Part shown: in pieces, positions 1-64,000 of the stretch
Position numbering within the stretch: the stretch's first letter is position 1
Layout of the letters: every line of letters starts with the position of its first letter
Assembly (NCBI GenBank): GCA_027337125.1
Contig: GCA_027337125.1_3057.1
DNA from: a phage
DNA length: 64,000 nucleotides
Strand: one strand, 5' to 3'
Position numbers and translations under genes: made by a program
The notes under the pieces: generated by a model
The model's input: the letters and a program-made list of their open reading frames with translations, nothing else
Told to the model about the DNA's origin: nothing
Databases searched by the model: none

Positions 1-431
1 CCAATTAAAGGCGTGTTTGTTTTTGATGACGCAGTTAATTTCGTAGCATTTAACAAGATTATTGACGTTATAAATAATATTGAAGATCAATGGTCAGTCC
101 GTCGTCTGATGCAAGCCCTAGGTACGGATTTGATTGTTAATAACTTCGACCGCATGTATTGGGTAAAATTATTTGCTTTAGATTATCTTGATAAATTTAA
201 CTCAGGTTATGATTATTATATCGTTCCTGATACTCGTCAAGATCATGAAATGGATGCGGCTAGGGCGATGGGTGCTACAGTAATTCATGTAGTTCGTCCT
301 GGTCAAAAATCCAATGATACTCATATTACAGAAGCTGGATTGCCAATTCGTGATGGCGATTTAGTAATTACAAACGATGGTTCTCTTGAAGAACTTTTTT
401 CTAAAATTAAAAATACACTAAAGGTACTATA

Positions 432-432
<1 letters not shown>
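1..432 (+). CDS. 1: dNMP kinase gp1, C-terminal part (5' end lies outside window)
   Basis: Frame is open from window start; C-terminus matches recalled T4 gp1 (...GSLEELFSKIKNTLKVL). Confidence 0.9.
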
Positions 433-1129
<697 letters not shown>

Positions 1130-1201
1130 TTTCACAAAGTTGTTTACACGTTGATGAGGTAGTGATACTATTATCTCATCAAAATTAATTAGGAAAATAA
1201 A

Positions 1202-1489
1202 ATGAAAACTTTCAAAGAATTTACTTCTACAACTACCCCGGTTTCTACTATTACTGAAGCTACTCTTACTTCTGAAGTTATTAAAGCAAATAAAGGACGA
1301 GAAGGTAAACCAATGATTAGTTTGGTTGATGGCGAAGAAATCAAAGGTACTGTTTACCTAGGTGATGGGTGGTCTGCTAAAAAGGATGGTGCTACAATCA
1401 TTATCTCTCCTGCTGAAGAAACTGCGTTGTTTAAAGCTAAACACATTTCTGCGGCACATCTCAAGATTATTGCTAAAAATCTTTTGTAA
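1202..1489 (+). CDS. internal head protein at the ipI locus, with capsid-targeting N-terminus
   Basis: N-terminus MKTFKEF resembles T4 CTS (MKTYQEF); 95 aa; early promoter upstream; T4 IPI is an anti-restriction protein. Confidence 0.65.
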   Translation: MKTFKEFTSTTTPVSTITEATLTSEVIKANKGREGKPMISLVDGEEIKGTVYLGDGWSAKKDGATIIISPAEETALFKAKHISAAHLKIIAKNLL

Positions 1490-1565
1490 TAAATATTTCA
1501 CAAAGTTGTTTACAGTAGGGTAGTAGTGTGATACTATTACCCTATCAACTACTGAGGAGAATAAA

Positions 1566-1751
1566 ATGAAACGTTGTGAATTAATTCGAAATGTTGCTAT
1601 TGCAATTTCTGCTTCCGCTTTTAGTTTTTCAATGTTTGCTGGATTTATATGCGGATTATTGACTACAGCAGAAAATGTTTTTTCACTTGTAGTAGCATTT
1701 TTAATTGGTTTAATCGCTATTGTTATGGATAAAATTTCTAAAGGTGAATAA
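1566..1751 (+). CDS. small hydrophobic membrane protein
   Basis: 61 aa, two hydrophobic segments; SD GAGGAG upstream; own early promoter. Confidence 0.5.
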   Translation: MKRCELIRNVAIAISASAFSFSMFAGFICGLLTTAENVFSLVVAFLIGLIAIVMDKISKGE

Positions 1752-2156
1752 ATGAATATTAACGAATATTATGTTTATGCTGGGGATTATGCAAATCCTT
1801 CTCATTTTGAAGGTAATTTAATACCTGATAGAGTTTTTAATACTCCTTTTGAAGCGTGGAGTTGGGTTGAAAGTAAAAATGGATTTTCTTATCGTTATGT
1901 TGAAGTAACTGATTGGAAAGGAACTAAATATCCTAAAGAGCATTATTATGTAGACCCATCTAAAGTAAATTTTCTTTTGTTCGCAGGCGATAATTACTAT
2001 CCTTGCGGTGGATATGATGATTTGATTGCGTATGCTGAAACAGAAGATGAATTACGCCAAATTATTGAAGACAATAAATCAAAACGATTTGGCGATAGTT
2101 TTGACTGGTGGCAAATCGTAAATACCCATACACATACTATTGTTGATAAAGGTTAA
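1752..2156 (+). CDS. hypothetical protein
   Basis: 134-aa ORF, start abuts previous stop, same strand operon. Confidence 0.55.
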   Translation: MNINEYYVYAGDYANPSHFEGNLIPDRVFNTPFEAWSWVESKNGFSYRYVEVTDWKGTKYPKEHYYVDPSKVNFLLFAGDNYYPCGGYDDLIAYAETEDELRQIIEDNKSKRFGDSFDWWQIVNTHTHTIVDKG

Positions 2157-2158
2157 TA

Positions 2159-2443
2159 ATGATTCTTTATGCGAAAGTATCGTCCATTGAAAATGGATAT
2201 AAATATGATCAAGAAGCAGCTAAAGCCTTGATTGATGATTATGGCATTTTAACGTGTTTTGAAGTTGAAAAGGTTTACATTGACCGTTCATCTTCTCAAG
2301 TTAAATTAGTGAAGGAAGACCGTAAATTTAATACAGTAAATTTTGATTTCTTTATTGAAACAGAAAAAGGTCCTCTTGAATATGATATTTTCAAGAATCC
2401 TTTGGGTCTTGAATGCATCGTAAACATGTATTATCATAAATGA
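2159..2443 (+). CDS. hypothetical protein
   Basis: 94-aa ORF tightly packed after previous gene. Confidence 0.5.
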   Translation: MILYAKVSSIENGYKYDQEAAKALIDDYGILTCFEVEKVYIDRSSSQVKLVKEDRKFNTVNFDFFIETEKGPLEYDIFKNPLGLECIVNMYYHK

Positions 2444-2543
2444 TAAATATGCTTTAAGAATTATTTGTTATTATTAACTCATACCGCACTGATTAATACC
2501 CTCTATCATCAAGGGTTCTTATTTGAGAGCCTTTGTTAATAAT

Positions 2544-2616
2544 TGGGAATTAGCCAAGTTGGTAAGGCATAGCACTTTGACTGCTAGATGCAAAGGTTCG
2601 AGTCCTTTATTCCCAG
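2544..2616 (+). tRNA. tRNA-Gln (anticodon TTG)
   Basis: Cloverleaf read by eye: acceptor TGGGAAT/ATTCCCA, T-arm GGTTCGAGTCC, anticodon loop CTTTGAC. Confidence 0.85.
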
Positions 2617-2617
2617 C

Positions 2618-2704
2618 GCGAGAATGGTCAAATTGGTAAAGGCACAGCACTTAAAATGCTGCGGAATGATTTCCTTGTGGGTTCGAGTCCCACTTCTCGT
2701 ACCA
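2618..2704 (+). tRNA. tRNA-Leu (anticodon TAA), long variable arm, CCA encoded
   Basis: Acceptor GCGAGAA/TTCTCGT, anticodon loop CTTAAAA, T-arm GGTTCGAGTCC, 3' ACCA. Confidence 0.85.
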
Positions 2705-2710
2705 AAGTTT

Positions 2711-2782
<72 letters not shown>

Positions 2783-2794
2783 AAATTTAATTTA

Positions 2795-2868
2795 CTCCGT
2801 GTAGCTCAGTTTGGTAGAGCGTCTGCTTTGGGAGCAGAATGTCGCAGGTTCAAATCCTGCCACGGAGA
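2795..2868 (+). tRNA. tRNA-Pro (anticodon TGG)
   Basis: Acceptor CTCCGTG/CACGGAG, anticodon loop TTTGGGA, T-arm GGTTCAAATCC. Confidence 0.85.
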
Positions 2869-2870
2869 CT

Positions 2871-2957
2871 GGAGGCGTGGCAGAGTGGTTTAATGCACCG
2901 GTCTTGAAAACCGGCAGTCGCTCCGGCGACTCATAGGTTCAAATCCTATCGCCTCCG
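2871..2957 (+). tRNA. tRNA-Ser (anticodon TGA), long variable arm
   Basis: Acceptor GGAGGCG/CGCCTCC, anticodon loop CTTGAAA, T-arm GGTTCAAATCC. Confidence 0.85.
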
Positions 2958-2964
2958 TAATTTC

Positions 2965-3037
2965 GCTGATTTAGCTCAGTAGGTAGAGCACCTCACTTGT
3001 AATGAGGATGTCGGCGGTTCGATTCCGTCAATCAGCA
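2965..3037 (+). tRNA. tRNA-Thr (anticodon TGT)
   Basis: Acceptor GCTGATT/AATCAGC, anticodon loop CTTGTAA, T-arm GGTTCGATTCC. Confidence 0.85.
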
Positions 3038-3043
3038 TATCAA

Positions 3044-3115
3044 GGCCCTGTAGCTGGAAGGTTCAAGCAAGCGACTCATAATCGCCAGATGGTGGTTCAA
3101 TTCCACCCAGGGCCA
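3044..3115 (+). tRNA. tRNA-Ile (anticodon CAT, lysidine-type as in T4)
   Basis: Acceptor GGCCCTG/CAGGGCC, anticodon loop TCATAAT, T-arm GGTTCAATTCC. Confidence 0.8.
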
Positions 3116-3156
3116 TATTTTGAGAACATAAATACTCTTAGAAATAGGAGATATTT

Positions 3157-3822
3157 ATGTTCCATTACATTTATAAAATAACAAATAAAATTAATAATAA
3201 AATCTATATAGGCGCTCATTCTACCGAAAATTTAGATGATGGATATATGGGTTCTGGTAAATTATTAAAAAGAGCCCAAGATAAATATGGTATAGAAAAT
3301 TTTTCTAAAGAAATATTAGAGTTCTTTGACGATAAAACCTCTATGTTTGAGTCAGAAAAGAATATTGTGACTGAAGAGTTTTTAAAGCGCCCTGATGTTT
3401 ATAATTTGAAATTAGGTGGTGAAGGTGGTTGGGACCATTTAAACACTAAAGAATATTTGGATAAAAAGAAAGAAGCTTCCTTAAAAGGAGCTGCCGCTTT
3501 TAAAACCAGATTTGAGAACGACCCAGACCTTAAAGAAAAATATCGTAAAATGGGTTCAGAAAGGTTTAAACAGCTTTGGGATAATCCTAAGTATAGAGAG
3601 AAATTTTTAAATACTAAATCTTTCTTGGGTAAGACCCATACTCCTGAAACTATTAATAAAATGAAAGAATCTCACGCCAGAAATAAACACCAACAAGGTG
3701 AAAAGAATTCCCAATTTGGCATGATGTGGATTCATTCATTAGATGAAAAAGTTTCTAAACGTATTAAGAAAACTGACCCAATTCCAGAAGGATGGTTTAA
3801 AGGTCGAAAAATGAAATTTTAA
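3157..3822 (+). CDS. segB: GIY-YIG homing endonuclease SegB-like, inside tRNA cluster
   Basis: N-terminal GIY-YIG motif (IYKITNKINNKIYIGAH); sits between tRNA subclusters as T4 segB does. Confidence 0.8.
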   Translation: MFHYIYKITNKINNKIYIGAHSTENLDDGYMGSGKLLKRAQDKYGIENFSKEILEFFDDKTSMFESEKNIVTEEFLKRPDVYNLKLGGEGGWDHLNTKEYLDKKKEASLKGAAAFKTRFENDPDLKEKYRKMGSERFKQLWDNPKYREKFLNTKSFLGKTHTPETINKMKESHARNKHQQGEKNSQFGMMWIHSLDEKVSKRIKKTDPIPEGWFKGRKMKF

Positions 3823-3825
3823 TTA

Positions 3826-3902
<77 letters not shown>

Positions 3903-4244
3903 GACAAGAAACCGGGTCGCTACCGGTAAGTCGTCGGACTGATGTTCCCTGAGTAAGGAATTGCGTTAATAATCTTTGTGTTTATTGATGCCCTCTTACA
4001 TCACAGCAGAAACGGCGCACCGAATTATCGATTCGAGGAAATATCTTTGCCGTAAGCCGAGTAGCGTTTTTGACGGAACGTTCGGATATGGTCGAGATGT
4101 GGCCTTTTAAAAATATTGAGTAGCGTCAACTACTTAATAACCGGGTTCGAATCCCGGCGTTTCGTACAAACACTTGCCTTAGCAGGTGGAACCCGACAAG
4201 GTTGCCGCAAGGCTTAGCCCCGACCGAAAGGTTGGGGCTTTTTA
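3903..4244 (+). ncRNA. stable small RNAs downstream of tRNA-Arg (T4 species 1/2, rnaC/rnaD-like); boundaries uncertain
   Basis: No ORF; GC-richer structured segment with tRNA-like T-arm (GGTTCGAATCC) ending in hairpin plus T-run; matches T4 rnaC/rnaD position. Confidence 0.45.
4216..4244 (+). terminator. rho-independent terminator closing the tRNA/stable RNA unit
   Basis: AGCCCCGACC-GAAA-GGTTGGGGCT hairpin followed by TTTTT. Confidence 0.55.
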
Positions 4245-4450
4245 GTATCTAGGCCTTTCTGGACCTCTCTAGGCATCATTTAGTTTCTACCCTTTATAAT
4301 ATATTATCTTATCTTTTAATTGTCCCTCCCTGCCCTAGAATTCCCTAAAACTTTTTAAAAATTTTTTCACAAAACTATTTACATCCCTGTTCTTCCATGG
4401 TACTATACAACTATCAACTACTGATACAGAAAAACAACTTGGATAATAAA

Positions 4451-4714
4451 ATGGATAATTACGGCGAACTGTTCAACTTCTTTATGAAATGTGTTTCAGA
4501 AGATTTCGGTCGTACGGTGAATGATATTAAAGTTATCGGTCCTGACCATCCGATGTTTGAAACTTACGCAGTAATGGGTAATGAAGATGGTCAGTGGTAT
4601 ACTGTAAAGGTTGTGATTAACATGTTTACTGCTGAAGGTTATGTTAAACTGTCTTCTAAAGTTTACCACGATAACGACGAAATCGCAGAAGAATATTTCA
4701 ATAATATGAAATAA
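4451..4714 (+). CDS. hypothetical protein
   Basis: Start moved to MDNYGE: the ORF-track start lies inside the promoter -10; 88 aa. Confidence 0.55.
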   Translation: MDNYGELFNFFMKCVSEDFGRTVNDIKVIGPDHPMFETYAVMGNEDGQWYTVKVVINMFTAEGYVKLSSKVYHDNDEIAEEYFNNMK

Positions 4715-4782
4715 ATGTGTACAAACACCAAGGACGGTGTTATTATAGATTTATCAAAACAATCACAGAAGCGGAGAAATAA

Positions 4783-4959
4783 ATGACTACTTTAACTATT
4801 TGGTTTGACGAAAATGAAGAAACATACTGCGTGAACATTGATGAAAGTCCAATGCCTGACTTTGAATCTTCAGATAAGAAGTCGGTTATATCTTGGGCTG
4901 AAGGTTATAAAGCAGCAAAAGGCGATGTTAAAATAGTTTATAAACTCTTTGAAATATAA
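4783..4959 (+). CDS. hypothetical small protein (58 aa)
   Basis: ATG preceded by GGAG; fills intergenic gap; below ORF-track size cut-off. Confidence 0.4.
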   Translation: MTTLTIWFDENEETYCVNIDESPMPDFESSDKKSVISWAEGYKAAKGDVKIVYKLFEI

Positions 4960-5002
4960 TATTCTCACGGATTTTAAATCTTAATCAACCTAAGGAAATA
5001 CT

Positions 5003-5596
5003 ATGAACACACTGAAGAAAATTGTTGAGTTTATTCGCACTAAACTTGGTTCTGCTATGGCTAAAAATCTATCTGTTGAAGAACAGTATACTGCTGCAGC
5101 AGCAAAACTACTTGATAAAATTAAAGATCTAAAAACTGCTTCTGTTAAATCTATTAATGAAGAAAAACGTATTCGTGAACTTGTTATCGAAAAGAATCGA
5201 CAGGCCGAATCAAAAGAGCGTGAAATTCGTAAACTTCTTTCCGAAGGTCAAGATGTAACAATGCATGCTAAACTCGGTTTGCTATATCGTCGAACAGCTG
5301 AACAGTTGACTACTAAAGCTGATGGTTATGCTGAAATGCGAATTGAAATCGCCAAGAAAGTAGTTGAGTTAGATGATGCTCGCCAAGAACTTGCAGTTAA
5401 ATTGGAATATATCCGTGAAACTCGTGCAGCAAATGCCCTTGGAATTAGTACTGCCGATGATGTAGTTGAAATTGCAGCACTGACTAAGGTTGATATTGAA
5501 GATACTCTTGCTCGAGTTGAAACCTTTAATGGCAATATTTCTGGGGTTGAAACCACCTCTGCTGATGTTCAGGAATACATTAATTCTCTGAAATAA
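5003..5596 (+). CDS. coiled-coil protein, PspA/IM30-like architecture (unverified)
   Basis: 197 aa, charged heptad-rich sequence; SD AAGGAAA upstream. Confidence 0.5.
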
Positions 5597-5601
5597 TGAT
5601 A

Positions 5602-5617
5602 AGGGGCTTCGGCCCCT
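5602..5617 (+). terminator. UUCG-tetraloop hairpin (terminator or RNA stability element)
   Basis: AGGGGC-TTCG-GCCCCT directly after stop; no clear U-tract. Confidence 0.4.
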
Positions 5618-5637
5618 ATTACTTGGAGTAAATAGGA

Positions 5638-6246
5638 ATGAGAATGCAAAATGATTTCAATTCAATGTTTGAAGAGTTCCAAAGACAGGTTGATGTTCCA
5701 GACCAATTACTGAATGCTCTTAAACGCATGGCAGAAGGACGTAATTACTATTGGGGGTCTTCATATGAAACTGACGAAAGTCTTTCTGGAAGATTTTATA
5801 GAGGTAAAAAGTCTTTAATACGTCCTGGAATACTTATTAACAGTATTGAATCAATTCATTCATTGACATGTGATTTTGATGTTGAATTTACTGATTTCAT
5901 TTCTCCTGAATGGACAGTTTGTTATTTAAACGACGATTATGATTATCTTGGCATTTATAGTTTAAGTGACGCATGGTTTAAGCGTAATTTACAAAAGTCA
6001 AATTTATTTTATATTGATACTACGGTAAAATTTCAAGGCAAGAAATATTTCTTTACTCTTATAGTTGACTCTGAAACAAAATATGAAAATAAGCGTATTC
6101 TTAGTAAAAAGAATATCTTGACTATTGTTGATGATCTTTTTGATAAATTCGTAGAAAATCCTAATTTTGAAAGCGATTTATTACTAGAAAAATTTGTTAA
6201 GGAATGTAGAGAATATGTCAAAGCCATCACTATACCTTCCAAGTAA
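5638..6246 (+). CDS. hypothetical protein
   Basis: 202-aa ORF with GGAG SD. Confidence 0.55.
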   Translation: MRMQNDFNSMFEEFQRQVDVPDQLLNALKRMAEGRNYYWGSSYETDESLSGRFYRGKKSLIRPGILINSIESIHSLTCDFDVEFTDFISPEWTVCYLNDDYDYLGIYSLSDAWFKRNLQKSNLFYIDTTVKFQGKKYFFTLIVDSETKYENKRILSKKNILTIVDDLFDKFVENPNFESDLLLEKFVKECREYVKAITIPSK

Positions 6247-6607
6247 ACCTTTGAAGTATGAATTAAAGCGCCAGCTAATTTCTACTGATGTATTAATAGG
6301 TCCTGTTATACTCATATCATTTGTAATTCTATTGATTATTGGAGGTGTTTTAGATGTTATGACTGATATTGATTCTGGCGAAATACTTGTATTAATGCTA
6401 ATTCTTCCATTAATAGTTCCATTTTTATTAGTACCTGTAAATTGGGTAGGATACTGGTATCAAGGAAGGCATTATCGTAAACGCGTACGTGATTGGAAAG
6501 CACAGTGTAAAAAGATTAAAAAGGAATATCAGCTTAAACTTGCTGCGTATGAATTTGATGAAATTATGAAATTTGTTAAGGAATCACGATGCAAAAGCCA
6601 AAACTAA
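6215..6607 (+). CDS. membrane protein (two TM segments)
   Basis: Start at MSKPSLY with AAGGAA SD; hydrophobic helices. Confidence 0.5.
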   Translation: MSKPSLYLPSKPLKYELKRQLISTDVLIGPVILISFVILLIIGGVLDVMTDIDSGEILVLMLILPLIVPFLLVPVNWVGYWYQGRHYRKRVRDWKAQCKKIKKEYQLKLAAYEFDEIMKFVKESRCKSQN

Positions 6608-6951
6608 ATAAAGTCAAATATTCGCTTCCTGAGTCATTTTTAATTTTTGCTGTGGCGTTGGCTGCAGCTCTTGCGGGTAGTCTTTTTGGATTGTTAATTG
6701 ACTGTCTTATTTTAAACATCGATGGCACAGTAAATATAATAGAAGTTTGGAGTGAACTTCGCTATACTAAAATTATTTCATTATTTTCATTCTTTTGTAT
6801 CATTCTATATTTTCATTATGATAATTTTAAAATAAATTGGCAAAGAAAAAAGGATTACAAAATACAATTAAAAGAATATAATAGCTACATGTCTTATATT
6901 GAAAATGAATCAATGAAAGAGTTTGTGATTGATTGCAGGAAATTAAAATGA
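6589..6951 (+). CDS. membrane protein
   Basis: 120 aa with N-terminal and central hydrophobic segments. Confidence 0.5.
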   Translation: MQKPKLNKVKYSLPESFLIFAVALAAALAGSLFGLLIDCLILNIDGTVNIIEVWSELRYTKIISLFSFFCIILYFHYDNFKINWQRKKDYKIQLKEYNSYMSYIENESMKEFVIDCRKLK

Positions 6952-7388
6952 AAACATTATCAGCTGGTATTATCTTTATGACAGAAGATAAAGATTTATT
7001 TATGGGTCGGGTTACTGGTTCTCGTAAGCCTGGAATGATGGCACATCGCTGGGATATTCCAAAGGGCCGTGTAGAAAATTCTGATTTAAGCGCATTAGAT
7101 GCAGCACGAAGAGAATGCTTAGAAGAGACTGGTTTTAGCAATTATAATCCAGACCTTCTAGAAGACCTAGGTGTATTTAAATATTCTAGTAATAAAGACT
7201 TACAGTTATTTTATTATACGATTCCAGTAGAGCATGAGATGTTTAGAAATTGCCATTGCGAGTCTTATTTTGAAAATAAAGATGGTGTTATGATTCCAGA
7301 GATGGATGCTTTTGCTCTTATTCCTCGTACTCAGTGGCAATATGTGATGGGTCCTTCACTTTACCGAATAATGAACAGCCTCTTTTAA
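6948..7388 (+). CDS. nudE: Nudix hydrolase NudE (e.1)
   Basis: Nudix box GRVENSDLSALDAARRECLEETG; immediately upstream of lysozyme as in T4; ORF-track TTG start replaced by ATG with AGGAAA SD. Confidence 0.75.
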   Translation: MKTLSAGIIFMTEDKDLFMGRVTGSRKPGMMAHRWDIPKGRVENSDLSALDAARRECLEETGFSNYNPDLLEDLGVFKYSSNKDLQLFYYTIPVEHEMFRNCHCESYFENKDGVMIPEMDAFALIPRTQWQYVMGPSLYRIMNSLF

Positions 7389-8308
<920 letters not shown>

Positions 8309-8310
8309 TA

Positions 8311-8328
8311 AGGCCTATACTTAGGCCT
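8311..8328 (+). terminator. hairpin after internal-protein gene
   Basis: AGGCCT-atactt-AGGCCT palindromic stem followed by ATTT. Confidence 0.35.
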
Positions 8329-8485
8329 ATTTACATTCAAATAACATGGGAACAAGCTGGACCTCATGATTCTGTGAGGGATTCCCGCCAACCTGTAATA
8401 AGGTCGAGCCCAAGTGCGGTAATGGGTAAATACAGAAACGGACAATTCATGCGCCATGGAATGGCCCAAATTTAGAGATAACAAA

Positions 8486-9028
8486 ATGAAAACATTTTTA
8501 ACTGGTCCTTATCTATCCCTGATGAATGCTTTTACACACCATTCTGATGCTAGAGTAGAAGAAATTTGTAATAGTGGATTTTATGTACCTGATTCGCCAC
8601 ATTTATTTAAAGAATACTGCACACTTCGACTAGATGGTGGACGTCAATCCGGTAAATCAACTGCAGTAACTAATTTTGCCGCTAATTGGTTGTATGACGG
8701 TGGAACAGTTATTGTTCTTTCTAATACTTCAGCTTACGCTAAAATTTCTGCGGGCCACATTAAAAAAGAATTTTCACGCTATTCTAATGATGATATTCGA
8801 TTCCGTTTATTTACTGATTCTGTCCGTAGTTTTGTTGGTAATAGAGGTAGCAAGTTCAGAGGTTTATCGCTTTCGCGGATTTTGTATATAATCGATGAGC
8901 CTGTTAAATCTCCTGATATGGATAAAATTTATGATATTCATATTGAAACTGTGCAACACTGCTGCAATAGTAAATGTTGCATTGGTGGTATTACTCGTCC
9001 ACAGTTTTTCGTAATCGGAATGCAATGA
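8486..9028 (+). CDS. small P-loop NTPase (Walker A/B)
   Basis: GGRQSGKST Walker A and ILYIIDE Walker B; start taken at second ATG (MKTFLTG); boundary uncertain. Confidence 0.5.
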   Translation: MKTFLTGPYLSLMNAFTHHSDARVEEICNSGFYVPDSPHLFKEYCTLRLDGGRQSGKSTAVTNFAANWLYDGGTVIVLSNTSAYAKISAGHIKKEFSRYSNDDIRFRLFTDSVRSFVGNRGSKFRGLSLSRILYIIDEPVKSPDMDKIYDIHIETVQHCCNSKCCIGGITRPQFFVIGMQ

Positions 9029-9354
9029 TGACAGACACACAGCTTTTCGAATATCTTTATTTTTCGCCAAAAACTATTAAAAATAAATTGGTGAATCATT
9101 TTGAAATTTTGGCAAATAACAACGTCTTGAGCGAATTTTATCCTAAGCAGTATAAACTACAAAAAGGTGTATTCAAAGGATGTAGAGTTTTGTGTACTGC
9201 TCCTAATGCACGGTTAATGAATAAAATTCCATATTTTACAATGGAATTTATTGATGGACCTTTTAAAGGACTAATTACCCAGAGTTTAATGGCATATGAT
9301 TCTGAGCCATTTTTAATTAAAGAACAATCTTGGATAAATTTATTTTCTAATTGA
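9025..9354 (+). CDS. hypothetical protein
   Basis: In-frame ATG overlapping upstream stop (ATGATGA), 109 aa. Confidence 0.45.
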
Positions 9355-9361
9355 GGTTTAT

Positions 9362-9724
9362 ATGAAAGCATATCAAATTCTTGAAGGCACGCACAAAGGT
9401 ACTATTTATTTTGAAGATGGTATTCAAGCACGAATTATCGTTTCTAAAACCTTTAAAGAGGACTCTTTTGTAGACCCAGAAATTTTCTATGGTTTGCATG
9501 CCCGTGAAATTGAAATTGAGCCACAGCCTACAGTTAAAATTGAAGGTGGTCAGCACCTGAACGTTAACGTTCTGCGTCGTGAAACTCTGGAAGATGCAGT
9601 TAAGCATCCGGAAAAATATCCGCAGCTGACCATCCGTGTCTCCGGTTATGCAGTTCGCTTTAACTCTCTGACTCCGGAACAGCAGCGCGACGTTATCGCT
9701 CGTACCTTTACCGAGAGTTTGTAA
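9362..9724 (+). CDS. autonomous glycyl-radical cofactor GrcA/YfiD-like protein
   Basis: C-terminal 60 aa essentially identical to recalled E. coli GrcA / PflB glycyl-radical domain ([10 protein letters not shown]...[29 protein letters not shown]). Confidence 0.8.
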
Positions 9725-9945
9725 TGGCAAAGATAATTATTGAAGGTTCTAAAGATGTGCTAAATGCTTTCGCCGAATGGTTTAGTAATTCAGGCGAACA
9801 GCAATTTAATGAAGCATGGAACATGGGTGATATTAGTGGAATTTATCCTACGACAGAAATTTCTGTTCAGGGATATGGCATTCATGAACCTATTCGTTTA
9901 GTTGAATATGATTTGGGTACTGGTGAGGAAGTAAAATATGATTGA
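9724..9945 (+). CDS. hypothetical protein
   Basis: 73-aa ORF, TAATG overlap with grcA-like stop. Confidence 0.5.
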   Translation: MAKIIIEGSKDVLNAFAEWFSNSGEQQFNEAWNMGDISGIYPTTEISVQGYGIHEPIRLVEYDLGTGEEVKYD

Positions 9946-10204
9946 AGATATTAAGGGTTATAAGCCACATACTGACGATAAAATCAGTAAAGTGAATGCT
10001 ATTAAAGATGCTGAAGTTCGTTTAGGACTTATCTTTGACGCTTTATATGATGAATTCTGGGAAGCACTAGATAATTGTGAAGACTGTGAATTCGCGAAGA
10101 ATTATGCTGAAAGCCTCGATCAGTTAACTATTGCTAAAACGAAACTCAAAGAAGCCAGTATGTGGGCTTGTCGTGCTGTGTTCCAACCAGAGGAAAAATA
10201 TTAA
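9938..10204 (+). CDS. hypothetical protein
   Basis: 88-aa acidic ORF with ATGA overlap to previous gene. Confidence 0.5.
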
Positions 10205-10482
10205 TGGCTCAATTAAGCGCAGGGTTTGGTTATGAGTATTATACTGCCCCTCGTCGTGTATCTGTTGCTCCTAAGAAAATTCAAAGTCTTGATGACTTCC
10301 AGGAAGTAGTTCGTAAAGCTTTCCATGACTATGCGAGTTATCTTAAAGAAGATTCACAGGACTGTCTCGAAGAAGATGAAATTGCTTACTATGAGCAGCG
10401 TCTTGAACAGCTTAAAAACCTACATGAGGTTCGTGCAGAAGTTTCAAAGTCTATGAATAAATTGATTAGATTTAAAGAATAA
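10204..10482 (+). CDS. hypothetical protein
   Basis: ATG (MAQLSAG) overlapping previous stop preferred over ORF-track GTG. Confidence 0.5.
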
Positions 10483-10484
10483 CT

Positions 10485-10533
10485 GTTTACTTTTCCTCTT
10501 GACTGTGGTATAATTTTTCTATCAGTTAAGAGG
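10485..10533 (+). promoter_or_regulatory. early promoter embedded in inverted repeat whose 3' arm covers the regB Shine-Dalgarno
   Basis: GTTTAC-17 bp-TATAAT; arms CCTCTTGACTG / CAGTTAAGAGG (10 pairs plus one G-T). Confidence 0.6.
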
Positions 10534-10541
10534 AGAATAAC

Positions 10542-11003
10542 ATGACTATCAACACAGAAGTTTTTATCCGTCGAAATAAGCTCCGTCGTCACTTTGAGTC
10601 GGAGTTTCGTCAAATTAACAATGAGATTCGTGAGGCATCAAAAGCAGCAGGGGTCTCATCGTTTCATCTAAAATATTCTCAACATCTTCTTGATCGTGCA
10701 ATTCAACGGGAGATTGATGAGACATATGTTTTTGAATTATTCCATAAAATAAAAGACCATGTTTTAGAAGTTAATGAATTCCTAAGTATGCCTCCGCGTC
10801 CTGACATTAATGAGGATTTTATTGATGGGGTTGAATATCGTCCTGGGCGTTTAGAAATCACCGATGGAAATCTTTGGCTTGGATTTACAGTTTGTAAACC
10901 TAACGAGAAGTTCAAAGACCCGTCACTTCAGTGCAGGATGGCAATTATCAACAGTCGTCGTTTACCGGGAAAGGCTTCTAAAGCAGTAATTAAAACTCAA
11001 TGA
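10542..11003 (+). CDS. regB: RegB sequence-specific endoribonuclease
   Basis: 153 aa, matches recalled T4 RegB (MTINTEVFIRRNKLRRHFESEFRQ...). Confidence 0.85.
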   Translation: MTINTEVFIRRNKLRRHFESEFRQINNEIREASKAAGVSSFHLKYSQHLLDRAIQREIDETYVFELFHKIKDHVLEVNEFLSMPPRPDINEDFIDGVEYRPGRLEITDGNLWLGFTVCKPNEKFKDPSLQCRMAIINSRRLPGKASKAVIKTQ

Positions 11004-11010
11004 GGTAAGC

Positions 11011-11556
11011 ATGAGAAAAGCACTACTCGCTGGTCTATTGGCCATTTCAATGATGGCACATAGCTCCGAGCATACTTTCAGTAATGTCCAACTCGATAAC
11101 ATGCGTTACGCGTATCAATTCGGGGAACAATTTTCTAAGGATGGAAAATATAAAACACACAAAAATATCCACAAGAGCGGATTAGGTCATATAATGGCTG
11201 CTATTTTATGGCAAGAAAGCTCTGCCGGAGTTAATTTAAAATCTAAACCAAAGCATCACGCTTATGGAATGTTCCAAAATTATTTGCCTACTATGCGAGC
11301 AAGAGTTAAGGAACTTGGTTATAATATGACCGATGCTGAAATAAAAAGAATGTTGAATAAACGATCCAATTCAGCTTCATGGGCGTACATTGAACTTTCT
11401 TATTGGTTAAATATACATAAGGGTGATATAAGAAAAGCAATATCCTCTTATAATTCGGGATGGAATGTTAAAGCAGGTTCTAAATATGCTTCTGAAGTCC
11501 TAGAAAAGGCTAATTACCTTAAAAATAATAAACTTTTGGAAATAGTAAATGACTAA
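11011..11556 (+). CDS. secreted lytic transglycosylase-like protein (vs.1 position)
   Basis: Signal peptide; SLT-like E-S-S...G-M-F-Q motif. Confidence 0.6.
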   Translation: MRKALLAGLLAISMMAHSSEHTFSNVQLDNMRYAYQFGEQFSKDGKYKTHKNIHKSGLGHIMAAILWQESSAGVNLKSKPKHHAYGMFQNYLPTMRARVKELGYNMTDAEIKRMLNKRSNSASWAYIELSYWLNIHKGDIRKAISSYNSGWNVKAGSKYASEVLEKANYLKNNKLLEIVND

Positions 11557-11896
11557 AATTTTGGTTTTATGTATAGGATTAATTTCATTTTCTGCTTATG
11601 CGTCAGCAGATACATCATATACTGAAATTAGAGAGTATGTAAACCGTACTGCCGCGGATTATTGCGGGAAAAATAAAGCATGCCAAGCTGAATTTGCGCA
11701 GAAATTAATATATGCATATAAAGACGGAGAAAGAGATAAATCAAGCAGATACAAAAATGATACTTTATTAAAACGATATGCTAAAAAGTGGAATACCTTA
11801 GAATGTTCAGTTGCGGAGGAGAAAGATAAAGCCGCTTGTCATTCAATGGTTGACCGTTTGGTAGATTCTTATAATCGAGGATTGAGTACTAGATGA
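11549..11896 (+). CDS. small secreted protein at the vs position
   Basis: 115 aa with N-terminal signal-like hydrophobic segment; identity with T4 Vs not established. Confidence 0.45.
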   Translation: MTKILVLCIGLISFSAYASADTSYTEIREYVNRTAADYCGKNKACQAEFAQKLIYAYKDGERDKSSRYKNDTLLKRYAKKWNTLECSVAEEKDKAACHSMVDRLVDSYNRGLSTR

Positions 11897-12372
11897 TTGT
11901 AAAATATATCAAGGGCGATATTGTCGCCCTATTTCTTCAAGGTAATATTATTGCGCATGGGTGCAACTGCTTTCATACTATGGGTTCAGGTGTAGCAGGT
12001 CAATTAGCAAGGGCCTATCCTAAAATTTTAGAAATAGATAAAACCACAACTGAATATGGTTCGCGTGAAAAACTTGGTGATATGTCTATTGTTTTTAAAC
12101 ATAATCCTACAGGATTTGGTATATGCTATAACCTGTATACACAATACGAACCAGGTCCTAATCTTGATTATGGTGCTTTAGTAAACTGCATGATAGAATT
12201 AAATCTACAGGCAGAAACCCTTTTGTTTAAACCAGTAATTTACATTCCACGCATAGGTTGTGGTATTGCTGGCGGTGATTGGGATAAGGTTTCTAAATTA
12301 ATCGACATGTTTACTCCTGATATTGATTTAATAGTGGTGGATTATGAAAGCACATTACCCGCATCCGTTTGA
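11893..12372 (+). CDS. macro-domain protein (ADP-ribose binding/processing)
   Basis: Macro-domain glycine motifs HGCNCFHTMGSGVAGQL and GCGIAGG. Confidence 0.65.
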   Translation: MIVKYIKGDIVALFLQGNIIAHGCNCFHTMGSGVAGQLARAYPKILEIDKTTTEYGSREKLGDMSIVFKHNPTGFGICYNLYTQYEPGPNLDYGALVNCMIELNLQAETLLFKPVIYIPRIGCGIAGGDWDKVSKLIDMFTPDIDLIVVDYESTLPASV

Positions 12373-12556
12373 TCCTAAAAACAAAGCAGAAATTATTCGT
12401 CAATGGGAACGCATTTGCCGTACTAAATGCCCAATTAATAGTCCACATGATGTAGATAAAGACTATATTGGAACATTCGTTGAATATACCTTTATTGATA
12501 AGAAAGGTCGTAAACAGCATGTAGAAGAATATTGCTTAAAGGTTACATGGTTATGA
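12344..12556 (+). CDS. hypothetical protein
   Basis: 70-aa ORF with GGTGG SD, overlaps macro gene end. Confidence 0.45.
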   Translation: MKAHYPHPFDPKNKAEIIRQWERICRTKCPINSPHDVDKDYIGTFVEYTFIDKKGRKQHVEEYCLKVTWL

Positions 12557-12738
12557 GTTTAAGTAAAGAACAGAAAGATAAATTGTTTGAGCTTATCCAT
12601 GAACTTCTAGATGAGCATACAGAAGCAAACACCTTTTATGATGAATACGGCCCGCTATCTCCCGAACAGCAGGAAGAATTTGCTGAACGGTTTGATAAGA
12701 AAGAAAATGAATTAATAGCTTATGTGAATACACTTTAA
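12547..12738 (+). CDS. hypothetical acidic protein
   Basis: ATG (MVMSLSK) after AAAGG; ORF-track start is TTG. Confidence 0.45.
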   Translation: MVMSLSKEQKDKLFELIHELLDEHTEANTFYDEYGPLSPEQQEEFAERFDKKENELIAYVNTL

Positions 12739-12747
12739 GAAGGTGAT

Positions 12748-13329
12748 ATGGCGAGTTTAATTTTTACTTATGCAGCAATGAATGCTGGAAAATCTGCTTC
12801 TCTTTTGACTGCTGCGCATAATTATAAAGAACGTGGAATGAGTGTATTAGTTCTTAAGCCTGCTATTGATATTCGCGATTCTGTCTGTGAAGTTGTTTCT
12901 CGCATTGGAATTAAACAGGAAGCGAATATTATTACAGATGATATGGATATTTTCGAGTTCTATAAATGGGCTGAAGCACAAAAAGATATTCATTGCGTAT
13001 TTGTAGATGAAGCTCAGTTTTTAAAAACTGAACAAGTACACCAATTAAGCCGGATTGTTGATACATATAATGTTCCTGTTATGGCTTATGGATTAAGAAC
13101 TGATTTCGCTGGAAAATTATTTGAAGGTTCTAAAGAACTTTTGGCGATTGCTGATAAACTTATTGAGCTTAAAGCGGTTTGTCACTGTGGTAAAAAAGCT
13201 ATTATGACCGCTCGATTAATGGAAGATGGAACCCCAGTTAAAGAAGGCGATCAAATTTGTATTGGTGATGAAATTTACGTATCTTTATGTAGAAAACATT
13301 GGAACGAATTAACTAAAAAGCTAGATTAG
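12748..13329 (+). CDS. tk: thymidine kinase
   Basis: 193 aa, P-loop AMNAGKS, zinc-ribbon CHCG...C; matches recalled T4 Tk. Confidence 0.9.
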   Translation: MASLIFTYAAMNAGKSASLLTAAHNYKERGMSVLVLKPAIDIRDSVCEVVSRIGIKQEANIITDDMDIFEFYKWAEAQKDIHCVFVDEAQFLKTEQVHQLSRIVDTYNVPVMAYGLRTDFAGKLFEGSKELLAIADKLIELKAVCHCGKKAIMTARLMEDGTPVKEGDQICIGDEIYVSLCRKHWNELTKKLD

Positions 13330-13371
13330 CGCAAAAGTTATAAATAGGTTTATCTAACTAAAGGGGTATAT

Positions 13372-13584
13372 ATGCTACAATTAACTGAAAAGCAACTTCG
13401 CAATCTTACTGTGCTTCAATTAGATGAAATTCGTAGAGAAGTTGGAAATGTTATTTCAGCTTTGCGTCGAGAAGTATCAATCAACCAATCTCCGGCAGAC
13501 TATACCAGATTGCGAAATTTTGAAAAATACCTTGATAAAGTTAAGGCCGTACATCGGCATAAAGTAAATACAGGACAAAAATGA
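13372..13584 (+). CDS. hypothetical protein
   Basis: 70-aa ORF with AAAGGGG SD; TATAAATA-like box upstream. Confidence 0.5.
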
Positions 13585-13596
13585 TAGGAGGCCTTT

Positions 13597-13890
13597 ATGG
13601 CCTTAAAAGCAACGGCACTATTTGCCATGCTAGGATTGTCATTTGTTTTATCTCCATCTATTGAAGCGAATGTCAATCCTCATTTTGATAAATTTATGGA
13701 ATCTGGTATTAGGCATGTTTATACACTTTTTGAAAACAAAAGCGTAGAATCGTCTGAACAATTCTATAGTTTTATGAGAACGACCTATAAAAATGACCCG
13801 TGCTCTTCTGATTTTGAATGTATAGAACGAGGCGCGGAGATGGCACAATCATACGCTAGAATTATGAACATTAAATTGGAGACTGAATGA
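13597..13890 (+). CDS. secreted protein
   Basis: Signal peptide MALKATALFAMLGLSFVLSPSIEA; GGAGG SD. Confidence 0.5.
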   Translation: MALKATALFAMLGLSFVLSPSIEANVNPHFDKFMESGIRHVYTLFENKSVESSEQFYSFMRTTYKNDPCSSDFECIERGAEMAQSYARIMNIKLETE

Positions 13891-14273
13891 AATTCAGCGA
13901 CTTTTCACAAAGTGGAAAACCTTCGAAGGCAGATGAATACTTAGGTTTATTAATGGCTGCACAAGCTTATTTTCATTCTGCACATTTTGAAACTAAAAGT
14001 TATGCTAGACACAAAGCATACGATTTTATTTTTTCCGAGTTACCAGATTTGATTGACAAATTTGGTGAGCAGTATTTGGGGTATTCTGGTAGAAAATACA
14101 CTCCTTCAATTCCAGATGCTAGTAAACTTCCTACCGATACAATTAAAATGATTGATCACATACTAGACCAATCTAACAGCATTTATAAAGAAATGCCTCC
14201 AGCCATTCAAAGCACGATAGATGATATTACTGGAATGTTTTATCAAAGTAAATATCTTCTTTCCCTCGAATAA
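13887..14273 (+). CDS. hypothetical protein
   Basis: 128-aa ORF, ATGA overlap. Confidence 0.5.
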
Positions 14274-14276
14274 CAT

Positions 14277-14300
14277 TAGTCTCCTTCGGGAGACTTTTTT
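14277..14300 (+). terminator. rho-independent terminator
   Basis: AGTCTCC-TTCG-GGAGACT hairpin plus TTTTTT, immediately followed by an early promoter. Confidence 0.65.
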
Positions 14301-14310
14301 CATTTTACCA

Positions 14311-14340
14311 GTTTACTTTTCGTTTGAGCCGTGGTACTAT
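14311..14340 (+). promoter_or_regulatory. early promoter (GTTTAC / TACTAT) with conserved leader
   Basis: GTTTAC, 17-bp spacer, TGGTACTATACAACTATCAA block shared with four other promoters. Confidence 0.6.
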
Positions 14341-14368
14341 ACAACTATCAAATAAAGAGGAGAACATC

Positions 14369-14557
14369 ATGAAAATTGAAGCACTCAATCAAGAAGGAAA
14401 TATCTATGTCATCATTAATGGTGATTTTTTCGTCGACATGGATGAAGTCACTAGTGAAGAACTTGTAGAATTTCTTAAGAAACGCTATAATATGTGTGAT
14501 GAAGCTGCAACTCACATGGCGTGTGCAATATTCTCTCTTTCATATGTGGTGGAATAA
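14369..14557 (+). CDS. hypothetical protein
   Basis: ATG after AAAGAGGAG SD; ORF-track start lies in promoter. Confidence 0.5.
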
Positions 14558-14760
14558 TGATTAGTATCGAACAAGCGGATAAGATTAAAGAATTGGTGGC
14601 TTTAATTCGTAAAGCAGATGAGGAACTTAGTGACTTTGGTTGGTTTTCGTCAGGCATTGCAAATAAAGGTATTGATGAATTTGAAGCTAAAGTTGATAAT
14701 GCTATGGAAGCTTTAGATAGGTTTCTTGATGAAATTATCGATCACAATACGAGAGTTTAA
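14557..14760 (+). CDS. hypothetical protein
   Basis: ATG (MISIEQ) overlapping previous stop, GGTGGAA SD. Confidence 0.5.
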   Translation: MISIEQADKIKELVALIRKADEELSDFGWFSSGIANKGIDEFEAKVDNAMEALDRFLDEIIDHNTRV

Positions 14761-14762
14761 GT

Positions 14763-14957
14763 ATGCTGACACACGAACAGTTTGAAAAAATCATTAAATT
14801 AGCACGTGATGTTGAAATAGATTCATATCAATTAGCAGTTGAGCATTGCGAAGGATATTCATACGAAGGTATAGCAGCAGCTAAAAAGGATTTGGATAAA
14901 TCTAAAGCTAAGTTAGTTCAATATCTTGAAATGATTAGGTGGAATAATGAAAACTGA
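14763..14957 (+). CDS. hypothetical protein
   Basis: 64-aa ORF. Confidence 0.5.
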   Translation: MLTHEQFEKIIKLARDVEIDSYQLAVEHCEGYSYEGIAAAKKDLDKSKAKLVQYLEMIRWNNEN

Positions 14958-15120
14958 AAAGCAGATGTTTTTAATGAAGCTAATTGAAGAATATGCTAAT
15001 GCAGTTTCTGACTATGAGTATTCTTCTCGTGAAAGAGGTACAGCTTTCGCCAAAGAAGAAATGAAAATCATGGTTGATGCTCATACAAAGCTTCAAAATT
15101 TTATTGAAAACAACATTTAA
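14947..15120 (+). CDS. hypothetical small protein (57 aa)
   Basis: ATG overlapping previous gene end, coding-like composition; below ORF-track cut-off. Confidence 0.4.
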   Translation: MKTEKQMFLMKLIEEYANAVSDYEYSSRERGTAFAKEEMKIMVDAHTKLQNFIENNI

Positions 15121-15122
15121 CG

Positions 15123-15152
15123 GTTTACAAGTTGGCAAGGTTATGGTATAGT
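15123..15152 (+). promoter_or_regulatory. early promoter
   Basis: GTTTAC-17 bp-TATAGT. Confidence 0.5.
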
Positions 15153-15180
15153 AATCTTGTCAACTGCCAAGGAGAAGAGA

Positions 15181-15285
15181 ATGAAAGTTTTGTTTGTTGT
15201 GTATGTGATGATTCAATATAATTACCCAATGTTTACTTATAATCTAGTGAACAACATTATTGATATTATTCAAAGGAGTATGTAA
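15181..15285 (+). CDS. possible small hydrophobic peptide (34 aa)
   Basis: ATG 8 nt after CCAAGGAGAAGAGA; very short. Confidence 0.25.
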   Translation: MKVLFVVYVMIQYNYPMFTYNLVNNIIDIIQRSM

Positions 15286-15287
15286 CT

Positions 15288-15611
15288 GTGAGTGAGTCGA
15301 AGAGAATCAATATGAAACGATTAGTACTAGAAGTTAGTTCACTTTTTGGTGAATTGGCTATAGAAAAAGTAAATAACATGTATCGTTTGACGCAAGAAGA
15401 CGATATGCTATATTTTACGCCTAGCGAAATTATTCATTTAACCCAAATTGAAAAACCTTACACTGATAAAATTGTAAGCATTAATGATGAGCATAAAATT
15501 CATTTTTATTCTTTATGCCCAGGATTTAATATTGAAAGCGAGTCAATATGCTTATCAATTAATAATTGGGATAATTTTATAGCTAAGATTAAATATTTTC
15601 TATTATTCTAA
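15288..15611 (+). CDS. hypothetical protein, possibly N-terminal part of a frameshifted gene
   Basis: GTG start after AAAGGAG; 107 aa; a start-less open frame in +1 continues downstream. Confidence 0.35.
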   Translation: MSESKRINMKRLVLEVSSLFGELAIEKVNNMYRLTQEDDMLYFTPSEIIHLTQIEKPYTDKIVSINDEHKIHFYSLCPGFNIESESICLSINNWDNFIAKIKYFLLF

Positions 15612-15843
15612 TGAAAGAAAACATGGTTTAAAATGGTTTAAAAATTGCAATGCTATTATTACTAACGCTTGTAATCAAAATTATGAAACTGTTTTAAATG
15701 TATCAAAATGCTATGAAGAGGGAGATGTCTTAACTATTCGTCAATCGGTAAATGATGTTAATGCTGTTGTATTAAACAAAGAAGAAGCTGTTTTATTAAA
15801 GACTTATCTTGATTCTGTCATTCCAACTATGATTTCAAAGTGA
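15583..15843 (+). pseudogene. start-less +1-frame ORF (86 codons), putative C-terminal part of disrupted or frameshifted gene
   Basis: Protein-like translation with no ATG/GTG/TTG start; overlaps end of upstream ORF; adjacent 10-bp tandem duplication ATGGTTTAAA. Confidence 0.3.
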
Positions 15844-15917
15844 GGAAATATGTTTATTTCAAGTGGAACAGACCTGTGTTATAAATGCAAAGCAAAATTA
15901 AATGAGACGAAGAACCA

Positions 15918-16697
15918 ATGAATTATACTAAAGTATATAATAATTTAATTAAGAAAGGAAAACTCAGAAAATTAGATAAATCTAAATTAAATTTTTATAC
16001 GGAAAAGCATCATATTATTCCATCTTGTATTGGTGGTAATGATGATTCTGATAATCTAGTTTTATTAACAGCTAGAGAGCATTTTATAGCCCATTGGCTT
16101 TTAGCTAAAATTCATTATAATTCGCCTGGATTAATTTATGCATGGTGGTCATTTTATAATTTTGGAGAAGATTCTTTAGGAAGAAATCTCAAATTAACTT
16201 CAAGAGGATATCAGTTAGTTAGAGAAAAATTTTCAAAAATACATTCTAATACAATGAAAGAAATGTGGAAGTCTAATGAATACAGAGAAAAACGTTCGAT
16301 AACATTAAGTCTTCCTGAAATAAGGGCTAAAATTTCAGAATCCCAGTTAGAAGCACAAAACAAACCGGAAGTTAAAGAAAAAATATCTAAAGGGGTGAAA
16401 GCTGCTTTTAAACGACCGGGAGTTAAAGAAAAACACTCTGCTGCAGTCAAAAAATCTTTGAATAATTTTGAAACTAAAAAGAAACAATCAAATTCATCTA
16501 AAATTAGACAAAGAACTGGTAAACATTGGCAAGACTATGACTTACTTTATAAGTTATGGATTAAATTAAATAGACCTAAACGCGGGTCATTCGGAACTTA
16601 TATAAGTAAATTAGGATATCCAAAATCTAATTATCATCGATTGATTGTACAATTTAATGAAGATTATGAAAGGTCTAATAATGAAAACTGTAGTTAA
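15918..16697 (+). CDS. HNH homing endonuclease (MobD-like)
   Basis: HNH motif EKHHIIPSCIGGNDDSDNLVLLTAREHFIAH plus repeated NUMOD-like PEVKEK/PGVKEK motifs. Confidence 0.75.
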   Translation: MNYTKVYNNLIKKGKLRKLDKSKLNFYTEKHHIIPSCIGGNDDSDNLVLLTAREHFIAHWLLAKIHYNSPGLIYAWWSFYNFGEDSLGRNLKLTSRGYQLVREKFSKIHSNTMKEMWKSNEYREKRSITLSLPEIRAKISESQLEAQNKPEVKEKISKGVKAAFKRPGVKEKHSAAVKKSLNNFETKKKQSNSSKIRQRTGKHWQDYDLLYKLWIKLNRPKRGSFGTYISKLGYPKSNYHRLIVQFNEDYERSNNENCS

Positions 16698-17691
16698 GTC
16701 TTATTTTGGTAGTCATCTTTATGGAACTTCTACCCCAGAATCTGATGTAGATTTTAAAGAAATCTTTGTTCCTCCTGCTCGTGATATTCTTATCGGAAAT
16801 GTTAAAGAGCATATGAGTAAAAATACCAACAACACATCATCTAAAAACACTAAAGATGATATTGACCATGAACTATACAGTCTTAAATATTTCTTTAAAT
16901 TAGCAGCAGATGCTGAAACTGTAGCATTGGATATGCTCCATACTCCACCTGAGTTAGTGGTTAAATCTGATTTGCCTGATGTATGGAAGTTTATTCAAGA
17001 CAATCGTTCTCGTTTTTATACGACTAACATGAAATCCTATTTAGGATATGTTCGCAAGCAAGCTTCTAAATACGGCGTCAAGGGTTCTCGTTTGGCCGCA
17101 TTACGTGATGTATTGAAAGTAGTTAATCAAATCCCTGATCAGTGGGTTGATTATCAAGAAGACGGTTCTATTAAGCAGCGTCGTACTAAAGTTGAAGATA
17201 TTAAGCATCGTCTTCCAGAGAACGAATTCTGTGAATGGGTGTTCCATAATCATGAGAAAACAGGCCCACAAACGTTCTATACAGTGTTGGGTCGTAAATA
17301 TCAGACAACGCTTTCTCTTATTGAGCTTAAGCAGTCACTGAACAAATTAGATGCTGAATACGGCGAACGCGCTCGTAAGGCTGAAGCGAATGAAGGTATT
17401 GACTGGAAAGCTCTGAGTCATGCTTGTCGTGGTGGACTTCAATTATTGGAAATTTACAAAACTGGTGACTTAGTTTATCCACTTCAAGACGCTCCATTTA
17501 TTCTCGACGTGAAGCTGGGTAAACACCCATTTAAAACTGTTCAAGAGTTTTTGGAAGATGTGGTCGATCAAGTAGAAGCAGCATCCATTGAAGCTTCTAA
17601 GAATGGTATGCAGCAAAAAGTAGACATGAGTTTCTGGGATGACTTCCTTGAAAGGGTGTATCTCGAAAACCACCGAAGTTATTATAAATGA
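16681..17691 (+). CDS. Pol-beta-superfamily nucleotidyltransferase-like protein
   Basis: hG[GS]x9-13[DE]h[DE]h motif: YFGSHLYGTSTPESDVDF, then DHE; ATG start with AAAGG SD. Confidence 0.55.
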   Translation: MKTVVKSYFGSHLYGTSTPESDVDFKEIFVPPARDILIGNVKEHMSKNTNNTSSKNTKDDIDHELYSLKYFFKLAADAETVALDMLHTPPELVVKSDLPDVWKFIQDNRSRFYTTNMKSYLGYVRKQASKYGVKGSRLAALRDVLKVVNQIPDQWVDYQEDGSIKQRRTKVEDIKHRLPENEFCEWVFHNHEKTGPQTFYTVLGRKYQTTLSLIELKQSLNKLDAEYGERARKAEANEGIDWKALSHACRGGLQLLEIYKTGDLVYPLQDAPFILDVKLGKHPFKTVQEFLEDVVDQVEAASIEASKNGMQQKVDMSFWDDFLERVYLENHRSYYK

Positions 17692-17692
17692 T

Positions 17693-17718
17693 AGGGAGCC
17701 TTCGGGCTCCCTTTTTTT
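17693..17718 (+). terminator. rho-independent terminator
   Basis: AGGGAGCC-TTCG-GGCTCCCT hairpin plus TTTTTTT. Confidence 0.65.
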
Positions 17719-17742
17719 ATTTCAAAATTTTTTCATAAAACA

Positions 17743-17772
17743 GTTTACAAACATAAAGCTTTATGGTACTAT
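17743..17772 (+). promoter_or_regulatory. early promoter with conserved leader
   Basis: GTTTAC-17 bp-TACTAT followed by ACAACTATCAACTGATACGGATTTGGAGAA leader. Confidence 0.6.
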
Positions 17773-17806
17773 ACAACTATCAACTGATACGGATTTGGAG
17801 AACAAA

Positions 17807-18775
17807 ATGAAAACTGTAACTATCAATAAGGGTATCTACTTCGGTAAAGAAATCTCTGGAACTTTTGAGCTCTTAGGCGAATGGTTCCCAGATAATGCTC
17901 CGGTAGATGCACAAGGAGATGGTAAAGTTTTTGTTGAAATTGACGGTAAACGTCGCGGTGTTTGGGTTTACAAATCAGACATTTCATATGATGGTGTAAA
18001 AGTTGAAGAAGTTAAAGAATCATATGAAGATATGAAAACCCGCATTAATAAAAGATTTAATGTTATGGGAATGATGACGAATGGTATTATTAACGGAAAT
18101 ATTCGTTCATTAATTATCTCTGGTGCGGCGGGTATTGGTAAAACGTATTCTTTAGATAAAGCTTTAAATAAAGCAAATGATATTGGATACATTGAGTATA
18201 AAAGCATTAACGGTAAAATCTCTGGTATCGGTCTTTATGAACAGCTTTGGAATAATCGTGAAGAGAATTCTGTCCTTTTGATTGATGATGTGGATGTTTT
18301 CTCTGATATGGACATTCTTAATCTTCTAAAAGCTGCTCTGGACACTGGAGAGACCCGTAAAGTCTGCTGGAGCACTGCATCTTCTTACTTAGAAGAAAAA
18401 GGCATTGAGCGTGAGTTTGAATTTAAAGGAACGATTGTTTTTATCACAAACGTTGATATTGACCACGAATTAGACCGTGGTACTAAACTTGCTCCACATT
18501 TACAAGCATTAGTGTCCCGCTCAGTTTATTTAGATTTGGGTGTTCACACTAATGAAGAAATTATGGTCAGGGTTGAAGATGTTATTCTTTCAACTGACAT
18601 GATGCAAAAGCGCGGTCTTTCTGATGAAGAAACTTATAAAGCATTATCATGGATGAAAGTCAATGTTAATCGTTTACGCAATGTTTCACTGCGTACTGCA
18701 CTTTATCTTGCTGACTTTATTATGACCGACAAAAACGGTTGGGAAGAAATCGCTGAAACGGTATTGTTAAAATGA
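17807..18775 (+). CDS. AAA+ family ATPase
   Basis: Walker A SGAAGIGKTYS, Walker B LLIDDVD, sensor-like ITN; ATG after GGAGAA; ORF-track upstream extension runs through terminator and promoter. Confidence 0.6.
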   Translation: MKTVTINKGIYFGKEISGTFELLGEWFPDNAPVDAQGDGKVFVEIDGKRRGVWVYKSDISYDGVKVEEVKESYEDMKTRINKRFNVMGMMTNGIINGNIRSLIISGAAGIGKTYSLDKALNKANDIGYIEYKSINGKISGIGLYEQLWNNREENSVLLIDDVDVFSDMDILNLLKAALDTGETRKVCWSTASSYLEEKGIEREFEFKGTIVFITNVDIDHELDRGTKLAPHLQALVSRSVYLDLGVHTNEEIMVRVEDVILSTDMMQKRGLSDEETYKALSWMKVNVNRLRNVSLRTALYLADFIMTDKNGWEEIAETVLLK

Positions 18776-19491
18776 AAAAATATTTTACTATCTATAAAAC
18801 TGAAATATTAAATTTAAAGACTGGCATTAAGAAATATTATTATGGTCGACATATAACTAATAATATCAATGATTCGTATGTTGGTAGTGGAAATTATATA
18901 GAACGCGTAAAAGTGTCAAATGACCATATATTATCAAAAACTGTTTTAGAAGTTTTTGATAATTATGATAAAATGGTACAATCTGAAATATTATATATCA
19001 TGGCAGGCAAATTAAAATATGGTAAAAACTGTGTTAATCTGTCGTATGGGGGTGAAGGAGGAAAAGTTGCGGATGAAACTAGGATAAAATGTAAAAAGCA
19101 TTCCATAAATTTATGGAAAAATCCTAATCATATACAGCATATGAAGAAAAAGATGAAAGAGGTCACATCTACACCAGAAGCTAAATTAAACACTTCAATA
19201 AAAACTTCACAACGATATAAGGACCCAGTTTTTGTTAGAAAAGTTAGTAATATTATTAAAAAGGCACTAAGCAATCCTACGGTAAAAGAAAAGCATATTA
19301 ATGGAATTAAAGCTGCAAAGCGTTCTCATTTAACTATATGGCAGTATGAAGATGAATTATTCGAGCTTTGGAAAGAAACTAAATATGGATGGAGAAAATT
19401 TACAAAGGAAGCTATAAAACACGGGTATCCAAATGAACCGTATCGTAGTATGGTATCAACTTTTCAGAAAAGACATTTAGAAGAATCGTAA
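18772..19491 (+). CDS. GIY-YIG homing endonuclease (Seg-like)
   Basis: IYK...YYYGRH...YVGSG GIY-YIG motif; NUMOD-like PTVKEKH; ATGA overlap with AAA+ gene. Confidence 0.75.
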   Translation: MKKYFTIYKTEILNLKTGIKKYYYGRHITNNINDSYVGSGNYIERVKVSNDHILSKTVLEVFDNYDKMVQSEILYIMAGKLKYGKNCVNLSYGGEGGKVADETRIKCKKHSINLWKNPNHIQHMKKKMKEVTSTPEAKLNTSIKTSQRYKDPVFVRKVSNIIKKALSNPTVKEKHINGIKAAKRSHLTIWQYEDELFELWKETKYGWRKFTKEAIKHGYPNEPYRSMVSTFQKRHLEES

Positions 19492-19573
19492 GACAAAAAG
19501 GCAGTTCAGAAATAGATTATATGGACTGCCATCAAAAAGATGACTAGAATTAAACTGGTAAATGGAGGTAGTG

Positions 19574-19876
19574 ATGTTATACTCAAAGGCTCGTGAAATT
19601 TACGAAACTAAAATTAAAGAAGCAGTATTTCAGTTCGCAACAACAATGCGATGGACAAATGATTGGGAATATTCAAAAAATCATAAGAAGCCCCTGGTGA
19701 CAAGAAAGACTCATATGTTAGTGTTAATAGACCGTGAGCAGATTAAAGCCCGAGAAGCCCTCCAGAATCATAAAAAGGCTGCCTTTGAATGGTTTATGGA
19801 TAACACTGCTCCTGAGACTAAGAAAGCAGTGAGCGCTTGGTTCAGTGGAAAAAATTGTGAAAGAAGTTTCTTTTAG
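19574..19876 (+). CDS. hypothetical protein
   Basis: ATG 5 nt after GGAGG; 100 aa. Confidence 0.5.
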   Translation: MLYSKAREIYETKIKEAVFQFATTMRWTNDWEYSKNHKKPLVTRKTHMLVLIDREQIKAREALQNHKKAAFEWFMDNTAPETKKAVSAWFSGKNCERSFF

Positions 19877-19878
19877 TG

Positions 19879-19931
19879 GTTTACAAGACTGTTCCTCTGT
19901 GGTACTATACAACTATCAACTACGGAGGAAC
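19879..19931 (+). promoter_or_regulatory. early promoter inside inverted repeat whose 3' arm covers the SD
   Basis: GTTTAC-17-TACTAT; arms GTTCCTC / GAGGAAC (the latter is the SD of the 19937 gene). Confidence 0.6.
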
Positions 19932-19936
19932 ACAAA

Positions 19937-20464
19937 ATGAACGCTAAAGATATTTTCAACCTGGTAAATTACAACGACGGTAAATTTAAATCTGAAGCAC
20001 AAAGCAAGTTCTTTAATGACATCTCAATCGGAGGTGAAATCACGGTTGATGGAGGACAAATTTACAAATCCCGTTGGAATTGGATCGTTATTATTGATGA
20101 GATTGGTATTATAGAAATTTATAAGAATACGAATAAAAATCGTACATTACACTGGTCTCGTGATACTAACGAACAGTACAAAAAGGATAAAGCATCTAAA
20201 TTATCTCGTGTAACTCAAGAAGATATTGAGTTCATCAAGAAAGATATTTTGATGTATGATAACTTAATTGCTGAAGAGCAAGCTGTTATTGATAAATTTG
20301 ATGAGATTAAAGCTTCTCGTGAAATTCCTGATTTTATGAAAGAATCAGTAAATGAACGATACACTCTCATTTCAGAGCGTATTGAAACTTACAAAAAGCA
20401 AAGAGCTGAACGCCAAAATACTCTTCGGAAGTTTGAAGAACGGTTAAAGACGGTACTCGCATAA
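19937..20464 (+). CDS. hypothetical protein
   Basis: 175-aa ORF, C-terminal coiled-coil character. Confidence 0.55.
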   Translation: MNAKDIFNLVNYNDGKFKSEAQSKFFNDISIGGEITVDGGQIYKSRWNWIVIIDEIGIIEIYKNTNKNRTLHWSRDTNEQYKKDKASKLSRVTQEDIEFIKKDILMYDNLIAEEQAVIDKFDEIKASREIPDFMKESVNERYTLISERIETYKKQRAERQNTLRKFEERLKTVLA

Positions 20465-20519
20465 CCGCTTTATACCAAGGATGGTATAATGGTTCTAAGC
20501 CCTTTTAATTGAGATTATT

Positions 20520-20858
20520 ATGAAACAGTTGATAATTAAAAGATTGAATTTATTGATATGTTGTTTATGTATAGTAATTGCATATGGTTATTATGCTATT
20601 AATGATTATATGCATTATAAAGATTATGATGTTACTGTAGTTAATACCCTTACAGGAACTCAAGGAAAGGGGTCTAGTTTATCGTTTATTGCTGTATATG
20701 AACTAAATGACGGTTATAGATTTAGTGAATATATTTCCCCAGAGATGTATTCTTCAATAGAAAAAGGTGATAATATTACTGTAAGTTTACGTCCTTTCGA
20801 CGTAAAACAGACATGGTTTGATAATATTGTTTGGTTCTTTGGAATGGTATTAGTTTAA
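20520..20858 (+). CDS. membrane protein
   Basis: N- and C-terminal hydrophobic segments; TGGTATAAT extended -10-like box upstream. Confidence 0.5.
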   Translation: MKQLIIKRLNLLICCLCIVIAYGYYAINDYMHYKDYDVTVVNTLTGTQGKGSSLSFIAVYELNDGYRFSEYISPEMYSSIEKGDNITVSLRPFDVKQTWFDNIVWFFGMVLV

Positions 20859-20934
20859 TCTGTGTGTGGTGCTTATGTAGTCTGTTCAATCATATTCTGT
20901 GTATTTAGTAAAATTGAAATTGAGTGAGGAAAAT

Positions 20935-21825
20935 ATGTCAGTGGTAATTAATAATGTCAATGCAGTAATTAAATCTTTAGTTAATAAAAAAATGATGAAT
21001 GAATGGACTGTATTTCGTCGTGGAGAGCCAGATAAATTTTTTCATAGATTTAACCCAACTTTGGATTTGAATGTTATTGACAGAGATGTTCATGCCGAAA
21101 TTTTAGATAAGTTTAAAGTTGATATTGGCTTTGGATTAGAAAAACATTTACAGCGAACAAATGGGTCTGGAATGAGTTTATCTAATCGCATTATGAAAGC
21201 CCTTAATAAAATTGGAGCATTGTCTCGTATTAATGCGAGTGAAATCCTTCGCAATTATAATAAAGGATATGACCTTTATGATCGACTAATGCCGAAGTTA
21301 TCATTTGACCAAATGATAGCAGATTTGTGGGAAAATCAACGACGATTATTAGCATTAGGCGCTCGATTAGCTAAAGGTCTAGATAAACAAATGATTTTTA
21401 AGACCAATAATACAGAAGACCTTAAATGCTTTAAATTTAGTATTCGCGGAGATGATTATTATATCAGAGCTCGCTCTACAGATTATGTTAATATGGGGCA
21501 TCATCTCTGTTTAGCTTTTGAAGTTTTAAAAGAAGCTGGAACATTAGAATATTCATCTGGTGCAAAATGTCCAATTGGTTCAAGTTGTATTTTAATTTAT
21601 CGCCCTGATGAATCCAGTTCATCTAAATTACCTACAAAACCTGTACCAGTTCGTAGTAACGAAAAACATTCTGAACAAATTGATTATTTTAATAAGCAGA
21701 TTGAAGAGCTGAATATTTCTATTCAACAATATGATGATGAAATTTTTAGACTATCTGGATTGAGTAGTAAAGCTAAATCTGAGCGTGAAAAGTTAATTAA
21801 AATTGTTGATTTACTTAAATCTTAA
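20935..21825 (+). CDS. hypothetical protein with C-terminal coiled coil
   Basis: ATG after GAGTGAGGAAAAT; ORF-track start is GTG. Confidence 0.55.
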   Translation: MSVVINNVNAVIKSLVNKKMMNEWTVFRRGEPDKFFHRFNPTLDLNVIDRDVHAEILDKFKVDIGFGLEKHLQRTNGSGMSLSNRIMKALNKIGALSRINASEILRNYNKGYDLYDRLMPKLSFDQMIADLWENQRRLLALGARLAKGLDKQMIFKTNNTEDLKCFKFSIRGDDYYIRARSTDYVNMGHHLCLAFEVLKEAGTLEYSSGAKCPIGSSCILIYRPDESSSSKLPTKPVPVRSNEKHSEQIDYFNKQIEELNISIQQYDDEIFRLSGLSSKAKSEREKLIKIVDLLKS

Positions 21826-21833
21826 GGAATACT

Positions 21834-22862
21834 ATGAAAACTCGTTCTCAAATTGAAGATATTGTTCGTAATGCCAGTTATACTCGTGATGCTATGACAT
21901 TTTTGTGCGAAAATAATTTAGACCTTGGTAAAGTTAATTGTTCCATTCATGCCTTTAAGCATCTGAATAGCAGTGAATGGTTACGTCATTTTAGTAAAGC
22001 GGGGTATATTACACAAATGACTGCTCGTGAACAACTCGTTGATTTCTGTAAAACTATTGATTATAAAAATCCTCTATTTGTTCAAGGTGTTGGTCAAAGT
22101 AAGGTCGATTTATCATCTGGATTTTTCAATCCAAATCATTATCGTATTGAATGGAGATTTATTGCTCTATTTCGTAAACAACTAAAACAAATTTTGTCCA
22201 CAGCAAGTCGATTAAAAGGTTCTGATATCAACTTAAAGAATCTGAAATTTGATGGTTATACTCTTCAGATGGAAGTAAGACCATTAAAAGAAAATAATAG
22301 AACTGCACGAATTAGCTTTAAACCTAATACAAAAAATTCTCTTTCAATTTGCGAATGCCTTAAATCGCAGTTGACAGAAGCATTTAAGTATATGGATGTT
22401 GTTGCTGGTGTTCAGTCTAAGATTTCACAGCATTTCGAACGATTTAAATTAGACACAACAACATATGAACTTGATATGATCGTTTCATTTAAATATGATT
22501 TTTTGAGAAAGGACGAAGTCACGCAAGAGAAAAAGCAGGAAGTGCAAGATAACTTAAATTTAAATTTATCCAATTACTCATCAAACGATCCTAAATTTTG
22601 GATGTATAGTTCAGGTAATAAGGATGCATGGAAATTCAATAAAGTGAATTTTCTTCCTGTTGAAAATCCGAGTCTTAAACCTGTTGAAAAATGGCATGCT
22701 GATGCGATTGAGAAGTCTATCAAGGCAGTAGATGATGAACTCGTTAAAGCAACTAATGAAGTGTTAGAAGCTGAAAAGATGTTAGAAAAAGCTCAAGAAA
22801 AAGTCAAAAATCTCACGAAGCAACGTTCTAAACTGAACAATGCACTAAATGCACTGAACTAG
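21834..22862 (+). CDS. hypothetical protein with C-terminal coiled coil
   Basis: 342-aa ORF, AAGGAA SD. Confidence 0.55.
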   Translation: MKTRSQIEDIVRNASYTRDAMTFLCENNLDLGKVNCSIHAFKHLNSSEWLRHFSKAGYITQMTAREQLVDFCKTIDYKNPLFVQGVGQSKVDLSSGFFNPNHYRIEWRFIALFRKQLKQILSTASRLKGSDINLKNLKFDGYTLQMEVRPLKENNRTARISFKPNTKNSLSICECLKSQLTEAFKYMDVVAGVQSKISQHFERFKLDTTTYELDMIVSFKYDFLRKDEVTQEKKQEVQDNLNLNLSNYSSNDPKFWMYSSGNKDAWKFNKVNFLPVENPSLKPVEKWHADAIEKSIKAVDDELVKATNEVLEAEKMLEKAQEKVKNLTKQRSKLNNALNALN

Positions 22863-22891
22863 TTTACTTTACCACAAGGATGTGGTATAAT
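22862..22891 (+). promoter_or_regulatory. early promoter
   Basis: GTTTAC-17 bp-TATAAT. Confidence 0.55.
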
Positions 22892-22919
22892 GTTCTTACT
22901 TTCTACTGAGGAGATTAAT

Positions 22920-23921
22920 ATGACTCGTAACGAATATATCAAATCATTCAACAGCGTTATTGATGATAAAGCTATACCGATGTTTGGCCAAAATAGCGTT
23001 ATTTCTATTATCAATCAATGGCTCAATAGCGTTGACGCAAGTATTGTTTCTTCTGTTAAATTTATTCATGAAATTCGTAAAATTTCTAGCCGTGTAGATA
23101 AAGATGTTATCAAGAAAACCTTTAAAGAGTCTCGTCTTCTTTCATATTTGGTTAATCGGGATATTCTTGGTAATTTTGGGAAAGAAATTAAACGAACCAA
23201 AGATGTAGTAGGATATAATTGGTTCGGTGATGTTAATTCTTATCATCTTAATGTCAAAGAAGACCCCGAGAATATTTTTACTCGTCGTTGGATTAGTAAT
23301 TTCAGACTTTTCAAAGGACAGATTCTAAAATCAGCTTCTAAATTATGTTATGGTGATTATCGTCAAATTCATCCTTTGGCTTCTGATATGATTATCGTAA
23401 AAGAATATGAGCTTGATAAAAATAAAGTAGCTATTTTTGTGAATTATGAATTTTTTACACCAGAAACTAATCAAAAGAATATTAATAAATTTTTCTCAAT
23501 TGCTAGCACTATAACTCGTCAATTAGAAACCGCATTACTTTGTATGGAAACGGTAGAAAATATTCATACTTATCCTTTTAAGAATATGTGCGGTTGGGAA
23601 GGATATAAAATTGTAGTTAGTCTTCGTGAAGTGAAATGTGCTTATTCACCGACTGATAAAGAAATTTACCAACAAAAATGTGATGAAATTGTGAATACTC
23701 CTAAAGAAGAAACCACCCTTGAGGAACTAATGGATAATCTTAATGATTCGCCTGAACCAGTAGAAATTCGTCCAGAAGTTATTGCACTAGAAAAAGCTTA
23801 TAAAGAAGCTCTAGAAATTTCTAATAAAGCACAGAAAGAATATGTGCAGGCTAAAAGGATTTGGGAAGAATCTGTTAATCGCCTGGATCGTCTTGAACAA
23901 GCTTTACAGTTAATTAAGTAA
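22920..23921 (+). CDS. hypothetical protein with C-terminal coiled coil
   Basis: ATG after GAGGAG; ORF-track ATG lies within the -10. Confidence 0.55.
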   Translation: MTRNEYIKSFNSVIDDKAIPMFGQNSVISIINQWLNSVDASIVSSVKFIHEIRKISSRVDKDVIKKTFKESRLLSYLVNRDILGNFGKEIKRTKDVVGYNWFGDVNSYHLNVKEDPENIFTRRWISNFRLFKGQILKSASKLCYGDYRQIHPLASDMIIVKEYELDKNKVAIFVNYEFFTPETNQKNINKFFSIASTITRQLETALLCMETVENIHTYPFKNMCGWEGYKIVVSLREVKCAYSPTDKEIYQQKCDEIVNTPKEETTLEELMDNLNDSPEPVEIRPEVIALEKAYKEALEISNKAQKEYVQAKRIWEESVNRLDRLEQALQLIK

Positions 23922-23973
23922 TTTAAAGCCAAGGATGGCTCGGAGCATAAATCATTAACCAAGTGAGAAGAAA

Positions 23974-24216
23974 ATGACCAAGCGTAAAGAATATATGGAG
24001 ATTGCTGAAAAGGCAGTCCGTGAATTAGCAATAGCGTATTATAATGAACACGGTAAATTTCCTGATAGATACAGCGTGCTTAAATCTGCTTTAACTCGTT
24101 CATATAAAAATATGCTATCAGAAGTAAGTGATATTATATACAAACATAAAGAACAAACAGGTCAAAGTCTTGATTACGACGAGACTTTTAAACAAGTACT
24201 AGGAATTAAGGAATAA
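23974..24216 (+). CDS. hypothetical protein
   Basis: 80-aa ORF. Confidence 0.5.
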
Positions 24217-24217
24217 T

Positions 24218-24481
24218 ATGTTTAAAGTATATGGTTATGATAGCAACATCCACAAATGTGTGTATTGCGATAATGCAAAACGTCTCTTGACTGTGAAGAA
24301 ACAGCCGTTTGAATTTATCAACATTATGCCGGAAAAAGGTGTTTTTGATGATGAGAAAATTGCTGAGCTTCTGACGAAACTAGGTCGTGATACTCAAATC
24401 GGATTGACGATGCCTCAGGTATTTGCTCCTGATGGAAGTCATATTGGTGGATTTGACCAATTGCGGGAATACTTTAAATGA
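24218..24481 (+). CDS. nrdC: thioredoxin/glutaredoxin NrdC
   Basis: 87 aa, CVYC active site; matches recalled T4 thioredoxin. Confidence 0.9.
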   Translation: MFKVYGYDSNIHKCVYCDNAKRLLTVKKQPFEFINIMPEKGVFDDEKIAELLTKLGRDTQIGLTMPQVFAPDGSHIGGFDQLREYFK

Positions 24482-24693
24482 TGCTCGAAGGAACTGATTA
24501 TATCCATGACTACCGCGGAAGCGCGGTATATGTGGGTGATGAGGTTGCAGTTTATTATGGTTATGGAACTTTGATGACAGCAAAGGTTATTCAAATTAAA
24601 AATGGCCGCGCTAAACTCGAAGTTTATTATTCTAATGGTGAAAAGTCTATTTCTAAATGGAAATACGGCGATTGTATCGTCAAATTGGGGTAA
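24478..24693 (+). CDS. hypothetical protein
   Basis: ATGATG overlapping nrdC stop. Confidence 0.5.
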   Translation: MMLEGTDYIHDYRGSAVYVGDEVAVYYGYGTLMTAKVIQIKNGRAKLEVYYSNGEKSISKWKYGDCIVKLG

Positions 24694-24695
24694 AT

Positions 24696-24866
24696 ATGAT
24701 TTACGATATTAGTGTATCAAGAACTCCGTCAATGGTTACTATTCCAGCTGAAGAATTAGATCGTCTTCAGAAAATTGAAGAGCTTCTTTGGGAAATTGAA
24801 TCTGATTTGCCATCAGGATTAGAATCCTGGATTGATTATGAAGAACTTAATAAATTGCGAAATTAA
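24696..24866 (+). CDS. hypothetical small acidic protein
   Basis: ATG after GGGG; alternative upstream ATG at 24657 possible. Confidence 0.4.
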   Translation: MIYDISVSRTPSMVTIPAEELDRLQKIEELLWEIESDLPSGLESWIDYEELNKLRN

Positions 24867-24876
24867 GTGGTGACAA

Positions 24877-25197
24877 ATGACTATTGAAAATAAATTAGAT
24901 GTTGATGCAGTTCTGAGTGAAATCATCGAAGACCATGATGCATTTTCAGAAAACTATGATTTCGATTTTTCCGATTATCTTAAACCTGTCGAAATAGAAG
25001 ACTGGGTGCAAGATGGTAAATGCCAATATCGTCAGTGTGTTTATTTTAGCCCAAAACATAATGTACATGTTTCCGTAAATGAATGCCGTTCAGGTTCTTA
25101 TCATTCTGACTGGTATTATGCAGTTCCGACTGTTGAATTAGTCGAGCCCCGTGAACGTGTAGTAACCCAGACAGTACGAGAATGGATTACGCTATAA
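24877..25197 (+). CDS. hypothetical protein
   Basis: 106-aa ORF. Confidence 0.5.
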   Translation: MTIENKLDVDAVLSEIIEDHDAFSENYDFDFSDYLKPVEIEDWVQDGKCQYRQCVYFSPKHNVHVSVNECRSGSYHSDWYYAVPTVELVEPRERVVTQTVREWITL

Positions 25198-25320
25198 AAC
25201 CCTGGTGGGCGGCTAGATGGGAAACTGTAGAGCCAGAGCCGGAAGAACCGGTTTACACTGATGAAGAAACAGTATATAATGAACCAACGATAAACGACTT
25301 AATTGATATGGAGATGGGAT

Positions 25321-25704
25321 ATGATTGCAGTAGATAAGTGGTTTAGAATTAATCGTGCTGATATAGGGTTGTGTAATTACTGGCCGGAACTTAGTGCAGG
25401 TATTGTCTTTAAAGTTCGTGAACTTGTAAAAGAATGTGAAGATGACATAGAACCTGATATTGGAATTATTGAAATTGAACTTTCTGATGGAAAGATTATT
25501 AACATCTACGATAAGCCAATTACCTATTGGTGCTTGTGGAATACTGAATCAGTAGAAAATGGCGAAATTGAAGAAGTTGTAGAACGAGCTGATCAAGCTC
25601 TTCATAAACCTAAAGCCGCTTTTCAAGGTGAACGCATTTCATACGCATTAGCTAAATTAGCTGCACAAGAAAATAACGATGGTTATGAAGGAAATTTGAT
25701 GTAA
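25321..25704 (+). CDS. hypothetical protein
   Basis: ATG 7 nt after GGAG; ORF-track start is TTG. Confidence 0.5.
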   Translation: MIAVDKWFRINRADIGLCNYWPELSAGIVFKVRELVKECEDDIEPDIGIIEIELSDGKIINIYDKPITYWCLWNTESVENGEIEEVVERADQALHKPKAAFQGERISYALAKLAAQENNDGYEGNLM

Positions 25705-25785
25705 GCTGCGGCAGAATATATTGAATGGCTTGAAACTCAAATTTCTTTTTCTGACCGAGCGTTTTAATACTTGAAAATAATAAAT

Positions 25786-25810
25786 ACCCTTATCTATTCA
25801 AGGTAAGGGT
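25786..25810 (+). promoter_or_regulatory. hairpin immediately upstream of gene 49 start
   Basis: ACCCTTA / TAAGGGT stem then TTTATT; T4 gene 49 is known to be regulated by 5' hairpins. Confidence 0.45.
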
Positions 25811-25816
25811 TTTATT

Positions 25817-26290
25817 ATGTTATTGACTGGCAAATTATATAAAGAAGAAAAACAGAAATTTTATGATGCACAAAACGGTAAATGCTTAATTTGCCAACGA
25901 GAATTAAATCCTGATGTTCAAGCTAATCACCTTGACCATGACCATGAATTAAATGGACCGAAAGCTGGAAAGGTACGTGGGTTGCTTTGTAATCTCTGTA
26001 ATGCGGCAGAAGGTCAAATGAAACATAAATTTAATCGTTCTGGCTTAAAAGGACAAGGCGTTGATTATCTTGAATGGTTAGAAAATTTACTTACTTATTT
26101 AAAATCCGATTACACCCAAAATAATATTCACCCTAACTTTGTTGGAGATAAATCAAAGGAATTTTCTCGTTTAGGAAAAGAGGAAATGATGGCCGAGATG
26201 CTTCAAAGAGGATTTGAATATAATGAATCTGACACCAAAACACAGTTAATAGCTTCATTTAAGAAGCAGCTTAGAAAGAGTTTAAAATGA
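25817..26290 (+). CDS. 49: endonuclease VII (Holliday junction resolvase)
   Basis: 157 aa, zinc-binding CLICQ...C and HLDHDHE motifs; matches recalled T4 gp49. Confidence 0.9.
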   Translation: MLLTGKLYKEEKQKFYDAQNGKCLICQRELNPDVQANHLDHDHELNGPKAGKVRGLLCNLCNAAEGQMKHKFNRSGLKGQGVDYLEWLENLLTYLKSDYTQNNIHPNFVGDKSKEFSRLGKEEMMAEMLQRGFEYNESDTKTQLIASFKKQLRKSLK

Positions 26291-27108
26291 ATGTAGTATA
26301 TAAACTATCATTTGTTAATAGAATTAATGCTAAAACCCCGCCATATTATTACATTGGAAGTAAAACTAATTGCACTTTTGATGGAACGAATATTATTGAT
26401 AAAAATGGTAAATTTTATTATTCGTCTTCGTCATCTTCTGAATTTCAAAACGCTCTATTGAAAGAAACGCCGAAAGTTGAAATATTATATTTTCAATTAG
26501 TCGGAGATGAACAAATAACTAGCATTGAAGCTGAATTTCAAAAGAATGTAGAAAAAGATGTATGGAATAAAGAGTATTTTAATTTAGCATATGCTGATGG
26601 CCAATTTACGACATATGGTATTTCTCCTTCTAAAGAAACTAGAGAAAAGCAATCAATAACCATGATTAAAAGAAATCGTAATAAAGGCAAAAATCATGGA
26701 TTTTATGGAAAGCATCATACTAATTTAGCCAGAAAGAAAATATCAGAAGCTTCTAAAAAATACTGGAAAGAAAATCCACATCGTGGATTTTCGCATACAA
26801 AGGAAGCTAAAATTAAAATTGGAATTTCATCTTCTATCAGGCATAAAGGAAGTGGAAATCCGATGTATGGTGTAAAACCTTGGAAAACTCCGAGAGCAAT
26901 TAAATCTGGTACTTGTATATTATGGTTAAAATACGCAGAAATTTTATATGATTATTTAGGTCCAGATTTTAAAAGTAAATCATCTGTTTTTGTGGATTTA
27001 AACTTACCGAAATTTAGAATTGATAATTTCATCAAAAGGTTTAAAATGGGTTGGAACCCATATTTAGACGAAGAATTTCAAAAGGATAAATTAGAATTAT
27101 GTCTTTAG
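26287..27108 (+). CDS. GIY-YIG-type homing endonuclease-like protein
   Basis: VYKLSF...YYIGSK GIY-YIG-like N-terminus, NUMOD-like NHGFYGKHH and GNPMYG motifs; overlaps nrdD start. Confidence 0.6.
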   Translation: MNVVYKLSFVNRINAKTPPYYYIGSKTNCTFDGTNIIDKNGKFYYSSSSSSEFQNALLKETPKVEILYFQLVGDEQITSIEAEFQKNVEKDVWNKEYFNLAYADGQFTTYGISPSKETREKQSITMIKRNRNKGKNHGFYGKHHTNLARKKISEASKKYWKENPHRGFSHTKEAKIKIGISSSIRHKGSGNPMYGVKPWKTPRAIKSGTCILWLKYAEILYDYLGPDFKSKSSVFVDLNLPKFRIDNFIKRFKMGWNPYLDEEFQKDKLELCL

Positions 27109-28916
27109 AGAAAGATGTTTTAAATTTTATTTCAAATAAAGATAAAGAATTAAATACCGAAAATGCCAACAAAGATTCTCGTGTCTTTCCAACAAAAAGA
27201 GATTTAATGGCCGGTATTGTTTCTAAACATATCGCTTGTAGTATTCTTCCAAGCCATATTGTAAATGCTCATAATGCCGGGTTAATTCATTTTCATGATT
27301 TAGATTACAGTATATCATTGCCTTTTACTAATTGTTGTTTAGTAGATTTAAAAGGAATGCTTGAGAACGGATTTAAGCTTGGTAATGCACAGATTGAAAC
27401 TCCTAAATCAATCGGTGTTGCTACTGCAATTATGGCACAAATTACTGCACAGGTTGCTTCCCATCAATACGGCGGAACGACTTTTGCTAATGTAGATAAA
27501 GTACTTTCTCCTTATGTTAAACGCACCTATGCAAAACATATTGAGGATGCAGAAAAATGGCAAATCGCTGATGCGTTAAATTATGCTCAATCTAAAACAG
27601 AAAAAGACGTATACGATGCATTCCAAGCTTATGAATATGAAGTAAATACTCTCTTTAGTTCAAACGGACAAACGCCTTTTGTAACAATTACATTTGGTAC
27701 GGGAACTGACTGGACTGAACGAATGATTCAGAAAGCAATTCTGAAAAATCGTATTAAAGGTCTTGGTCGTGATGGGATAACTCCTATTTTCCCTAAGCTT
27801 GTTATGTTTGTTGAAGAAGGTGTTAATCTTTATAAAGACGATCCGAACTATGATATTAAGCAGCTTGCTTTAGAGTGTGCAAGCAAAAGGATGTATCCTG
27901 ATATTATTTCAGCTAAGAACAATAAAGCTATCACTGGTTCATCTGTTCCTGTTTCTCCAATGGGTTGTCGTAGTTTCTTGAGCATATGGAAAGATTCGAC
28001 TGGCAATGAAATTCTTGATGGACGTAATAATCTCGGTGTTGTAACACTGAATCTTCCTCGTATTGCGTTAGATTCTTATATTGGAACACAGTTCAATGAA
28101 CAGAAATTTACTGAATTATTCAATGAACGAATGGATTTGTGTTTTGAAGCTTTGATGTGTAGAATTAGTTCCTTAAAAGGAGTTAAAGCGACTGTTGCTC
28201 CTATTCTTTACCAAGAAGGCGCATTCGGGGTTCGTCTTAAACCTGATGACGACATAATTGAGTTATTTAAAAACGGTAGAAGTTCAGTGTCTTTAGGATA
28301 CATTGGTATTCACGAATTGAATATTCTTGTCGGTCGTGATATTGGACGAGAAATTTTAACTAAAATGAATGCTCATCTTAAACAGTGGACTGAAAGAACC
28401 GGATTTGCTTTTAGTTTATATTCGACTCCTGCTGAAAACCTTTGTTATCGCTTCTGTAAACTTGATACAGAGAAATATGGAAGTGTAAAAGATGTTACCG
28501 ATAAAGGCTGGTACACTAACAGTTTCCATGTTTCAGTAGAAGAAAATATTACTCCGTTTGAAAAGATTTCTCGTGAAGCTCCATATCATTTCATTGCGAC
28601 AGGTGGTCACATTTCTTATGTTGAACTTCCTGATATGAAAAATAACTTAAAAGGTCTTGAGGCCGTGTGGGATTATGCCGCACAACATTTAGATTATTTT
28701 GGTGTTAATATGCCAGTAGATAAATGTTTTACATGTGGAAGTACCCATGAAATGACTCCTACTGAAAACGGATTTGTTTGTTCTATTTGCGGAGAAACTG
28801 ATCCTAAAAAGATGAACACAATAAGAAGAACGTGTGGTTATTTGGGAAATCCGAACGAACGCGGATTTAATCTCGGTAAAAATAAAGAAATCATGCATAG
28901 GGTTAAACACCAATGA
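27099..28916 (+). CDS. nrdD: anaerobic ribonucleotide reductase NrdD (uninterrupted)
   Basis: 605 aa, C-terminal glycyl-radical motif RTCGYLG and zinc ribbon CFTCG...CSICG. Confidence 0.95.
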   Translation: MSLEKDVLNFISNKDKELNTENANKDSRVFPTKRDLMAGIVSKHIACSILPSHIVNAHNAGLIHFHDLDYSISLPFTNCCLVDLKGMLENGFKLGNAQIETPKSIGVATAIMAQITAQVASHQYGGTTFANVDKVLSPYVKRTYAKHIEDAEKWQIADALNYAQSKTEKDVYDAFQAYEYEVNTLFSSNGQTPFVTITFGTGTDWTERMIQKAILKNRIKGLGRDGITPIFPKLVMFVEEGVNLYKDDPNYDIKQLALECASKRMYPDIISAKNNKAITGSSVPVSPMGCRSFLSIWKDSTGNEILDGRNNLGVVTLNLPRIALDSYIGTQFNEQKFTELFNERMDLCFEALMCRISSLKGVKATVAPILYQEGAFGVRLKPDDDIIELFKNGRSSVSLGYIGIHELNILVGRDIGREILTKMNAHLKQWTERTGFAFSLYSTPAENLCYRFCKLDTEKYGSVKDVTDKGWYTNSFHVSVEENITPFEKISREAPYHFIATGGHISYVELPDMKNNLKGLEAVWDYAAQHLDYFGVNMPVDKCFTCGSTHEMTPTENGFVCSICGETDPKKMNTIRRTCGYLGNPNERGFNLGKNKEIMHRVKHQ

Positions 28917-29752
28917 ATTATGATAGATTTTATCCTTGCGATTTTGTGAATGATAAATTATCTTTAATATTTGAAGAAAATAATGATTTACTATTGTCAT
29001 ATGTTGATTTGATAACAAAAAATTATAATAATCCTAAAATAAAAGGAAAAACGGAAGCACATCACGTGCTTCCCAAATCTATATTTCCTGAATATAAAAC
29101 AGATAAATGGAATATTGTTAATTTGTCATATTATGACCACGCGTTAGCTCATTACTATTTAGCTAAAACAAGTAATAGTAAAATGTGTTATGCCTTTCAT
29201 AGAATGATAAACTCGAATACCGATAGATTTAATACAAATGAATTGGATGAAATTCTTAAATTGTATTCCAGCGAAAAGGAATTATTTCACCGCTCTATGT
29301 CAAAATTATCGAAAAATATATGGAAGGATGACGATTTTAGAAAAAGACATAGAGAACTAACTAAGTTAGCAATGCAAAAACCTGAAGTTAGAAATAAAAC
29401 TTTATTAAATTTGTCAAATGCAATGAAAACTGATGAAGTTAGAAATAAAATTTCCAGGCTAACTAAGTTAGCAATGCAAAAACCTGAAGTAAAAGAAAAA
29501 CATAGAAATTCATTGAAGTTGGCGTATGCAAATCCTGAGGTTATGAAAAGGAAACATCAGCGTCTTCGAGAAAAATATACTCTTAATTTATTTGGCGCAT
29601 ATAAAGATGGTGTTCTTTTAAAAACATTTAATTATATACCAGACGCAGCAAAATATTTTAATATTTCTAGCAAAGGAAATATTTTAAAATGTTTAAATGG
29701 CGAACGTAAAAGTGTTGAAGGCTATAATTGGAAATATATAAATGAATTATGA
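28913..29752 (+). CDS. HNH homing endonuclease (MobC-like) between nrdD and nrdG
   Basis: HNH motif EAHHVLPKS...YDHALAH; tandem NUMOD-like repeats; N-terminus duplicates nrdG start. Confidence 0.75.
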   Translation: MNYDRFYPCDFVNDKLSLIFEENNDLLLSYVDLITKNYNNPKIKGKTEAHHVLPKSIFPEYKTDKWNIVNLSYYDHALAHYYLAKTSNSKMCYAFHRMINSNTDRFNTNELDEILKLYSSEKELFHRSMSKLSKNIWKDDDFRKRHRELTKLAMQKPEVRNKTLLNLSNAMKTDEVRNKISRLTKLAMQKPEVKEKHRNSLKLAYANPEVMKRKHQRLREKYTLNLFGAYKDGVLLKTFNYIPDAAKYFNISSKGNILKCLNGERKSVEGYNWKYINEL

Positions 29753-30212
29753 CAGAATATACCCGTGCTGCTTCGTGAATGGCCCTGGATGCAGGACCGT
29801 TCTTTTCGTTACAGGTTGTTTGCATAAATGTGAAGGGTGTTATAATAAATCAACATGGAATGCTAGAAATGGTATTCCATTCACTGGTGAAACACTAGAA
29901 CAATTGATTGAATGTTTGAATAATGATTATATAGAAGGATTAACTATAACCGGAGGTGACCCTCTTTATCCTGATAACAGAGACGTGATTCACTCTGTGG
30001 TTCAAACTATTAAAAATCTTTATCCCAATAAAAGCATTTGGTTGTGGACAGGATATAAGTTTGAAGATATTAAACAACTAGAAATGCTTAAATATGTTGA
30101 TGTTATTATTGATGGGAAGTATGAGAAAAATCTTCCGACCAAAAAGCTGTGGCGAGGTTCAGATAATCAGCGACTTTGGTCAAATACCGATGGGGTGTGG
30201 AAACATGATTAA
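29742..30212 (+). CDS. nrdG: anaerobic RNR activating enzyme NrdG (radical SAM)
   Basis: 156 aa, cysteine cluster CCFVNGPGCRTVLFVTGCLHKCEGC. Confidence 0.9.
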   Translation: MNYDRIYPCCFVNGPGCRTVLFVTGCLHKCEGCYNKSTWNARNGIPFTGETLEQLIECLNNDYIEGLTITGGDPLYPDNRDVIHSVVQTIKNLYPNKSIWLWTGYKFEDIKQLEMLKYVDVIIDGKYEKNLPTKKLWRGSDNQRLWSNTDGVWKHD

Positions 30213-30326
30213 ATTGAATTATATTATGGACACTATAAATGATATGATTTTTCATTTTGGTCCAGAATTTTATTCGCAATATAGTTTAGTGCTTATCAAT
30301 GCTTGGTTAATCAATTAAGGGTAAAT

Positions 30327-30539
30327 ATGTATAAATTTCGTAAAGGTTTAGCTGATTTTCTTACAACCGTAACGTTCTTTTTGTTTATGGCAGTTGGTGC
30401 TATTTTTCTTATTCCTTTTATTGCTATATTTTTCGTGATTAGTTTGATTTCTCCAGAAAAAGGACTGTCTTCTAGCGAATTCAATGAGCGTCTGGATAAA
30501 ATTACTAACAAGCTGAATGCTGCTCTTAGTAAGGAATAG
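30327..30539 (+). CDS. membrane protein
   Basis: ATG (MYKFRKG) after AAGGG; long hydrophobic helix. Confidence 0.45.
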   Translation: MYKFRKGLADFLTTVTFFLFMAVGAIFLIPFIAIFFVISLISPEKGLSSSEFNERLDKITNKLNAALSKE

Positions 30540-30541
30540 TT

Positions 30542-30850
30542 GTGAAACAAAACAAGATTGAAGTCTATGGAATTCCAGATGAAGTAGGTCGTTGTCCTGG
30601 ATGTCAATCAGTTACAAAACTTCTAAAGGAGCTCAATGCTCCTTTTACTTTCTATAAAGTTCTTACAAATAATGGTAAGATTGAGTATGATCGTCCACTG
30701 ATTGTATCTCTTGCTAAACGAGCTGGATTCACATCTCTTAACATTCGTTATCCAGTCATTTTCATCAATGATTCTAGACAAAAGAACATTAAACACTTCA
30801 AAGAAACTCTCATTTCACTTGGATATGATAGAGATATCATAGAAGACTAA
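30542..30850 (+). CDS. glutaredoxin/NrdH-like redoxin
   Basis: CPGC active site in thioredoxin-fold context; GTG start 6 nt after AAGGAA. Confidence 0.6.
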   Translation: MKQNKIEVYGIPDEVGRCPGCQSVTKLLKELNAPFTFYKVLTNNGKIEYDRPLIVSLAKRAGFTSLNIRYPVIFINDSRQKNIKHFKETLISLGYDRDIIED

Positions 30851-30854
30851 GACG

Positions 30855-30873
30855 GGCCCTCTGGGCCTTTCTT
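30855..30873 (+). terminator. hairpin terminator
   Basis: GGCCC-tct-GGGCC followed by T-rich tract. Confidence 0.45.
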
Positions 30874-30946
30874 TCTCGCATTCTGTATATTACCATTCTA
30901 AGCTATCGTTCCCTTCTTATCATTCCCTAAAAATTTTCACAAAGTT

Positions 30947-30976
30947 GTTTACAAGAAGTTCAAACTGTGGTATTAT
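30947..30976 (+). promoter_or_regulatory. early promoter
   Basis: GTTTAC-17 bp-TATTAT with ATTCCCTAAAAATTTT upstream element. Confidence 0.55.
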
Positions 30977-31006
30977 TGACATATGAATTGCCTTTGAGGA
31001 ATTGAT

Positions 31007-31189
31007 ATGGTTGTGGTTGATAAAGAAATTAAAAAGGGACAATATTATCTTATTAATGGTAATGTTGTTCGTGTTACTTATGTAAACGGTTTTGAAGTTT
31101 ATTATCTTATACTTAAGTTAAATAAACAGATGATTTGTGACCGTGCTGTATTTAGTTCAGTTGCTAAGGAAATTAAACTCCATGGGTAA
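31007..31189 (+). CDS. hypothetical protein
   Basis: 60-aa ORF with GAGGAA SD. Confidence 0.45.
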   Translation: MVVVDKEIKKGQYYLINGNVVRVTYVNGFEVYYLILKLNKQMICDRAVFSSVAKEIKLHG

Positions 31190-31475
31190 AACGTATCGTC
31201 GTAAAGACTTGAAAGTTCGTGATTATGACTATTTCGGAAAGCGTAAAGCTCCTGATGGCGTAAGTCATAAAGATATGGTTGAAAACATTTTTCGCTCAGA
31301 TAAATGGCGTAGAATGAAAGGCATTGATTCAGAAGTTAAAGATGAGCTAAATCGCCAATTACGTGGTGAAGTAAGAAAGTTGAAAAAATCAGTTTACATT
31401 GATGATGATTTTGATTATAATACTTCTCAACGAGTTGCTAAACGTAAATCAAACGAGTGCTATCGTTACAGCTGA
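31182..31475 (+). CDS. hypothetical basic protein
   Basis: ATG overlapping previous gene end; Lys/Arg-rich. Confidence 0.45.
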   Translation: MGKTYRRKDLKVRDYDYFGKRKAPDGVSHKDMVENIFRSDKWRRMKGIDSEVKDELNRQLRGEVRKLKKSVYIDDDFDYNTSQRVAKRKSNECYRYS

Positions 31476-31482
31476 GGAAAAT

Positions 31483-31614
31483 ATGAATATCAAACGCATG
31501 CTTTTTAAACAAGGATTATACACTTTAAATGTTACTCCAAAAGGTGATACAACTAAGTGGTCAGTAAATGACTGGATTAAATTTATTGATGAAAACGGTA
31601 ACTGGAAAATTTAA
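31483..31614 (+). CDS. hypothetical small protein (43 aa)
   Basis: ATG after GAGGAAAAT. Confidence 0.35.
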   Translation: MNIKRMLFKQGLYTLNVTPKGDTTKWSVNDWIKFIDENGNWKI

Positions 31615-31815
31615 ATGAATCCTGAATCTAAATTATCGCAACGAATTGCTGAAGCTCGTCGCCAGTTCTTTGAAAATATGATAGCCCAAGGTATTGATGA
31701 CGAAGTTTTTCTGAACTGGTTTTGGAATCACAAATATTCAAGTTGCTCAGGAGCAATATTAATATCAGCCGCAATGATGTACGAAGGCTGGAAGGGCGCC
31801 AAAAAGTTTAGCTAA
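31615..31815 (+). CDS. hypothetical protein
   Basis: 66-aa ORF, ATG overlaps previous stop. Confidence 0.45.
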   Translation: MNPESKLSQRIAEARRQFFENMIAQGIDDEVFLNWFWNHKYSSCSGAILISAAMMYEGWKGAKKFS

Positions 31816-31832
31816 GGGCTTCGGCCCTTTTT
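31815..31832 (+). terminator. rho-independent terminator
   Basis: AGGGC-TTCG-GCCCT hairpin plus TTTT. Confidence 0.55.
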
Positions 31833-31867
31833 GGATAATAAAATTTTAACGTAATTGGGAATAATGT

Positions 31868-32194
31868 ATGACTATTCAAATTAAAAACGCCATTAATTCT
31901 TATGCATATGATAAAGTAGTTTCTTTGCTAGAAAAAGGCGATATTGTAACTCCTCAAATTTTGGATAACTGGGAAAAAGAGCTTCATCAGACGATGAAAC
32001 AGAATGATCAGAAGATTGGACGCAATACTGTCCGTGAATTGCTGGTTCAATATATCTTGTCAGAATTTGATGTTAAAGCCTTTGGTGTAGAATCGAAAGC
32101 TTATCAAAAGCACGAAATTTCCGATAAAACTATTCGTCGCATGAAAAATCAACGCAAGAAAAAATTTGCAGACCTGAAAATTACTAAGGCATAA
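31868..32194 (+). CDS. hypothetical protein
   Basis: 108-aa ORF. Confidence 0.5.
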   Translation: MTIQIKNAINSYAYDKVVSLLEKGDIVTPQILDNWEKELHQTMKQNDQKIGRNTVRELLVQYILSEFDVKAFGVESKAYQKHEISDKTIRRMKNQRKKKFADLKITKA

Positions 32195-32196
32195 TT

Positions 32197-32412
32197 ATGA
32201 ACGAAGCTCTTATTAACGATTTACGCCTTGCTGGATATGAAGTAAATACAAATGGCATTGGTTTAACTCAAATTGAAGGAAATGGATTCATCCTTGAGTA
32301 TGAATTCAATCAATGGTGGTTATATGCCAATTACGGCGAATTGATTGAATATGTTGACCAATTTGATTCACTGGATGCAGCTCTTGGAGCAGCTAAGTTG
32401 ATGAATGTATGA
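32197..32412 (+). CDS. hypothetical protein
   Basis: 71-aa ORF. Confidence 0.5.
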   Translation: MNEALINDLRLAGYEVNTNGIGLTQIEGNGFILEYEFNQWWLYANYGELIEYVDQFDSLDAALGAAKLMNV

Positions 32413-32678
32413 AATTTATTAATATTTCTATTACTATTGAAAATTATGGAATTTTCTATGTTGACCAATACATGAAAATTTCATTTTTTCCAAATAAGAC
32501 TGGTGTTGGATATTGGGAAAGTCATGTTTCTGAATTAAATGAAAGTGAATATGTTAGCACCCATGAAAAGTTTTTAAACTTTTTATATCATGCTGATTTA
32601 ACTAGTCATTATATAGATATTCATGAATTTAAAAAGATGATGGAGAAAGTGTTCCAAGCATACTGTTTACTTAGATAA
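32409..32678 (+). CDS. hypothetical protein
   Basis: 89-aa ORF, ATGA overlap. Confidence 0.5.
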   Translation: MKFINISITIENYGIFYVDQYMKISFFPNKTGVGYWESHVSELNESEYVSTHEKFLNFLYHADLTSHYIDIHEFKKMMEKVFQAYCLLR

Positions 32679-32756
32679 CTGATATCCTCTATGCTTTAAG
32701 ATAGATCTTCAAATATTATGATATAATAGATCTATGAATTGAGCTAAGAGGTGAAA

Positions 32757-33314
32757 ATGTCAGAAACTAAGCCTAAATATAATTACGTAAACAATAAAGA
32801 GCTTTTACAAGCTATTATTGATTGGAAAACAGAATTAGCAAATAATAAAGACCCAAATAAAGTAGTTCGTCAGAATGATACTATCGGATTAGCCATTATG
32901 CTTATTGCAGAAGGCTTATCTAAACGTTTCAACTTTTCAGGATACACCCAGTCTTGGAAACAAGAAATGATTGCAGATGGTATAGAAGCTTCTATTAAGG
33001 GGCTTCATAATTTTGATGAAACGAAATATAAAAACCCACATGCATATATAACTCAAGCTTGTTTTAATGCATTCGTCCAACGTATTAAAAAAGAGCGTAA
33101 GGAAGTTGCAAAGAAATATAGTTACTTCGTTCACAATGTCTATGACAGTCGTGACGACGATATGGTTGCGTTAGTAGATGAAACTTTTATTCAAGATATC
33201 TACGATAAAATGACGCATTACGAAGAATCAACCTATAGAACACCGGGGGCTGAAAAGAAAAGTGTTGTAGACGATTCTCCTAGTTTGGATTTTTTATATG
33301 AGGCTAACGATTAA
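32757..33314 (+). CDS. 55: late sigma factor gp55
   Basis: 185 aa from [11 protein letters not shown], matches recalled T4 gp55; SD AAGAGGTG. Confidence 0.9.
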
Positions 33315-33516
33315 CCTCTCCGGATTCTTGGAAGAAATACCTGAAGTTGAAGCTATTCCCTATTTACTTAAAATGTATCTCAGGGAAGTTTTAGCTCTTG
33401 ACATTGATATTGACCCAGAAAATCCGTATGATACCGCTTTTAAATCTAATGGTGTAGAATTAAACTATCGGTATCATTTAACAGATGATGATTTTTATTT
33501 TATATTAGAGAAATAA
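33298..33516 (+). CDS. hypothetical protein
   Basis: 72-aa ORF overlapping end of gene 55; weak SD. Confidence 0.35.
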
Positions 33517-33517
33517 T

Positions 33518-33835
33518 ATGACTGATAAACCCGAAATTAATGATGAAGTGGAAAAGCTTATTTCTTCTATTGAAGAAAAGAACCGTCTTGAAGCAGAAAG
33601 AAAAGCAAACAAGTTATTGTCTAAAAACAAACGCGAACTGAACCGTCTTTACAAGCACGCTCAGATTGCAGCTGAAAATAATAATTTTGCTCAGTACGAA
33701 TATGCTATCAAGAAAAGTCGGGATATTCTTAAACAGCCATATAACGATGAACTCATTAGTATTCTTTGGAAGACTACTAGATCACAGATTGAGGATATGA
33801 TTGATGCTTACACACGTAAAATTCAAGCGTCTTAA
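33518..33835 (+). CDS. hypothetical protein
   Basis: 105-aa ORF. Confidence 0.5.
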   Translation: MTDKPEINDEVEKLISSIEEKNRLEAERKANKLLSKNKRELNRLYKHAQIAAENNNFAQYEYAIKKSRDILKQPYNDELISILWKTTRSQIEDMIDAYTRKIQAS

Positions 33836-34007
33836 AATTAATGCAGGATTTACCGAATCTTTGAATGGTCATCTTTGTGTGAAAATTTCTGAAAAAGAAT
33901 ACCATGACAGTTCAATTAAAGAAGTTAATCCTCCTATTGTAAGAGCAGACCCTAATATGAAAGTGTGGGTTGATTCTTATCAAGTCAAAAAATGGTGGCA
34001 ACTGTGA
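33804..34007 (+). CDS. hypothetical protein
   Basis: ATG 8 nt after GAGGA, overlapping upstream gene. Confidence 0.4.
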   Translation: MLTHVKFKRLKINAGFTESLNGHLCVKISEKEYHDSSIKEVNPPIVRADPNMKVWVDSYQVKKWWQL

Positions 34008-34010
34008 AAG

Positions 34011-34184
34011 ATGAACGCCCAGACTTGTGAAATAGATTATAATAAAATTCGTTCCTCTAAAGTAGAAATGATGAGACTCTTTAAAGAGTCTCATGATAAA
34101 GCTAAAGCAGAAGGAACTATAAAATATAAGCGTATAAAATTTAGAAGTTCTAATGAGCCTCTGTATGGTGTATTATGCGGATAG
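34011..34184 (+). CDS. hypothetical small protein (57 aa)
   Basis: Coding-like ORF filling gap, followed by terminator hairpin. Confidence 0.35.
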   Translation: MNAQTCEIDYNKIRSSKVEMMRLFKESHDKAKAEGTIKYKRIKFRSSNEPLYGVLCG

Positions 34185-34200
34185 GAGCTTCGGCTCCTAT
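34181..34200 (+). terminator. UUCG hairpin
   Basis: ATAGGAGC-TTCG-GCTCCTAT. Confidence 0.45.
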
Positions 34201-34250
34201 ATTGCTTTATAAATTTTTGGTAAAATAAACCAAAACAATGAGGATATTAA

Positions 34251-35453
34251 ATGAAAGTATGTATTTTTATGGCTCGGGGTCTTGAAGGTTGCGGTGTAAC
34301 TAAATTTTCTCTCGAGCAACGTGATTGGTTTATTAAAAATGGTCATGAAGTAACTTTGGTTTATGCTAAAGATAAATCATTTACTCGTAACTGTGCGCAT
34401 GATTATAAATCATTTTCAATTCCGGTTTTATTGGCAAAAGAATACGATAAAACACTTAAGCTGGTAAATGATTGTGATATTCTAATTATCAATTCAGTTC
34501 CTGCTACTTCAGTCGAAGAAGACACTATTAATAACTATAAAAAAATTATTGATAACATTAAACCTTCTGTTCGTGTTGTAGTTTATCAACATGACCATTC
34601 TTCTCTTTCTTTACGCCGAAATTTGGGATTAGAAGAAACTGTTCGTCGAGCTGATGTTATTTTTAGTCATTCTGATAATGGTGACTTTAATAAAGTTTTG
34701 ATGAAAGAATGGTATCCAGAAACAGTTTCTTTGTTTGATGATATTGAAGAAGCACCGACCGTATATAACTTTCAGCCTCCTATGGATATTGCGAAGGTTC
34801 GATCAACTTACTGGAAAGATGTTTCTGAAATTAACATGAATATCAACCGTTGGATTGGTCGTACAACTACGTGGAAAGGTTTTTATCAGATGTTTGATTT
34901 TCACGAAAAACATCTTAAACCTGCAGGACTAAGTACTATTATGGAAGGTCTGGAACGTTCTCCGGCATTCATTCCTATTAAAGAAAAAGGAATTCCATAC
35001 GAGTATTATCGTCTTCATCAAGTAGACCAAATTAAAATTGCTCCTAATTTGCCAACGCAAATTCTTGACCGTTATGTAAATAGCGAAATGCTTGAACGCA
35101 TGAGTAAATCCGGATTTGGTTATCAGCTGAGTAAATTGGACAAAAAATATCTACAACGTTCTTTAGAATATACTCATCTCGAGCTTGGTGCGTGCGGAAC
35201 AATTCCGGTATTTTGGAAATCTACTGGCGAAAATTTAAAATTCCGTGTTGATAATACTCCGTTAATTTCGCATGATAGCGGTATCGTTTGGTTTGATGAA
35301 AATGACATGGAATCAACATTTGAGCGTATTAAAGAACTGTCATCTGACCGAGCTCTTTATGACCGTGAACGTGAAAAAGCTTATGAATTTTTGTATCAGC
35401 ACCAAGATTCAAGCTTCTGCTTTAAAGAACAGTTTGACATTATTACAAAATAA
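34251..35453 (+). CDS. agt: DNA alpha-glucosyltransferase
   Basis: 400 aa, closely matches recalled T4 a-gt (MxxCIFMARGLEGCGVTKFSLEQRDWFIKNGHEV...). Confidence 0.9.
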   Translation: MKVCIFMARGLEGCGVTKFSLEQRDWFIKNGHEVTLVYAKDKSFTRNCAHDYKSFSIPVLLAKEYDKTLKLVNDCDILIINSVPATSVEEDTINNYKKIIDNIKPSVRVVVYQHDHSSLSLRRNLGLEETVRRADVIFSHSDNGDFNKVLMKEWYPETVSLFDDIEEAPTVYNFQPPMDIAKVRSTYWKDVSEINMNINRWIGRTTTWKGFYQMFDFHEKHLKPAGLSTIMEGLERSPAFIPIKEKGIPYEYYRLHQVDQIKIAPNLPTQILDRYVNSEMLERMSKSGFGYQLSKLDKKYLQRSLEYTHLELGACGTIPVFWKSTGENLKFRVDNTPLISHDSGIVWFDENDMESTFERIKELSSDRALYDREREKAYEFLYQHQDSSFCFKEQFDIITK

Positions 35454-35467
35454 AGGGCTTCGGCCCT
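35454..35467 (+). terminator. UUCG hairpin
   Basis: AGGGC-TTCG-GCCCT after a-gt stop. Confidence 0.4.
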
Positions 35468-35492
35468 TTAGCTTTATACGGAGTTTGATATA

Positions 35493-35633
35493 ATGATATT
35501 TCTTGGATATGTGATACTTTTTCTTGCATTTTATCTATTCACTAGAGCATGTTGGATTGGGTTCTTTAGTACTCCAGATGGATTTATTTCAATAATTTTA
35601 TTTTGCATTTCAATGACGGTTCTTGATATATGA
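35493..35633 (+). CDS. small hydrophobic peptide (46 aa)
   Basis: ATG to stop overlapping gene 47 start (ATATGA); two hydrophobic segments. Confidence 0.4.
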   Translation: MIFLGYVILFLAFYLFTRACWIGFFSTPDGFISIILFCISMTVLDI

Positions 35634-36649
35634 AAATACTAAACTTGGGTGATTGGCATTTAGGCGTTAAAGCTGATGATGAGTGGGTTCAATCCATTCA
35701 GTTGGATGGAATTAAGCAAGCGATAGAATATTCTAAGAAAAATGGAATTACTGTATGGATTCAATACGGCGATATTTTTGATGTGCGAAAAGCAATCACG
35801 CATAAAACTATGGAGTTCGCTCGTGAAATAGTTCAAATGCTTGATGATGCTGGTATTACCCTACATACTATTGTAGGAAACCATGATATGCACTTCAAAA
35901 ATACTTTAACTCCAAATGCCTCTACTGAGCTTTTGGCTAAATATCCTAATGTTAAAGTATATGATAAGCCTACTACCGTAGATTTTGACGGATGTTTGAT
36001 TGATTTGATTCCTTGGATGTGCGAAGAAAATACTGGTGAAATCTTAGATCACATCAAAACTTCATCTGCTTCTTTTTGTGTCGGTCACTGGGAACTGAAT
36101 GGATTTTATTTTTATAAAGGAATGAAATCTCACGGTCTTGAGCCTGATTTCCTTAAGACTTATAAAGAGGTGTGGTCTGGTCACTTCCATACTATTTCTG
36201 AGGCTGCAAACGTCAAGTATATTGGGACACCATGGACACTAACCGCAGGTGACGAGAATGACCCTCGTGGGTTCTGGATGTTTGATACAGAAACAGAGCG
36301 AATGGAATTTATTCCAAACAATACTACTTGGCATCGTCGAATTCAATATCCATTTAAGGGAAAAATTGACTATAAAGATTTTACAAATCTATCAGTACGT
36401 GTTATAGTAACTGAAGTAGACAAAAATCTGACGAAGTTCGAATCTGAACTAGAAAAAGTTGTGCATTCATTGCGAGTTGTGTCAAAGATTGATAACTCTG
36501 TCGAGTCAGATGATAGTGAAGAAGTTGAAGTTCAATCTCTTCAGACGTTGATGGAAGAATATATTAATGCAATTCCAGACATCACTGATTCTGACCGTGA
36601 AGCACTTATTCAATATGCAAATCAGTTATATGTAGAGGCAACACAATGA
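35630..36649 (+). CDS. 47: recombination nuclease subunit gp47 (Mre11-like)
   Basis: 339 aa; calcineurin-like phosphoesterase motifs GDWHLG, GDIFD, GNHD. Confidence 0.9.
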   Translation: MKILNLGDWHLGVKADDEWVQSIQLDGIKQAIEYSKKNGITVWIQYGDIFDVRKAITHKTMEFAREIVQMLDDAGITLHTIVGNHDMHFKNTLTPNASTELLAKYPNVKVYDKPTTVDFDGCLIDLIPWMCEENTGEILDHIKTSSASFCVGHWELNGFYFYKGMKSHGLEPDFLKTYKEVWSGHFHTISEAANVKYIGTPWTLTAGDENDPRGFWMFDTETERMEFIPNNTTWHRRIQYPFKGKIDYKDFTNLSVRVIVTEVDKNLTKFESELEKVVHSLRVVSKIDNSVESDDSEEVEVQSLQTLMEEYINAIPDITDSDREALIQYANQLYVEATQ

Positions 36650-36909
36650 CTTTTGATGAATTTAAAAATGTTATGATGAGTCAGCATTTTGAATGCGAAG
36701 TAAAAGATGATATTGGTCATAAAGATATTATTGAATACTGGTTTGAACCACTAGAGGTTGAAGATAATTGTATTAAAAAGGTTACAGTCTGCACTGACTG
36801 GGCTGTATCTTTTAACTTCAACATTTTAGATAATGACACACCTAAATCATTACGAGATATGGCTGTATCTTGTATTAAGGATGCATACTGTGAAGTTTTC
36901 GACATTTGA
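36646..36909 (+). CDS. hypothetical protein
   Basis: 87-aa ORF, ATGA overlap with gene 47. Confidence 0.5.
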   Translation: MTFDEFKNVMMSQHFECEVKDDIGHKDIIEYWFEPLEVEDNCIKKVTVCTDWAVSFNFNILDNDTPKSLRDMAVSCIKDAYCEVFDI

Positions 36910-37096
36910 CATTAATGATGAATTCATAGCAAATATTGATTATACTGAAGAAGATTCTAGATATGTTGGAATAATTTATATCACATCAAAAGCAGCACAA
37001 GGTGTTGTTTGCATGGCTGAATTTGATGAATACTTTTTAGATTATGATGATATGATAGAATGGTCTAAAAGATACATTAAAAGGAATCTTTTGTGA
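36833..37096 (+). CDS. hypothetical protein (start uncertain)
   Basis: 87-aa ORF overlapping neighbours; weak SD. Confidence 0.35.
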   Translation: MTHLNHYEIWLYLVLRMHTVKFSTFDINDEFIANIDYTEEDSRYVGIIYITSKAAQGVVCMAEFDEYFLDYDDMIEWSKRYIKRNLL

Positions 37097-38775
37097 AGAA
37101 TTTTAAACTTAACAGAGTAAAATATAAAAATATAATGTCAGTTGGACAAAATCCTATTGACATTCAACTAGATAAGGTTCAAAAAACTCTTATTACTGGA
37201 CGAAATGGCGGTGGTAAGTCTACTATGCTAGAAGCCATCACATTTGGGCTTTTTGGCAAGCCATTTCGCGATGTAAAGAAAGGCCAATTAATAAACAGCA
37301 CAAATAAGAAAGAACTTTTAGTTGAATTGTGGATGGAATATGATGAGAAAAAGTACTATATCAAAAGAGGACAAAAACCAAATGTTTTCGAAATCACCGT
37401 TAACGGTACACGTCTTAATGAATCTGCCAGCAGTAAAGATTTCCAAGCAGAATTTGAACAGCTTATCGGAATGTCATATGCCAGTTTCAAGCAGATTGTT
37501 GTCCTTGGTACAGCAGGGTATACCCCTTTCATGGGTTTGTCGACCCCTGCGCGAAGAAAGCTTGTGGAAGACCTGCTCGAGGTAGGAACATTAGCTGAAA
37601 TGGATAAGCTTAATAAAGCACTAATACGTGAATTAAATTCACAAAACCAAGTGCTTGACGTTAAAAAAGATAGTATTATCCAACAAATTAAAATATATAA
37701 TGATAACGTTGAACGCCAGAAAAAATTAACTGGTGACAACCTTACTCGTCTTCAAAATATGTATGATGATTTGGCAAAAGAAGCTAGAACATTAAAGTCT
37801 GAAATTGAAGAAGCTAATGAAAGATTAGTTAATATTGTTTTGGATGAAGACCCGACTGATGCATTTAATAAAATTGGTCAAGAAGCATTTTTAATTAAAT
37901 CAAAAATTGACTCATATAATAAAGTCATTAATATGTATCACGAAGGTGGATTATGCCCAACCTGTTTGTCACAATTAAGTTCAGGTGATAAAGTTGTTTC
38001 TAAAATTAAAGATAAAGTTTCTGAATGCACACATTCATTTGAACAGCTTTCAACACATCGTGATAATTTAAAAGTTCTTGTTGATGAATACCGAGATAAT
38101 ATTAAAACTCAACAATCATTGGCAAATGATATTCGCAATAAAAAGCAATCTCTAATTACGACAGTAGATAAAGCTAAAAAAGTTAAAGCGGCTATAGAAA
38201 AAGCATCTTCTGAGTTTATTGACCATGCTGATGAAATAGCACTGCTTCAAGAAGAACTTGATAAAATTGTTAAGACAAAAACTAATTTAGTAATGGAAAA
38301 ATACCACCGAGGAATTTTGACTGATATGCTCAAAGATTCTGGTATTAAAGGTGCTATTATTAAAAAGTACATTCCATTATTCAATAAGCAGATTAACCAT
38401 TATCTTAAAATAATGGAAGCGGATTATGTGTTTACATTAGATGAAGAATTTAATGAGACAATTAAATCCCGCGGTCGCGAAGATTTTAGTTATGCTTCAT
38501 TTAGTCAAGGTGAAAAAGCGCGAATTGATATTGCTCTTTTATTTACTTGGCGTGATATTGCTGAAAAAGTTTCAGGTGTTAAAATAAACACACTAATTCT
38601 TGATGAAGTTTTTGATTCAGCCACCGACGTTGAAGGTGTAAAAGCTATTTCAACTATTTTAGATAGTTTAAAAAATACTAATGTTTTTGTTATTTCACAC
38701 AGAGACCATGACCCACAAGCATATGGTCAGCATCTTCAAATGAAGAAAGTTGGTCGATTTACTGTAATGGCTTAA
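37093..38775 (+). CDS. 46: recombination nuclease subunit gp46 (Rad50/SbcC-like ATPase)
   Basis: 560 aa; Walker A GRNGGGKST, coiled-coil with CPTC zinc hook, Walker B/D-loop LILDEVFD; GTG start after AAGGAA. Confidence 0.9.
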   Translation: MKNFKLNRVKYKNIMSVGQNPIDIQLDKVQKTLITGRNGGGKSTMLEAITFGLFGKPFRDVKKGQLINSTNKKELLVELWMEYDEKKYYIKRGQKPNVFEITVNGTRLNESASSKDFQAEFEQLIGMSYASFKQIVVLGTAGYTPFMGLSTPARRKLVEDLLEVGTLAEMDKLNKALIRELNSQNQVLDVKKDSIIQQIKIYNDNVERQKKLTGDNLTRLQNMYDDLAKEARTLKSEIEEANERLVNIVLDEDPTDAFNKIGQEAFLIKSKIDSYNKVINMYHEGGLCPTCLSQLSSGDKVVSKIKDKVSECTHSFEQLSTHRDNLKVLVDEYRDNIKTQQSLANDIRNKKQSLITTVDKAKKVKAAIEKASSEFIDHADEIALLQEELDKIVKTKTNLVMEKYHRGILTDMLKDSGIKGAIIKKYIPLFNKQINHYLKIMEADYVFTLDEEFNETIKSRGREDFSYASFSQGEKARIDIALLFTWRDIAEKVSGVKINTLILDEVFDSATDVEGVKAISTILDSLKNTNVFVISHRDHDPQAYGQHLQMKKVGRFTVMA

Positions 38776-38830
38776 TTTACAAGAGATTATGCTTTAATTT
38801 ATTAGAGTATAATCTCTATGGAGGAAAAAC

Positions 38831-39019
38831 ATGGAATATTCAACTGGACAGCATTTATTAACTTTTCCTGAAATAAAACGATATATTCTGAGAAATAATT
38901 TTTCTAATGAAGAGCATATAGTTACTGAATCTATGCTTAAGAATGCATTTAAATCAGAATATACAAAAATAATGTCCAACAGAAATGAAGCTTGGACTGT
39001 TACTGATTATTATGACTAA
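38831..39019 (+). CDS. hypothetical protein
   Basis: 62-aa ORF with GGAGGAAAAAC SD. Confidence 0.5.
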   Translation: MEYSTGQHLLTFPEIKRYILRNNFSNEEHIVTESMLKNAFKSEYTKIMSNRNEAWTVTDYYD

Positions 39020-39028
39020 AGGTGTATT

Positions 39029-39418
39029 ATGACTAAAATTACTGTGAATTATAACGTTGATGTAAAAGATATTCAGCCAAAACACGTGCGTTCTGACTCA
39101 AATCCGCAAAACCAAAATAAAATTCGTCGAGCATGGGTTTTGTCTCTTTCTGAAAACGCAATGGAAATTATTCAGGATAAAATTAAATCTGCTCCAGCTC
39201 GTCATGCGTATTATGAAGCTATCGATCGTGAAGTAAGCGATAAATGGATTGAACTAATGCGTAAACATACTGCAGAATCCCTAAACGCCGGTGCTAAATT
39301 TATTATGACTTCATGTGGTGAACGCCTTGAAGATGATTATTGTGGTAATGCAGATGAACGTCTAATTGTCGCTGCTCAAATTGTTGCAGAAACAATTGCT
39401 TCTGATTTTAATCGTTAA
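39029..39418 (+). CDS. rpbA: RNA polymerase binding protein RpbA-like
   Basis: 129 aa at the position between 46 and 45 where T4 rpbA lies. Confidence 0.6.
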
Positions 39419-39473
39419 TTGCTTTATTAAATTAGTTATAAAATTAAATCTCATTTGAATTGAAGGAAATTAC

Positions 39474-40160
39474 ATGAAACTGTCTAAAGATACTACTGCT
39501 CTGCTTAAAAATTTCGCTACTATTAACTCCGGTATTATGCTTAAATCAGGTCAATTTATTATGACTCGCGCAGTTAATGGTACAACTTATGCGGAAGCAA
39601 ATATTTCTGACGTTATTGATTTTGATGTTGCAATTTACGATTTGAACGGTTTTCTCGGTATTCTGTCTCTAGTTAACGATGATGCAGAAATTTCCCAGTC
39701 AGAAGATGGAAATATTAAAATTGCTGATGCCCGCTCAACAATTTTTTGGCCAGCAGCCGATCCGAGTACAGTAGTTGCTCCTAATAAACCAATTCCATTC
39801 CCGGTAGCATCTGTTGTTACTGAAATTAAAGCTGAAGACCTTCAACAGCTGTTGCGTGTATCTCGTGGTCTGCAGATTGATACAATTGCTATCACAGTAA
39901 AAGAAGGTAAAATCGTAATTAACGGTTTTAACAAAGTAGAAGATTCTGCTTTGACTCGTGTTAAATATTCTTTAACTCTTGGTGATTATGATGGTGAAAA
40001 TACATTTAATTTCATTATCAATATGGCAAATATGAAAATGCAACCAGGAAATTATAAACTTCTGCTCTGGGCAAAAGGTAAACAAGGCGCTGCTAAATTT
40101 GAAGGTGAACACGCGAATTATGTAGTAGCTCTTGAAGCTGATTCCACCCACGATTTTTAA
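39474..40160 (+). CDS. 45: sliding clamp gp45
   Basis: 228 aa, matches recalled T4 gp45 (MKLSKDTTALLKNFATINSGIMLKSGQFIMTRAVNGTTYAEANISD...). Confidence 0.95.
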   Translation: MKLSKDTTALLKNFATINSGIMLKSGQFIMTRAVNGTTYAEANISDVIDFDVAIYDLNGFLGILSLVNDDAEISQSEDGNIKIADARSTIFWPAADPSTVVAPNKPIPFPVASVVTEIKAEDLQQLLRVSRGLQIDTIAITVKEGKIVINGFNKVEDSALTRVKYSLTLGDYDGENTFNFIINMANMKMQPGNYKLLLWAKGKQGAAKFEGEHANYVVALEADSTHDF

Positions 40161-40163
40161 TAG

Positions 40164-40177
40164 AGGGCTTCGGCCCT
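40164..40177 (+). terminator. UUCG hairpin
   Basis: AGGGC-TTCG-GCCCT after gene 45. Confidence 0.4.
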
Positions 40178-40210
40178 TTATAATTTACACTAAACTTGAA
40201 TGAGGAAATT

Positions 40211-41170
40211 ATGATTACCGTAAATGAAAAAGAACACATTCTTGAACAGAAATATCGTCCATCTACTATCGATGAATGTATTCTTCCCGCCTTTGATAAA
40301 GAAACCTTTAAATCTATTACAAGTAAAGGTAAGATTCCACATATTATTCTTCATTCTCCTTCTCCAGGAACAGGTAAAACAACTGTAGCAAAAGCATTGT
40401 GCCATGATGTAAATGCTGATATGATGTTTGTGAATGGATCAGATTGTAAAATTGATTTCGTTCGTGGTCCTTTGACTAATTTTGCCAGCGCCGCTTCATT
40501 TGATGGTCGTCAAAAAGTAATCGTTATTGATGAATTTGACCGCTCAGGATTAGCAGAGTCTCAGCGACATCTTCGTTCCTTTATGGAAGCTTATAGTTCA
40601 AACTGCAGTATTATTATTACTGCTAACAATATTGATGGTATTATTAAACCGCTTCAGTCACGCTGCCGAGTTATCACATTCGGTCAACCGACCGATGAAG
40701 ATAAAATTGAAATGATGAAGCAGATGATTCGTCGATTGACTGAAATCTGTAAACATGAAGGAATTGCTATAGCTGATATGAAAGTTGTAGCAGCTTTGGT
40801 TAAAAAGAATTTTCCTGATTTTCGTAAAACTATTGGCGAGCTCGATAGTTATTCATCTAAAGGTGTTTTGGATGCTGGTATTTTATCACTGGTTACTAAC
40901 GATCGTGGTGCTATTGATGATGTTCTTGAGTCTCTCAAAAATAAAGATGTTAAACAACTCAGAGCTTTAGCACCAAAATATGCGGCTGATTATTCGTGGT
41001 TCGTGGGTAAACTTGCCGAAGAAATCTATTCACGTGTAACTCCACAGAGTATTATTCGTATGTACGAAATTGTCGGCGAAAATAATCAGTATCATGGTAT
41101 TGCAGCTAATACTGAATTGCATCTAGCTTATCTTTTCATTCAGTTAGCATGTGAAATGCAGTGGAAGTGA
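40211..41170 (+). CDS. 44: clamp loader large subunit gp44
   Basis: 319 aa from MITVNEKEH; Walker A GTGKTT, DEFD box, SRC motif; ORF-track TTG start replaced by ATG after GAGGAA. Confidence 0.95.
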
Positions 41171-41171
41171 T

Positions 41172-41735
41172 ATGAGCTTATTTGAAGATGATATTCAATT
41201 AAACGAGCATCAAGTTGCTTGGTATTCAAAAGATTGGACAGCTGTCCAATCCGCTGCTGATTCTTTTAAAGAAAAAGCTGAAAATGAGTTTTTTGAAATA
41301 ATTGGAGCTATTAATAATAAAACTAAATGCTCTATTGCTCAAAAAGATTATTCAAAATTCATGGTTGAGAATGCATTATCACAATTTCCAGAGTGCATGC
41401 CAGCTGTATATGCTATGAATTTAATTGGATCAGGCTTAAGCGATGAAGCTCATTTTAATTATCTGATGGCTGCAGTTCCTCGTGGTAAAAGATATGGTAA
41501 ATGGGCAAAACTGGTTGAAGATTCCACTGAAGTATTGATTATTAAGTTACTTGCTAAGCGGTATCAAGTTAATACAAATGATGCAATTAACTATAAATCA
41601 ATTCTTACTAAAAATGGAAAACTTCCTTTAGTATTAAAAGAACTAAAAGGTTTAGTCACGGATGATTTTTTGAAAGAAGTGACTAAGAACGTAAAAGAAC
41701 AGAAACAACTCAAAAAACTAGCATTGGAATGGTAA
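41172..41735 (+). CDS. 62: clamp loader small subunit gp62
   Basis: 187 aa from [18 protein letters not shown]; ATG 1 nt after gene 44 stop. Confidence 0.9.
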
Positions 41736-41736
41736 A

Positions 41737-42105
41737 ATGATTGAAATTACTCTTAAAAAACCTGAAGATTTTCTGAAAGTAAAAGAAACTTTGACTCGTA
41801 TGGGAATTGCTAATAATAAAGATAAAGTTCTGTATCAGTCCTGTCATATTCTTCAGAAAAAAGGACTATACTATATCGTTCATTTTAAAGAAATGCTTCG
41901 TATGGATGGTCGCCAAGTTGAAATGACAGAAGAAGATGAAGTTCGTCGTGATTCGATTGCATGGCTATTAGAAGATTGGGGACTGATTGAAATCGTTCCT
42001 GGTCAAAGAACTTTTATGAAAGATTTAACTAATAACTTCCGAGTTATTTCTTTTAAACAAAAACATGAATGGAAACTCGTTCCTAAATATACGATTGGTA
42101 ATTAA
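41737..42105 (+). CDS. regA: translational repressor RegA
   Basis: 122 aa, matches recalled T4 RegA (MIEITLKKPEDFLKVKETLTRMGIANNKDKVLYQSCHILQKKG...). Confidence 0.9.
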   Translation: MIEITLKKPEDFLKVKETLTRMGIANNKDKVLYQSCHILQKKGLYYIVHFKEMLRMDGRQVEMTEEDEVRRDSIAWLLEDWGLIEIVPGQRTFMKDLTNNFRVISFKQKHEWKLVPKYTIGN

Positions 42106-42108
42106 GCA

Positions 42109-42124
42109 AGGGGCTTCGGCCCCT
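42109..42124 (+). terminator. UUCG hairpin
   Basis: AGGGGC-TTCG-GCCCCT after regA. Confidence 0.4.
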
Positions 42125-42146
42125 TAATTGGAGTATAATATATCAA

Positions 42147-42183
42147 GAGCCTAATAACTCGGGCTATAAACTAAGGAATATCT
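42147..42183 (+). promoter_or_regulatory. gp43 translational operator (hairpin plus SD)
   Basis: 5-bp stem with 8-nt loop (GAGCC-TAATAACT-CGGGCT) just 5' of AAGGAA and the gene 43 ATG, as in the T4 autogenous operator. Confidence 0.6.
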
Positions 42184-44880
42184 ATGAAAGAATTTTATAT
42201 CTCTATTGAAACAGTCGGAAATAACATTGTTGAACGTTATATTGATGAAAACGGAAAGGAACGTACTCGTGAAGTAGAATATCTTCCGACTATGTTTAGG
42301 CATTGTAAGGAAGAGTCAAAATACAAAGACATCTATGGTAAAAACTGTGCTCCTCAAAAATTTCCATCAATGAAAGATGCTCGAGATTGGATGAAGCGAA
42401 TGGAAGACATCGGTCTCGAAGCTCTCGGTATGAACGATTTTAAACTCGCTTATATCAGTGATACATATGGTTCAGAAATTGTTTATGACCGAAAATTTGT
42501 TCGTGTAGCTAACTGTGACATTGAGGTTACTGGTGATAAATTTCCTGACCCAATGAAAGCAGAATATGAAATTGATGCTATCACTCATTATGATTCAATT
42601 GACGATCGTTTTTATGTTTTCGACCTTTTGAATTCAATGTATGGTTCAGTATCAAAATGGGATGCAAAGTTAGCTGCTAAGCTTGACTGTGAAGGTGGTG
42701 ATGAAGTTCCTCAAGAAATTCTTGACCGAGTAATTTATATGCCATTTGATAATGAGCGTGATATGCTCATGGAATATATCAATCTCTGGGAACAGAAACG
42801 ACCTGCTATTTTTACTGGTTGGAATATTGAGGGATTTGACGTTCCGTATATCATGAATCGCGTTAAAATGGTTCTCGGTGAACGTAGTATGAAACGTTTC
42901 TCTCCAATCGGTCGAGTAAAATCTAAACTAATTCAAAATGTGTACGGTAGCAAAGAAATTTATTCTATTGATGGCGTATCTATTCTTGATTATTTAGATT
43001 TGTATAAGAAATTCGCATTTACTAATTTACCGTCATTCTCTTTGGAATCAGTTGCTCAACATGAAACCAAAAAAGGTAAATTACCGTACGACGGTCCTAT
43101 TAATAAACTTCGTGAGACTAATCATCAACGATACATTAGTTATAACATCATTGACGTAGAATCAGTTCAAGCAATTGATAAAATTCGTGGGTTTATCGAT
43201 CTAGTTTTAAGTATGTCTTATTATGCTAAAATGCCTTTTTCTGGTGTAATGAGTCCTATTAAAACTTGGGATGCTATTATTTTTAACTCGTTGAAAGGTG
43301 AACATAAGGTTATTCCTCAACAAGGTTCGCACGTTAAACAGAGTTTTCCGGGTGCATTTGTGTTTGAACCTAAACCAATTGCTCGTCGATATATTATGAG
43401 TTTTGACTTGACGTCTCTGTATCCGAGTATTATTCGTCAGGTTAACATTAGTCCTGAGACTATTCGTGGGCAGTTTAAAGTTCATCCAATTCATGAATAT
43501 ATTGCAGGAACAGCTCCTAAACCGAGTGATGAATATTCTTGTTCTCCGAATGGATGGATGTATGATAAGCATCAAGAAGGTATCATTCCAAAGGAAATCG
43601 CTAAAGTATTTTTCCAGCGTAAAGACTGGAAAAAGAAAATGTTCGCTGAAGAAATGAATGCCGAAGCTATTAAAAAGATTATTATGAAAGGCGCAGGGTC
43701 TTGTTCAACTAAACCTGAAGTTGAACGATATGTTAAGTTCAGTGATGATTTCTTAAATGAACTATCGAATTACACCGAATCCGTTCTCAATAGTCTGATT
43801 GAAGAATGTGAAAAAGCAGCTACACTTGCTAACACAAATCAACTTAACCGTAAAATTCTTATTAACAGTCTTTATGGTGCTCTTGGTAATATTCATTTCC
43901 GTTACTATGATTTGCGAAATGCTACTGCTATCACAATTTTCGGCCAAGTCGGTATTCAGTGGATTGCTCGTAAAATTAATGAATATCTGAATAAAGTATG
44001 CGGAACTAATGGTGAAGATTTCATCGCAGCAGGTGATACTGATTCGGTATATGTTTGCGTAGATAAAGTTATTGAAAAAGTTGGTCTTGACCGATTCAAA
44101 GAGCAGAACGATTTAGTTGAATTCATGAATCAGTTCGGTAAGAAAAAGATGGAACCTATGATTGATGTTGCATATCGTGAGTTATGTGATTATATGAATA
44201 ACCGCGAGCATCTGATGCATATGGACCGTGAAGCTATTTCTTGCCCTCCACTTGGTTCAAAGGGCGTAGGTGGATTTTGGAAAGCGAAAAAGCGTTATGC
44301 TCTGAACGTTTATGATATGGAAGATAAGCGATTTGCTGAACCGCATCTAAAAATCATGGGTATGGAAACTCAGCAGAGTTCAACACCAAAAGCAGTGCAA
44401 GAAGCTCTCGAAGAAAGTATTCGTCGTATTCTTCAGGAAGGTGAAGAGTCTGTCCAAGAATACTACAAGAACTTCGAGAAAGAATATCGTCAACTTGACT
44501 ATAAAGTTATTGCTGAAGTAAAAACTGCGAACGATATAGCGAAATATGATGATAAAGGTTGGCCAGGATTTAAATGCCCGTTCCATATTCGCGGTGTGCT
44601 AACTTATCGTCGAGCTGTTAGTGGTCTAGGTGTAGCTCCAATTTTGGATGGAAATAAGGTAATGGTTCTTCCATTACGTGAAGGAAATCCATTTGGTGAT
44701 AAGTGCATTGCTTGGCCATCGGGTACAGAACTTCCAAAAGAAATTCGTTCTGATGTGCTATCTTGGATTGACCACTCAACTTTGTTCCAAAAATCGTTTG
44801 TTAAACCGCTTGCAGGTATGTGTGAATCGGCTGGCATGGACTATGAAGAAAAAGCTTCGTTAGACTTCCTGTTTGGCTGA
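42184..44880 (+). CDS. 43: DNA polymerase gp43 (family B, with 3'-5' exonuclease)
   Basis: 898 aa; exo motifs and polymerase motifs (YPSII, KINSLYG, GDTDS region) recognisable. Confidence 0.95.
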   Translation: MKEFYISIETVGNNIVERYIDENGKERTREVEYLPTMFRHCKEESKYKDIYGKNCAPQKFPSMKDARDWMKRMEDIGLEALGMNDFKLAYISDTYGSEIVYDRKFVRVANCDIEVTGDKFPDPMKAEYEIDAITHYDSIDDRFYVFDLLNSMYGSVSKWDAKLAAKLDCEGGDEVPQEILDRVIYMPFDNERDMLMEYINLWEQKRPAIFTGWNIEGFDVPYIMNRVKMVLGERSMKRFSPIGRVKSKLIQNVYGSKEIYSIDGVSILDYLDLYKKFAFTNLPSFSLESVAQHETKKGKLPYDGPINKLRETNHQRYISYNIIDVESVQAIDKIRGFIDLVLSMSYYAKMPFSGVMSPIKTWDAIIFNSLKGEHKVIPQQGSHVKQSFPGAFVFEPKPIARRYIMSFDLTSLYPSIIRQVNISPETIRGQFKVHPIHEYIAGTAPKPSDEYSCSPNGWMYDKHQEGIIPKEIAKVFFQRKDWKKKMFAEEMNAEAIKKIIMKGAGSCSTKPEVERYVKFSDDFLNELSNYTESVLNSLIEECEKAATLANTNQLNRKILINSLYGALGNIHFRYYDLRNATAITIFGQVGIQWIARKINEYLNKVCGTNGEDFIAAGDTDSVYVCVDKVIEKVGLDRFKEQNDLVEFMNQFGKKKMEPMIDVAYRELCDYMNNREHLMHMDREAISCPPLGSKGVGGFWKAKKRYALNVYDMEDKRFAEPHLKIMGMETQQSSTPKAVQEALEESIRRILQEGEESVQEYYKNFEKEYRQLDYKVIAEVKTANDIAKYDDKGWPGFKCPFHIRGVLTYRRAVSGLGVAPILDGNKVMVLPLREGNPFGDKCIAWPSGTELPKEIRSDVLSWIDHSTLFQKSFVKPLAGMCESAGMDYEEKASLDFLFG

Positions 44881-44892
44881 TAGAATAAATCT

Positions 44893-44914
44893 AGGGACCT
44901 CCAGGTCCCTTTTT
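44893..44914 (+). terminator. rho-independent terminator
   Basis: AGGGACC-tcca-GGTCCCT hairpin plus TTTTT. Confidence 0.6.
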
Positions 44915-44997
44915 CATACAAGTAATATAAATCTATACTTATGAAAAAGAGATGATTCTGGACCCTTTGGATTCCCTAAAAATTTTTTCACAAAACT

Positions 44998-45027
44998 GTT
45001 TACATCCCTGTTCTTCTATGGTACTAT
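44998..45027 (+). promoter_or_regulatory. early promoter, part of duplicated promoter-leader cassette
   Basis: About 67 bp nearly identical to the cassette at 4361-4427 (GTTTACATCCCTGTTCTTC.ATGGTACTATACAACTATCAACTACTGATAC). Confidence 0.6.
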
Positions 45028-45064
45028 ACAACTATCAACTACTGATACGGATTTGGAGAATGAA

Positions 45065-45301
45065 ATGAAAATTGTTATGGGATGCTTAGCAGTTTGTTTA
45101 GTTGCATTAGCAGCAGTTCCATTTGTTAGTGTTGAAAATGATACCCAACCTGTGATTGAATCTAGCACTGTTATTCACACTAATGGTAAAATATCAGTTA
45201 AAATTGATGATAATCTTCATGTGAATACAAATGGATCTTTAGGTGTGCAAATAGGTAATACCTGCATAAGCACTATTGGAGTAATTACTACTTGCATTTG
45301 A
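45065..45301 (+). CDS. small secreted or membrane protein
   Basis: ATG after GGAGAATGAA; signal-like hydrophobic N-terminus. Confidence 0.5.
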   Translation: MKIVMGCLAVCLVALAAVPFVSVENDTQPVIESSTVIHTNGKISVKIDDNLHVNTNGSLGVQIGNTCISTIGVITTCI

Positions 45302-45311
45302 GGAAATTATT

Positions 45312-45692
45312 ATGAAAATCGCTATTTTGGTTATTGCATTAGGTCTTACTGGTTGTGTAGCTCAAGGACCGGTAGTAAATCAGTCTGATGTAGGAAAAAT
45401 TGTAAACTGTTCAAGCAAGTTTTATAATCCTAATGTCAAGTGTTATAAAGAAGCTCCAAAACAGACAGTAGAACAAATGCAGGCGAATTTTGACGAAGCT
45501 ATTCGTCCAGATGAATCTGCCCAAGCATATCGTAATTCAGATGTGATTACACGTGAAGAAAAAATTGAAAACTACTGTGCTGAACTTTGGGCAAATTGGG
45601 CTAATAATTACCAATGGCGTACCGGTAAAAATGCTCCGATGGAGTATGTAGTAAATTCTTATAATTCATGCGTAAAAAATTTGACTAAGTGA
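45312..45692 (+). CDS. putative lipoprotein
   Basis: Signal peptide with lipobox LTGC. Confidence 0.5.
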   Translation: MKIAILVIALGLTGCVAQGPVVNQSDVGKIVNCSSKFYNPNVKCYKEAPKQTVEQMQANFDEAIRPDESAQAYRNSDVITREEKIENYCAELWANWANNYQWRTGKNAPMEYVVNSYNSCVKNLTK

Positions 45693-45699
45693 GGAAAAT

Positions 45700-45951
45700 A
45701 TGGAAACTTTAGTAGCAGGTTCAATTTTTATGGTTTTAGTTTCAGGTGTGTTGGCTATTATTATATACATGCTTCCTTGGTTCATTGCCTTGATGCGTGG
45801 GTCAAAATCGACAGTAGGAATCTTTTTTACATCTTTACTGTTTAACTGGTCAATCATTGGTTGGTTTATTACATTTATTTGGTCAATTGCGGGTGAAACT
45901 AAAAAGTCAACACAGCCAAATCAAGTAATTATCATCAGAGAGAAGGAATGA
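45700..45951 (+). CDS. imm: superinfection immunity protein Imm (membrane)
   Basis: 83 aa, two TM helices; matches recalled T4 Imm and its position between 43 and 42. Confidence 0.75.
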   Translation: METLVAGSIFMVLVSGVLAIIIYMLPWFIALMRGSKSTVGIFFTSLLFNWSIIGWFITFIWSIAGETKKSTQPNQVIIIREKE

Positions 45952-46097
45952 AAAGCAAAATTTTAGCAGTATTGCTTTTAATCTTGATGATTATAATAAG
46001 TATATACTATAGTGTAACGGTTCCTCTTATGATTCCAACTATTATTTTAGGTTGGGGTTTATTACTGTTACAAGTTAAATATGAATGTATCAATTGA
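45948..46097 (+). CDS. small hydrophobic peptide (49 aa)
   Basis: ATG overlapping imm stop (ATGA); two hydrophobic segments. Confidence 0.35.
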   Translation: MKSKILAVLLLILMIIISIYYSVTVPLMIPTIILGWGLLLLQVKYECIN

Positions 46098-46104
46098 GGT
46101 TTAA

Positions 46105-46845
46105 ATGATTAATGATTCTTTGACAGTTGAAGAAATCCGTCTTCATTTGGGAATTGCATTAAAGGAAAAAGATTTCGTAATTGATAAAACTGGTGTTAAA
46201 ACTATTGAAATTATTGGCGCATCATTTGTAGCAGATGAACCGTTTATTTTTGGCGCTCTTAATGATGAATACATTCAGCGTGAACTTGAATGGTACAAGT
46301 CTCAAAGTCTGTTTGTTAAAGATATTCCAGGCGAAACGCCAAAGATTTGGCAACAGGTAGCATCTTCTAAAGGTGAAATTAACTCGAATTATGGTTGGGC
46401 TATCTGGTCAGAAGATAACTATGCCCAGTATGATATGTGTTTAGCTGAACTTGGTCAAAATCCTGATTCTCGCCGCGGTATCATGATTTATACTCGTCCA
46501 TCCATGCAGTTTGACTACAACAAAGATGGTATGTCAGATTTCATGTGTACGAATACAGTACAGTACCTGATTCGTGATAAGAAAGTCAATGCAGTAGTAA
46601 GCATGCGTTCAAATGACGTGGTCTTTGGATTCCGTAATGATTATGCATGGCAAAAATACGTACTAGATAAATTAGTATCTGATTTGAATGCAGGTGATTC
46701 AACTCGTCAGTATAAAGCAGGTTCCATTATATGGAATGTTGGAAGCCTTCATGTGTATTCTCGTCATTTTTATTTGGTTGACCATTGGTGGAAAACTGGC
46801 GAAACTCATATTGCGAAAAAAGATTATAACGGTGAGTGGAAATGA
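46105..46845 (+). CDS. 42: dCMP hydroxymethylase gp42
   Basis: 246 aa, thymidylate-synthase-like fold; matches recalled T4 gp42. Confidence 0.95.
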   Translation: MINDSLTVEEIRLHLGIALKEKDFVIDKTGVKTIEIIGASFVADEPFIFGALNDEYIQRELEWYKSQSLFVKDIPGETPKIWQQVASSKGEINSNYGWAIWSEDNYAQYDMCLAELGQNPDSRRGIMIYTRPSMQFDYNKDGMSDFMCTNTVQYLIRDKKVNAVVSMRSNDVVFGFRNDYAWQKYVLDKLVSDLNAGDSTRQYKAGSIIWNVGSLHVYSRHFYLVDHWWKTGETHIAKKDYNGEWK

Positions 46846-47684
46846 TTCAATTCGTAATTCCAAGCTATCAACGTGTAGGGGCAGTTTCTGCCCTTGATAT
46901 GTTTCCGACTGATTATGAACCTCATATTGTAGTACGTAAACACGAAGAAAAAGCTTATTATGACGCTTATGGGTCTAGAGCTAAAATTATAACTATTCCT
47001 GATGATGTTAATGGAATTGCTGGAACTCGTAAAGCAATTACTGATATGTATGCAGGTCAACGAATCTGGATGATTGACGATGATACTACGATTCGTATGA
47101 GTTCAATACGAAAGAGAGACGATAAACGGCGCGTAGATAAAATTAATCAATTAACTCGTGAACAGTTCTATGAATTGATTCAATACGTTGAAGATGCCAT
47201 GGATTGCGGGTATTATCATGGCCATGCTCGTCTACCAATTTTTAAAATTACTTCATCTTGGGGTAATTATCGTGAAAACTCATATGGATTCACGAATACG
47301 TGGTATGACCTCGGAAAACTTACGACAGAACAAATTGGGTATGGAAAAATTGATTTATGCGAAGATATGTATGCATTTCTCAATTTAATTAATCAAGGTT
47401 ATCCGCATTTGGCCTTGTTCAAATATCTAGTTGTATCTGGAAAATCACACGCTCCCGGTGGGTGTAGTTCAATTCGTAGTAATTCTAAACATAATAGAGC
47501 GCTTGAGCAAATCAATAGAGAGTTTCCAGAGCAAGCTCGTTGGAAAACTTCTAATATTGAAAAACGAAAATCGTTGGGTGAAGAAGATGAACCATTAAAG
47601 GTTCTTCGCATGTGTGTTTCGCGTAAAGAAAAATCAGAAGCATTTCATAAGTTTAATGCTATTCATCCAATAGCAGTTGATTAA
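46842..47684 (+). CDS. putative HMC-DNA glycosyltransferase at the beta-gt locus (beta-alpha-gt-like, unverified)
   Basis: ORF between 42 and uvsX where T4 carries beta-gt, but sequence unlike recalled T4 beta-gt; T2/T6 carry a different transferase here. Confidence 0.45.
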   Translation: MIQFVIPSYQRVGAVSALDMFPTDYEPHIVVRKHEEKAYYDAYGSRAKIITIPDDVNGIAGTRKAITDMYAGQRIWMIDDDTTIRMSSIRKRDDKRRVDKINQLTREQFYELIQYVEDAMDCGYYHGHARLPIFKITSSWGNYRENSYGFTNTWYDLGKLTTEQIGYGKIDLCEDMYAFLNLINQGYPHLALFKYLVVSGKSHAPGGCSSIRSNSKHNRALEQINREFPEQARWKTSNIEKRKSLGEEDEPLKVLRMCVSRKEKSEAFHKFNAIHPIAVD

Positions 47685-47761
47685 TGCCTAAATTTATTGT
47701 GTTATAATTACTCTATCTTTAACCAGTGAGGAAAATATAATGATGCCTATGGAAAAAATGA

Positions 47762-48943
47762 ATGTCTATTGCAGATTTAAAATCCCGTTTGATTAAAGCT
47801 TCCACTTCTAAAATGACTGCTGAACTGACTACATCTAAATTCTTTAATGAAAAGGATGTAATTCGTACAAAAATCCCAATGCTTAATATTGCTATTTCTG
47901 GTGCGATTGATGGCGGTATGCAGTCTGGTTTAACTATTTTCGCAGGGCCTTCTAAACACTTTAAATCAAATATGTCTTTGACTATGGTTGCGGCATATTT
48001 GAACAAATATCCTGATGCAGTTTGTCTATTCTATGATAGCGAATTTGGTATTACTCCAGCTTATTTGCGATCCATGGGAGTTGACCCGGAACGAGTAATT
48101 CATACGCCAATCCAGTCAGTTGAACAGCTAAAAATTGATATGGTGAATCAGCTTGAAGCTATTGAGCGCGGTGAAAAGGTTATTGTATTCATCGACTCAA
48201 TCGGTAATATGGCTTCTAAGAAAGAAACGGAAGATGCCCTGAATGAAAAATCTGTGGCAGATATGACTCGTGCTAAATCACTGAAGTCATTATTCCGTAT
48301 TGTTACTCCTTACTTTAGCATTAAAAATATTCCGTGTGTTGCGGTTAACCATACAATTGAAACAATTGAAATGTTTAGTAAAACCGTGATGACAGGTGGT
48401 ACAGGCGTAATGTATTCGGCTGATACCGTATTCATTATCGGTAAACGTCAGATTAAAGATGGTTCTGATCTTCAGGGGTATCAATTTGTTCTAAATGTAG
48501 AAAAATCTCGTACTGTTAAAGAAAAAAGTAAATTCTTTATTGATGTTAAATTTGACGGTGGTATCGATCCTTATTCTGGATTGTTAGATATGGCTCTAGA
48601 ATTAGGATTTGTAGTAAAACCTAAAAATGGCTGGTATGCTCGTGAATTTCTTGACGAAGAAACCGGCGAGATGATTCGCGAAGAAAAATCTTGGCGTGCA
48701 AAAGATACCAACTGCACTACATTCTGGGGTCCTTTATTTAAGCATCAACCATTCCGAGATGCTATTAAACGTGCTTATCAGTTAGGTGCTATTGATAGTA
48801 ATGAAATTGTTGAAGCTGAAGTTGATGAATTGATTAACTCAAAGGTTGAAAAATTTAAATCTCCAGAAAGTAAAAGTAAATCAGCTGCTGATTTAGAAAC
48901 TGACCTCGAGCAGTTAAGTGATATGGAAGAATTTAATGAGTAA
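47762..48943 (+). CDS. uvsX: recombinase UvsX (RecA-like)
   Basis: 393 aa, Walker A GPSKHFKS; matches recalled T4 UvsX. Confidence 0.95.
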   Translation: MSIADLKSRLIKASTSKMTAELTTSKFFNEKDVIRTKIPMLNIAISGAIDGGMQSGLTIFAGPSKHFKSNMSLTMVAAYLNKYPDAVCLFYDSEFGITPAYLRSMGVDPERVIHTPIQSVEQLKIDMVNQLEAIERGEKVIVFIDSIGNMASKKETEDALNEKSVADMTRAKSLKSLFRIVTPYFSIKNIPCVAVNHTIETIEMFSKTVMTGGTGVMYSADTVFIIGKRQIKDGSDLQGYQFVLNVEKSRTVKEKSKFFIDVKFDGGIDPYSGLLDMALELGFVVKPKNGWYAREFLDEETGEMIREEKSWRAKDTNCTTFWGPLFKHQPFRDAIKRAYQLGAIDSNEIVEAEVDELINSKVEKFKSPESKSKSAADLETDLEQLSDMEEFNE

Positions 48944-49286
48944 AGATGATTTAGATTTAGATTTAGATCTAGAAATTATCGATGAATCCCCCTCTTCGGA
49001 GGGGGAAGAAGAAAGAAAAGAACGTCTTTTTAATGAATCTCTTAAGATAATTAAATCTGCCATGGAAAATGTTATCCAGGAGATTGTCATTAAACTAGAA
49101 GATGGTTCTACACACATTGTGTATGTGACAAAATTAGATTGGGTTGATGGAAAAGTCGTAATGGACTTTGCTGTTCTTGACCAAGAAAGAAAAGCTGAGT
49201 TAGCTCCTCATGTAGAAAAATGTATTACAATGCAACTACAAGATGCATTTAATAAAAGGTCAAAGAAAAAATTTAAATTCTTTTAA
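48936..49286 (+). CDS. 40: gp40-like head vertex assembly protein
   Basis: Position between uvsX and 41; ATG overlapping uvsX stop; acidic DLDLDLDLE repeat at N-terminus. Confidence 0.5.
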   Translation: MSKDDLDLDLDLEIIDESPSSEGEEERKERLFNESLKIIKSAMENVIQEIVIKLEDGSTHIVYVTKLDWVDGKVVMDFAVLDQERKAELAPHVEKCITMQLQDAFNKRSKKKFKFF

Positions 49287-49295
49287 GGAGTAAGT

Positions 49296-50723
49296 GTGGT
49301 AGAAATTATTCTTTCTCATCTCATATTTGATCAAGCTTATTTTTCAAAAGTTTGGCCATATATGGATTCAGAATATTTTGAAAGTGGTCCAGCTAAAAAT
49401 ACATTCAAATTAATTAAATCTCATGTTAATGAGTACCATAGCGTTCCATCTATTAATGCGTTAAATGTTGCATTAGAAAATAGTTCATTTACTGAAACAG
49501 AATATTCTGGTGTAAAAACACTTATTTCGAAACTAGCCGATTCTCCAGAAGACCACAGCTGGTTAGTAAAAGAAACAGAAAAATATGTTCAGCAAAGGGC
49601 GATGTTTAATGCTACGTCTAAAATAATTGAAATTCAAACTAATGCTGAGCTTCCTCCGGAAAAACGAAATAAGAAAATGCCGGATGTTGGTGCTATTCCT
49701 GACATCATGCGCCAAGCATTATCAATTTCATTTGATAGTTACGTTGGCCATGATTGGATGGATGACTACGAAGCACGTTGGCTATCTTATATGAATAAAG
49801 CTCGTAAGGTTCCATTTAAACTCAAAATTCTAAATAAAATTACTAAAGGCGGAGCTGAGACTGGAACACTGAACGTTTTAATGGCTGGTGTTAACGTTGG
49901 TAAGTCATTAGGTCTATGTTCATTGGCAGCAGATTATTTACAACTCGGTCATAATGTTCTTTACATTTCAATGGAAATGGCAGAAGAAGTCTGTGCTAAA
50001 CGTATTGACGCTAATATGCTCGATGTTTCTCTTGATGACATTGATGATGGGCATATTTCTTATGCTGAGTATAAAGGAAAAATGGAAAAATGGCGTGAGA
50101 AATCTACTCTCGGCCGTTTAATCGTTAAACAGTATCCTACTGGCGGAGCAGACGCTAATACATTTAGATCGCTTTTAAACGAATTAAAGCTCAAGAAGAA
50201 TTTTGTTCCAACAATCATTATTGTTGACTATCTAGGTATTTGTAAATCTTGCCGCATCAGAGTTTACTCAGAAAATAGTTACACAACTGTTAAAGCTATC
50301 GCAGAGGAATTGCGTGCTCTGGCTGTTGAAACAGAAACTGTTCTTTGGACTGCAGCGCAGGTTGGTAAACAAGCTTGGGATTCTTCCGATGTTAACATGA
50401 GCGATATTGCAGAATCCGCCGGTCTTCCAGCAACAGCCGATTTTATGCTTGCGGTCATTGAAACCGAGGAGTTAGCAGCTGCTGAACAACAACTCATTAA
50501 GCAAATCAAATCACGATATGGTGATAAGAATAAATGGAATAAGTTTTTGATGGGTGTTCAAAAAGGAAATCAGAAATGGGTAGAAATTGAACAAGATTCT
50601 ACTCCAACTGAAGTGAACGAAGTAGCAGGTTCACAGCAGATTCAGGCTGAACAGAACCGCTATCAAAGAAACGAATCTACTCGAGCTCAGTTAGATGCTT
50701 TGGCGAATGAATTAAAATTTTAG
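49296..50723 (+). CDS. 41: replicative helicase gp41 (DnaB-like)
   Basis: 475 aa, GTG start (MVEIILSHLIFDQAYF...), Walker A GVNVGKS. Confidence 0.95.
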   Translation: MVEIILSHLIFDQAYFSKVWPYMDSEYFESGPAKNTFKLIKSHVNEYHSVPSINALNVALENSSFTETEYSGVKTLISKLADSPEDHSWLVKETEKYVQQRAMFNATSKIIEIQTNAELPPEKRNKKMPDVGAIPDIMRQALSISFDSYVGHDWMDDYEARWLSYMNKARKVPFKLKILNKITKGGAETGTLNVLMAGVNVGKSLGLCSLAADYLQLGHNVLYISMEMAEEVCAKRIDANMLDVSLDDIDDGHISYAEYKGKMEKWREKSTLGRLIVKQYPTGGADANTFRSLLNELKLKKNFVPTIIIVDYLGICKSCRIRVYSENSYTTVKAIAEELRALAVETETVLWTAAQVGKQAWDSSDVNMSDIAESAGLPATADFMLAVIETEELAAAEQQLIKQIKSRYGDKNKWNKFLMGVQKGNQKWVEIEQDSTPTEVNEVAGSQQIQAEQNRYQRNESTRAQLDALANELKF

Positions 50724-50760
50724 TTTACAAGCTGACAAGACTATGGTATAGTAGTCTTGT
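50723..50760 (+). promoter_or_regulatory. early promoter with -10 bracketed by 8-bp inverted repeat
   Basis: GTTTAC-17-TATAGT; arms ACAAGACT / AGTCTTGT. Confidence 0.6.
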
Positions 50761-50781
50761 TGGTTAAATGAGGAGATCGTT

Positions 50782-50964
50782 ATGGAATTGGTAAAGGTAG
50801 TTTTTATGGGGTGGTTTAAGAATGAAAGCGTGTTTACTAAAGAAATCACAATGATGAAAGATGACGTTCAATGGGCTACTACTCAATATGCTGAAGTTAA
50901 TAAAGCATTAGTTAAAGCTTTCATTGATGACAAGAAAGTGTGTGAAGTGGATTGCAGAGGATAA
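50782..50964 (+). CDS. dmd: Dmd antitoxin-mimic (61.5), inhibitor of RnlA/LsoA
   Basis: 60 aa, matches recalled T4 Dmd (MELVKVVFMGWFKNES.FTKEITMMKDD...). Confidence 0.85.
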   Translation: MELVKVVFMGWFKNESVFTKEITMMKDDVQWATTQYAEVNKALVKAFIDDKKVCEVDCRG

Positions 50965-50965
50965 T

Positions 50966-51208
50966 ATGCACATTGTTTTATTTAAACCTACTCCGTATAA
51001 TGTCAAGAAAAATACTCAATTCAAAGCACTTGTTGCAGATACGTGGGAATTGGTGTTAGATATTCCAGCAGAAGAAAGTCCTCCATTTGGTCGAGTGGAA
51101 TTTATTAAGTTTGCTGTGCGCCCTACGAAGCGACAGATTCGCCAATGCAAAAGATACTTTCGTAAAATCGTCAAGTTAGAGAAACAGTTATTGATGCTAG
51201 TAAAATAG
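50966..51208 (+). CDS. hypothetical basic protein (61.4 position; candidate anti-toxin factor)
   Basis: ATG after GAGGATAAT; 80 aa, Lys/Arg-rich C-terminus; sits in dmd-sp island. Confidence 0.5.
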   Translation: MHIVLFKPTPYNVKKNTQFKALVADTWELVLDIPAEESPPFGRVEFIKFAVRPTKRQIRQCKRYFRKIVKLEKQLLMLVK

Positions 51209-51210
51209 TA

Positions 51211-51252
51211 GTTTACAAGCTGATAGAGTTGTGTTATAGTAATTCTATCAGC
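51211..51252 (+). promoter_or_regulatory. early promoter with -10 bracketed by 9-bp inverted repeat
   Basis: GTTTAC-17-TATAGT; arms GCTGATAGA / TCTATCAGC. Confidence 0.6.
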
Positions 51253-51271
51253 TAATCGTGGAGAAAAGAAA

Positions 51272-51526
51272 ATGATGCTAGTTAATAGAGAATATCAGTT
51301 TAAATCAGAAGAAGATTTGGAAAAATTCGCGAGTGGTTGTGAACTGAATAGACGCACAGCTAAAGTCATAGGATTAAAACCCTTTACAGTTCTAGATTGT
51401 GAAGTTTCTAAATTCCGCAGAGGGTGTTCTATTAGCGGTCATGCTCTGGTTGATGGGAACACATTTTTCTTTGTTTTTAGCGTCAGAGAACTTTTATTGA
51501 TTAACGAACTTGAGGAAATAAAATAG
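51272..51526 (+). CDS. hypothetical protein
   Basis: 84-aa ORF with GGAG SD. Confidence 0.5.
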   Translation: MMLVNREYQFKSEEDLEKFASGCELNRRTAKVIGLKPFTVLDCEVSKFRRGCSISGHALVDGNTFFFVFSVRELLLINELEEIK

Positions 51527-51555
51527 TTTACTTTTGTTGGAAATTGAGATACTAT
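51526..51555 (+). promoter_or_regulatory. early promoter
   Basis: GTTTAC-17 bp-TACTAT. Confidence 0.5.
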
Positions 51556-51583
51556 ATAAACATAAACTACTGAGGAGATTATC

Positions 51584-51877
51584 ATGAAAAAATTTGTTTT
51601 TGCTGCAATTTTTGCTTTGGCTTCTTGTGCTGCTCAGCCTGCTATGGCGGGTTATGATAAAGATTTGTGCGAATGGTCTATGACTGCAGATCAGACTGAG
51701 GTTGAAACTCAGATTGAAGCAGATATTATGAATATCGTTGAACGTGATCGCCCTGAAATGAAAGCTGAAGTACAAAAACAGCTTAAGTCTGGTGGTGTAA
51801 TGCAGTATAATTACGTTCTGTATTGTGATAAAAACTTCAATAATAAAAATATCATCGCTGAAGTAGTAGGTGAATAA
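51584..51877 (+). CDS. sp: Spackle (Sp, 61.3) periplasmic lysozyme inhibitor
   Basis: 97 aa with signal peptide; matches recalled T4 Sp (MKKF.FA.IFALASCAAQPAMAGYDKDLCEW...). Confidence 0.85.
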   Translation: MKKFVFAAIFALASCAAQPAMAGYDKDLCEWSMTADQTEVETQIEADIMNIVERDRPEMKAEVQKQLKSGGVMQYNYVLYCDKNFNNKNIIAEVVGE

Positions 51878-51889
51878 TTAGAGGCTAAT

Positions 51890-52056
51890 ATGAAAACGTT
51901 TAAAGAATTTATCAAAGAAGATATGGTCGCTGGAGATTCAGGTGGTAATCCTGAAAATATCTCTACTGGAACAACGTCAGGCGCTGTAGTAAATAAAGGT
52001 CCTGAACAGATTCCTAAAAAGAAAAAAGAGGAATCTAAAGAAAAAGAAGAGTAAAA
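51890..52056 (+). CDS. small Lys/Glu-rich peptide with CTS-like N-terminus (55 aa)
   Basis: MKTFKEFIKE resembles capsid-targeting sequence with I-x-E; below ORF-track cut-off. Confidence 0.4.
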
Positions 52057-53085
52057 ATGTCATCAATACCTTGGATTGATAATGAGTTTGCATATCGTGC
52101 GCTAGCTCATTTACCTAAATTCACACAAGTAAATAATAGTTCAACTTTTAAATTACGGTTTAGATGCCCTGTTTGTGGAGATTCAAAAACCGACCAAAAT
52201 AAAGCTCGTGGATGGTATTATGGCGATAATAATGAAGGAAATATTCATTGCTATAACTGTAACTATCATGCACCAATCGGAATATATTTAAAGGAGTTTG
52301 AACCCGATTTATATCGTGAGTATATCTTTGAAATAAGAAAAGAAAAAGGTAAAAGTCGTCCAGCAGAAAAACCTAAAGAACTTCCTAAACAACCTGAGAA
52401 GAAAATAATTAAATCTCTTCCGTCATGCATTAGATTGGATAAACTGGCGGAAGACCATCCAATTATAAAATACGTAAAAGCTCGATGTATTCCAAAGGAT
52501 AAATGGAAATATCTTTGGTTTACAACCGAATGGCCTAAATTAGTTAATAGTATAGCGCCAGGAACATATAAAAAGGAAATATCTGAGCCTCGTCTTGTTA
52601 TTCCAATTTATAATGCTAATGGAAAAGCTGAGTCTTTTCAAGGACGTGCATTAAAGAAAGATGCTCCTCAAAAATATATCACCATCAAAGCTTATCCTGA
52701 GGCAACAAAAATCTATGGAGTCGAACGGGTTAAAGATGGTGATGTATATGTTCTAGAAGGACCTATAGATTCTCTTTTTATTGAAAATGGTATAGCTATT
52801 ACGGGTGGTCAATTAGACCTAGAAATTGTTCCATTTAAAGATAGACGTGTATGGGTTTTAGATAATGAACCTCGTCACCCTGACACTATTAAACGAATGA
52901 CTAAATTAGTTGATGCAGGAGAAAGGGTTATGTTTTGGGATAAATCTCCCTGGAAATCAAAAGATGTCAATGATATGATTAGAAAGGAAGGTGCAACCCC
53001 TGAACAAATTATGGAATATATGAAAAATAATATTGCCCAAGGGTTGATGGCTAAAATGCGGCTATCTAAATATGCTAAGATTTAA
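52057..53085 (+). CDS. 61: DNA primase gp61
   Basis: 342 aa; zinc ribbon CPVCGDS...CYNCNYH; TOPRIM-like EGPIDSLF. Confidence 0.95.
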   Translation: MSSIPWIDNEFAYRALAHLPKFTQVNNSSTFKLRFRCPVCGDSKTDQNKARGWYYGDNNEGNIHCYNCNYHAPIGIYLKEFEPDLYREYIFEIRKEKGKSRPAEKPKELPKQPEKKIIKSLPSCIRLDKLAEDHPIIKYVKARCIPKDKWKYLWFTTEWPKLVNSIAPGTYKKEISEPRLVIPIYNANGKAESFQGRALKKDAPQKYITIKAYPEATKIYGVERVKDGDVYVLEGPIDSLFIENGIAITGGQLDLEIVPFKDRRVWVLDNEPRHPDTIKRMTKLVDAGERVMFWDKSPWKSKDVNDMIRKEGATPEQIMEYMKNNIAQGLMAKMRLSKYAKI

Positions 53086-53282
53086 ATTAACCCAACTAAA
53101 GCAAATGCTAAATCTACGAATGTATCAAGAGTAATTACTGGAATACTAACGCCATGAGCAATAGCAACTGGCGATAAAACAAAATTCCAAAGTAAAATTC
53201 CTATCATAGCAGAAATAGTAAAAGCTATACGTTTTTTATTACCTTTGATGGCATTAACAAGTGCCATTAATTTTTGTACCAT
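53082..53282 (-). CDS. small membrane protein on the opposite strand (66 aa)
   Basis: Only minus-strand gene with strong SD (AAAGGAGG 7 nt before ATG) and ATAAATAT late-promoter-like box; two hydrophobic helices; overlaps last codons of gene 61. Confidence 0.5.
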   Translation of the reverse strand: MVQKLMALVNAIKGNKKRIAFTISAMIGILLWNFVLSPVAIAHGVSIPVITLDTFVDLAFALVGLI

Positions 53283-53330
53283 GCGTCGTCCTCCTTTAAA
53301 TTAATATTTATCGCAAATTTTACAAAATTT

Positions 53331-53376
53331 GTTTACTTTCTCAGCTTGTTATGGTATTATAAAATAAACTGCTGAG
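53331..53376 (+). promoter_or_regulatory. early promoter inside inverted repeat whose 3' arm covers the SD
   Basis: GTTTAC-17-TATTAT; arms CTCAGC / GCTGAG, the latter within GCTGAGGA SD. Confidence 0.55.
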
Positions 53377-53385
53377 GATAATATA

Positions 53386-54725
<1,340 letters not shown>

Positions 54726-54785
54726 TTGCTTATATATTCAAATGATATAATTATTTAACTTATTAATGAATTGAAAGGAAAAATA

Positions 54786-55304
54786 ATGGCATACTTTAAT
54801 GAATGTTCACAACTGATTGAAGGCGCTGATAAAGCTCAAAATGAATACTGGGATATTCTCGGTGATGAAAAAGACCCGCTGCAGGTTATGCTTGATATGC
54901 AGAAATCTTTACAGGTTCGTTTAGCTAAAGATAAACCTGAATATAACCGTCATCCTGATGATTTGGCTACTGCAGGTGAAGTTGTTGATTGGCTACGTAA
55001 TCAGAAAGATTATATTGACGATGAATTCCGCGAACTTCTGACTTCTCTTGGCGGTATGAGCAATGGTGAAAAAGATGCATCTGCTGTATGGAAGCCTTGG
55101 AAAGCTCAACATGGTGAACGCCGTGAAACTCTAATTACTGATTTGTCTCCACAAGACCAGTTGGAAATTAAATTCGAAATGATTGATATTCTTCATTTCG
55201 TTCTGAACATGTTCCAAGGTCTCGGCCTTACAGCTGAAGAAATCTTTAAACTTTATTATCTGAAAAATGCTGAAAACTTCGCGCGTCAAGACCGAGGTTA
55301 TTAA
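54786..55304 (+). CDS. 56: dCTPase/dUTPase gp56
   Basis: 172 aa from MAYFNEC; closely resembles recalled T4 gp56. Confidence 0.9.
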   Translation: MAYFNECSQLIEGADKAQNEYWDILGDEKDPLQVMLDMQKSLQVRLAKDKPEYNRHPDDLATAGEVVDWLRNQKDYIDDEFRELLTSLGGMSNGEKDASAVWKPWKAQHGERRETLITDLSPQDQLEIKFEMIDILHFVLNMFQGLGLTAEEIFKLYYLKNAENFARQDRGY

Positions 55305-55348
55305 TGGCTCGTTTATTTAAACGACGACTTAAAAGCCGTGAGAATTAT

Positions 55349-55356
55349 TATAAATA
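55349..55356 (+). promoter_or_regulatory. late promoter of soc
   Basis: Exact TATAAATA box about 30 nt upstream of soc ATG. Confidence 0.65.
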
Positions 55357-55386
55357 ATCATGTAATTTAAATAAAAGGAGAATTAC

Positions 55387-55632
55387 ATGGCTAGTACTCG
55401 CGGTTATGTTAATATCAAAACGTTTGAGCAGAAATTAGATGGAAATAAGAAAATTGAAGGAAAGGAAATTTCTGTAGCTTTCCCTCTTTATTCTGACGTT
55501 CACAAAATTTCTGGCGCTCATTATCAGATATTCCCTTCAGAAAAAGCAGCATATACTACCGTATATGAAGAAAATCAACGTGCTGCGTGGATTGCTGCAA
55601 ACGAAGATTTGTGGAAAGTAACTGGTGAATAA
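55387..55632 (+). CDS. soc: small outer capsid protein Soc
   Basis: 81 aa, matches recalled T4 Soc (MASTRGYVNIKTFEQKLDGNKKIEGKEISVAFPLYSDVHKISGAHYQ...). Confidence 0.9.
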   Translation: MASTRGYVNIKTFEQKLDGNKKIEGKEISVAFPLYSDVHKISGAHYQIFPSEKAAYTTVYEENQRAAWIAANEDLWKVTGE

Positions 55633-55638
55633 ATTCAG

Positions 55639-55662
55639 GGACTCCTTCGGGAGTCCTTTTTT
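55639..55662 (+). terminator. rho-independent terminator
   Basis: GGACTCC-TTCG-GGAGTCC hairpin plus TTTTTT. Confidence 0.65.
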
Positions 55663-55672
55663 CATTTTACCG

Positions 55673-55702
55673 GTTTACTTTCCACAATGAGTATGGTATA
55701 AT
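55673..55702 (+). promoter_or_regulatory. early promoter
   Basis: GTTTAC-17 bp-TATAAT directly after terminator. Confidence 0.6.
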
Positions 55703-55728
55703 AGAATTATCTTATAGAGGAGAGCACT

Positions 55729-55941
55729 ATGTTAAATCGTTGGATTAAACCAAATGAAGACCTCCAGAAGGTTCTTGATAAAGCTATCTCTGATAAATGG
55801 GGTATGAAAAGCTGGGATTGTGATATCGTCACGCATTCATTCATGATGCATACAGATGGTTCAGTCGAGTTCAATGCTGAAATGCGATACACTGACTGGG
55901 GTGGATTTCAAAGAGTCGAATTTCAAAGAGGCTTTTTGTAA
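55729..55941 (+). CDS. hypothetical protein
   Basis: 70-aa ORF with AGAGGAGAG SD. Confidence 0.5.
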   Translation: MLNRWIKPNEDLQKVLDKAISDKWGMKSWDCDIVTHSFMMHTDGSVEFNAEMRYTDWGGFQRVEFQRGFL

Positions 55942-56282
55942 TGTTTATCTTTAATTGGTTTAAAAGTTTCTTTACGGATTTTTTCTCTACAACTCCCGGA
56001 GAAGGTGTAGTTCCTATTTCAAATGACTACCTTCCTTTAACTGTAGTTGAATATGTTTATATGGGAGATGGAACAGTAGAAGCAGTTACTATGACTTATG
56101 AAGAAGCCCAGGAATATTATAAAAATCCTTGGCGCTGGTCAACACCTACTACATCATCTAATACGCAGAATACACAGTCTAGTTCTGATTCATATGACAC
56201 TAATGTTCCTGTTCATGTATGGGCAGGCGATTCGTGTGGAAGTTCTTGTGATTCTAGTTGTTCATCTACATCTTGTGATTGA
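55941..56282 (+). CDS. hypothetical Ser/Cys-rich protein
   Basis: 113-aa ORF, low-complexity C-terminus. Confidence 0.5.
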
Positions 56283-56290
56283 GGAAAATT

Positions 56291-56776
56291 ATGGAAGCGA
56301 TTTTGTTTGAAATGTATATTAGCAGTGATAGCATGGCGTTTGCTAAAGATATTCCAATTACAGTAGCAGTAATGATTGATAAGGGTTATTGTGACCCAAT
56401 GTATCTCGTAGAAAATTTCGTTTCAATGCCAGTTCCAGAAGATGCTGAAATAAAGCTTAAAAAGATTGGTATCATTGAAACTGTACCAAATATTCCGTTT
56501 AGAGCAATTGAAGCATTTACTAAATCCGAATACATTAATGTTAGCGCAGAACAATATAATGATAAGCCTTTATCTTTTTATTCGTACGATTCACTATATA
56601 GCTGGAAAATAGATAAAGGAAATAAATTTATAATTGCAAGTGAAGATGCTTTATCATACTTTATTTCTTCTGTATGGAATAGTTTACATCCAAATTTGCT
56701 AAAAATTCATGAATTTGATGATGCTCCTACTGTTGTTTTAGGTAAAACAAATGAAAGTTCTGAAGAAAATGTTTGA
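56291..56776 (+). CDS. hypothetical protein
   Basis: ATG after TGAGGAAAATT; ORF-track start is TTG. Confidence 0.5.
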
Positions 56777-56954
56777 ATGGTTCAATAGACCAAACTCAAT
56801 GTACATTGACGATGGTTGGGTTGAACAGGCAAATAAAGAAATGCAGAACGAATCAGAAGAATGGATGAAATCAATGATTAGTGCCGAGAAAGAAAAGAAA
56901 TTAGAACGCTCAGCGCTTAAATTGATGAGAGACATCTATGGGGATAAATCATGA
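56751..56954 (+). CDS. hypothetical protein
   Basis: 67-aa ORF overlapping previous gene end. Confidence 0.45.
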
Positions 56955-57115
56955 ACAGAGATATGACGTTAGAAGAGGCCAAGGCTAAAGCAAATGAAGC
57001 ATTGGATTTGCTTCTTAAAATTGGCAGTAAAATGATGGAAGAAAATGAGAAATATATCCAGGAAAACAAAATTCCTGACGGTCCATTAGTAGGCAAGAGG
57101 AAATCATATGATTGA
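56951..57115 (+). CDS. hypothetical small protein (54 aa)
   Basis: ATG overlapping previous stop; coding-like. Confidence 0.4.
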
Positions 57116-57578
57116 AGTAGCAAAACATTATTCAATAGAATTTATGTCCAAAGAAGGTAAATCAGTAAATACACTTGATAAAAAGTGCTCATTAATTATT
57201 CCTTTAGCAGAAAATCCGGATCTTTTAATTAAAGATATAAAAGAAAGAAAATATCCAGAAAATGTTATTCTAATTATAAAGCATACTGAAGATATTTTGC
57301 AGAATACTGATTCACCATTTTCTTCTTCTGAAGCTTTAACTATTAAAGGCTATAAAAGAGCTCGTGAATATGGTCTTTTTGACCTGTTTGAAGACGATAA
57401 AGTTAAATTAGCGAGTCAACCTTCTAAAAGTAAAACATTCATTATTGAAGATATTAAAGATATAAATGCATTTGTTAAGATGGTCTGGGCTCATTTTGAT
57501 GTTGGACTACGCTGGAGAATGTCCGAAGAAGAAAGAAAGATTATTGAAGCTAATCGTCAATTTGGTTTTTATCGCTAG
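57108..57578 (+). CDS. hypothetical protein
   Basis: 156-aa ORF. Confidence 0.55.
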
Positions 57579-57586
57579 GAATTAGT

Positions 57587-57769
57587 ATGGATTTATTTGA
57601 GATGTTAGAAGATAATCATTCTACGAATATCCAGAATGATTCTAGTGATTATAAGAAAGAATACCGTATAGTATTACAGAATTATGGAATTGAAGCCCCA
57701 GATGCTCTTCTAGAAGAACTGGCTTCATACCATCTTGACCCTCCGCCTTGGGCTCCCTGGGCAAAATAA
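57587..57769 (+). CDS. hypothetical acidic protein
   Basis: 60-aa ORF. Confidence 0.5.
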   Translation: MDLFEMLEDNHSTNIQNDSSDYKKEYRIVLQNYGIEAPDALLEELASYHLDPPPWAPWAK

Positions 57770-57780
57770 TTCAAAAAGTT

Positions 57781-57836
57781 GTTTACTTTCCTTTCTAACG
57801 ATGATATGATAGCTTCTGAAGTATACGGAGGCTATC
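57781..57836 (+). promoter_or_regulatory. early promoter with inverted repeat flanking SD
   Basis: GTTTAC-17-TATGAT; arms GATAGC / GCTATC enclosing TACGGAGG SD. Confidence 0.5.
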
Positions 57837-58460
57837 ATGATTATTAATCTTGCAGATGTTGAACAGTTATCTATAAAAGCTGAAAGCGTTGATTTTCAAT
57901 ATGATATGTATAAAAAGGTCTGTGAAAAATTTACTGACTTTGAACAGTCAATTCTTTGGCAATGTATGGAAGCCAAAAAGAATGAAGCTCTTCATCGGCA
58001 GTTGAATAAAATCATTAAAAAGCATTTAACTAAATCACCTTATCAGCTATATCGTGGTATATCAAAATCGACAAAAGAACTCATTAAAGATTTACAAGTC
58101 GGAGAAGTGTTTTCAACGAACAGAGTAGATTCATTTACTACTAGTTTGCACACAGCGTGTTCTTTTTCTTATGCTGAATATTTTACTGAAACAATACTTC
58201 GCTTAAAAACTGATAAAGCTTTTAATTACTCTGACCATATCAGCGATATTATACTTTCTTCTCCTAATACTGAGTTTAAGTATACATATGAAGATACTGA
58301 TGGATTAGATTCAGAACGTACTGATAACTTAATGATGATTGTGCGTGAACAAGAATGGATGATTCCAATTGGAAAGTATAAAATAACTTCTATTTCAAAA
58401 GAAAAATTACATGATTCATTTGGAACATTTAAAGTGTATGATATTGAGGTAGTTGAATGA
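57837..58460 (+). CDS. modB: ADP-ribosyltransferase ModB-like
   Basis: 207 aa; ART signature R (YRGIS), S-T-x, and EQEWMIP (Q/E-x-E). Confidence 0.65.
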   Translation: MIINLADVEQLSIKAESVDFQYDMYKKVCEKFTDFEQSILWQCMEAKKNEALHRQLNKIIKKHLTKSPYQLYRGISKSTKELIKDLQVGEVFSTNRVDSFTTSLHTACSFSYAEYFTETILRLKTDKAFNYSDHISDIILSSPNTEFKYTYEDTDGLDSERTDNLMMIVREQEWMIPIGKYKITSISKEKLHDSFGTFKVYDIEVVE

Positions 58461-59059
58461 AATATTCAGCAATGCAATTAAAAGATTTTAAAATCAAATC
58501 AATGGATGCATCGGTGCGTGCTTCTATTCGTGAAGAATTACTTTCTGAAGGATTTAATTTATCTGAAATTGAACTTTTAATTCATTGTATTACTAATAAG
58601 CCAGACGATCATTCTTGGTTAAATGAAATAATCAAATCTCGTTTGGTTCCAAACGATAAACCTCTTTGGAGAGGTGTTCCAGTTGAGACTAAGCAGGTGT
58701 TAAATCAAGGAATTGATATTATTACATTTGATAAAGTAGTATCAGCTTCATATGATAAAAATATAGCTCTGCATTTTGCTTCTGGATTAGAATACAACAC
58801 GCAAGTTATTTTTGAATTCAAAGCTCCTATGGTATTTAATTTTCAGGAGTATGCTATAAAAGCTCTACGCTGTAAAGAATATAGTCCAAGTTTTAAGTTT
58901 CCGGATAGCCATCGCTATCGTAATATGGAATTAGTTTCAGATGAACAAGAAGTAATGATACCAGCTGGAAGTGTATTTAGAATTGCGGATAGATACGAGT
59001 ATAAAAAGTATTCAACATACACTATCTATACTCTTGACTTTGAAGGATTTAATCTATAA
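58457..59059 (+). CDS. modA: ADP-ribosyltransferase ModA-like
   Basis: 200 aa; LWRGV, SASYD and EQEVMIP motifs; paralogue of preceding gene. Confidence 0.65.
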   Translation: MKYSAMQLKDFKIKSMDASVRASIREELLSEGFNLSEIELLIHCITNKPDDHSWLNEIIKSRLVPNDKPLWRGVPVETKQVLNQGIDIITFDKVVSASYDKNIALHFASGLEYNTQVIFEFKAPMVFNFQEYAIKALRCKEYSPSFKFPDSHRYRNMELVSDEQEVMIPAGSVFRIADRYEYKKYSTYTIYTLDFEGFNL

Positions 59060-59115
59060 TGGAAGGACTTAGATTCATTATACCATGAAAGTTTTAAAGC
59101 ATTTTTCATAAAGTT

Positions 59116-59145
59116 GTTTACAAGCTGAAGTAAAAATGTTATAAT
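59116..59145 (+). promoter_or_regulatory. early promoter
   Basis: GTTTAC-17 bp-TATAAT. Confidence 0.55.
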
Positions 59146-59175
59146 ATAAGTAGTTAACCCGTCCGTGAGAAAAAT

Positions 59176-59922
59176 ATGAAACTGTCTAAAAATCAAATTC
59201 GTAAAATTACACGTCGTCTAGAGCATACTCAGGCATCAGCTAAAAGACGTTCTAAAGATTTTAACTTAGACTTCAATTACATTAAGAACATTTTAGATCA
59301 GAAAGTTTGCGCTTACTCAGGAGAACCTTTTGATAATCGTATTGAAGGAGAGAAATTATCGTTAGAACGTTTTGATAATAACGTTGGATACATTAAAGGG
59401 AATGTTATTGCAGTAAAGAAAAAGTATAATACATTTCGTTCTGATTATACTTTAGAAGAGTTGATTGAAAAGCGTGATTTATTTGCTTTGCGAATTGGTC
59501 GTTCATCTGCGAAAAAAGTTCATAAACTAAATTTAGATGAAAAGAAATGGGCTAAAATCAAAAAGACTTATAATCAAATTAAAGCTATACAGAAAAAACG
59601 TGAAAACCGAATTGAACACATTTCTCAGCTTTCTAAATCAAAACAAACTTCTGACGTTAAGCTAACGATTATAGCACTTAAAGCTCGTATTGATGGTTCT
59701 CGTATAGCAGAAGGCGCTGAAGTTGTTAAATTGAACGTTCTTCTTAAAGGCTCGGATTGGAAAACTGTGAAAAAGCTGTCAGAAGCAGAAATGCAATATG
59801 ATATGTGTGATAAAATTATTCAAGGTGTAGAGCGGTATCAAAACTTGTCTTTTATTGATAAACTTAAACTGAAAAGAGGATACCCGCTAAATTGTTCAAT
59901 TTTTAAACTTATCCGAGGATAA
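59176..59922 (+). CDS. srd: Srd-like protein (sigma-related, RNase E activator in T4)
   Basis: 248-aa basic protein at the position between modA and dda. Confidence 0.55.
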   Translation: MKLSKNQIRKITRRLEHTQASAKRRSKDFNLDFNYIKNILDQKVCAYSGEPFDNRIEGEKLSLERFDNNVGYIKGNVIAVKKKYNTFRSDYTLEELIEKRDLFALRIGRSSAKKVHKLNLDEKKWAKIKKTYNQIKAIQKKRENRIEHISQLSKSKQTSDVKLTIIALKARIDGSRIAEGAEVVKLNVLLKGSDWKTVKKLSEAEMQYDMCDKIIQGVERYQNLSFIDKLKLKRGYPLNCSIFKLIRG

Positions 59923-59923
59923 T

Positions 59924-60235
59924 ATGTTTTATGTATATGCGATAGTGTATAGAGATAAAGATGGTTTTGCGGTGCCTGTTCCTCTTGATGAACATCGCCC
60001 TGCTGTATTTTTTGAAAGGGAGATTGCTGATAAAGTATTTACAACTCTTAAAGAGCAGTATCGACTAGCTTTAGGTATGGGAATTCCTAGATTAGTTGAG
60101 ACTCCACGCAAGTTTTGGTTTAATAAAATAGAAGTTAAACATGTTAAGCCTGATGTAGACACACAAAGATTATATCGGCGAATTTTAGATACTGGGCGTA
60201 TTGTTAGTATACCAATTGCAGGGAATTTACGATGA
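59924..60235 (+). CDS. hypothetical protein (dda.1 position)
   Basis: 103-aa ORF immediately upstream of dda. Confidence 0.5.
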   Translation: MFYVYAIVYRDKDGFAVPVPLDEHRPAVFFEREIADKVFTTLKEQYRLALGMGIPRLVETPRKFWFNKIEVKHVKPDVDTQRLYRRILDTGRIVSIPIAGNLR

Positions 60236-61551
60236 CATTTGATGATTTGACCGAAGGCCAGAAAAATGCCTTTAACATTGTTATGAGGGCTATTAAAGAA
60301 AAGAAACATCATGTAACTATTAATGGACCTGCTGGTACCGGTAAGACTACTCTTACTAAGTTCATCATTGAAGCTTTAATATCTACAGGCGAAACTGGAA
60401 TTATTTTAGCAGCTCCTACACATGCAGCTAAAAAGATTCTTTCAAAACTATCAGGGAAAGAAGCGAGTACTATTCACAGTATTCTTAAAATTAACCCAGT
60501 AACATACGAAGAAAACGTTCTTTTTGAGCAAAAAGAAGTACCGGATTTGGCTAAATGCAGGGTATTAATCTGCGACGAAGTGTCAATGTATGATAGAAAG
60601 CTATTTAAAATTTTGCTTTCAACTATCCCGCCATGGTGTACTATAATTGGAATAGGCGATAATAAGCAAATTAGACCTGTTGACCCAGGAGAAAACACTG
60701 CTTATATCAGTCCGTTCTTTACGCACAAAGACTTTTATCAGTGTGAACTCACCGAAGTTAAACGCAGTAATGCTCCTATTATTGATGTAGCTACTGATGT
60801 TCGCAACGGTAAGTGGATTTATGATAAAATTGTTGACGGACATGGAGTACGTGGATTTACTGGTGATACCGCTTTACGCGATTTTATGGTAAATTATTTT
60901 TCAATCGTCAAATCACTAGATGATTTGTTTGAAAATCGTGTAATGGCATTTACGAATAAATCTGTTGATAAGTTAAATAGCATTATTCGCAAAAAGATTT
61001 TTGAAACCGATAAAGATTTTATCGTTGGTGAAATTATTGTAATGCAGGAACCATTAATTAAAACATATAAAATTGATGGAAAGCCTGTGTCAGAAATTAT
61101 TTTTAATAACGGGCAATTAGTTCGTATTATAGAAGCAGAATATACATCAACATTTGTTAAAGCTCGTGGTGTTCCTGGAGAATATCTAATTCGTCATTGG
61201 GATTTAACAGTAGAAACTTACGGCGATGATGAATATTATCGTGAAAAGATTAAAATAATTTCATCTGATGAAGAGCTGTATAAGTTTAACTTATTTTTAG
61301 GTAAAACTGCAGAAACTTACAAAAATTGGAATAAAGGCGGAAAGGCTCCATGGAGTGATTTTTGGGATGCTAAATCACAATTTAGTAAAGTGAAAGCACT
61401 TCCTGCGTCAACATTCCATAAAGCTCAGGGCATGTCTGTAGATCGTGCTTTTATCTATACGCCTTGTATTCATTATGCAGACGCTGAACTAGCTCAACAG
61501 CTTCTTTATGTTGGTGTCACTCGTGGTCGTTATGATGTGTTTTATGTATGA
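60232..61551 (+). CDS. dda: DNA helicase Dda (SF1B)
   Basis: 439 aa; Walker A GPAGTGKTT; matches recalled T4 Dda. Confidence 0.95.
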   Translation: MTFDDLTEGQKNAFNIVMRAIKEKKHHVTINGPAGTGKTTLTKFIIEALISTGETGIILAAPTHAAKKILSKLSGKEASTIHSILKINPVTYEENVLFEQKEVPDLAKCRVLICDEVSMYDRKLFKILLSTIPPWCTIIGIGDNKQIRPVDPGENTAYISPFFTHKDFYQCELTEVKRSNAPIIDVATDVRNGKWIYDKIVDGHGVRGFTGDTALRDFMVNYFSIVKSLDDLFENRVMAFTNKSVDKLNSIIRKKIFETDKDFIVGEIIVMQEPLIKTYKIDGKPVSEIIFNNGQLVRIIEAEYTSTFVKARGVPGEYLIRHWDLTVETYGDDEYYREKIKIISSDEELYKFNLFLGKTAETYKNWNKGGKAPWSDFWDAKSQFSKVKALPASTFHKAQGMSVDRAFIYTPCIHYADAELAQQLLYVGVTRGRYDVFYV

Positions 61552-61572
61552 TTAAATTTGAGGAAGCTATTC

Positions 61573-61818
61573 GTGGAAATAACTAAAGACCAGTTTTATC
61601 TGCTTCAAGATAAAGTAAGCGAAATTTATGAAATAGCTTATAGTAAAAATCGTAAAAACGTGAAAATTGAATCAGGCAAGTTAATGCTTCAATTGGAAGA
61701 AATTGAACGAGATTTGATTGCGTTAGAATTCTTTTGTGGTGAAGTGAAAACTGTTACAATCAGTGATTACGTTTTAGGTGAAATTAGCCATCTTTATAAG
61801 GCGGTTATTAATGATTGA
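61573..61818 (+). CDS. hypothetical protein (paralogue of next gene)
   Basis: GTG start 7 nt after GAGGAAG; C-terminal pattern LEEI...DY.LGEI shared with following ORF. Confidence 0.45.
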   Translation: MEITKDQFYLLQDKVSEIYEIAYSKNRKNVKIESGKLMLQLEEIERDLIALEFFCGEVKTVTISDYVLGEISHLYKAVIND

Positions 61819-62053
61819 ATTAAGTTTGCATCAGTTTAAATCTCTTATGACAAATGTTAAAGCTGTCATTCAAGAAAATTCAGGACCTGATAATGTTACT
61901 ATTCGCGAAAAAGCTTTAAAGATAGTATACAGTCTTGAAGAGATACAAAAAGATATTGAATCTATGGCAAAATTTATTGATGAGCCCATTAATAAAGTTT
62001 ATATCCAAGATTATACTGTAGGTCAAATTCGCGATTTAGCGAGGAAAATTTAA
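61811..62053 (+). CDS. hypothetical protein (paralogue of previous gene)
   Basis: ATG overlapping previous stop; shared C-terminal motif SLEEIQKDI...YIQDYTVGQI. Confidence 0.5.
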   Translation: MIELSLHQFKSLMTNVKAVIQENSGPDNVTIREKALKIVYSLEEIQKDIESMAKFIDEPINKVYIQDYTVGQIRDLARKI

Positions 62054-62736
62054 TGTTTGATTTTATTATAGATTTTGAAACAATGGGAAGCGGTGAAAAG
62101 GCAGCTGTTATTGATTTGGCTGTTATTGCCTTTGACCCTAATCCAGAAGTAGTTGAATCATTTGATGAATTAGTTTCGCGCGGCATTAAAATCAAATTTG
62201 ATTTAAAAAGCCAAAAAGGACATCGTCTTTTTACTAAAAGCACTATCGAATGGTGGAAAAATCAGTCTCCTGAAGCTCGAAAAAATATTGCACCATCAGA
62301 TGAAGATGTAAGCACTATCGATGGTATTGTAAAATTTAATGATTACATCAATGCACATAACATCGATCCTTGGAAATCTCAAGGATGGTGCCGTGGAATG
62401 TCGTTTGATTTTCCAATTTTAGTCGATCTCATTCGCGATATTCAACGTCTTAATGGCGTTTCTGAGAATGAACTTGACACATTTAAGTTAGAACCATGTA
62501 AATTCTGGAATCAGCGTGATATTCGTACCAGAATTGAAGCACTTCTCCTTGTTCGTGATATGACCACGTGTCCTCTTCCAAAGGGAACTTTAGATGGATT
62601 CGTTGCACATGATTCTATTCATGACTGTGCGAAAGACATCTTGATGATGAAGTATGCTTTGCGATATGCTATGGGTCTTGAAGACGCTCCGTCAGAGGAA
62701 GAGTGCGATCCTCTATCTCTTCCAACAAAACGATAA
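62053..62736 (+). CDS. dexA: exonuclease A DexA (DEDDh 3'-5' exonuclease)
   Basis: 227 aa; exo I motif IDFETMG; matches recalled T4 DexA. Confidence 0.9.
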   Translation: MFDFIIDFETMGSGEKAAVIDLAVIAFDPNPEVVESFDELVSRGIKIKFDLKSQKGHRLFTKSTIEWWKNQSPEARKNIAPSDEDVSTIDGIVKFNDYINAHNIDPWKSQGWCRGMSFDFPILVDLIRDIQRLNGVSENELDTFKLEPCKFWNQRDIRTRIEALLLVRDMTTCPLPKGTLDGFVAHDSIHDCAKDILMMKYALRYAMGLEDAPSEEECDPLSLPTKR

Positions 62737-62742
62737 AAAGTT

Positions 62743-62772
62743 GTTTACTTCCTCGGTTAGTTGTGGTATTAT
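62743..62772 (+). promoter_or_regulatory. early promoter
   Basis: GTTTAC-17 bp-TATTAT. Confidence 0.55.
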
Positions 62773-62799
62773 AACACCATAGTTACTGAGGATAATAAA

Positions 62800-63300
62800 A
62801 TGAAAATTTATCGTGTTGAATCATCGTTTAGTATTCTTGATTATGAAGATGCTATAACAATACGTCGAAATCTTTGTGTTCAAATAACACCGTACAGGAG
62901 TATAATAGATTCATGGAGCGAAGAGTGGCTATTACACGTAGGTTATGACAGACCTAATTTTATGCATCATAGCGATAATAATAAAAGAATTCCTTTACCA
63001 CACGAAGATAAACTATTAGTTAAAAACGCTAATATAGTAATTAATACTAAGTTCAAGAAAGATTATGTTGGAGTAGAATATCATATTCCAGGATGGTTTA
63101 TAGCTCTTTATCATTTTGCTTTCGCTAGTGAATATGATATGATGAGATGGTTCACACGAGAAGAGCGGGAAGAATTATCTTCTAAAGGATTTTATCTCGC
63201 TGTATACGAAGTTCCTGAAGATGAAGTTATCATTGGCGGGCACCAAGTAATGTTCCGTAAATCCCATGCTGAACTCGTAGATTTTATTGAAATGAGATAA
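62800..63300 (+). CDS. hypothetical protein (motB position)
   Basis: ATG after GAGGATAAT; ORF-track upstream start lies in promoter. Confidence 0.5.
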   Translation: MKIYRVESSFSILDYEDAITIRRNLCVQITPYRSIIDSWSEEWLLHVGYDRPNFMHHSDNNKRIPLPHEDKLLVKNANIVINTKFKKDYVGVEYHIPGWFIALYHFAFASEYDMMRWFTREEREELSSKGFYLAVYEVPEDEVIIGGHQVMFRKSHAELVDFIEMR

Positions 63301-63302
63301 TT

Positions 63303-63845
63303 ATGAAATTTAATTATAATCCTGAATATACACCAAATCCGGTAGCTAAACTGATTGATTTTGATGTTGTAAGCACTTATGTATGCCCTGTTAAACCACT
63401 GGAAATTAAGGAATCTACTATGACTACCGCTATTGAAATCGGCAAAACCTACAAACTAGTTGAACCTGAAATTAAAACCAATGCCTTGATTTCCGGCTAT
63501 AAAACTTTGACTGATGTTTTTGGCGAAGGCGAATTTACTGTTGAAGACTTTGGAAAAAGTAAATGGTTTACTAAATCTTATATTGTCCACGGTCGTCGTT
63601 TAGACAATAACAAAATAGAGAAAATCCTGGTTTATGAAGCAGAGTTCATCCTGTTCCAAGAAGTTGAAGAACAAGACCCTACAGACCTTCTAACTCGTGC
63701 TATAGCTATCAAGACTCCATTTATTTCGGTCTGTGGTTGGGTAACAGACCAATGGATTGAAGATGGCGTTGAACTTCTGAACGTTGTTCATGCAGGTGAT
63801 TTTAGTGTAGTACCTCGTAGTGCGGTGGTAGCTATTTTGAATTAA
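63303..63845 (+). CDS. hypothetical protein
   Basis: 180-aa ORF. Confidence 0.5.
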   Translation: MKFNYNPEYTPNPVAKLIDFDVVSTYVCPVKPLEIKESTMTTAIEIGKTYKLVEPEIKTNALISGYKTLTDVFGEGEFTVEDFGKSKWFTKSYIVHGRRLDNNKIEKILVYEAEFILFQEVEEQDPTDLLTRAIAIKTPFISVCGWVTDQWIEDGVELLNVVHAGDFSVVPRSAVVAILN

Positions 63846-63847
63846 TA

Positions 63848-63883
63848 GTTTACAAACTCTTGGGACCAGAGTATAATGGTCCC
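63848..63883 (+). promoter_or_regulatory. early promoter with -10 bracketed by inverted repeat
   Basis: GTTTAC-17-TATAAT; arms GGGACC / GGTCCC. Confidence 0.55.
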
Positions 63884-63921
63884 GCGGAGTATAAAATCTT
63901 TTTAACAAGTGAGAGATAACT

Positions 63922-64000
63922 ATGATTATTAATATTGGTGAAATTGCTCGTGTATCTGATAAATCCCGTTCTAAAGCAGCAGGAAAATTGGTCGAAATTG
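63922..64000 (+). CDS. hypothetical protein, N-terminal part (runs off window end)
   Basis: ATG after GAGAGATAAC; open to window end. Confidence 0.35.
   Translation, partial: MIINIGEIARVSDKSRSKAAGKLVEI

Follow-up and report, generated by a model that had tools for sequence, protein, structure and literature searches.

The 64,000-nt stretch of phage DNA analysed here (hereafter the window) carries, between the genes for Spackle and primase, a short open reading frame (ORF) whose product starts like an internal protein of T4. We have asked whether this product could be a packaged anti-defence factor, as an initial annotation of the sequence had proposed, or whether its sequence and gene context point to another role.

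Identity and parts of the gene product

The window derives from a Tequatrovirus (T4-like phage), the top match being Escherichia phage EP01 (98.6% across 2.7 kb). The ORF is real, but it ends at position 52054, 2 nt earlier than the 52056 first given, and encodes 54 rather than 55 amino acids. Its location was as described, with sp upstream (51584-51877) and gene 61 downstream (52057-53085). The features of the locus are the following:

51881..51884, + strand, Shine-Dalgarno GAGG, 5 nt ahead of the 61.1 ATG
51890..52054, + strand, gene 61.1 ORF, ATG at 51890, TAA at 52052-52054, 54 aa
51890..51919, + strand, residues 1-10, MKTFKEFIKE, decapeptide resembling a capsid-targeting sequence (CTS), also aligning with gp23 residues 57-65
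51911..51919, + strand, I-K-E, motif of the I/L-x-E type of the prohead protease (gp21), predicted cut after E10
51920..52003, + strand, residues 11-38, DMVAGDSGGNPENISTGTTSGAVVNKGP, module homologous to the 28 residues that open mature gp23*
52004..52051, + strand, residues 39-54, EQIPKKKKEESKEKEE, variable tail, basic then acidic
52057..53085, + strand, primase gene 61, beginning 2 nt past the 61.1 stop, conserved downstream neighbour

The encoded protein (MKTFKEFIKEDMVAGDSGGNPENISTGTTSGAVVNKGPEQIPKKKKEESKEKEE) aligned with T4 gp61.1 (NP_049649, annotated as "hypothetical protein") with 53 of 54 residues shared, which identified the ORF as gene 61.1. It was assigned to phrog_1823 (function unknown; E = 7e-34), with a further match to phrog_2086 (E = 2e-16). 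The Pfam search found no family for the ORF or for the longer relatives described below, and no function for 61.1 was found in the literature searched.

The product had been described as a lysine/glutamate-rich peptide of low complexity. This holds for its two ends, which are K/E-rich, but not for the central 28 residues, which form a conserved G/S/T/N-rich module. The tail is encoded by frameshift-prone A-runs (52013-52050). T6-type alleles (P0003 and P0004) carry a frameshifted longer tail, KKKKRNLKKKKSKNVINTLD, giving a protein of 62 aa that reaches into the primase start, suggestive of slippage-prone variation of the 61.1 tail and of the gene 61 initiation region.

A CTS-like start followed by a protease site

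T4 IPII and IPIII both start with MKTYQEFIAE, to which the 61.1 start is identical at 7 of the 10 positions. The first seven residues of 61.1 are also those of the internal-protein gene found at position 1202 of the window (MKTFKEFTST...). A six-frame scan of the 64 kb with the motif MK[TS][FYIL].[ED][FLYV] returned exactly three ORFs, those at 1202 and 7910 and 61.1 itself, so that the match is not one expected by chance. This supported the CTS-like N-terminus that had been noticed on 61.1 and on the 1202 and 7910 genes. The CTS suffices to bring foreign proteins into T4 proheads, and gp21 cuts after I/L-x-E (PMC12991175, PMC3012670).

The I/L-x-E site claimed to follow the CTS-like start was also found, as I-K-E, and it is a family trait. 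Seventy of 75 family members have [LIMVF]-x-E within the 7 residues before the conserved core, and 52 of 75 have [LI]-x-E there, against backgrounds of 9% and 5%, respectively, measured as the frequency of each motif elsewhere in the same 75 proteins. CTS-like starts of the MK[TS]F.[ED]F type persist in very diverged short forms of the protein (<50% identity), among them MKSFTEFV..., MKTFNELM..., MIKFKDFVE... and MRLMKTFNEFLKE..., and stand in some of these 20-30 residues from the module.

The internal-protein set of the window (1202-1489 and 7910-8308) differs from that of T4. The IPIII-like gene, which adjoins the lysozyme gene e, encodes a 132-aa product similar to T4 IPIII over its C-terminal two thirds, and the ipI-type locus encodes a 95-aa CTS protein with its first I/L-x-E at residues 17-19 (ITE).

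61.1 copies the cut site and N-fist of the major capsid protein

[quoted passage not shown] At this position gp21 cuts gp23 and takes off its first 65 residues (PMC9546572), and residues 66-91 form the N-fist of mature gp23* (PMC7136217). When a profile of the 61.1 family was searched against all 177,635 distinct PDB sequences, T4 gp23 was the sole significant match (E = 1.1e-5; E = 4.5e-4 for mature gp23*). Comparison of the long-form relatives with capsid N-termini by hhalign gave a probability of 97.7% (E = 2.1e-12) over 39 columns, with the K-run of the 61.1 tail falling on the VRR of the gp23 N-arm. No similarity was found by hhalign beyond this 39-column module, which ruled out that the N-terminal domain of the long forms is a homologue of the gp23 delta-piece.

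The body of the HK97 fold (A, P and I domains, E-loop) is absent from 61.1, where 37-39 residues align (gp23 57-100). The labels "major capsid domain-containing protein" and "capsid protein" that databases attach to 61.1 relatives are therefore misleading, the protein having no capsid fold. In the unexpanded head, gp23 residues 66-105 are disordered and lie inside, probably on the gp22 core/scaffold (PMC7136217, PMC9546572); on head expansion they move outside, with the N-fist touching four subunits and helping to make the Soc site (PMC9546572). Judged by alignment and structure prediction, 61.1 is a conserved, disordered mimic of the gp23 cut site and N-fist with a basic tail behind. As read from these alignments, such copying is new, being absent from the literature searched.

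Mimicry of Gol/Lit was considered as well, but Gol, which we take to lie downstream of gp23 residue 93, would not overlap the 61.1-like segment. Reviews place Gol in a 29-residue region, the most conserved, of the first quarter of gp23.

The 61.1 family comes in two architectures

The module was detected by tblastn in 1,439 phage records (phages of Escherichia, Klebsiella, Aeromonas, Acinetobacter, Vibrio and others), so that conservation of the ORF, which the initial annotation had made a condition of its proposal, proved strong. An exhaustive HMM search returned 51 clusters at the 50% level, with zero capsid proteins among them. The module is nearly invariant within the family, and the window ORF fits its core motif, E-x-MVAGDSGG-x4-IA-x-G-x-TSG-x-V-x3-GP followed by a K/R-rich tail.

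Short forms (50-90 aa, phrog_1823) have the CTS-like start, whereas long forms (125-165 aa, phrog_2086) have a conserved N-domain of ~105 aa before the module. The T4-type phages carry the CTS-headed form, and most other T4-like phages the one with the N-domain. The N-domain occurs in 607 records and is annotated as gp61.1 in Aeh1 and in Acinetobacter phage 133. An HMM built from long forms alone matched the window ORF (E = 4.6e-22). AlphaFold2 modelled the N-domain as a confident helical bundle (pLDDT >90 for residues 10-70) and the module and tail as disordered (pLDDT about 50). Both N-terminal parts, CTS or helical N-domain, precede the same conserved [LIMVF]-x-E site, as expected for removable delivery parts.

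Foldseek found no solved structure in the PDB similar to the N-domain model. In BFVD the model matched homologues only, some of them within proteins of 387-913 aa (A0A411BBR2, 672 aa; A0A1B1IT15, 913 aa; A0A6J7WVK5, 396 aa; A0A7S5R3P1, 387 aa), whose other domains could reveal the partner of the N-domain. No remnant of the N-domain was detected anywhere in the 64-kb window. T4 61.2 (AdfA), considered as a split-off N-domain, was rejected, there being no similarity between the two. In some long forms the K-rich tail is followed by a CTS-like motif (...KKLKKFRHFD, ...KIKSFLEFDSK), and others run via ...NFKQFVEGLEADK into an additional domain of ~100 aa; these features were seen in KVP40 (L004:13248-13724), P0057, P0036, P0051 and P0053.

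The module matches the capsid protein of its own phage

We have then compared the module with the gp23 of the same phage. The KVP40 module is identical to KVP40 gp23 at 20 of 35 positions, and Aeh1 61.1 and Aeh1 gp23 have the lineage-specific DATKIA and SGS[VI]T in common. The capsid N-terminus of phiN3 is shorter and differently built, reading ...LLQE|AAPTTNTGNIATYDPVLISLVRR, and the 61.1-like protein of this phage ends in ...IVEVEGSAVPSTNTGNIPDTVAKKSPVLKRKEK. The two match as AVPSTNTGNI...PVL (61.1-like) and AAPTTNTGNI...PVL (capsid), and the G.TSGAV...GP stretch that T4 and KVP40 have is missing from the two.

At the nucleotide level, the eight identical residues of the phiN3 pair share none of their codons (0/8) and no third base. 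In other phages, the module and gene 23 are 54-70% identical in nucleotides, with the same codon used at up to about half of the identical residues (8/15 in Aeh1). Recent gene conversion from gene 23 was rejected on these values, and the phiN3 match without shared codons indicates that the resemblance is held at the protein level, by selection and not by gene conversion.

In an own-versus-foreign 6 × 6 matrix, the observed diagonal was reached in 6 of 720 permutations, a figure to be read with the small sample of six phages and the choice of segments by hand; leaving out phiN3, 6 of 120 permutations reached it. PspYZU05 gave no own-specific signal, and no fine-scale co-variation was seen within Tevenvirinae or PspYZU05. 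Co-variation with the cognate capsid, as measured on these alignments, is thus real at depth and weak at short range.

61.1 is a backbone gene with early transcription

The ORF had been placed inside the dmd-sp anti-defence island (dmd-tifA-sp-(adfA), termed "anti-TA island" by Srikant et al.). This could not be upheld, as 61.1 is fixed beside gene 61 even in phages without the island (Aeh1, KVP40, phiN3). Aeh1 has 41, 61.1 and 61 in immediate succession, and KVP40 has 61.1 directly upstream of 61; one or two small ORFs separate the 61.1-like gene from the primase gene in Acj133 and phiN3 (a distant Sinorhizobium phage, Emdodecavirus). The gene is hence a neighbour of gene 61, or separated from it by a few ORFs on the upstream side, in the window, T4, KVP40, Aeh1, Acj133 and phiN3. 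Given the 41-61.1-61 synteny elsewhere, the T4-type island is an insertion between 41 and 61.1, and by gene order 61.1 is a conserved backbone gene, not a gene of the anti-defence island. The island itself is in flux: compared with T4, the window lacks adfA and has one extra ORF.

Two sites resembling early promoters precede the gene:

50724..50752, + strand, sigma-70-type early-promoter-like site upstream of dmd, TTTACA-17-TATAGT with TG, 10/12
51212..51240, second early-promoter-like site, TTTACA-17-TATAGT with TG, 10/12

Both are the likely source of a transcript running through sp, 61.1 and 61. No perfect late promoter (TATAAATA) was found on the + strand within 38 kb upstream, and one-mismatch sites were rarer than chance. 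The 61.1 RNA of T4 is classed as early (PMC9697503, supplementary file 4), as are the ipI/II/III RNAs, and the T4 61.1 protein was not detected in the time-resolved infection proteome (PMC9697503). A head-related gene in the early block has a precedent in gene 40 (head-vertex assembly chaperone), which shares the early uvsX-40-41-61.1-61 block.

What 61.1 may do

The conserved CTS-like start, the [LIMVF]-x-E site and the strong conservation of the ORF make a prohead-targeted, processed peptide the leading reading. On the sequence evidence, 61.1 probably enters the head during assembly or works on it, and is less likely to be a chance lysine-rich peptide. The more specific proposal, a prohead-targeted mimic of the capsid N-terminus that is processed by the protease, is put forward tentatively, with somewhat less than an even chance of being correct. 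Inside the prohead, the gp23 N-terminus would touch the scaffold and protease core; 61.1 would gain entry to the prohead core by the same contacts, with the help of its CTS or N-domain, and gp21 would cut it there after I-K-E. The cut would free a 44-residue peptide, DMVAGD...KKKKEESKEKEE (with a free Asp-11 N-terminus), which might either stay with the DNA through its basic tail or dock at N-fist sites. For the long forms, which have no N-terminal CTS, any route into the prohead is conjectural.

Several observations speak against prohead entry. 61.1 does not figure in the T4 prohead-core inventory quoted in PMC9546572 and went undetected in the infection proteome (PMC9697503), and no report of it from virion mass spectrometry was found in the literature searched. 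The gene always lies within the replication cluster, with no perfect late promoter near it. Co-variation with the capsid is weak once phiN3 is left out (6/120) and absent in PspYZU05. A 4.5-kDa product could, moreover, leave through the capsomer openings (PMC9546572).

The main rival reading retains the mimicry but has the peptide stay in the cytoplasm, never packaged. Such a peptide would compete for binders of the gp23 cut-site/N-fist segment and would thereby adjust when heads assemble or dampen immune sensing. The candidate partners are free gp21 (for which 61.1 would be a pseudo-substrate or a buffer), gp22, a chaperone, and a sensor by which the host perceives capsid protein or protease activity. 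The early transcription unit without a late promoter, the modelled disorder of the module and the protein-level match to the cognate capsid all agree with this. Hosts are reported to sense gp21 activity via an I/L-x-E loop in CdnG (PMC12991175), so that a mimic of the protease site could matter, and 61.1 adjoins the anti-toxin island in T4-type phages. However, the conserved CTS-like start of the short forms, sometimes far from the module, would be left unexplained, and the fixed synteny across Straboviridae and an Emdodecavirus is unlike that of patchy anti-defence genes. We consider this explanation possible, though rather doubtful. The two that follow, injected cargo and a primase-linked role, are less well supported. 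The initial proposal of a CTS-tagged cargo that is packaged, enters the host with the DNA and acts early against its defences, in the manner of IPI, draws on the CTS-like decapeptide with its I-K-E site, on a basic tail that could ride on DNA, and on internal proteins being a known anti-restriction route (PMC3012670). Yet what follows the site is a conserved copy of the gp23 cut site and N-fist that tracks the phage's own capsid protein instead of varying, which argues for head assembly or maturation rather than for a host-specific anti-defence payload. There is also no late promoter nearby, 61.1 is a backbone gene belonging neither to the island nor to an internal-protein locus, and it is not among the reported internal proteins (PMC9546572). 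Cargo of the anti-defence type is accordingly improbable.

A link to replication, either as accessory of primase/helicase or as leader ORF setting gene 61 expression, with the capsid resemblance incidental and the basic tail binding DNA, would fit the gene order of T4, KVP40, Aeh1, Acj133 and phiN3, with 61.1 between 41 and 61 or beside them, the 2 nt that separate the 61.1 stop from the primase ATG in the window, and the K/R-rich tail found throughout the family. Coupling of 61.1 and 61 is, however, not general, since 40-80 nt or further ORFs lie between 61.1 and gene 61 in other phages, and neither the conservation of the peptide nor its gp23 homology and cognate-capsid match would be explained; we hold such a link to be unlikely. 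That the gene is without function, a remnant of gene 23 partially duplicated long ago, might be suspected from its shortness, the lack of a known phenotype and its absence from one proteome (PMC9697503). The conservation pattern contradicts a dead relic: the module hardly varies in about 1,400 records and in 51 clusters at <50% identity, synonymous sites are saturated while amino acids match, and the ribosome binding site is good. A relic is thus very improbable.

Returning to the assembling head, we give close to even chances to the broader view that 61.1 is an unrecognised and widely conserved head-maturation factor, a free-standing mimic of the gp23 cut site and N-fist that co-evolves with the cognate capsid, is delivered by CTS or N-domain and acts on the prohead protease, scaffold or lattice. 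Possible roles of such a factor would be that of a pseudo-substrate or timer of maturation, or of an internal peptide bound to lattice or DNA.

T4 head assembly is among the most thoroughly studied morphogenetic pathways. If the proposal is true, 61.1 is a player so far missing from the picture of prohead maturation, protease control or capsid stabilisation, and a natural case in which one viral protein mimics another of the same virus and keeps pace with it. Engineering of T4 into a vaccine and delivery vehicle also makes use of the CTS, and a natural minimal cassette of CTS plus cleavage site, with its fate in the head, would bear on this engineering. A phage-encoded substrate mimic would likewise bear on the arms race with I/L-x-E-loop sensing of the prohead protease (PMC12991175). 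Gene 61.1 itself is already known; its reading as a CTS-headed mimic of the cognate capsid N-terminus that bears the cut site, goes back to a fusion with a helical domain and has its fixed place beside the primase gene was not found in the literature searched.

Relation to known systems

The T4 internal proteins IPI, IPII and IPIII are CTS-tagged, processed by gp21, packaged and injected. Like them, 61.1 starts with an MKT[YF].EF[IL].E-type decapeptide that closes with I/L-x-E, is small, has basic stretches and is expressed from early mRNA. Their cargo is variable and folded, whereas 61.1 continues after the site with a conserved and disordered copy of the capsid N-terminus. The 61.1 locus is the 41-61 backbone instead of the hypervariable ip loci, most family members carry the 105-aa domain instead of a CTS, and packaging is putative. 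61.1 is hence not a variable cargo at a polymorphic ip locus, nor is it a patchy accessory insertion like the genes of the anti-toxin island (dmd, tifA/61.4, adfA/61.2), each of which inhibits a host toxin.

Among the small accessory proteins of T4 head assembly, to which 61.1 may be likened, the prohead-core proteins gp67 and gp68 and the protease inhibitor Inh act on gp21 or are cut by it. No sequence similarity to 61.1 was seen for the three, and their genes are late and located in the head gene cluster. The N-terminal segment of gp23 is homologous to 61.1 over about 39 columns including the cut site, and both are disordered when undocked (gp23, PMC9546572; 61.1, AlphaFold2 model), whereas 61.1 has no HK97 fold, delta-domain homology or N-arm. 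The vertex protein gp24 (MAKINELLRE|S) also has a 10-residue propeptide ending in L-x-E, which gp21 removes (PMC9546572); unlike in 61.1, this decapeptide heads a full capsid protein, and the sequences are only loosely similar. An extra density beneath gp24* is also mentioned in PMC9546572. Finally, the activation loop of the CBASS enzyme CdnG offers the prohead protease a disordered I/L-x-E segment outside the capsid protein (PMC12991175); unlike the phage 61.1, it is host-encoded and part of an enzyme, so that the likeness is one of analogy only.

Neighbouring genes

The tifA/61.4 homologue (50966-51208; Pfam DUF7279) is 95% identical to T4 gp61.4. Between it and sp lies an ORF of 84 aa (51272-51526, + strand; phrog_2980, "goF mRNA metabolism modulator"), with an early-promoter-like site of its own in front (51212-51240); T4 lacks a gene here. 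The gene adfA (T4 61.2, anti-DarT factor A, 627 nt), carried by T4 and many close relatives such as vB_EcoM_P8 (L002:1678-2304), is absent from the window, where, as in EP01, the end of sp (51877) is followed by the start of 61.1 (51890).

Downstream, a hydrophobic ORF of 66 aa (53082-53282, - strand; phrog_2024) overlaps the primase stop; it is 92% conserved in T4 DNA (NC_000866, about 17738-17935), where it is unannotated. An ORF of 186 aa (53386-53946, + strand; phrog_8706, function unknown) ends at the start codon of dam (53946-54725). It gave sub-threshold Pfam matches to the DpnII (GATC) and BanI endonucleases (E = 0.0025 and 0.0096, respectively) and may encode an endonuclease-like partner of the GATC methylase. 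In T4, all that is left of it is a 21-aa piece of the 3' end, located upstream of dam.

Follow-up and report, generated by a model that had tools for sequence, protein, structure and literature searches.

The 64,000-nucleotide stretch of phage DNA analysed here, referred to as the window, is a T4-like (Tequatrovirus) early region, and its minus strand carries a 66-codon reading frame that meets the DNA primase gene tail to tail. We are practically certain that this frame is a real gene. We tentatively favour the explanation that its product is a late accessory factor of the inner membrane, derived from a holin, which modulates lysis or membrane permeabilisation.

A conserved gene opposite the primase gene

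Around 53082..53282, hundreds of Tequatrovirus genomes share more than 95% identity with the window. Its genes follow the order of the T4 early region (61.4-like, sp, 61.1, primase gene 61, a 186-aa ORF, dam, 56, soc), and the plus strand of the window corresponds to the T4 minus strand (counter-clockwise, early). The reading frame, whose translation is MVQKLMALVNAIKGNKKRIAFTISAMIGILLWNFVLSPVAIAHGVSIPVITLDTFVDLAFALVGLI, is present exactly as an earlier note on this DNA had described it, with 66 codons and an ATG start (Table 1). Its neighbours in the window are the primase gene, a type II nuclease-like ORF, dam and 56, with no endolysin gene among them. The same note had stated that the frame overlaps the last codons of gene 61. 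An overlap does exist, and it is confined to the interlocking stop codons, which share the 4 nt TTAA. The identical 4-nt stop overlap with gene 61 occurs in JS09, RB69, S16 and the contigs L015 and L016, and is usual among T4-like loci.

Table 1. Features at and around the 66-codon gene (positions in the window)
Feature	Position	Strand	Basis or remark
66-aa CDS, ATG start	53082..53282	-	PHROG 2024 family; orthologue of RB69ORF029w / VR7ORF033w
Signature W-N-[FY]-x4-P-x-A-x3-G-x3-P, codons 32-48	53139..53189	-	Family alignments; the part that aligns with PF11351-type holins
Predicted TM helix, codons 19-42, after basic KGNKKR patch	53157..53228	-	AlphaFold2 helix 16-42; hydropathy
Shine-Dalgarno AAAGGAGG	53290..53297	-	7 nt before ATG
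Late-promoter-like box GATAAATA	53305..53312	-	T4 consensus TATAAATA at -13..-6
Intrinsic-terminator-like hairpin and T-run	53245..53277	+	Inside ORF codons 5-13; terminator scan, fold z = -2.2
Promoter-like site for nuclease-dam unit	53332..53360	+	Upstream of nuclease ORF (53386)
sp (61.3)	51584..51877	+	About 1.2 kb from the 66-aa ORF
Gene 61 (DNA primase)	52057..53085	+	Convergent partner of the 66-aa ORF
Nuclease ORF (type II nuclease-like, beside dam)	53386	+	Divergent from the 66-aa ORF

The frame had also been called the only antisense gene in the 64 kb. The whole minus strand was scanned for ATG-initiated ORFs of at least 40 aa with an SD-like motif, and two were found, the 66-aa ORF and a 54-aa ORF (40354..40190) without a late-type box. 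Early and middle transcripts of T4 are all of one polarity, and late transcripts are made from either strand (PMC2988020). Based on the scan and on this single polarity, it is reasonable to regard the 66-aa ORF as the only credible antisense gene, a description that is borne out as far as the scans for minus-strand ORFs and late boxes reach.

The frame is widely distributed. A tblastn search with the 66-aa protein returned 704 phage records, among them Tequatrovirus, Mosigvirus, Gaprivervirus and Jiaodavirus, 691 of the records with coverage of at least 80%, and the queries P0087 and P0088 added the Gelderlandvirus (S16), Enterobacter CIP9 and Edwardsiella PEi20 groups. Identity to the window protein lies at 85-100% within Tequatrovirus; it falls to about 50% for the copies in Mosigvirus and Gaprivervirus and to about 30% for those in Jiaodavirus. 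At least six Tevenvirinae genera retain the ORF, at 25-55% protein identity. More than 25 phages have annotated proteins 100% identical to that of the window, and metagenomic T4-like contigs (L013, L015, L016 and L026) carry the ORF as well. In every T4-like case it is the lone opposite-strand gene, convergent with gene 61 and adjoining its 3' end, as seen in the window, T4, fPS-2, JS09, VR7, Boboto, RB69, S16 and the four contigs. On the promoter side the neighbours vary, being dam in T4, the nuclease gene and dam in the window, a homing endonuclease gene in fPS-2, and 56 directly in RB69, JS09, VR7 and S16.

The ORF is intact, with 59-70 codons, in all diverged loci examined, despite the AT-rich DNA. 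In codon-aligned comparisons, substitutions were most frequent at the third codon position, followed by the first and then the second, and the informative pairs gave dN/dS values of 0.05-0.3. The low dN/dS and the codon-position pattern indicate that the ORF is protein-coding and under purifying selection. The earlier note had looked to related genomes for confirmation, and it is in these syntenic, selected copies that the gene finds it.

T4 itself has an intact copy at 17738..17938 (plus strand), which lies inside an unannotated 309-bp gap of NC_000866. In RB49 (Krischvirus), 56 and 61 are adjacent and the gene is absent. Because of this absence, the gene is to be classed as a widespread accessory gene of the Tevenvirinae rather than as part of the T4-like core. 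Two lab-derived T4 records contain a frameshifted ORF, T4_ev240 by a 1-nt deletion in an A-run and T4_583L by a 2-nt deletion, which suggests that the gene is dispensable in the laboratory unless the frameshifts are sequencing errors. The viability of the frameshifted strains is compatible with a toxic product as well, but is uninformative on that point.

The 66-aa protein matches PHROG 2024 over nearly its entire length (E 1.9e-30, residues 2-66 against profile positions 1-65 of 65), as do all 17 diverse members of the family alignment (A3). PHROG 2024, with RB69ORF029w, VR7ORF033w and S16 gp16.1, is the protein's own family, made up of hypothetical Tevenvirinae proteins that share its length, its opposite-strand orientation and its site between the gene 56/dam side and gene 61, and catalogued as 'unknown function'. 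The RB69 orthologue was named RB69ORF029w by Nolan et al. (2006), with a single TM segment predicted at 21-41. Our literature searches, which covered the ORF names, T4 Ribo-seq and small proteins, and antisense and late transcripts, returned nothing on the 66-aa gene. The feature is not new in kind, as the family was already catalogued as hypothetical protein. What appear to be unrecorded are the absence of the gene from the T4 reference annotation, the late-type box shared across genera and the moderate link to PF11351 holins described below.

The family is narrow, because an exhaustive profile search of 1.84 billion representatives yielded only 13 clusters. Three of the 13 lie in contexts that are not T4-like. 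In the first (L017) the family member adjoins a RelA_SpoT-domain gene, in the second (L018) it follows the tail genes of a temperate-looking phage, and in the third (L019) it occupies the end of a prophage, with a lysozyme gene 1.5 kb away. Each of the three matches PHROG 2024 at about 1e-11 and has no primase gene nearby; their surroundings contain no clear lysis cassettes.

Expression signals and transcript boundaries

The upstream regions of 16 T4-like loci were aligned. The near-perfect Shine-Dalgarno sequence with 7-nt spacing pointed out in the earlier note was found as stated, and a GGAGG or AGGAG core is present in almost all of the 16 loci, the two weakest having GGAG. Further upstream, the note had seen a late-promoter-like box. 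This box matches the T4 late consensus at seven of eight positions, the sole deviation being at -13, which is the least conserved base of the T4 late promoter. At that position A replaces T in nine of fifty T4 sites, and relatives often have A or T there. The heptamer ATAAATA is located 19-40 nt before the ATG in 15 of the 16 loci, within flanks that have diverged, and the base ahead of it is G, A or C. The exception is S16, with the variant ATTAAATA. Across the T4-like loci the box has thus been conserved as a late-promoter variant.

Several other observations bear on this assignment. The segment downstream of the box, TTAATTTAAA, is AT-rich, as expected of a T4 late promoter, which has no -35 element. 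With initiation predicted at about 53299, the leader would be about 17 nt long and would start immediately ahead of the SD. The ATAAATA-type box NATAAATA occurs at four sites on the minus strand of the window, and only the one discussed here precedes an SD-bearing ORF; the late boxes at 9410, 7004 and 3159 have no credible SD-bearing ORF downstream. An exact TATAAATA was not found on the minus strand in the 64 kb; for comparison, the plus strand has one 30 nt ahead of the soc ATG. The deviation at -13 and the S16 variant weigh against a late promoter, as does the HMM scan of Nolan et al. (2006), in which RB69ORF029w is without a listed late promoter. A T4 dRNA-seq preprint (bioRxiv 10.1101/2024.04.04.588121) reports 150 phage start sites, 22 of them antisense. 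On balance, the promoter sequences make it likely that the gene is transcribed late.

Where would such a transcript end? On the plus strand, the hairpin and T-run inside the ORF look like an intrinsic terminator of the gene 61 transcript, and the annotation of Yersinia phage fPS-2 lists the hairpin as a terminator. The hairpin scan found it in the window and in fPS-2, with the same stem readable in the T4 sequence, and found none in other genera. A gene 61 terminator was considered as the cause of the conservation of the ORF and was ruled out, because a hairpin limited to Tequatrovirus cannot explain it. On the minus strand, the terminator scan detected no terminator-like site within about 3.8 kb after the ORF, so, unless terminated by Rho, a late transcript would continue into gene 61 in antisense orientation. 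Such a transcript would be antisense to gene 61 and its 3' UTR/terminator. The proposal that the gene might act as an antisense regulator of the nuclease-dam operon promoter finds no footing here, since the predicted late start points away from that promoter and the two units diverge without any overlap.

Predicted topology and conserved residues

An AlphaFold2 model built with a 22-sequence alignment (pLDDT 80) contains helices at residues 2-12, 16-42 and 52-63 and a loop at 43-51. Insertion energies were calculated as a simple Hessa-scale sum over 19-mers and are approximate. The best 19-mer, residues 19-37, has a value of about 0 kcal/mol and is the sole TM-competent stretch. Residues 48-66 have a value of about +6 kcal/mol, with D53 and D57 inside the segment, and are not predicted to insert alone; the C-terminal segment reaches +11 to +12 kcal/mol in Jiaodavirus and S16. 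The two hydrophobic helices of the earlier note are both recognizable, but they are not equivalent. One is a solid TM helix (about 19-42), while the C-terminal helix is short and should not insert by itself, so the predicted topology has one robust TM segment and a short second helix. These data make it very probable that the product is a membrane protein.

The N-terminal segment carries a net charge of +5 and the part after the TM helix a net charge of -2. The charged segment is N-terminal; the protein ends in FALVGLI and has no charged residue beyond D57. Past residue 18, trypsin would release a single peptide, hydrophobic and 48 residues long. The modelled helices and the charge distribution are consistent with a likely N-in topology, in which the periplasmic face would hold the loop and the short C-terminal helix. 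Five residues placed in the outer half of the TM helix and in the loop are invariant or nearly so (W32, N33, P38, G44 and P48), and an acidic one comes after them at about position 53. A search of PDB sequences with the family profile gave noise only (E of 0.25 or higher), and the window protein had no match in Pfam, NCBIfam or PADLOC. A Foldseek search against viral structures gave significant matches to family members only; two entries named 'Holin of 3TMs' came up at the non-significant E values of 6-10.

Similarity to a holin family

The only lead to a functional class came from profile comparisons with PF11351, GTA_holin_3TM (TC 1.E.54; RcGTA rcc00556 type). Two family members hit PF11351 with E values of 0.03-0.1 (13.6-15.3 bits, positions about 66-117 of 123). 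The gathering threshold of 24.8 bits was reached by no family member, and the window protein had no match to PF11351 at E<=1. One family member matches the holin family phrog_3427 at E 5e-4. The tblastn search with P0087 picked up the Pan1 'GTA-like holin' and a protein of Rhodobacter phage RC1. The RC1 protein (RHWG_00029 family) scores 24.2 bits against the 24.8-bit threshold of PF11351, and many of its relatives are annotated PF11351. Its gene lies in a lysis cassette, directly after that of a lysozyme/PG-binding endolysin.

Family profiles were compared by hhalign. The whole family (A3) against the RC1/PF11351 family gave a probability of 81.5% (E 1.1e-5), and the T4-like members only gave 69%, over 39 columns and with E values of 1e-5 to 4e-5, as against 0.2% or less for reversed-sequence controls; the single Pan1 sequence yielded only 22%. 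The likeness can be seen by eye, as LPPMPLEKVV in Jiaodavirus aligns with LPPMPFDQLI in RC1. What the two families have in common is an ordered motif of about 39 residues, W-N-x-[VI]...A...[LI]-P-P-x-P-[LF]-[DE]-x-[LV], which in PF11351 comprises the last TM segment, the loop and the final segment, and both consist of small phage membrane proteins. They differ in several respects. PF11351 proteins have about 120-170 aa and three TM segments, whereas the T4-type proteins have 60-70 aa, lack the N-terminal soluble part, the first TM segment or segments and the basic C-terminal tail, and contain at most two hydrophobic segments, of which one is predicted to insert by itself. The PF11351 member of RC1 is encoded beside an endolysin and the T4-type protein is not. 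The holin activity of rcc00556 has itself been inferred rather than directly shown (PMC3423380). Weighing these comparisons, we lean slightly towards homology between the conserved core of the T4-type proteins and the PF11351 membrane module.

How holin-like is the 66-aa protein in other respects? It is a small membrane protein with at least one TM segment, as holins are. The highly charged hydrophilic C-terminal tail of holins is absent, and the window locus has neither an endolysin neighbour nor a lysis cassette. The lysis genes of T4 are scattered, and the missing endolysin neighbour carries little weight. Lysis of T4 depends on the holin T, and t mutants do not lyse; the 66-aa protein therefore cannot alone make lethal holes at its natural levels. 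The frameshifted copies in the two lab-derived T4 records also count against a holin. The label 'holin-like' given in the earlier note is thus supported by a moderate, order-specific profile similarity to PF11351, but not by a charged tail, an endolysin neighbour or any need for a second holin. The T holin (gpt), a late-acting single-TM protein of the same phages with the regulators RI and RIII, is a plausible partner or parallel. T, with its 218 aa and large periplasmic domain, is itself required for lysis. No sequence similarity was found between it and the 66-aa protein, which is almost without a soluble domain.

Possible functions

The course of events that we tentatively favour is as follows. 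Late RNA polymerase (gp55/gp33/gp45) would transcribe the otherwise silent strand from the variant late promoter NATAAATA, and the strong SD would drive translation of a 7-kDa inner-membrane protein. Its basic N-terminus would stay in the cytoplasm and the helix at about 19-42 would span the membrane, placing the W-N...P...G...P loop and the short C-terminal helix, acidic and then hydrophobic, in the periplasm, either as an N-in/C-out protein or as a shallow hairpin. The conserved core may have a remote relationship with the final membrane segments of the PF11351 '3TM GTA-type' holins. The product would then be a non-essential, holin-derived factor that acts late and alongside T, modulating membrane permeabilisation or the timing of lysis, and not a trigger of lysis. 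Taken by itself, the lysis- or permeability-related role is a possibility about which we remain doubtful.

A nearly equal rival is that the gene encodes a real late membrane protein whose job in the envelope is unrelated to lysis, such as a late block to superinfection or DNA entry of the kind that the early membrane proteins Imm and Sp exert, activity against a membrane-associated host defence or help in membrane-bound assembly. In that case the resemblance to PF11351 would reflect only a common module for membrane insertion or oligomerisation. This, too, is a possible though uncertain reading. Whatever points to a late membrane protein that is conserved and selected fits it equally well, and the missing holin hallmarks speak for it. 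The gene sits in an accessory region that also holds sp (61.3), its promoter-side neighbours (dam, nuclease and dam, a homing endonuclease gene or 56) are freely swapped in the way typical of accessory host-interaction loci, and one relative adjoins the RelA_SpoT-domain gene mentioned above. On the other hand, the sole sequence lead points to holins, the protein resembles neither Imm nor Sp nor any PADLOC model, and late timing fits poorly with exclusion, which is early in T4. Imm and Sp (spackle, 61.3) are small T4 envelope proteins, the latter encoded in the same accessory region, but both are transcribed early and from the other strand, Sp is secreted to the periplasm, and no homology of either to the 66-aa protein was found.

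Could the transcript matter as well as the protein? A combined reading, in which a late holin-derived protein tunes T-holin permeabilisation or lysis inhibition and the terminator-less transcript silences the primase operon as antisense RNA, seems to us unlikely. We consider it quite improbable that the RNA is the main product, that is, that a late NATAAATA transcript, which traverses gene 61 and its upstream genes in antisense direction, helps to shut off the primase-operon mRNA late in infection, with the protein as a secondary product or by-product. The overlapping stop codons leave no room for a terminator, and the terminator scan is in line with such a read-through. However, the strong purifying selection acts at the protein level, the start codon, the SD and individual residues are conserved, and family members exist outside T4-like phages without a primase gene nearby. 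In Jiaodavirus a GC-rich hairpin separates the ORF from gene 61, and an untranslated antisense tail would probably be terminated by Rho.

The earlier note had also raised a toxin-like function. A peptide resembling type I toxins, or another small lethal one, that kills or depolarises the host late in infection would agree with a small, hydrophobic product and a strong SD, and one family member does match Pfam Ldr_toxin at E=0.1. That match is at noise level and confined to the single member. No antitoxin RNA architecture and no overlapping small-RNA promoter are evident, the protein exceeds the typical length of type I toxins, and the motif it conserves falls in the loop and not in the helix. 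We regard this reading as very improbable. Finally, the idea that the ORF is no gene at all but a by-product of the conserved gene 61 3' UTR/terminator and the divergent promoter region has next to nothing left to it, for although a terminator-like hairpin of the gene 61 strand lies inside the ORF and the ORF is unannotated in T4 RefSeq, the hairpin is Tequatrovirus-only, as opposed to an ORF found across genera, the conserved ATG, SD and late box favour expression, homologues occur in unrelated phage contexts, and a dN/dS well below 1 effectively refutes a spurious ORF.

Significance

T4 is the reference model of lytic phage biology, and to our knowledge its circuit for lysis and lysis inhibition (T, RI, RIII and the spanins) is regarded as essentially complete. 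The 66-codon gene is ordinary in kind and not surprising, and it is a well-defined target. A conserved, selected and probably late membrane gene in the 309-bp RefSeq gap is nevertheless a small, concrete hole in the T4 parts list, to which omics studies mapped to NC_000866 are blind. If its product does modulate membrane permeabilisation, it would be a new component of a textbook system; if it does not, the 66-codon gene still offers, in a model phage, a cheap target for which the design of a mutant is clear.

The small membrane-protein gene in T4 records

In the T4 reference (NC_000866), the 309 bp from dam to gene 61 carry no annotated feature, and the small ORF is likewise without annotation in several further T4 records. 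The 66-aa reading frame is nonetheless intact in T4, complete with its SD and late box. Alignment A6 contains two laboratory-derived T4 records, T4_ev240 and T4_583L, in both of which the frame is shifted: T4_ev240 has lost 1 nt from an A-run, and T4_583L has lost 2 nt. These shifts are either sequencing errors or a sign that the small gene is dispensable in the laboratory.

Features in the window and in related loci
Feature	Sequence	Coordinates	Strand	Remark
Terminator-like hairpin with T-run, gene 61 transcript	window	53245..53277	+	inside 5' part of small ORF
186-aa ORF, PHROG 8706	window	53386..53946	+	adjoins dam
dam	window	53946..54725	+	start abutted by end of 186-aa ORF
Exact late box TATAAATA	window	55349..55356	+	30 nt upstream of soc
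soc	window	55387..55632	+	preceded by exact late box
Small ORF	T4 (L001 3239..3439)	17738..17938	+	66 aa
Remnant of 186-aa ORF	T4 locus L001	3140..3202		last ~20 codons
Second paralogue	VR7 (L004)	2702..~2900		degraded
Second paralogue	TH40 (L005)	~2759..2917		degraded
Inserted gene	L013	4204..4578		124 aa
P0087	L017	129..308		59 aa
RelA_SpoT-domain gene	L017	325..1383		352 aa

Flanking elements

The gene 61 hairpin lies within the minus-strand ORF, and this stretch of DNA therefore encodes protein on one strand and acts as a terminator on the opposite strand. This arrangement is found in Tequatrovirus only. For late-promoter spacing within the window, the soc late box is a helpful internal reference.

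The 186-aa ORF beside dam shows a weak likeness to type II restriction enzymes, both in Pfam (DpnII, E 0.0025) and in PADLOC (REase_II, E 5e-5). GATC is the cutting site of DpnII as well as the Dam site and, because the two targets coincide, the ORF and dam may constitute a phage-borne nuclease/methylase pair. T4, in contrast to the window, has lost all but the end of this ORF.

Distribution and a second copy in Gaprivervirus

RB49 (Krischvirus; L023 491..2052) has 14 nt between genes 56 and 61 and lacks the small ORF, which therefore places the small gene outside the wider T4-like core. In one T4-like metagenomic contig (L013), an additional, inserted gene separates the small ORF from the primase gene, and the small ORF keeps its 4-nt stop overlap, with the inserted gene instead of the primase gene. 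P0087, a distant family member from short metagenomic contigs, is followed 16 nt downstream by the start of the RelA_SpoT-domain gene, which is alarmone synthetase-like.

In Gaprivervirus VR7, the second, degraded paralogue sits directly behind the intact copy of the small ORF; the same paralogue is present in TH40, where erosion is more advanced. An intact protein of the VR7 second-paralogue type exists (P0090, 68 aa), and this type is the sole copy at the equivalent position in two metagenomic contigs (L026 and L027). The eroded paralogue in VR7 and TH40, together with the P0090 type standing alone in these contigs, suggests lineage replacement by recombination.
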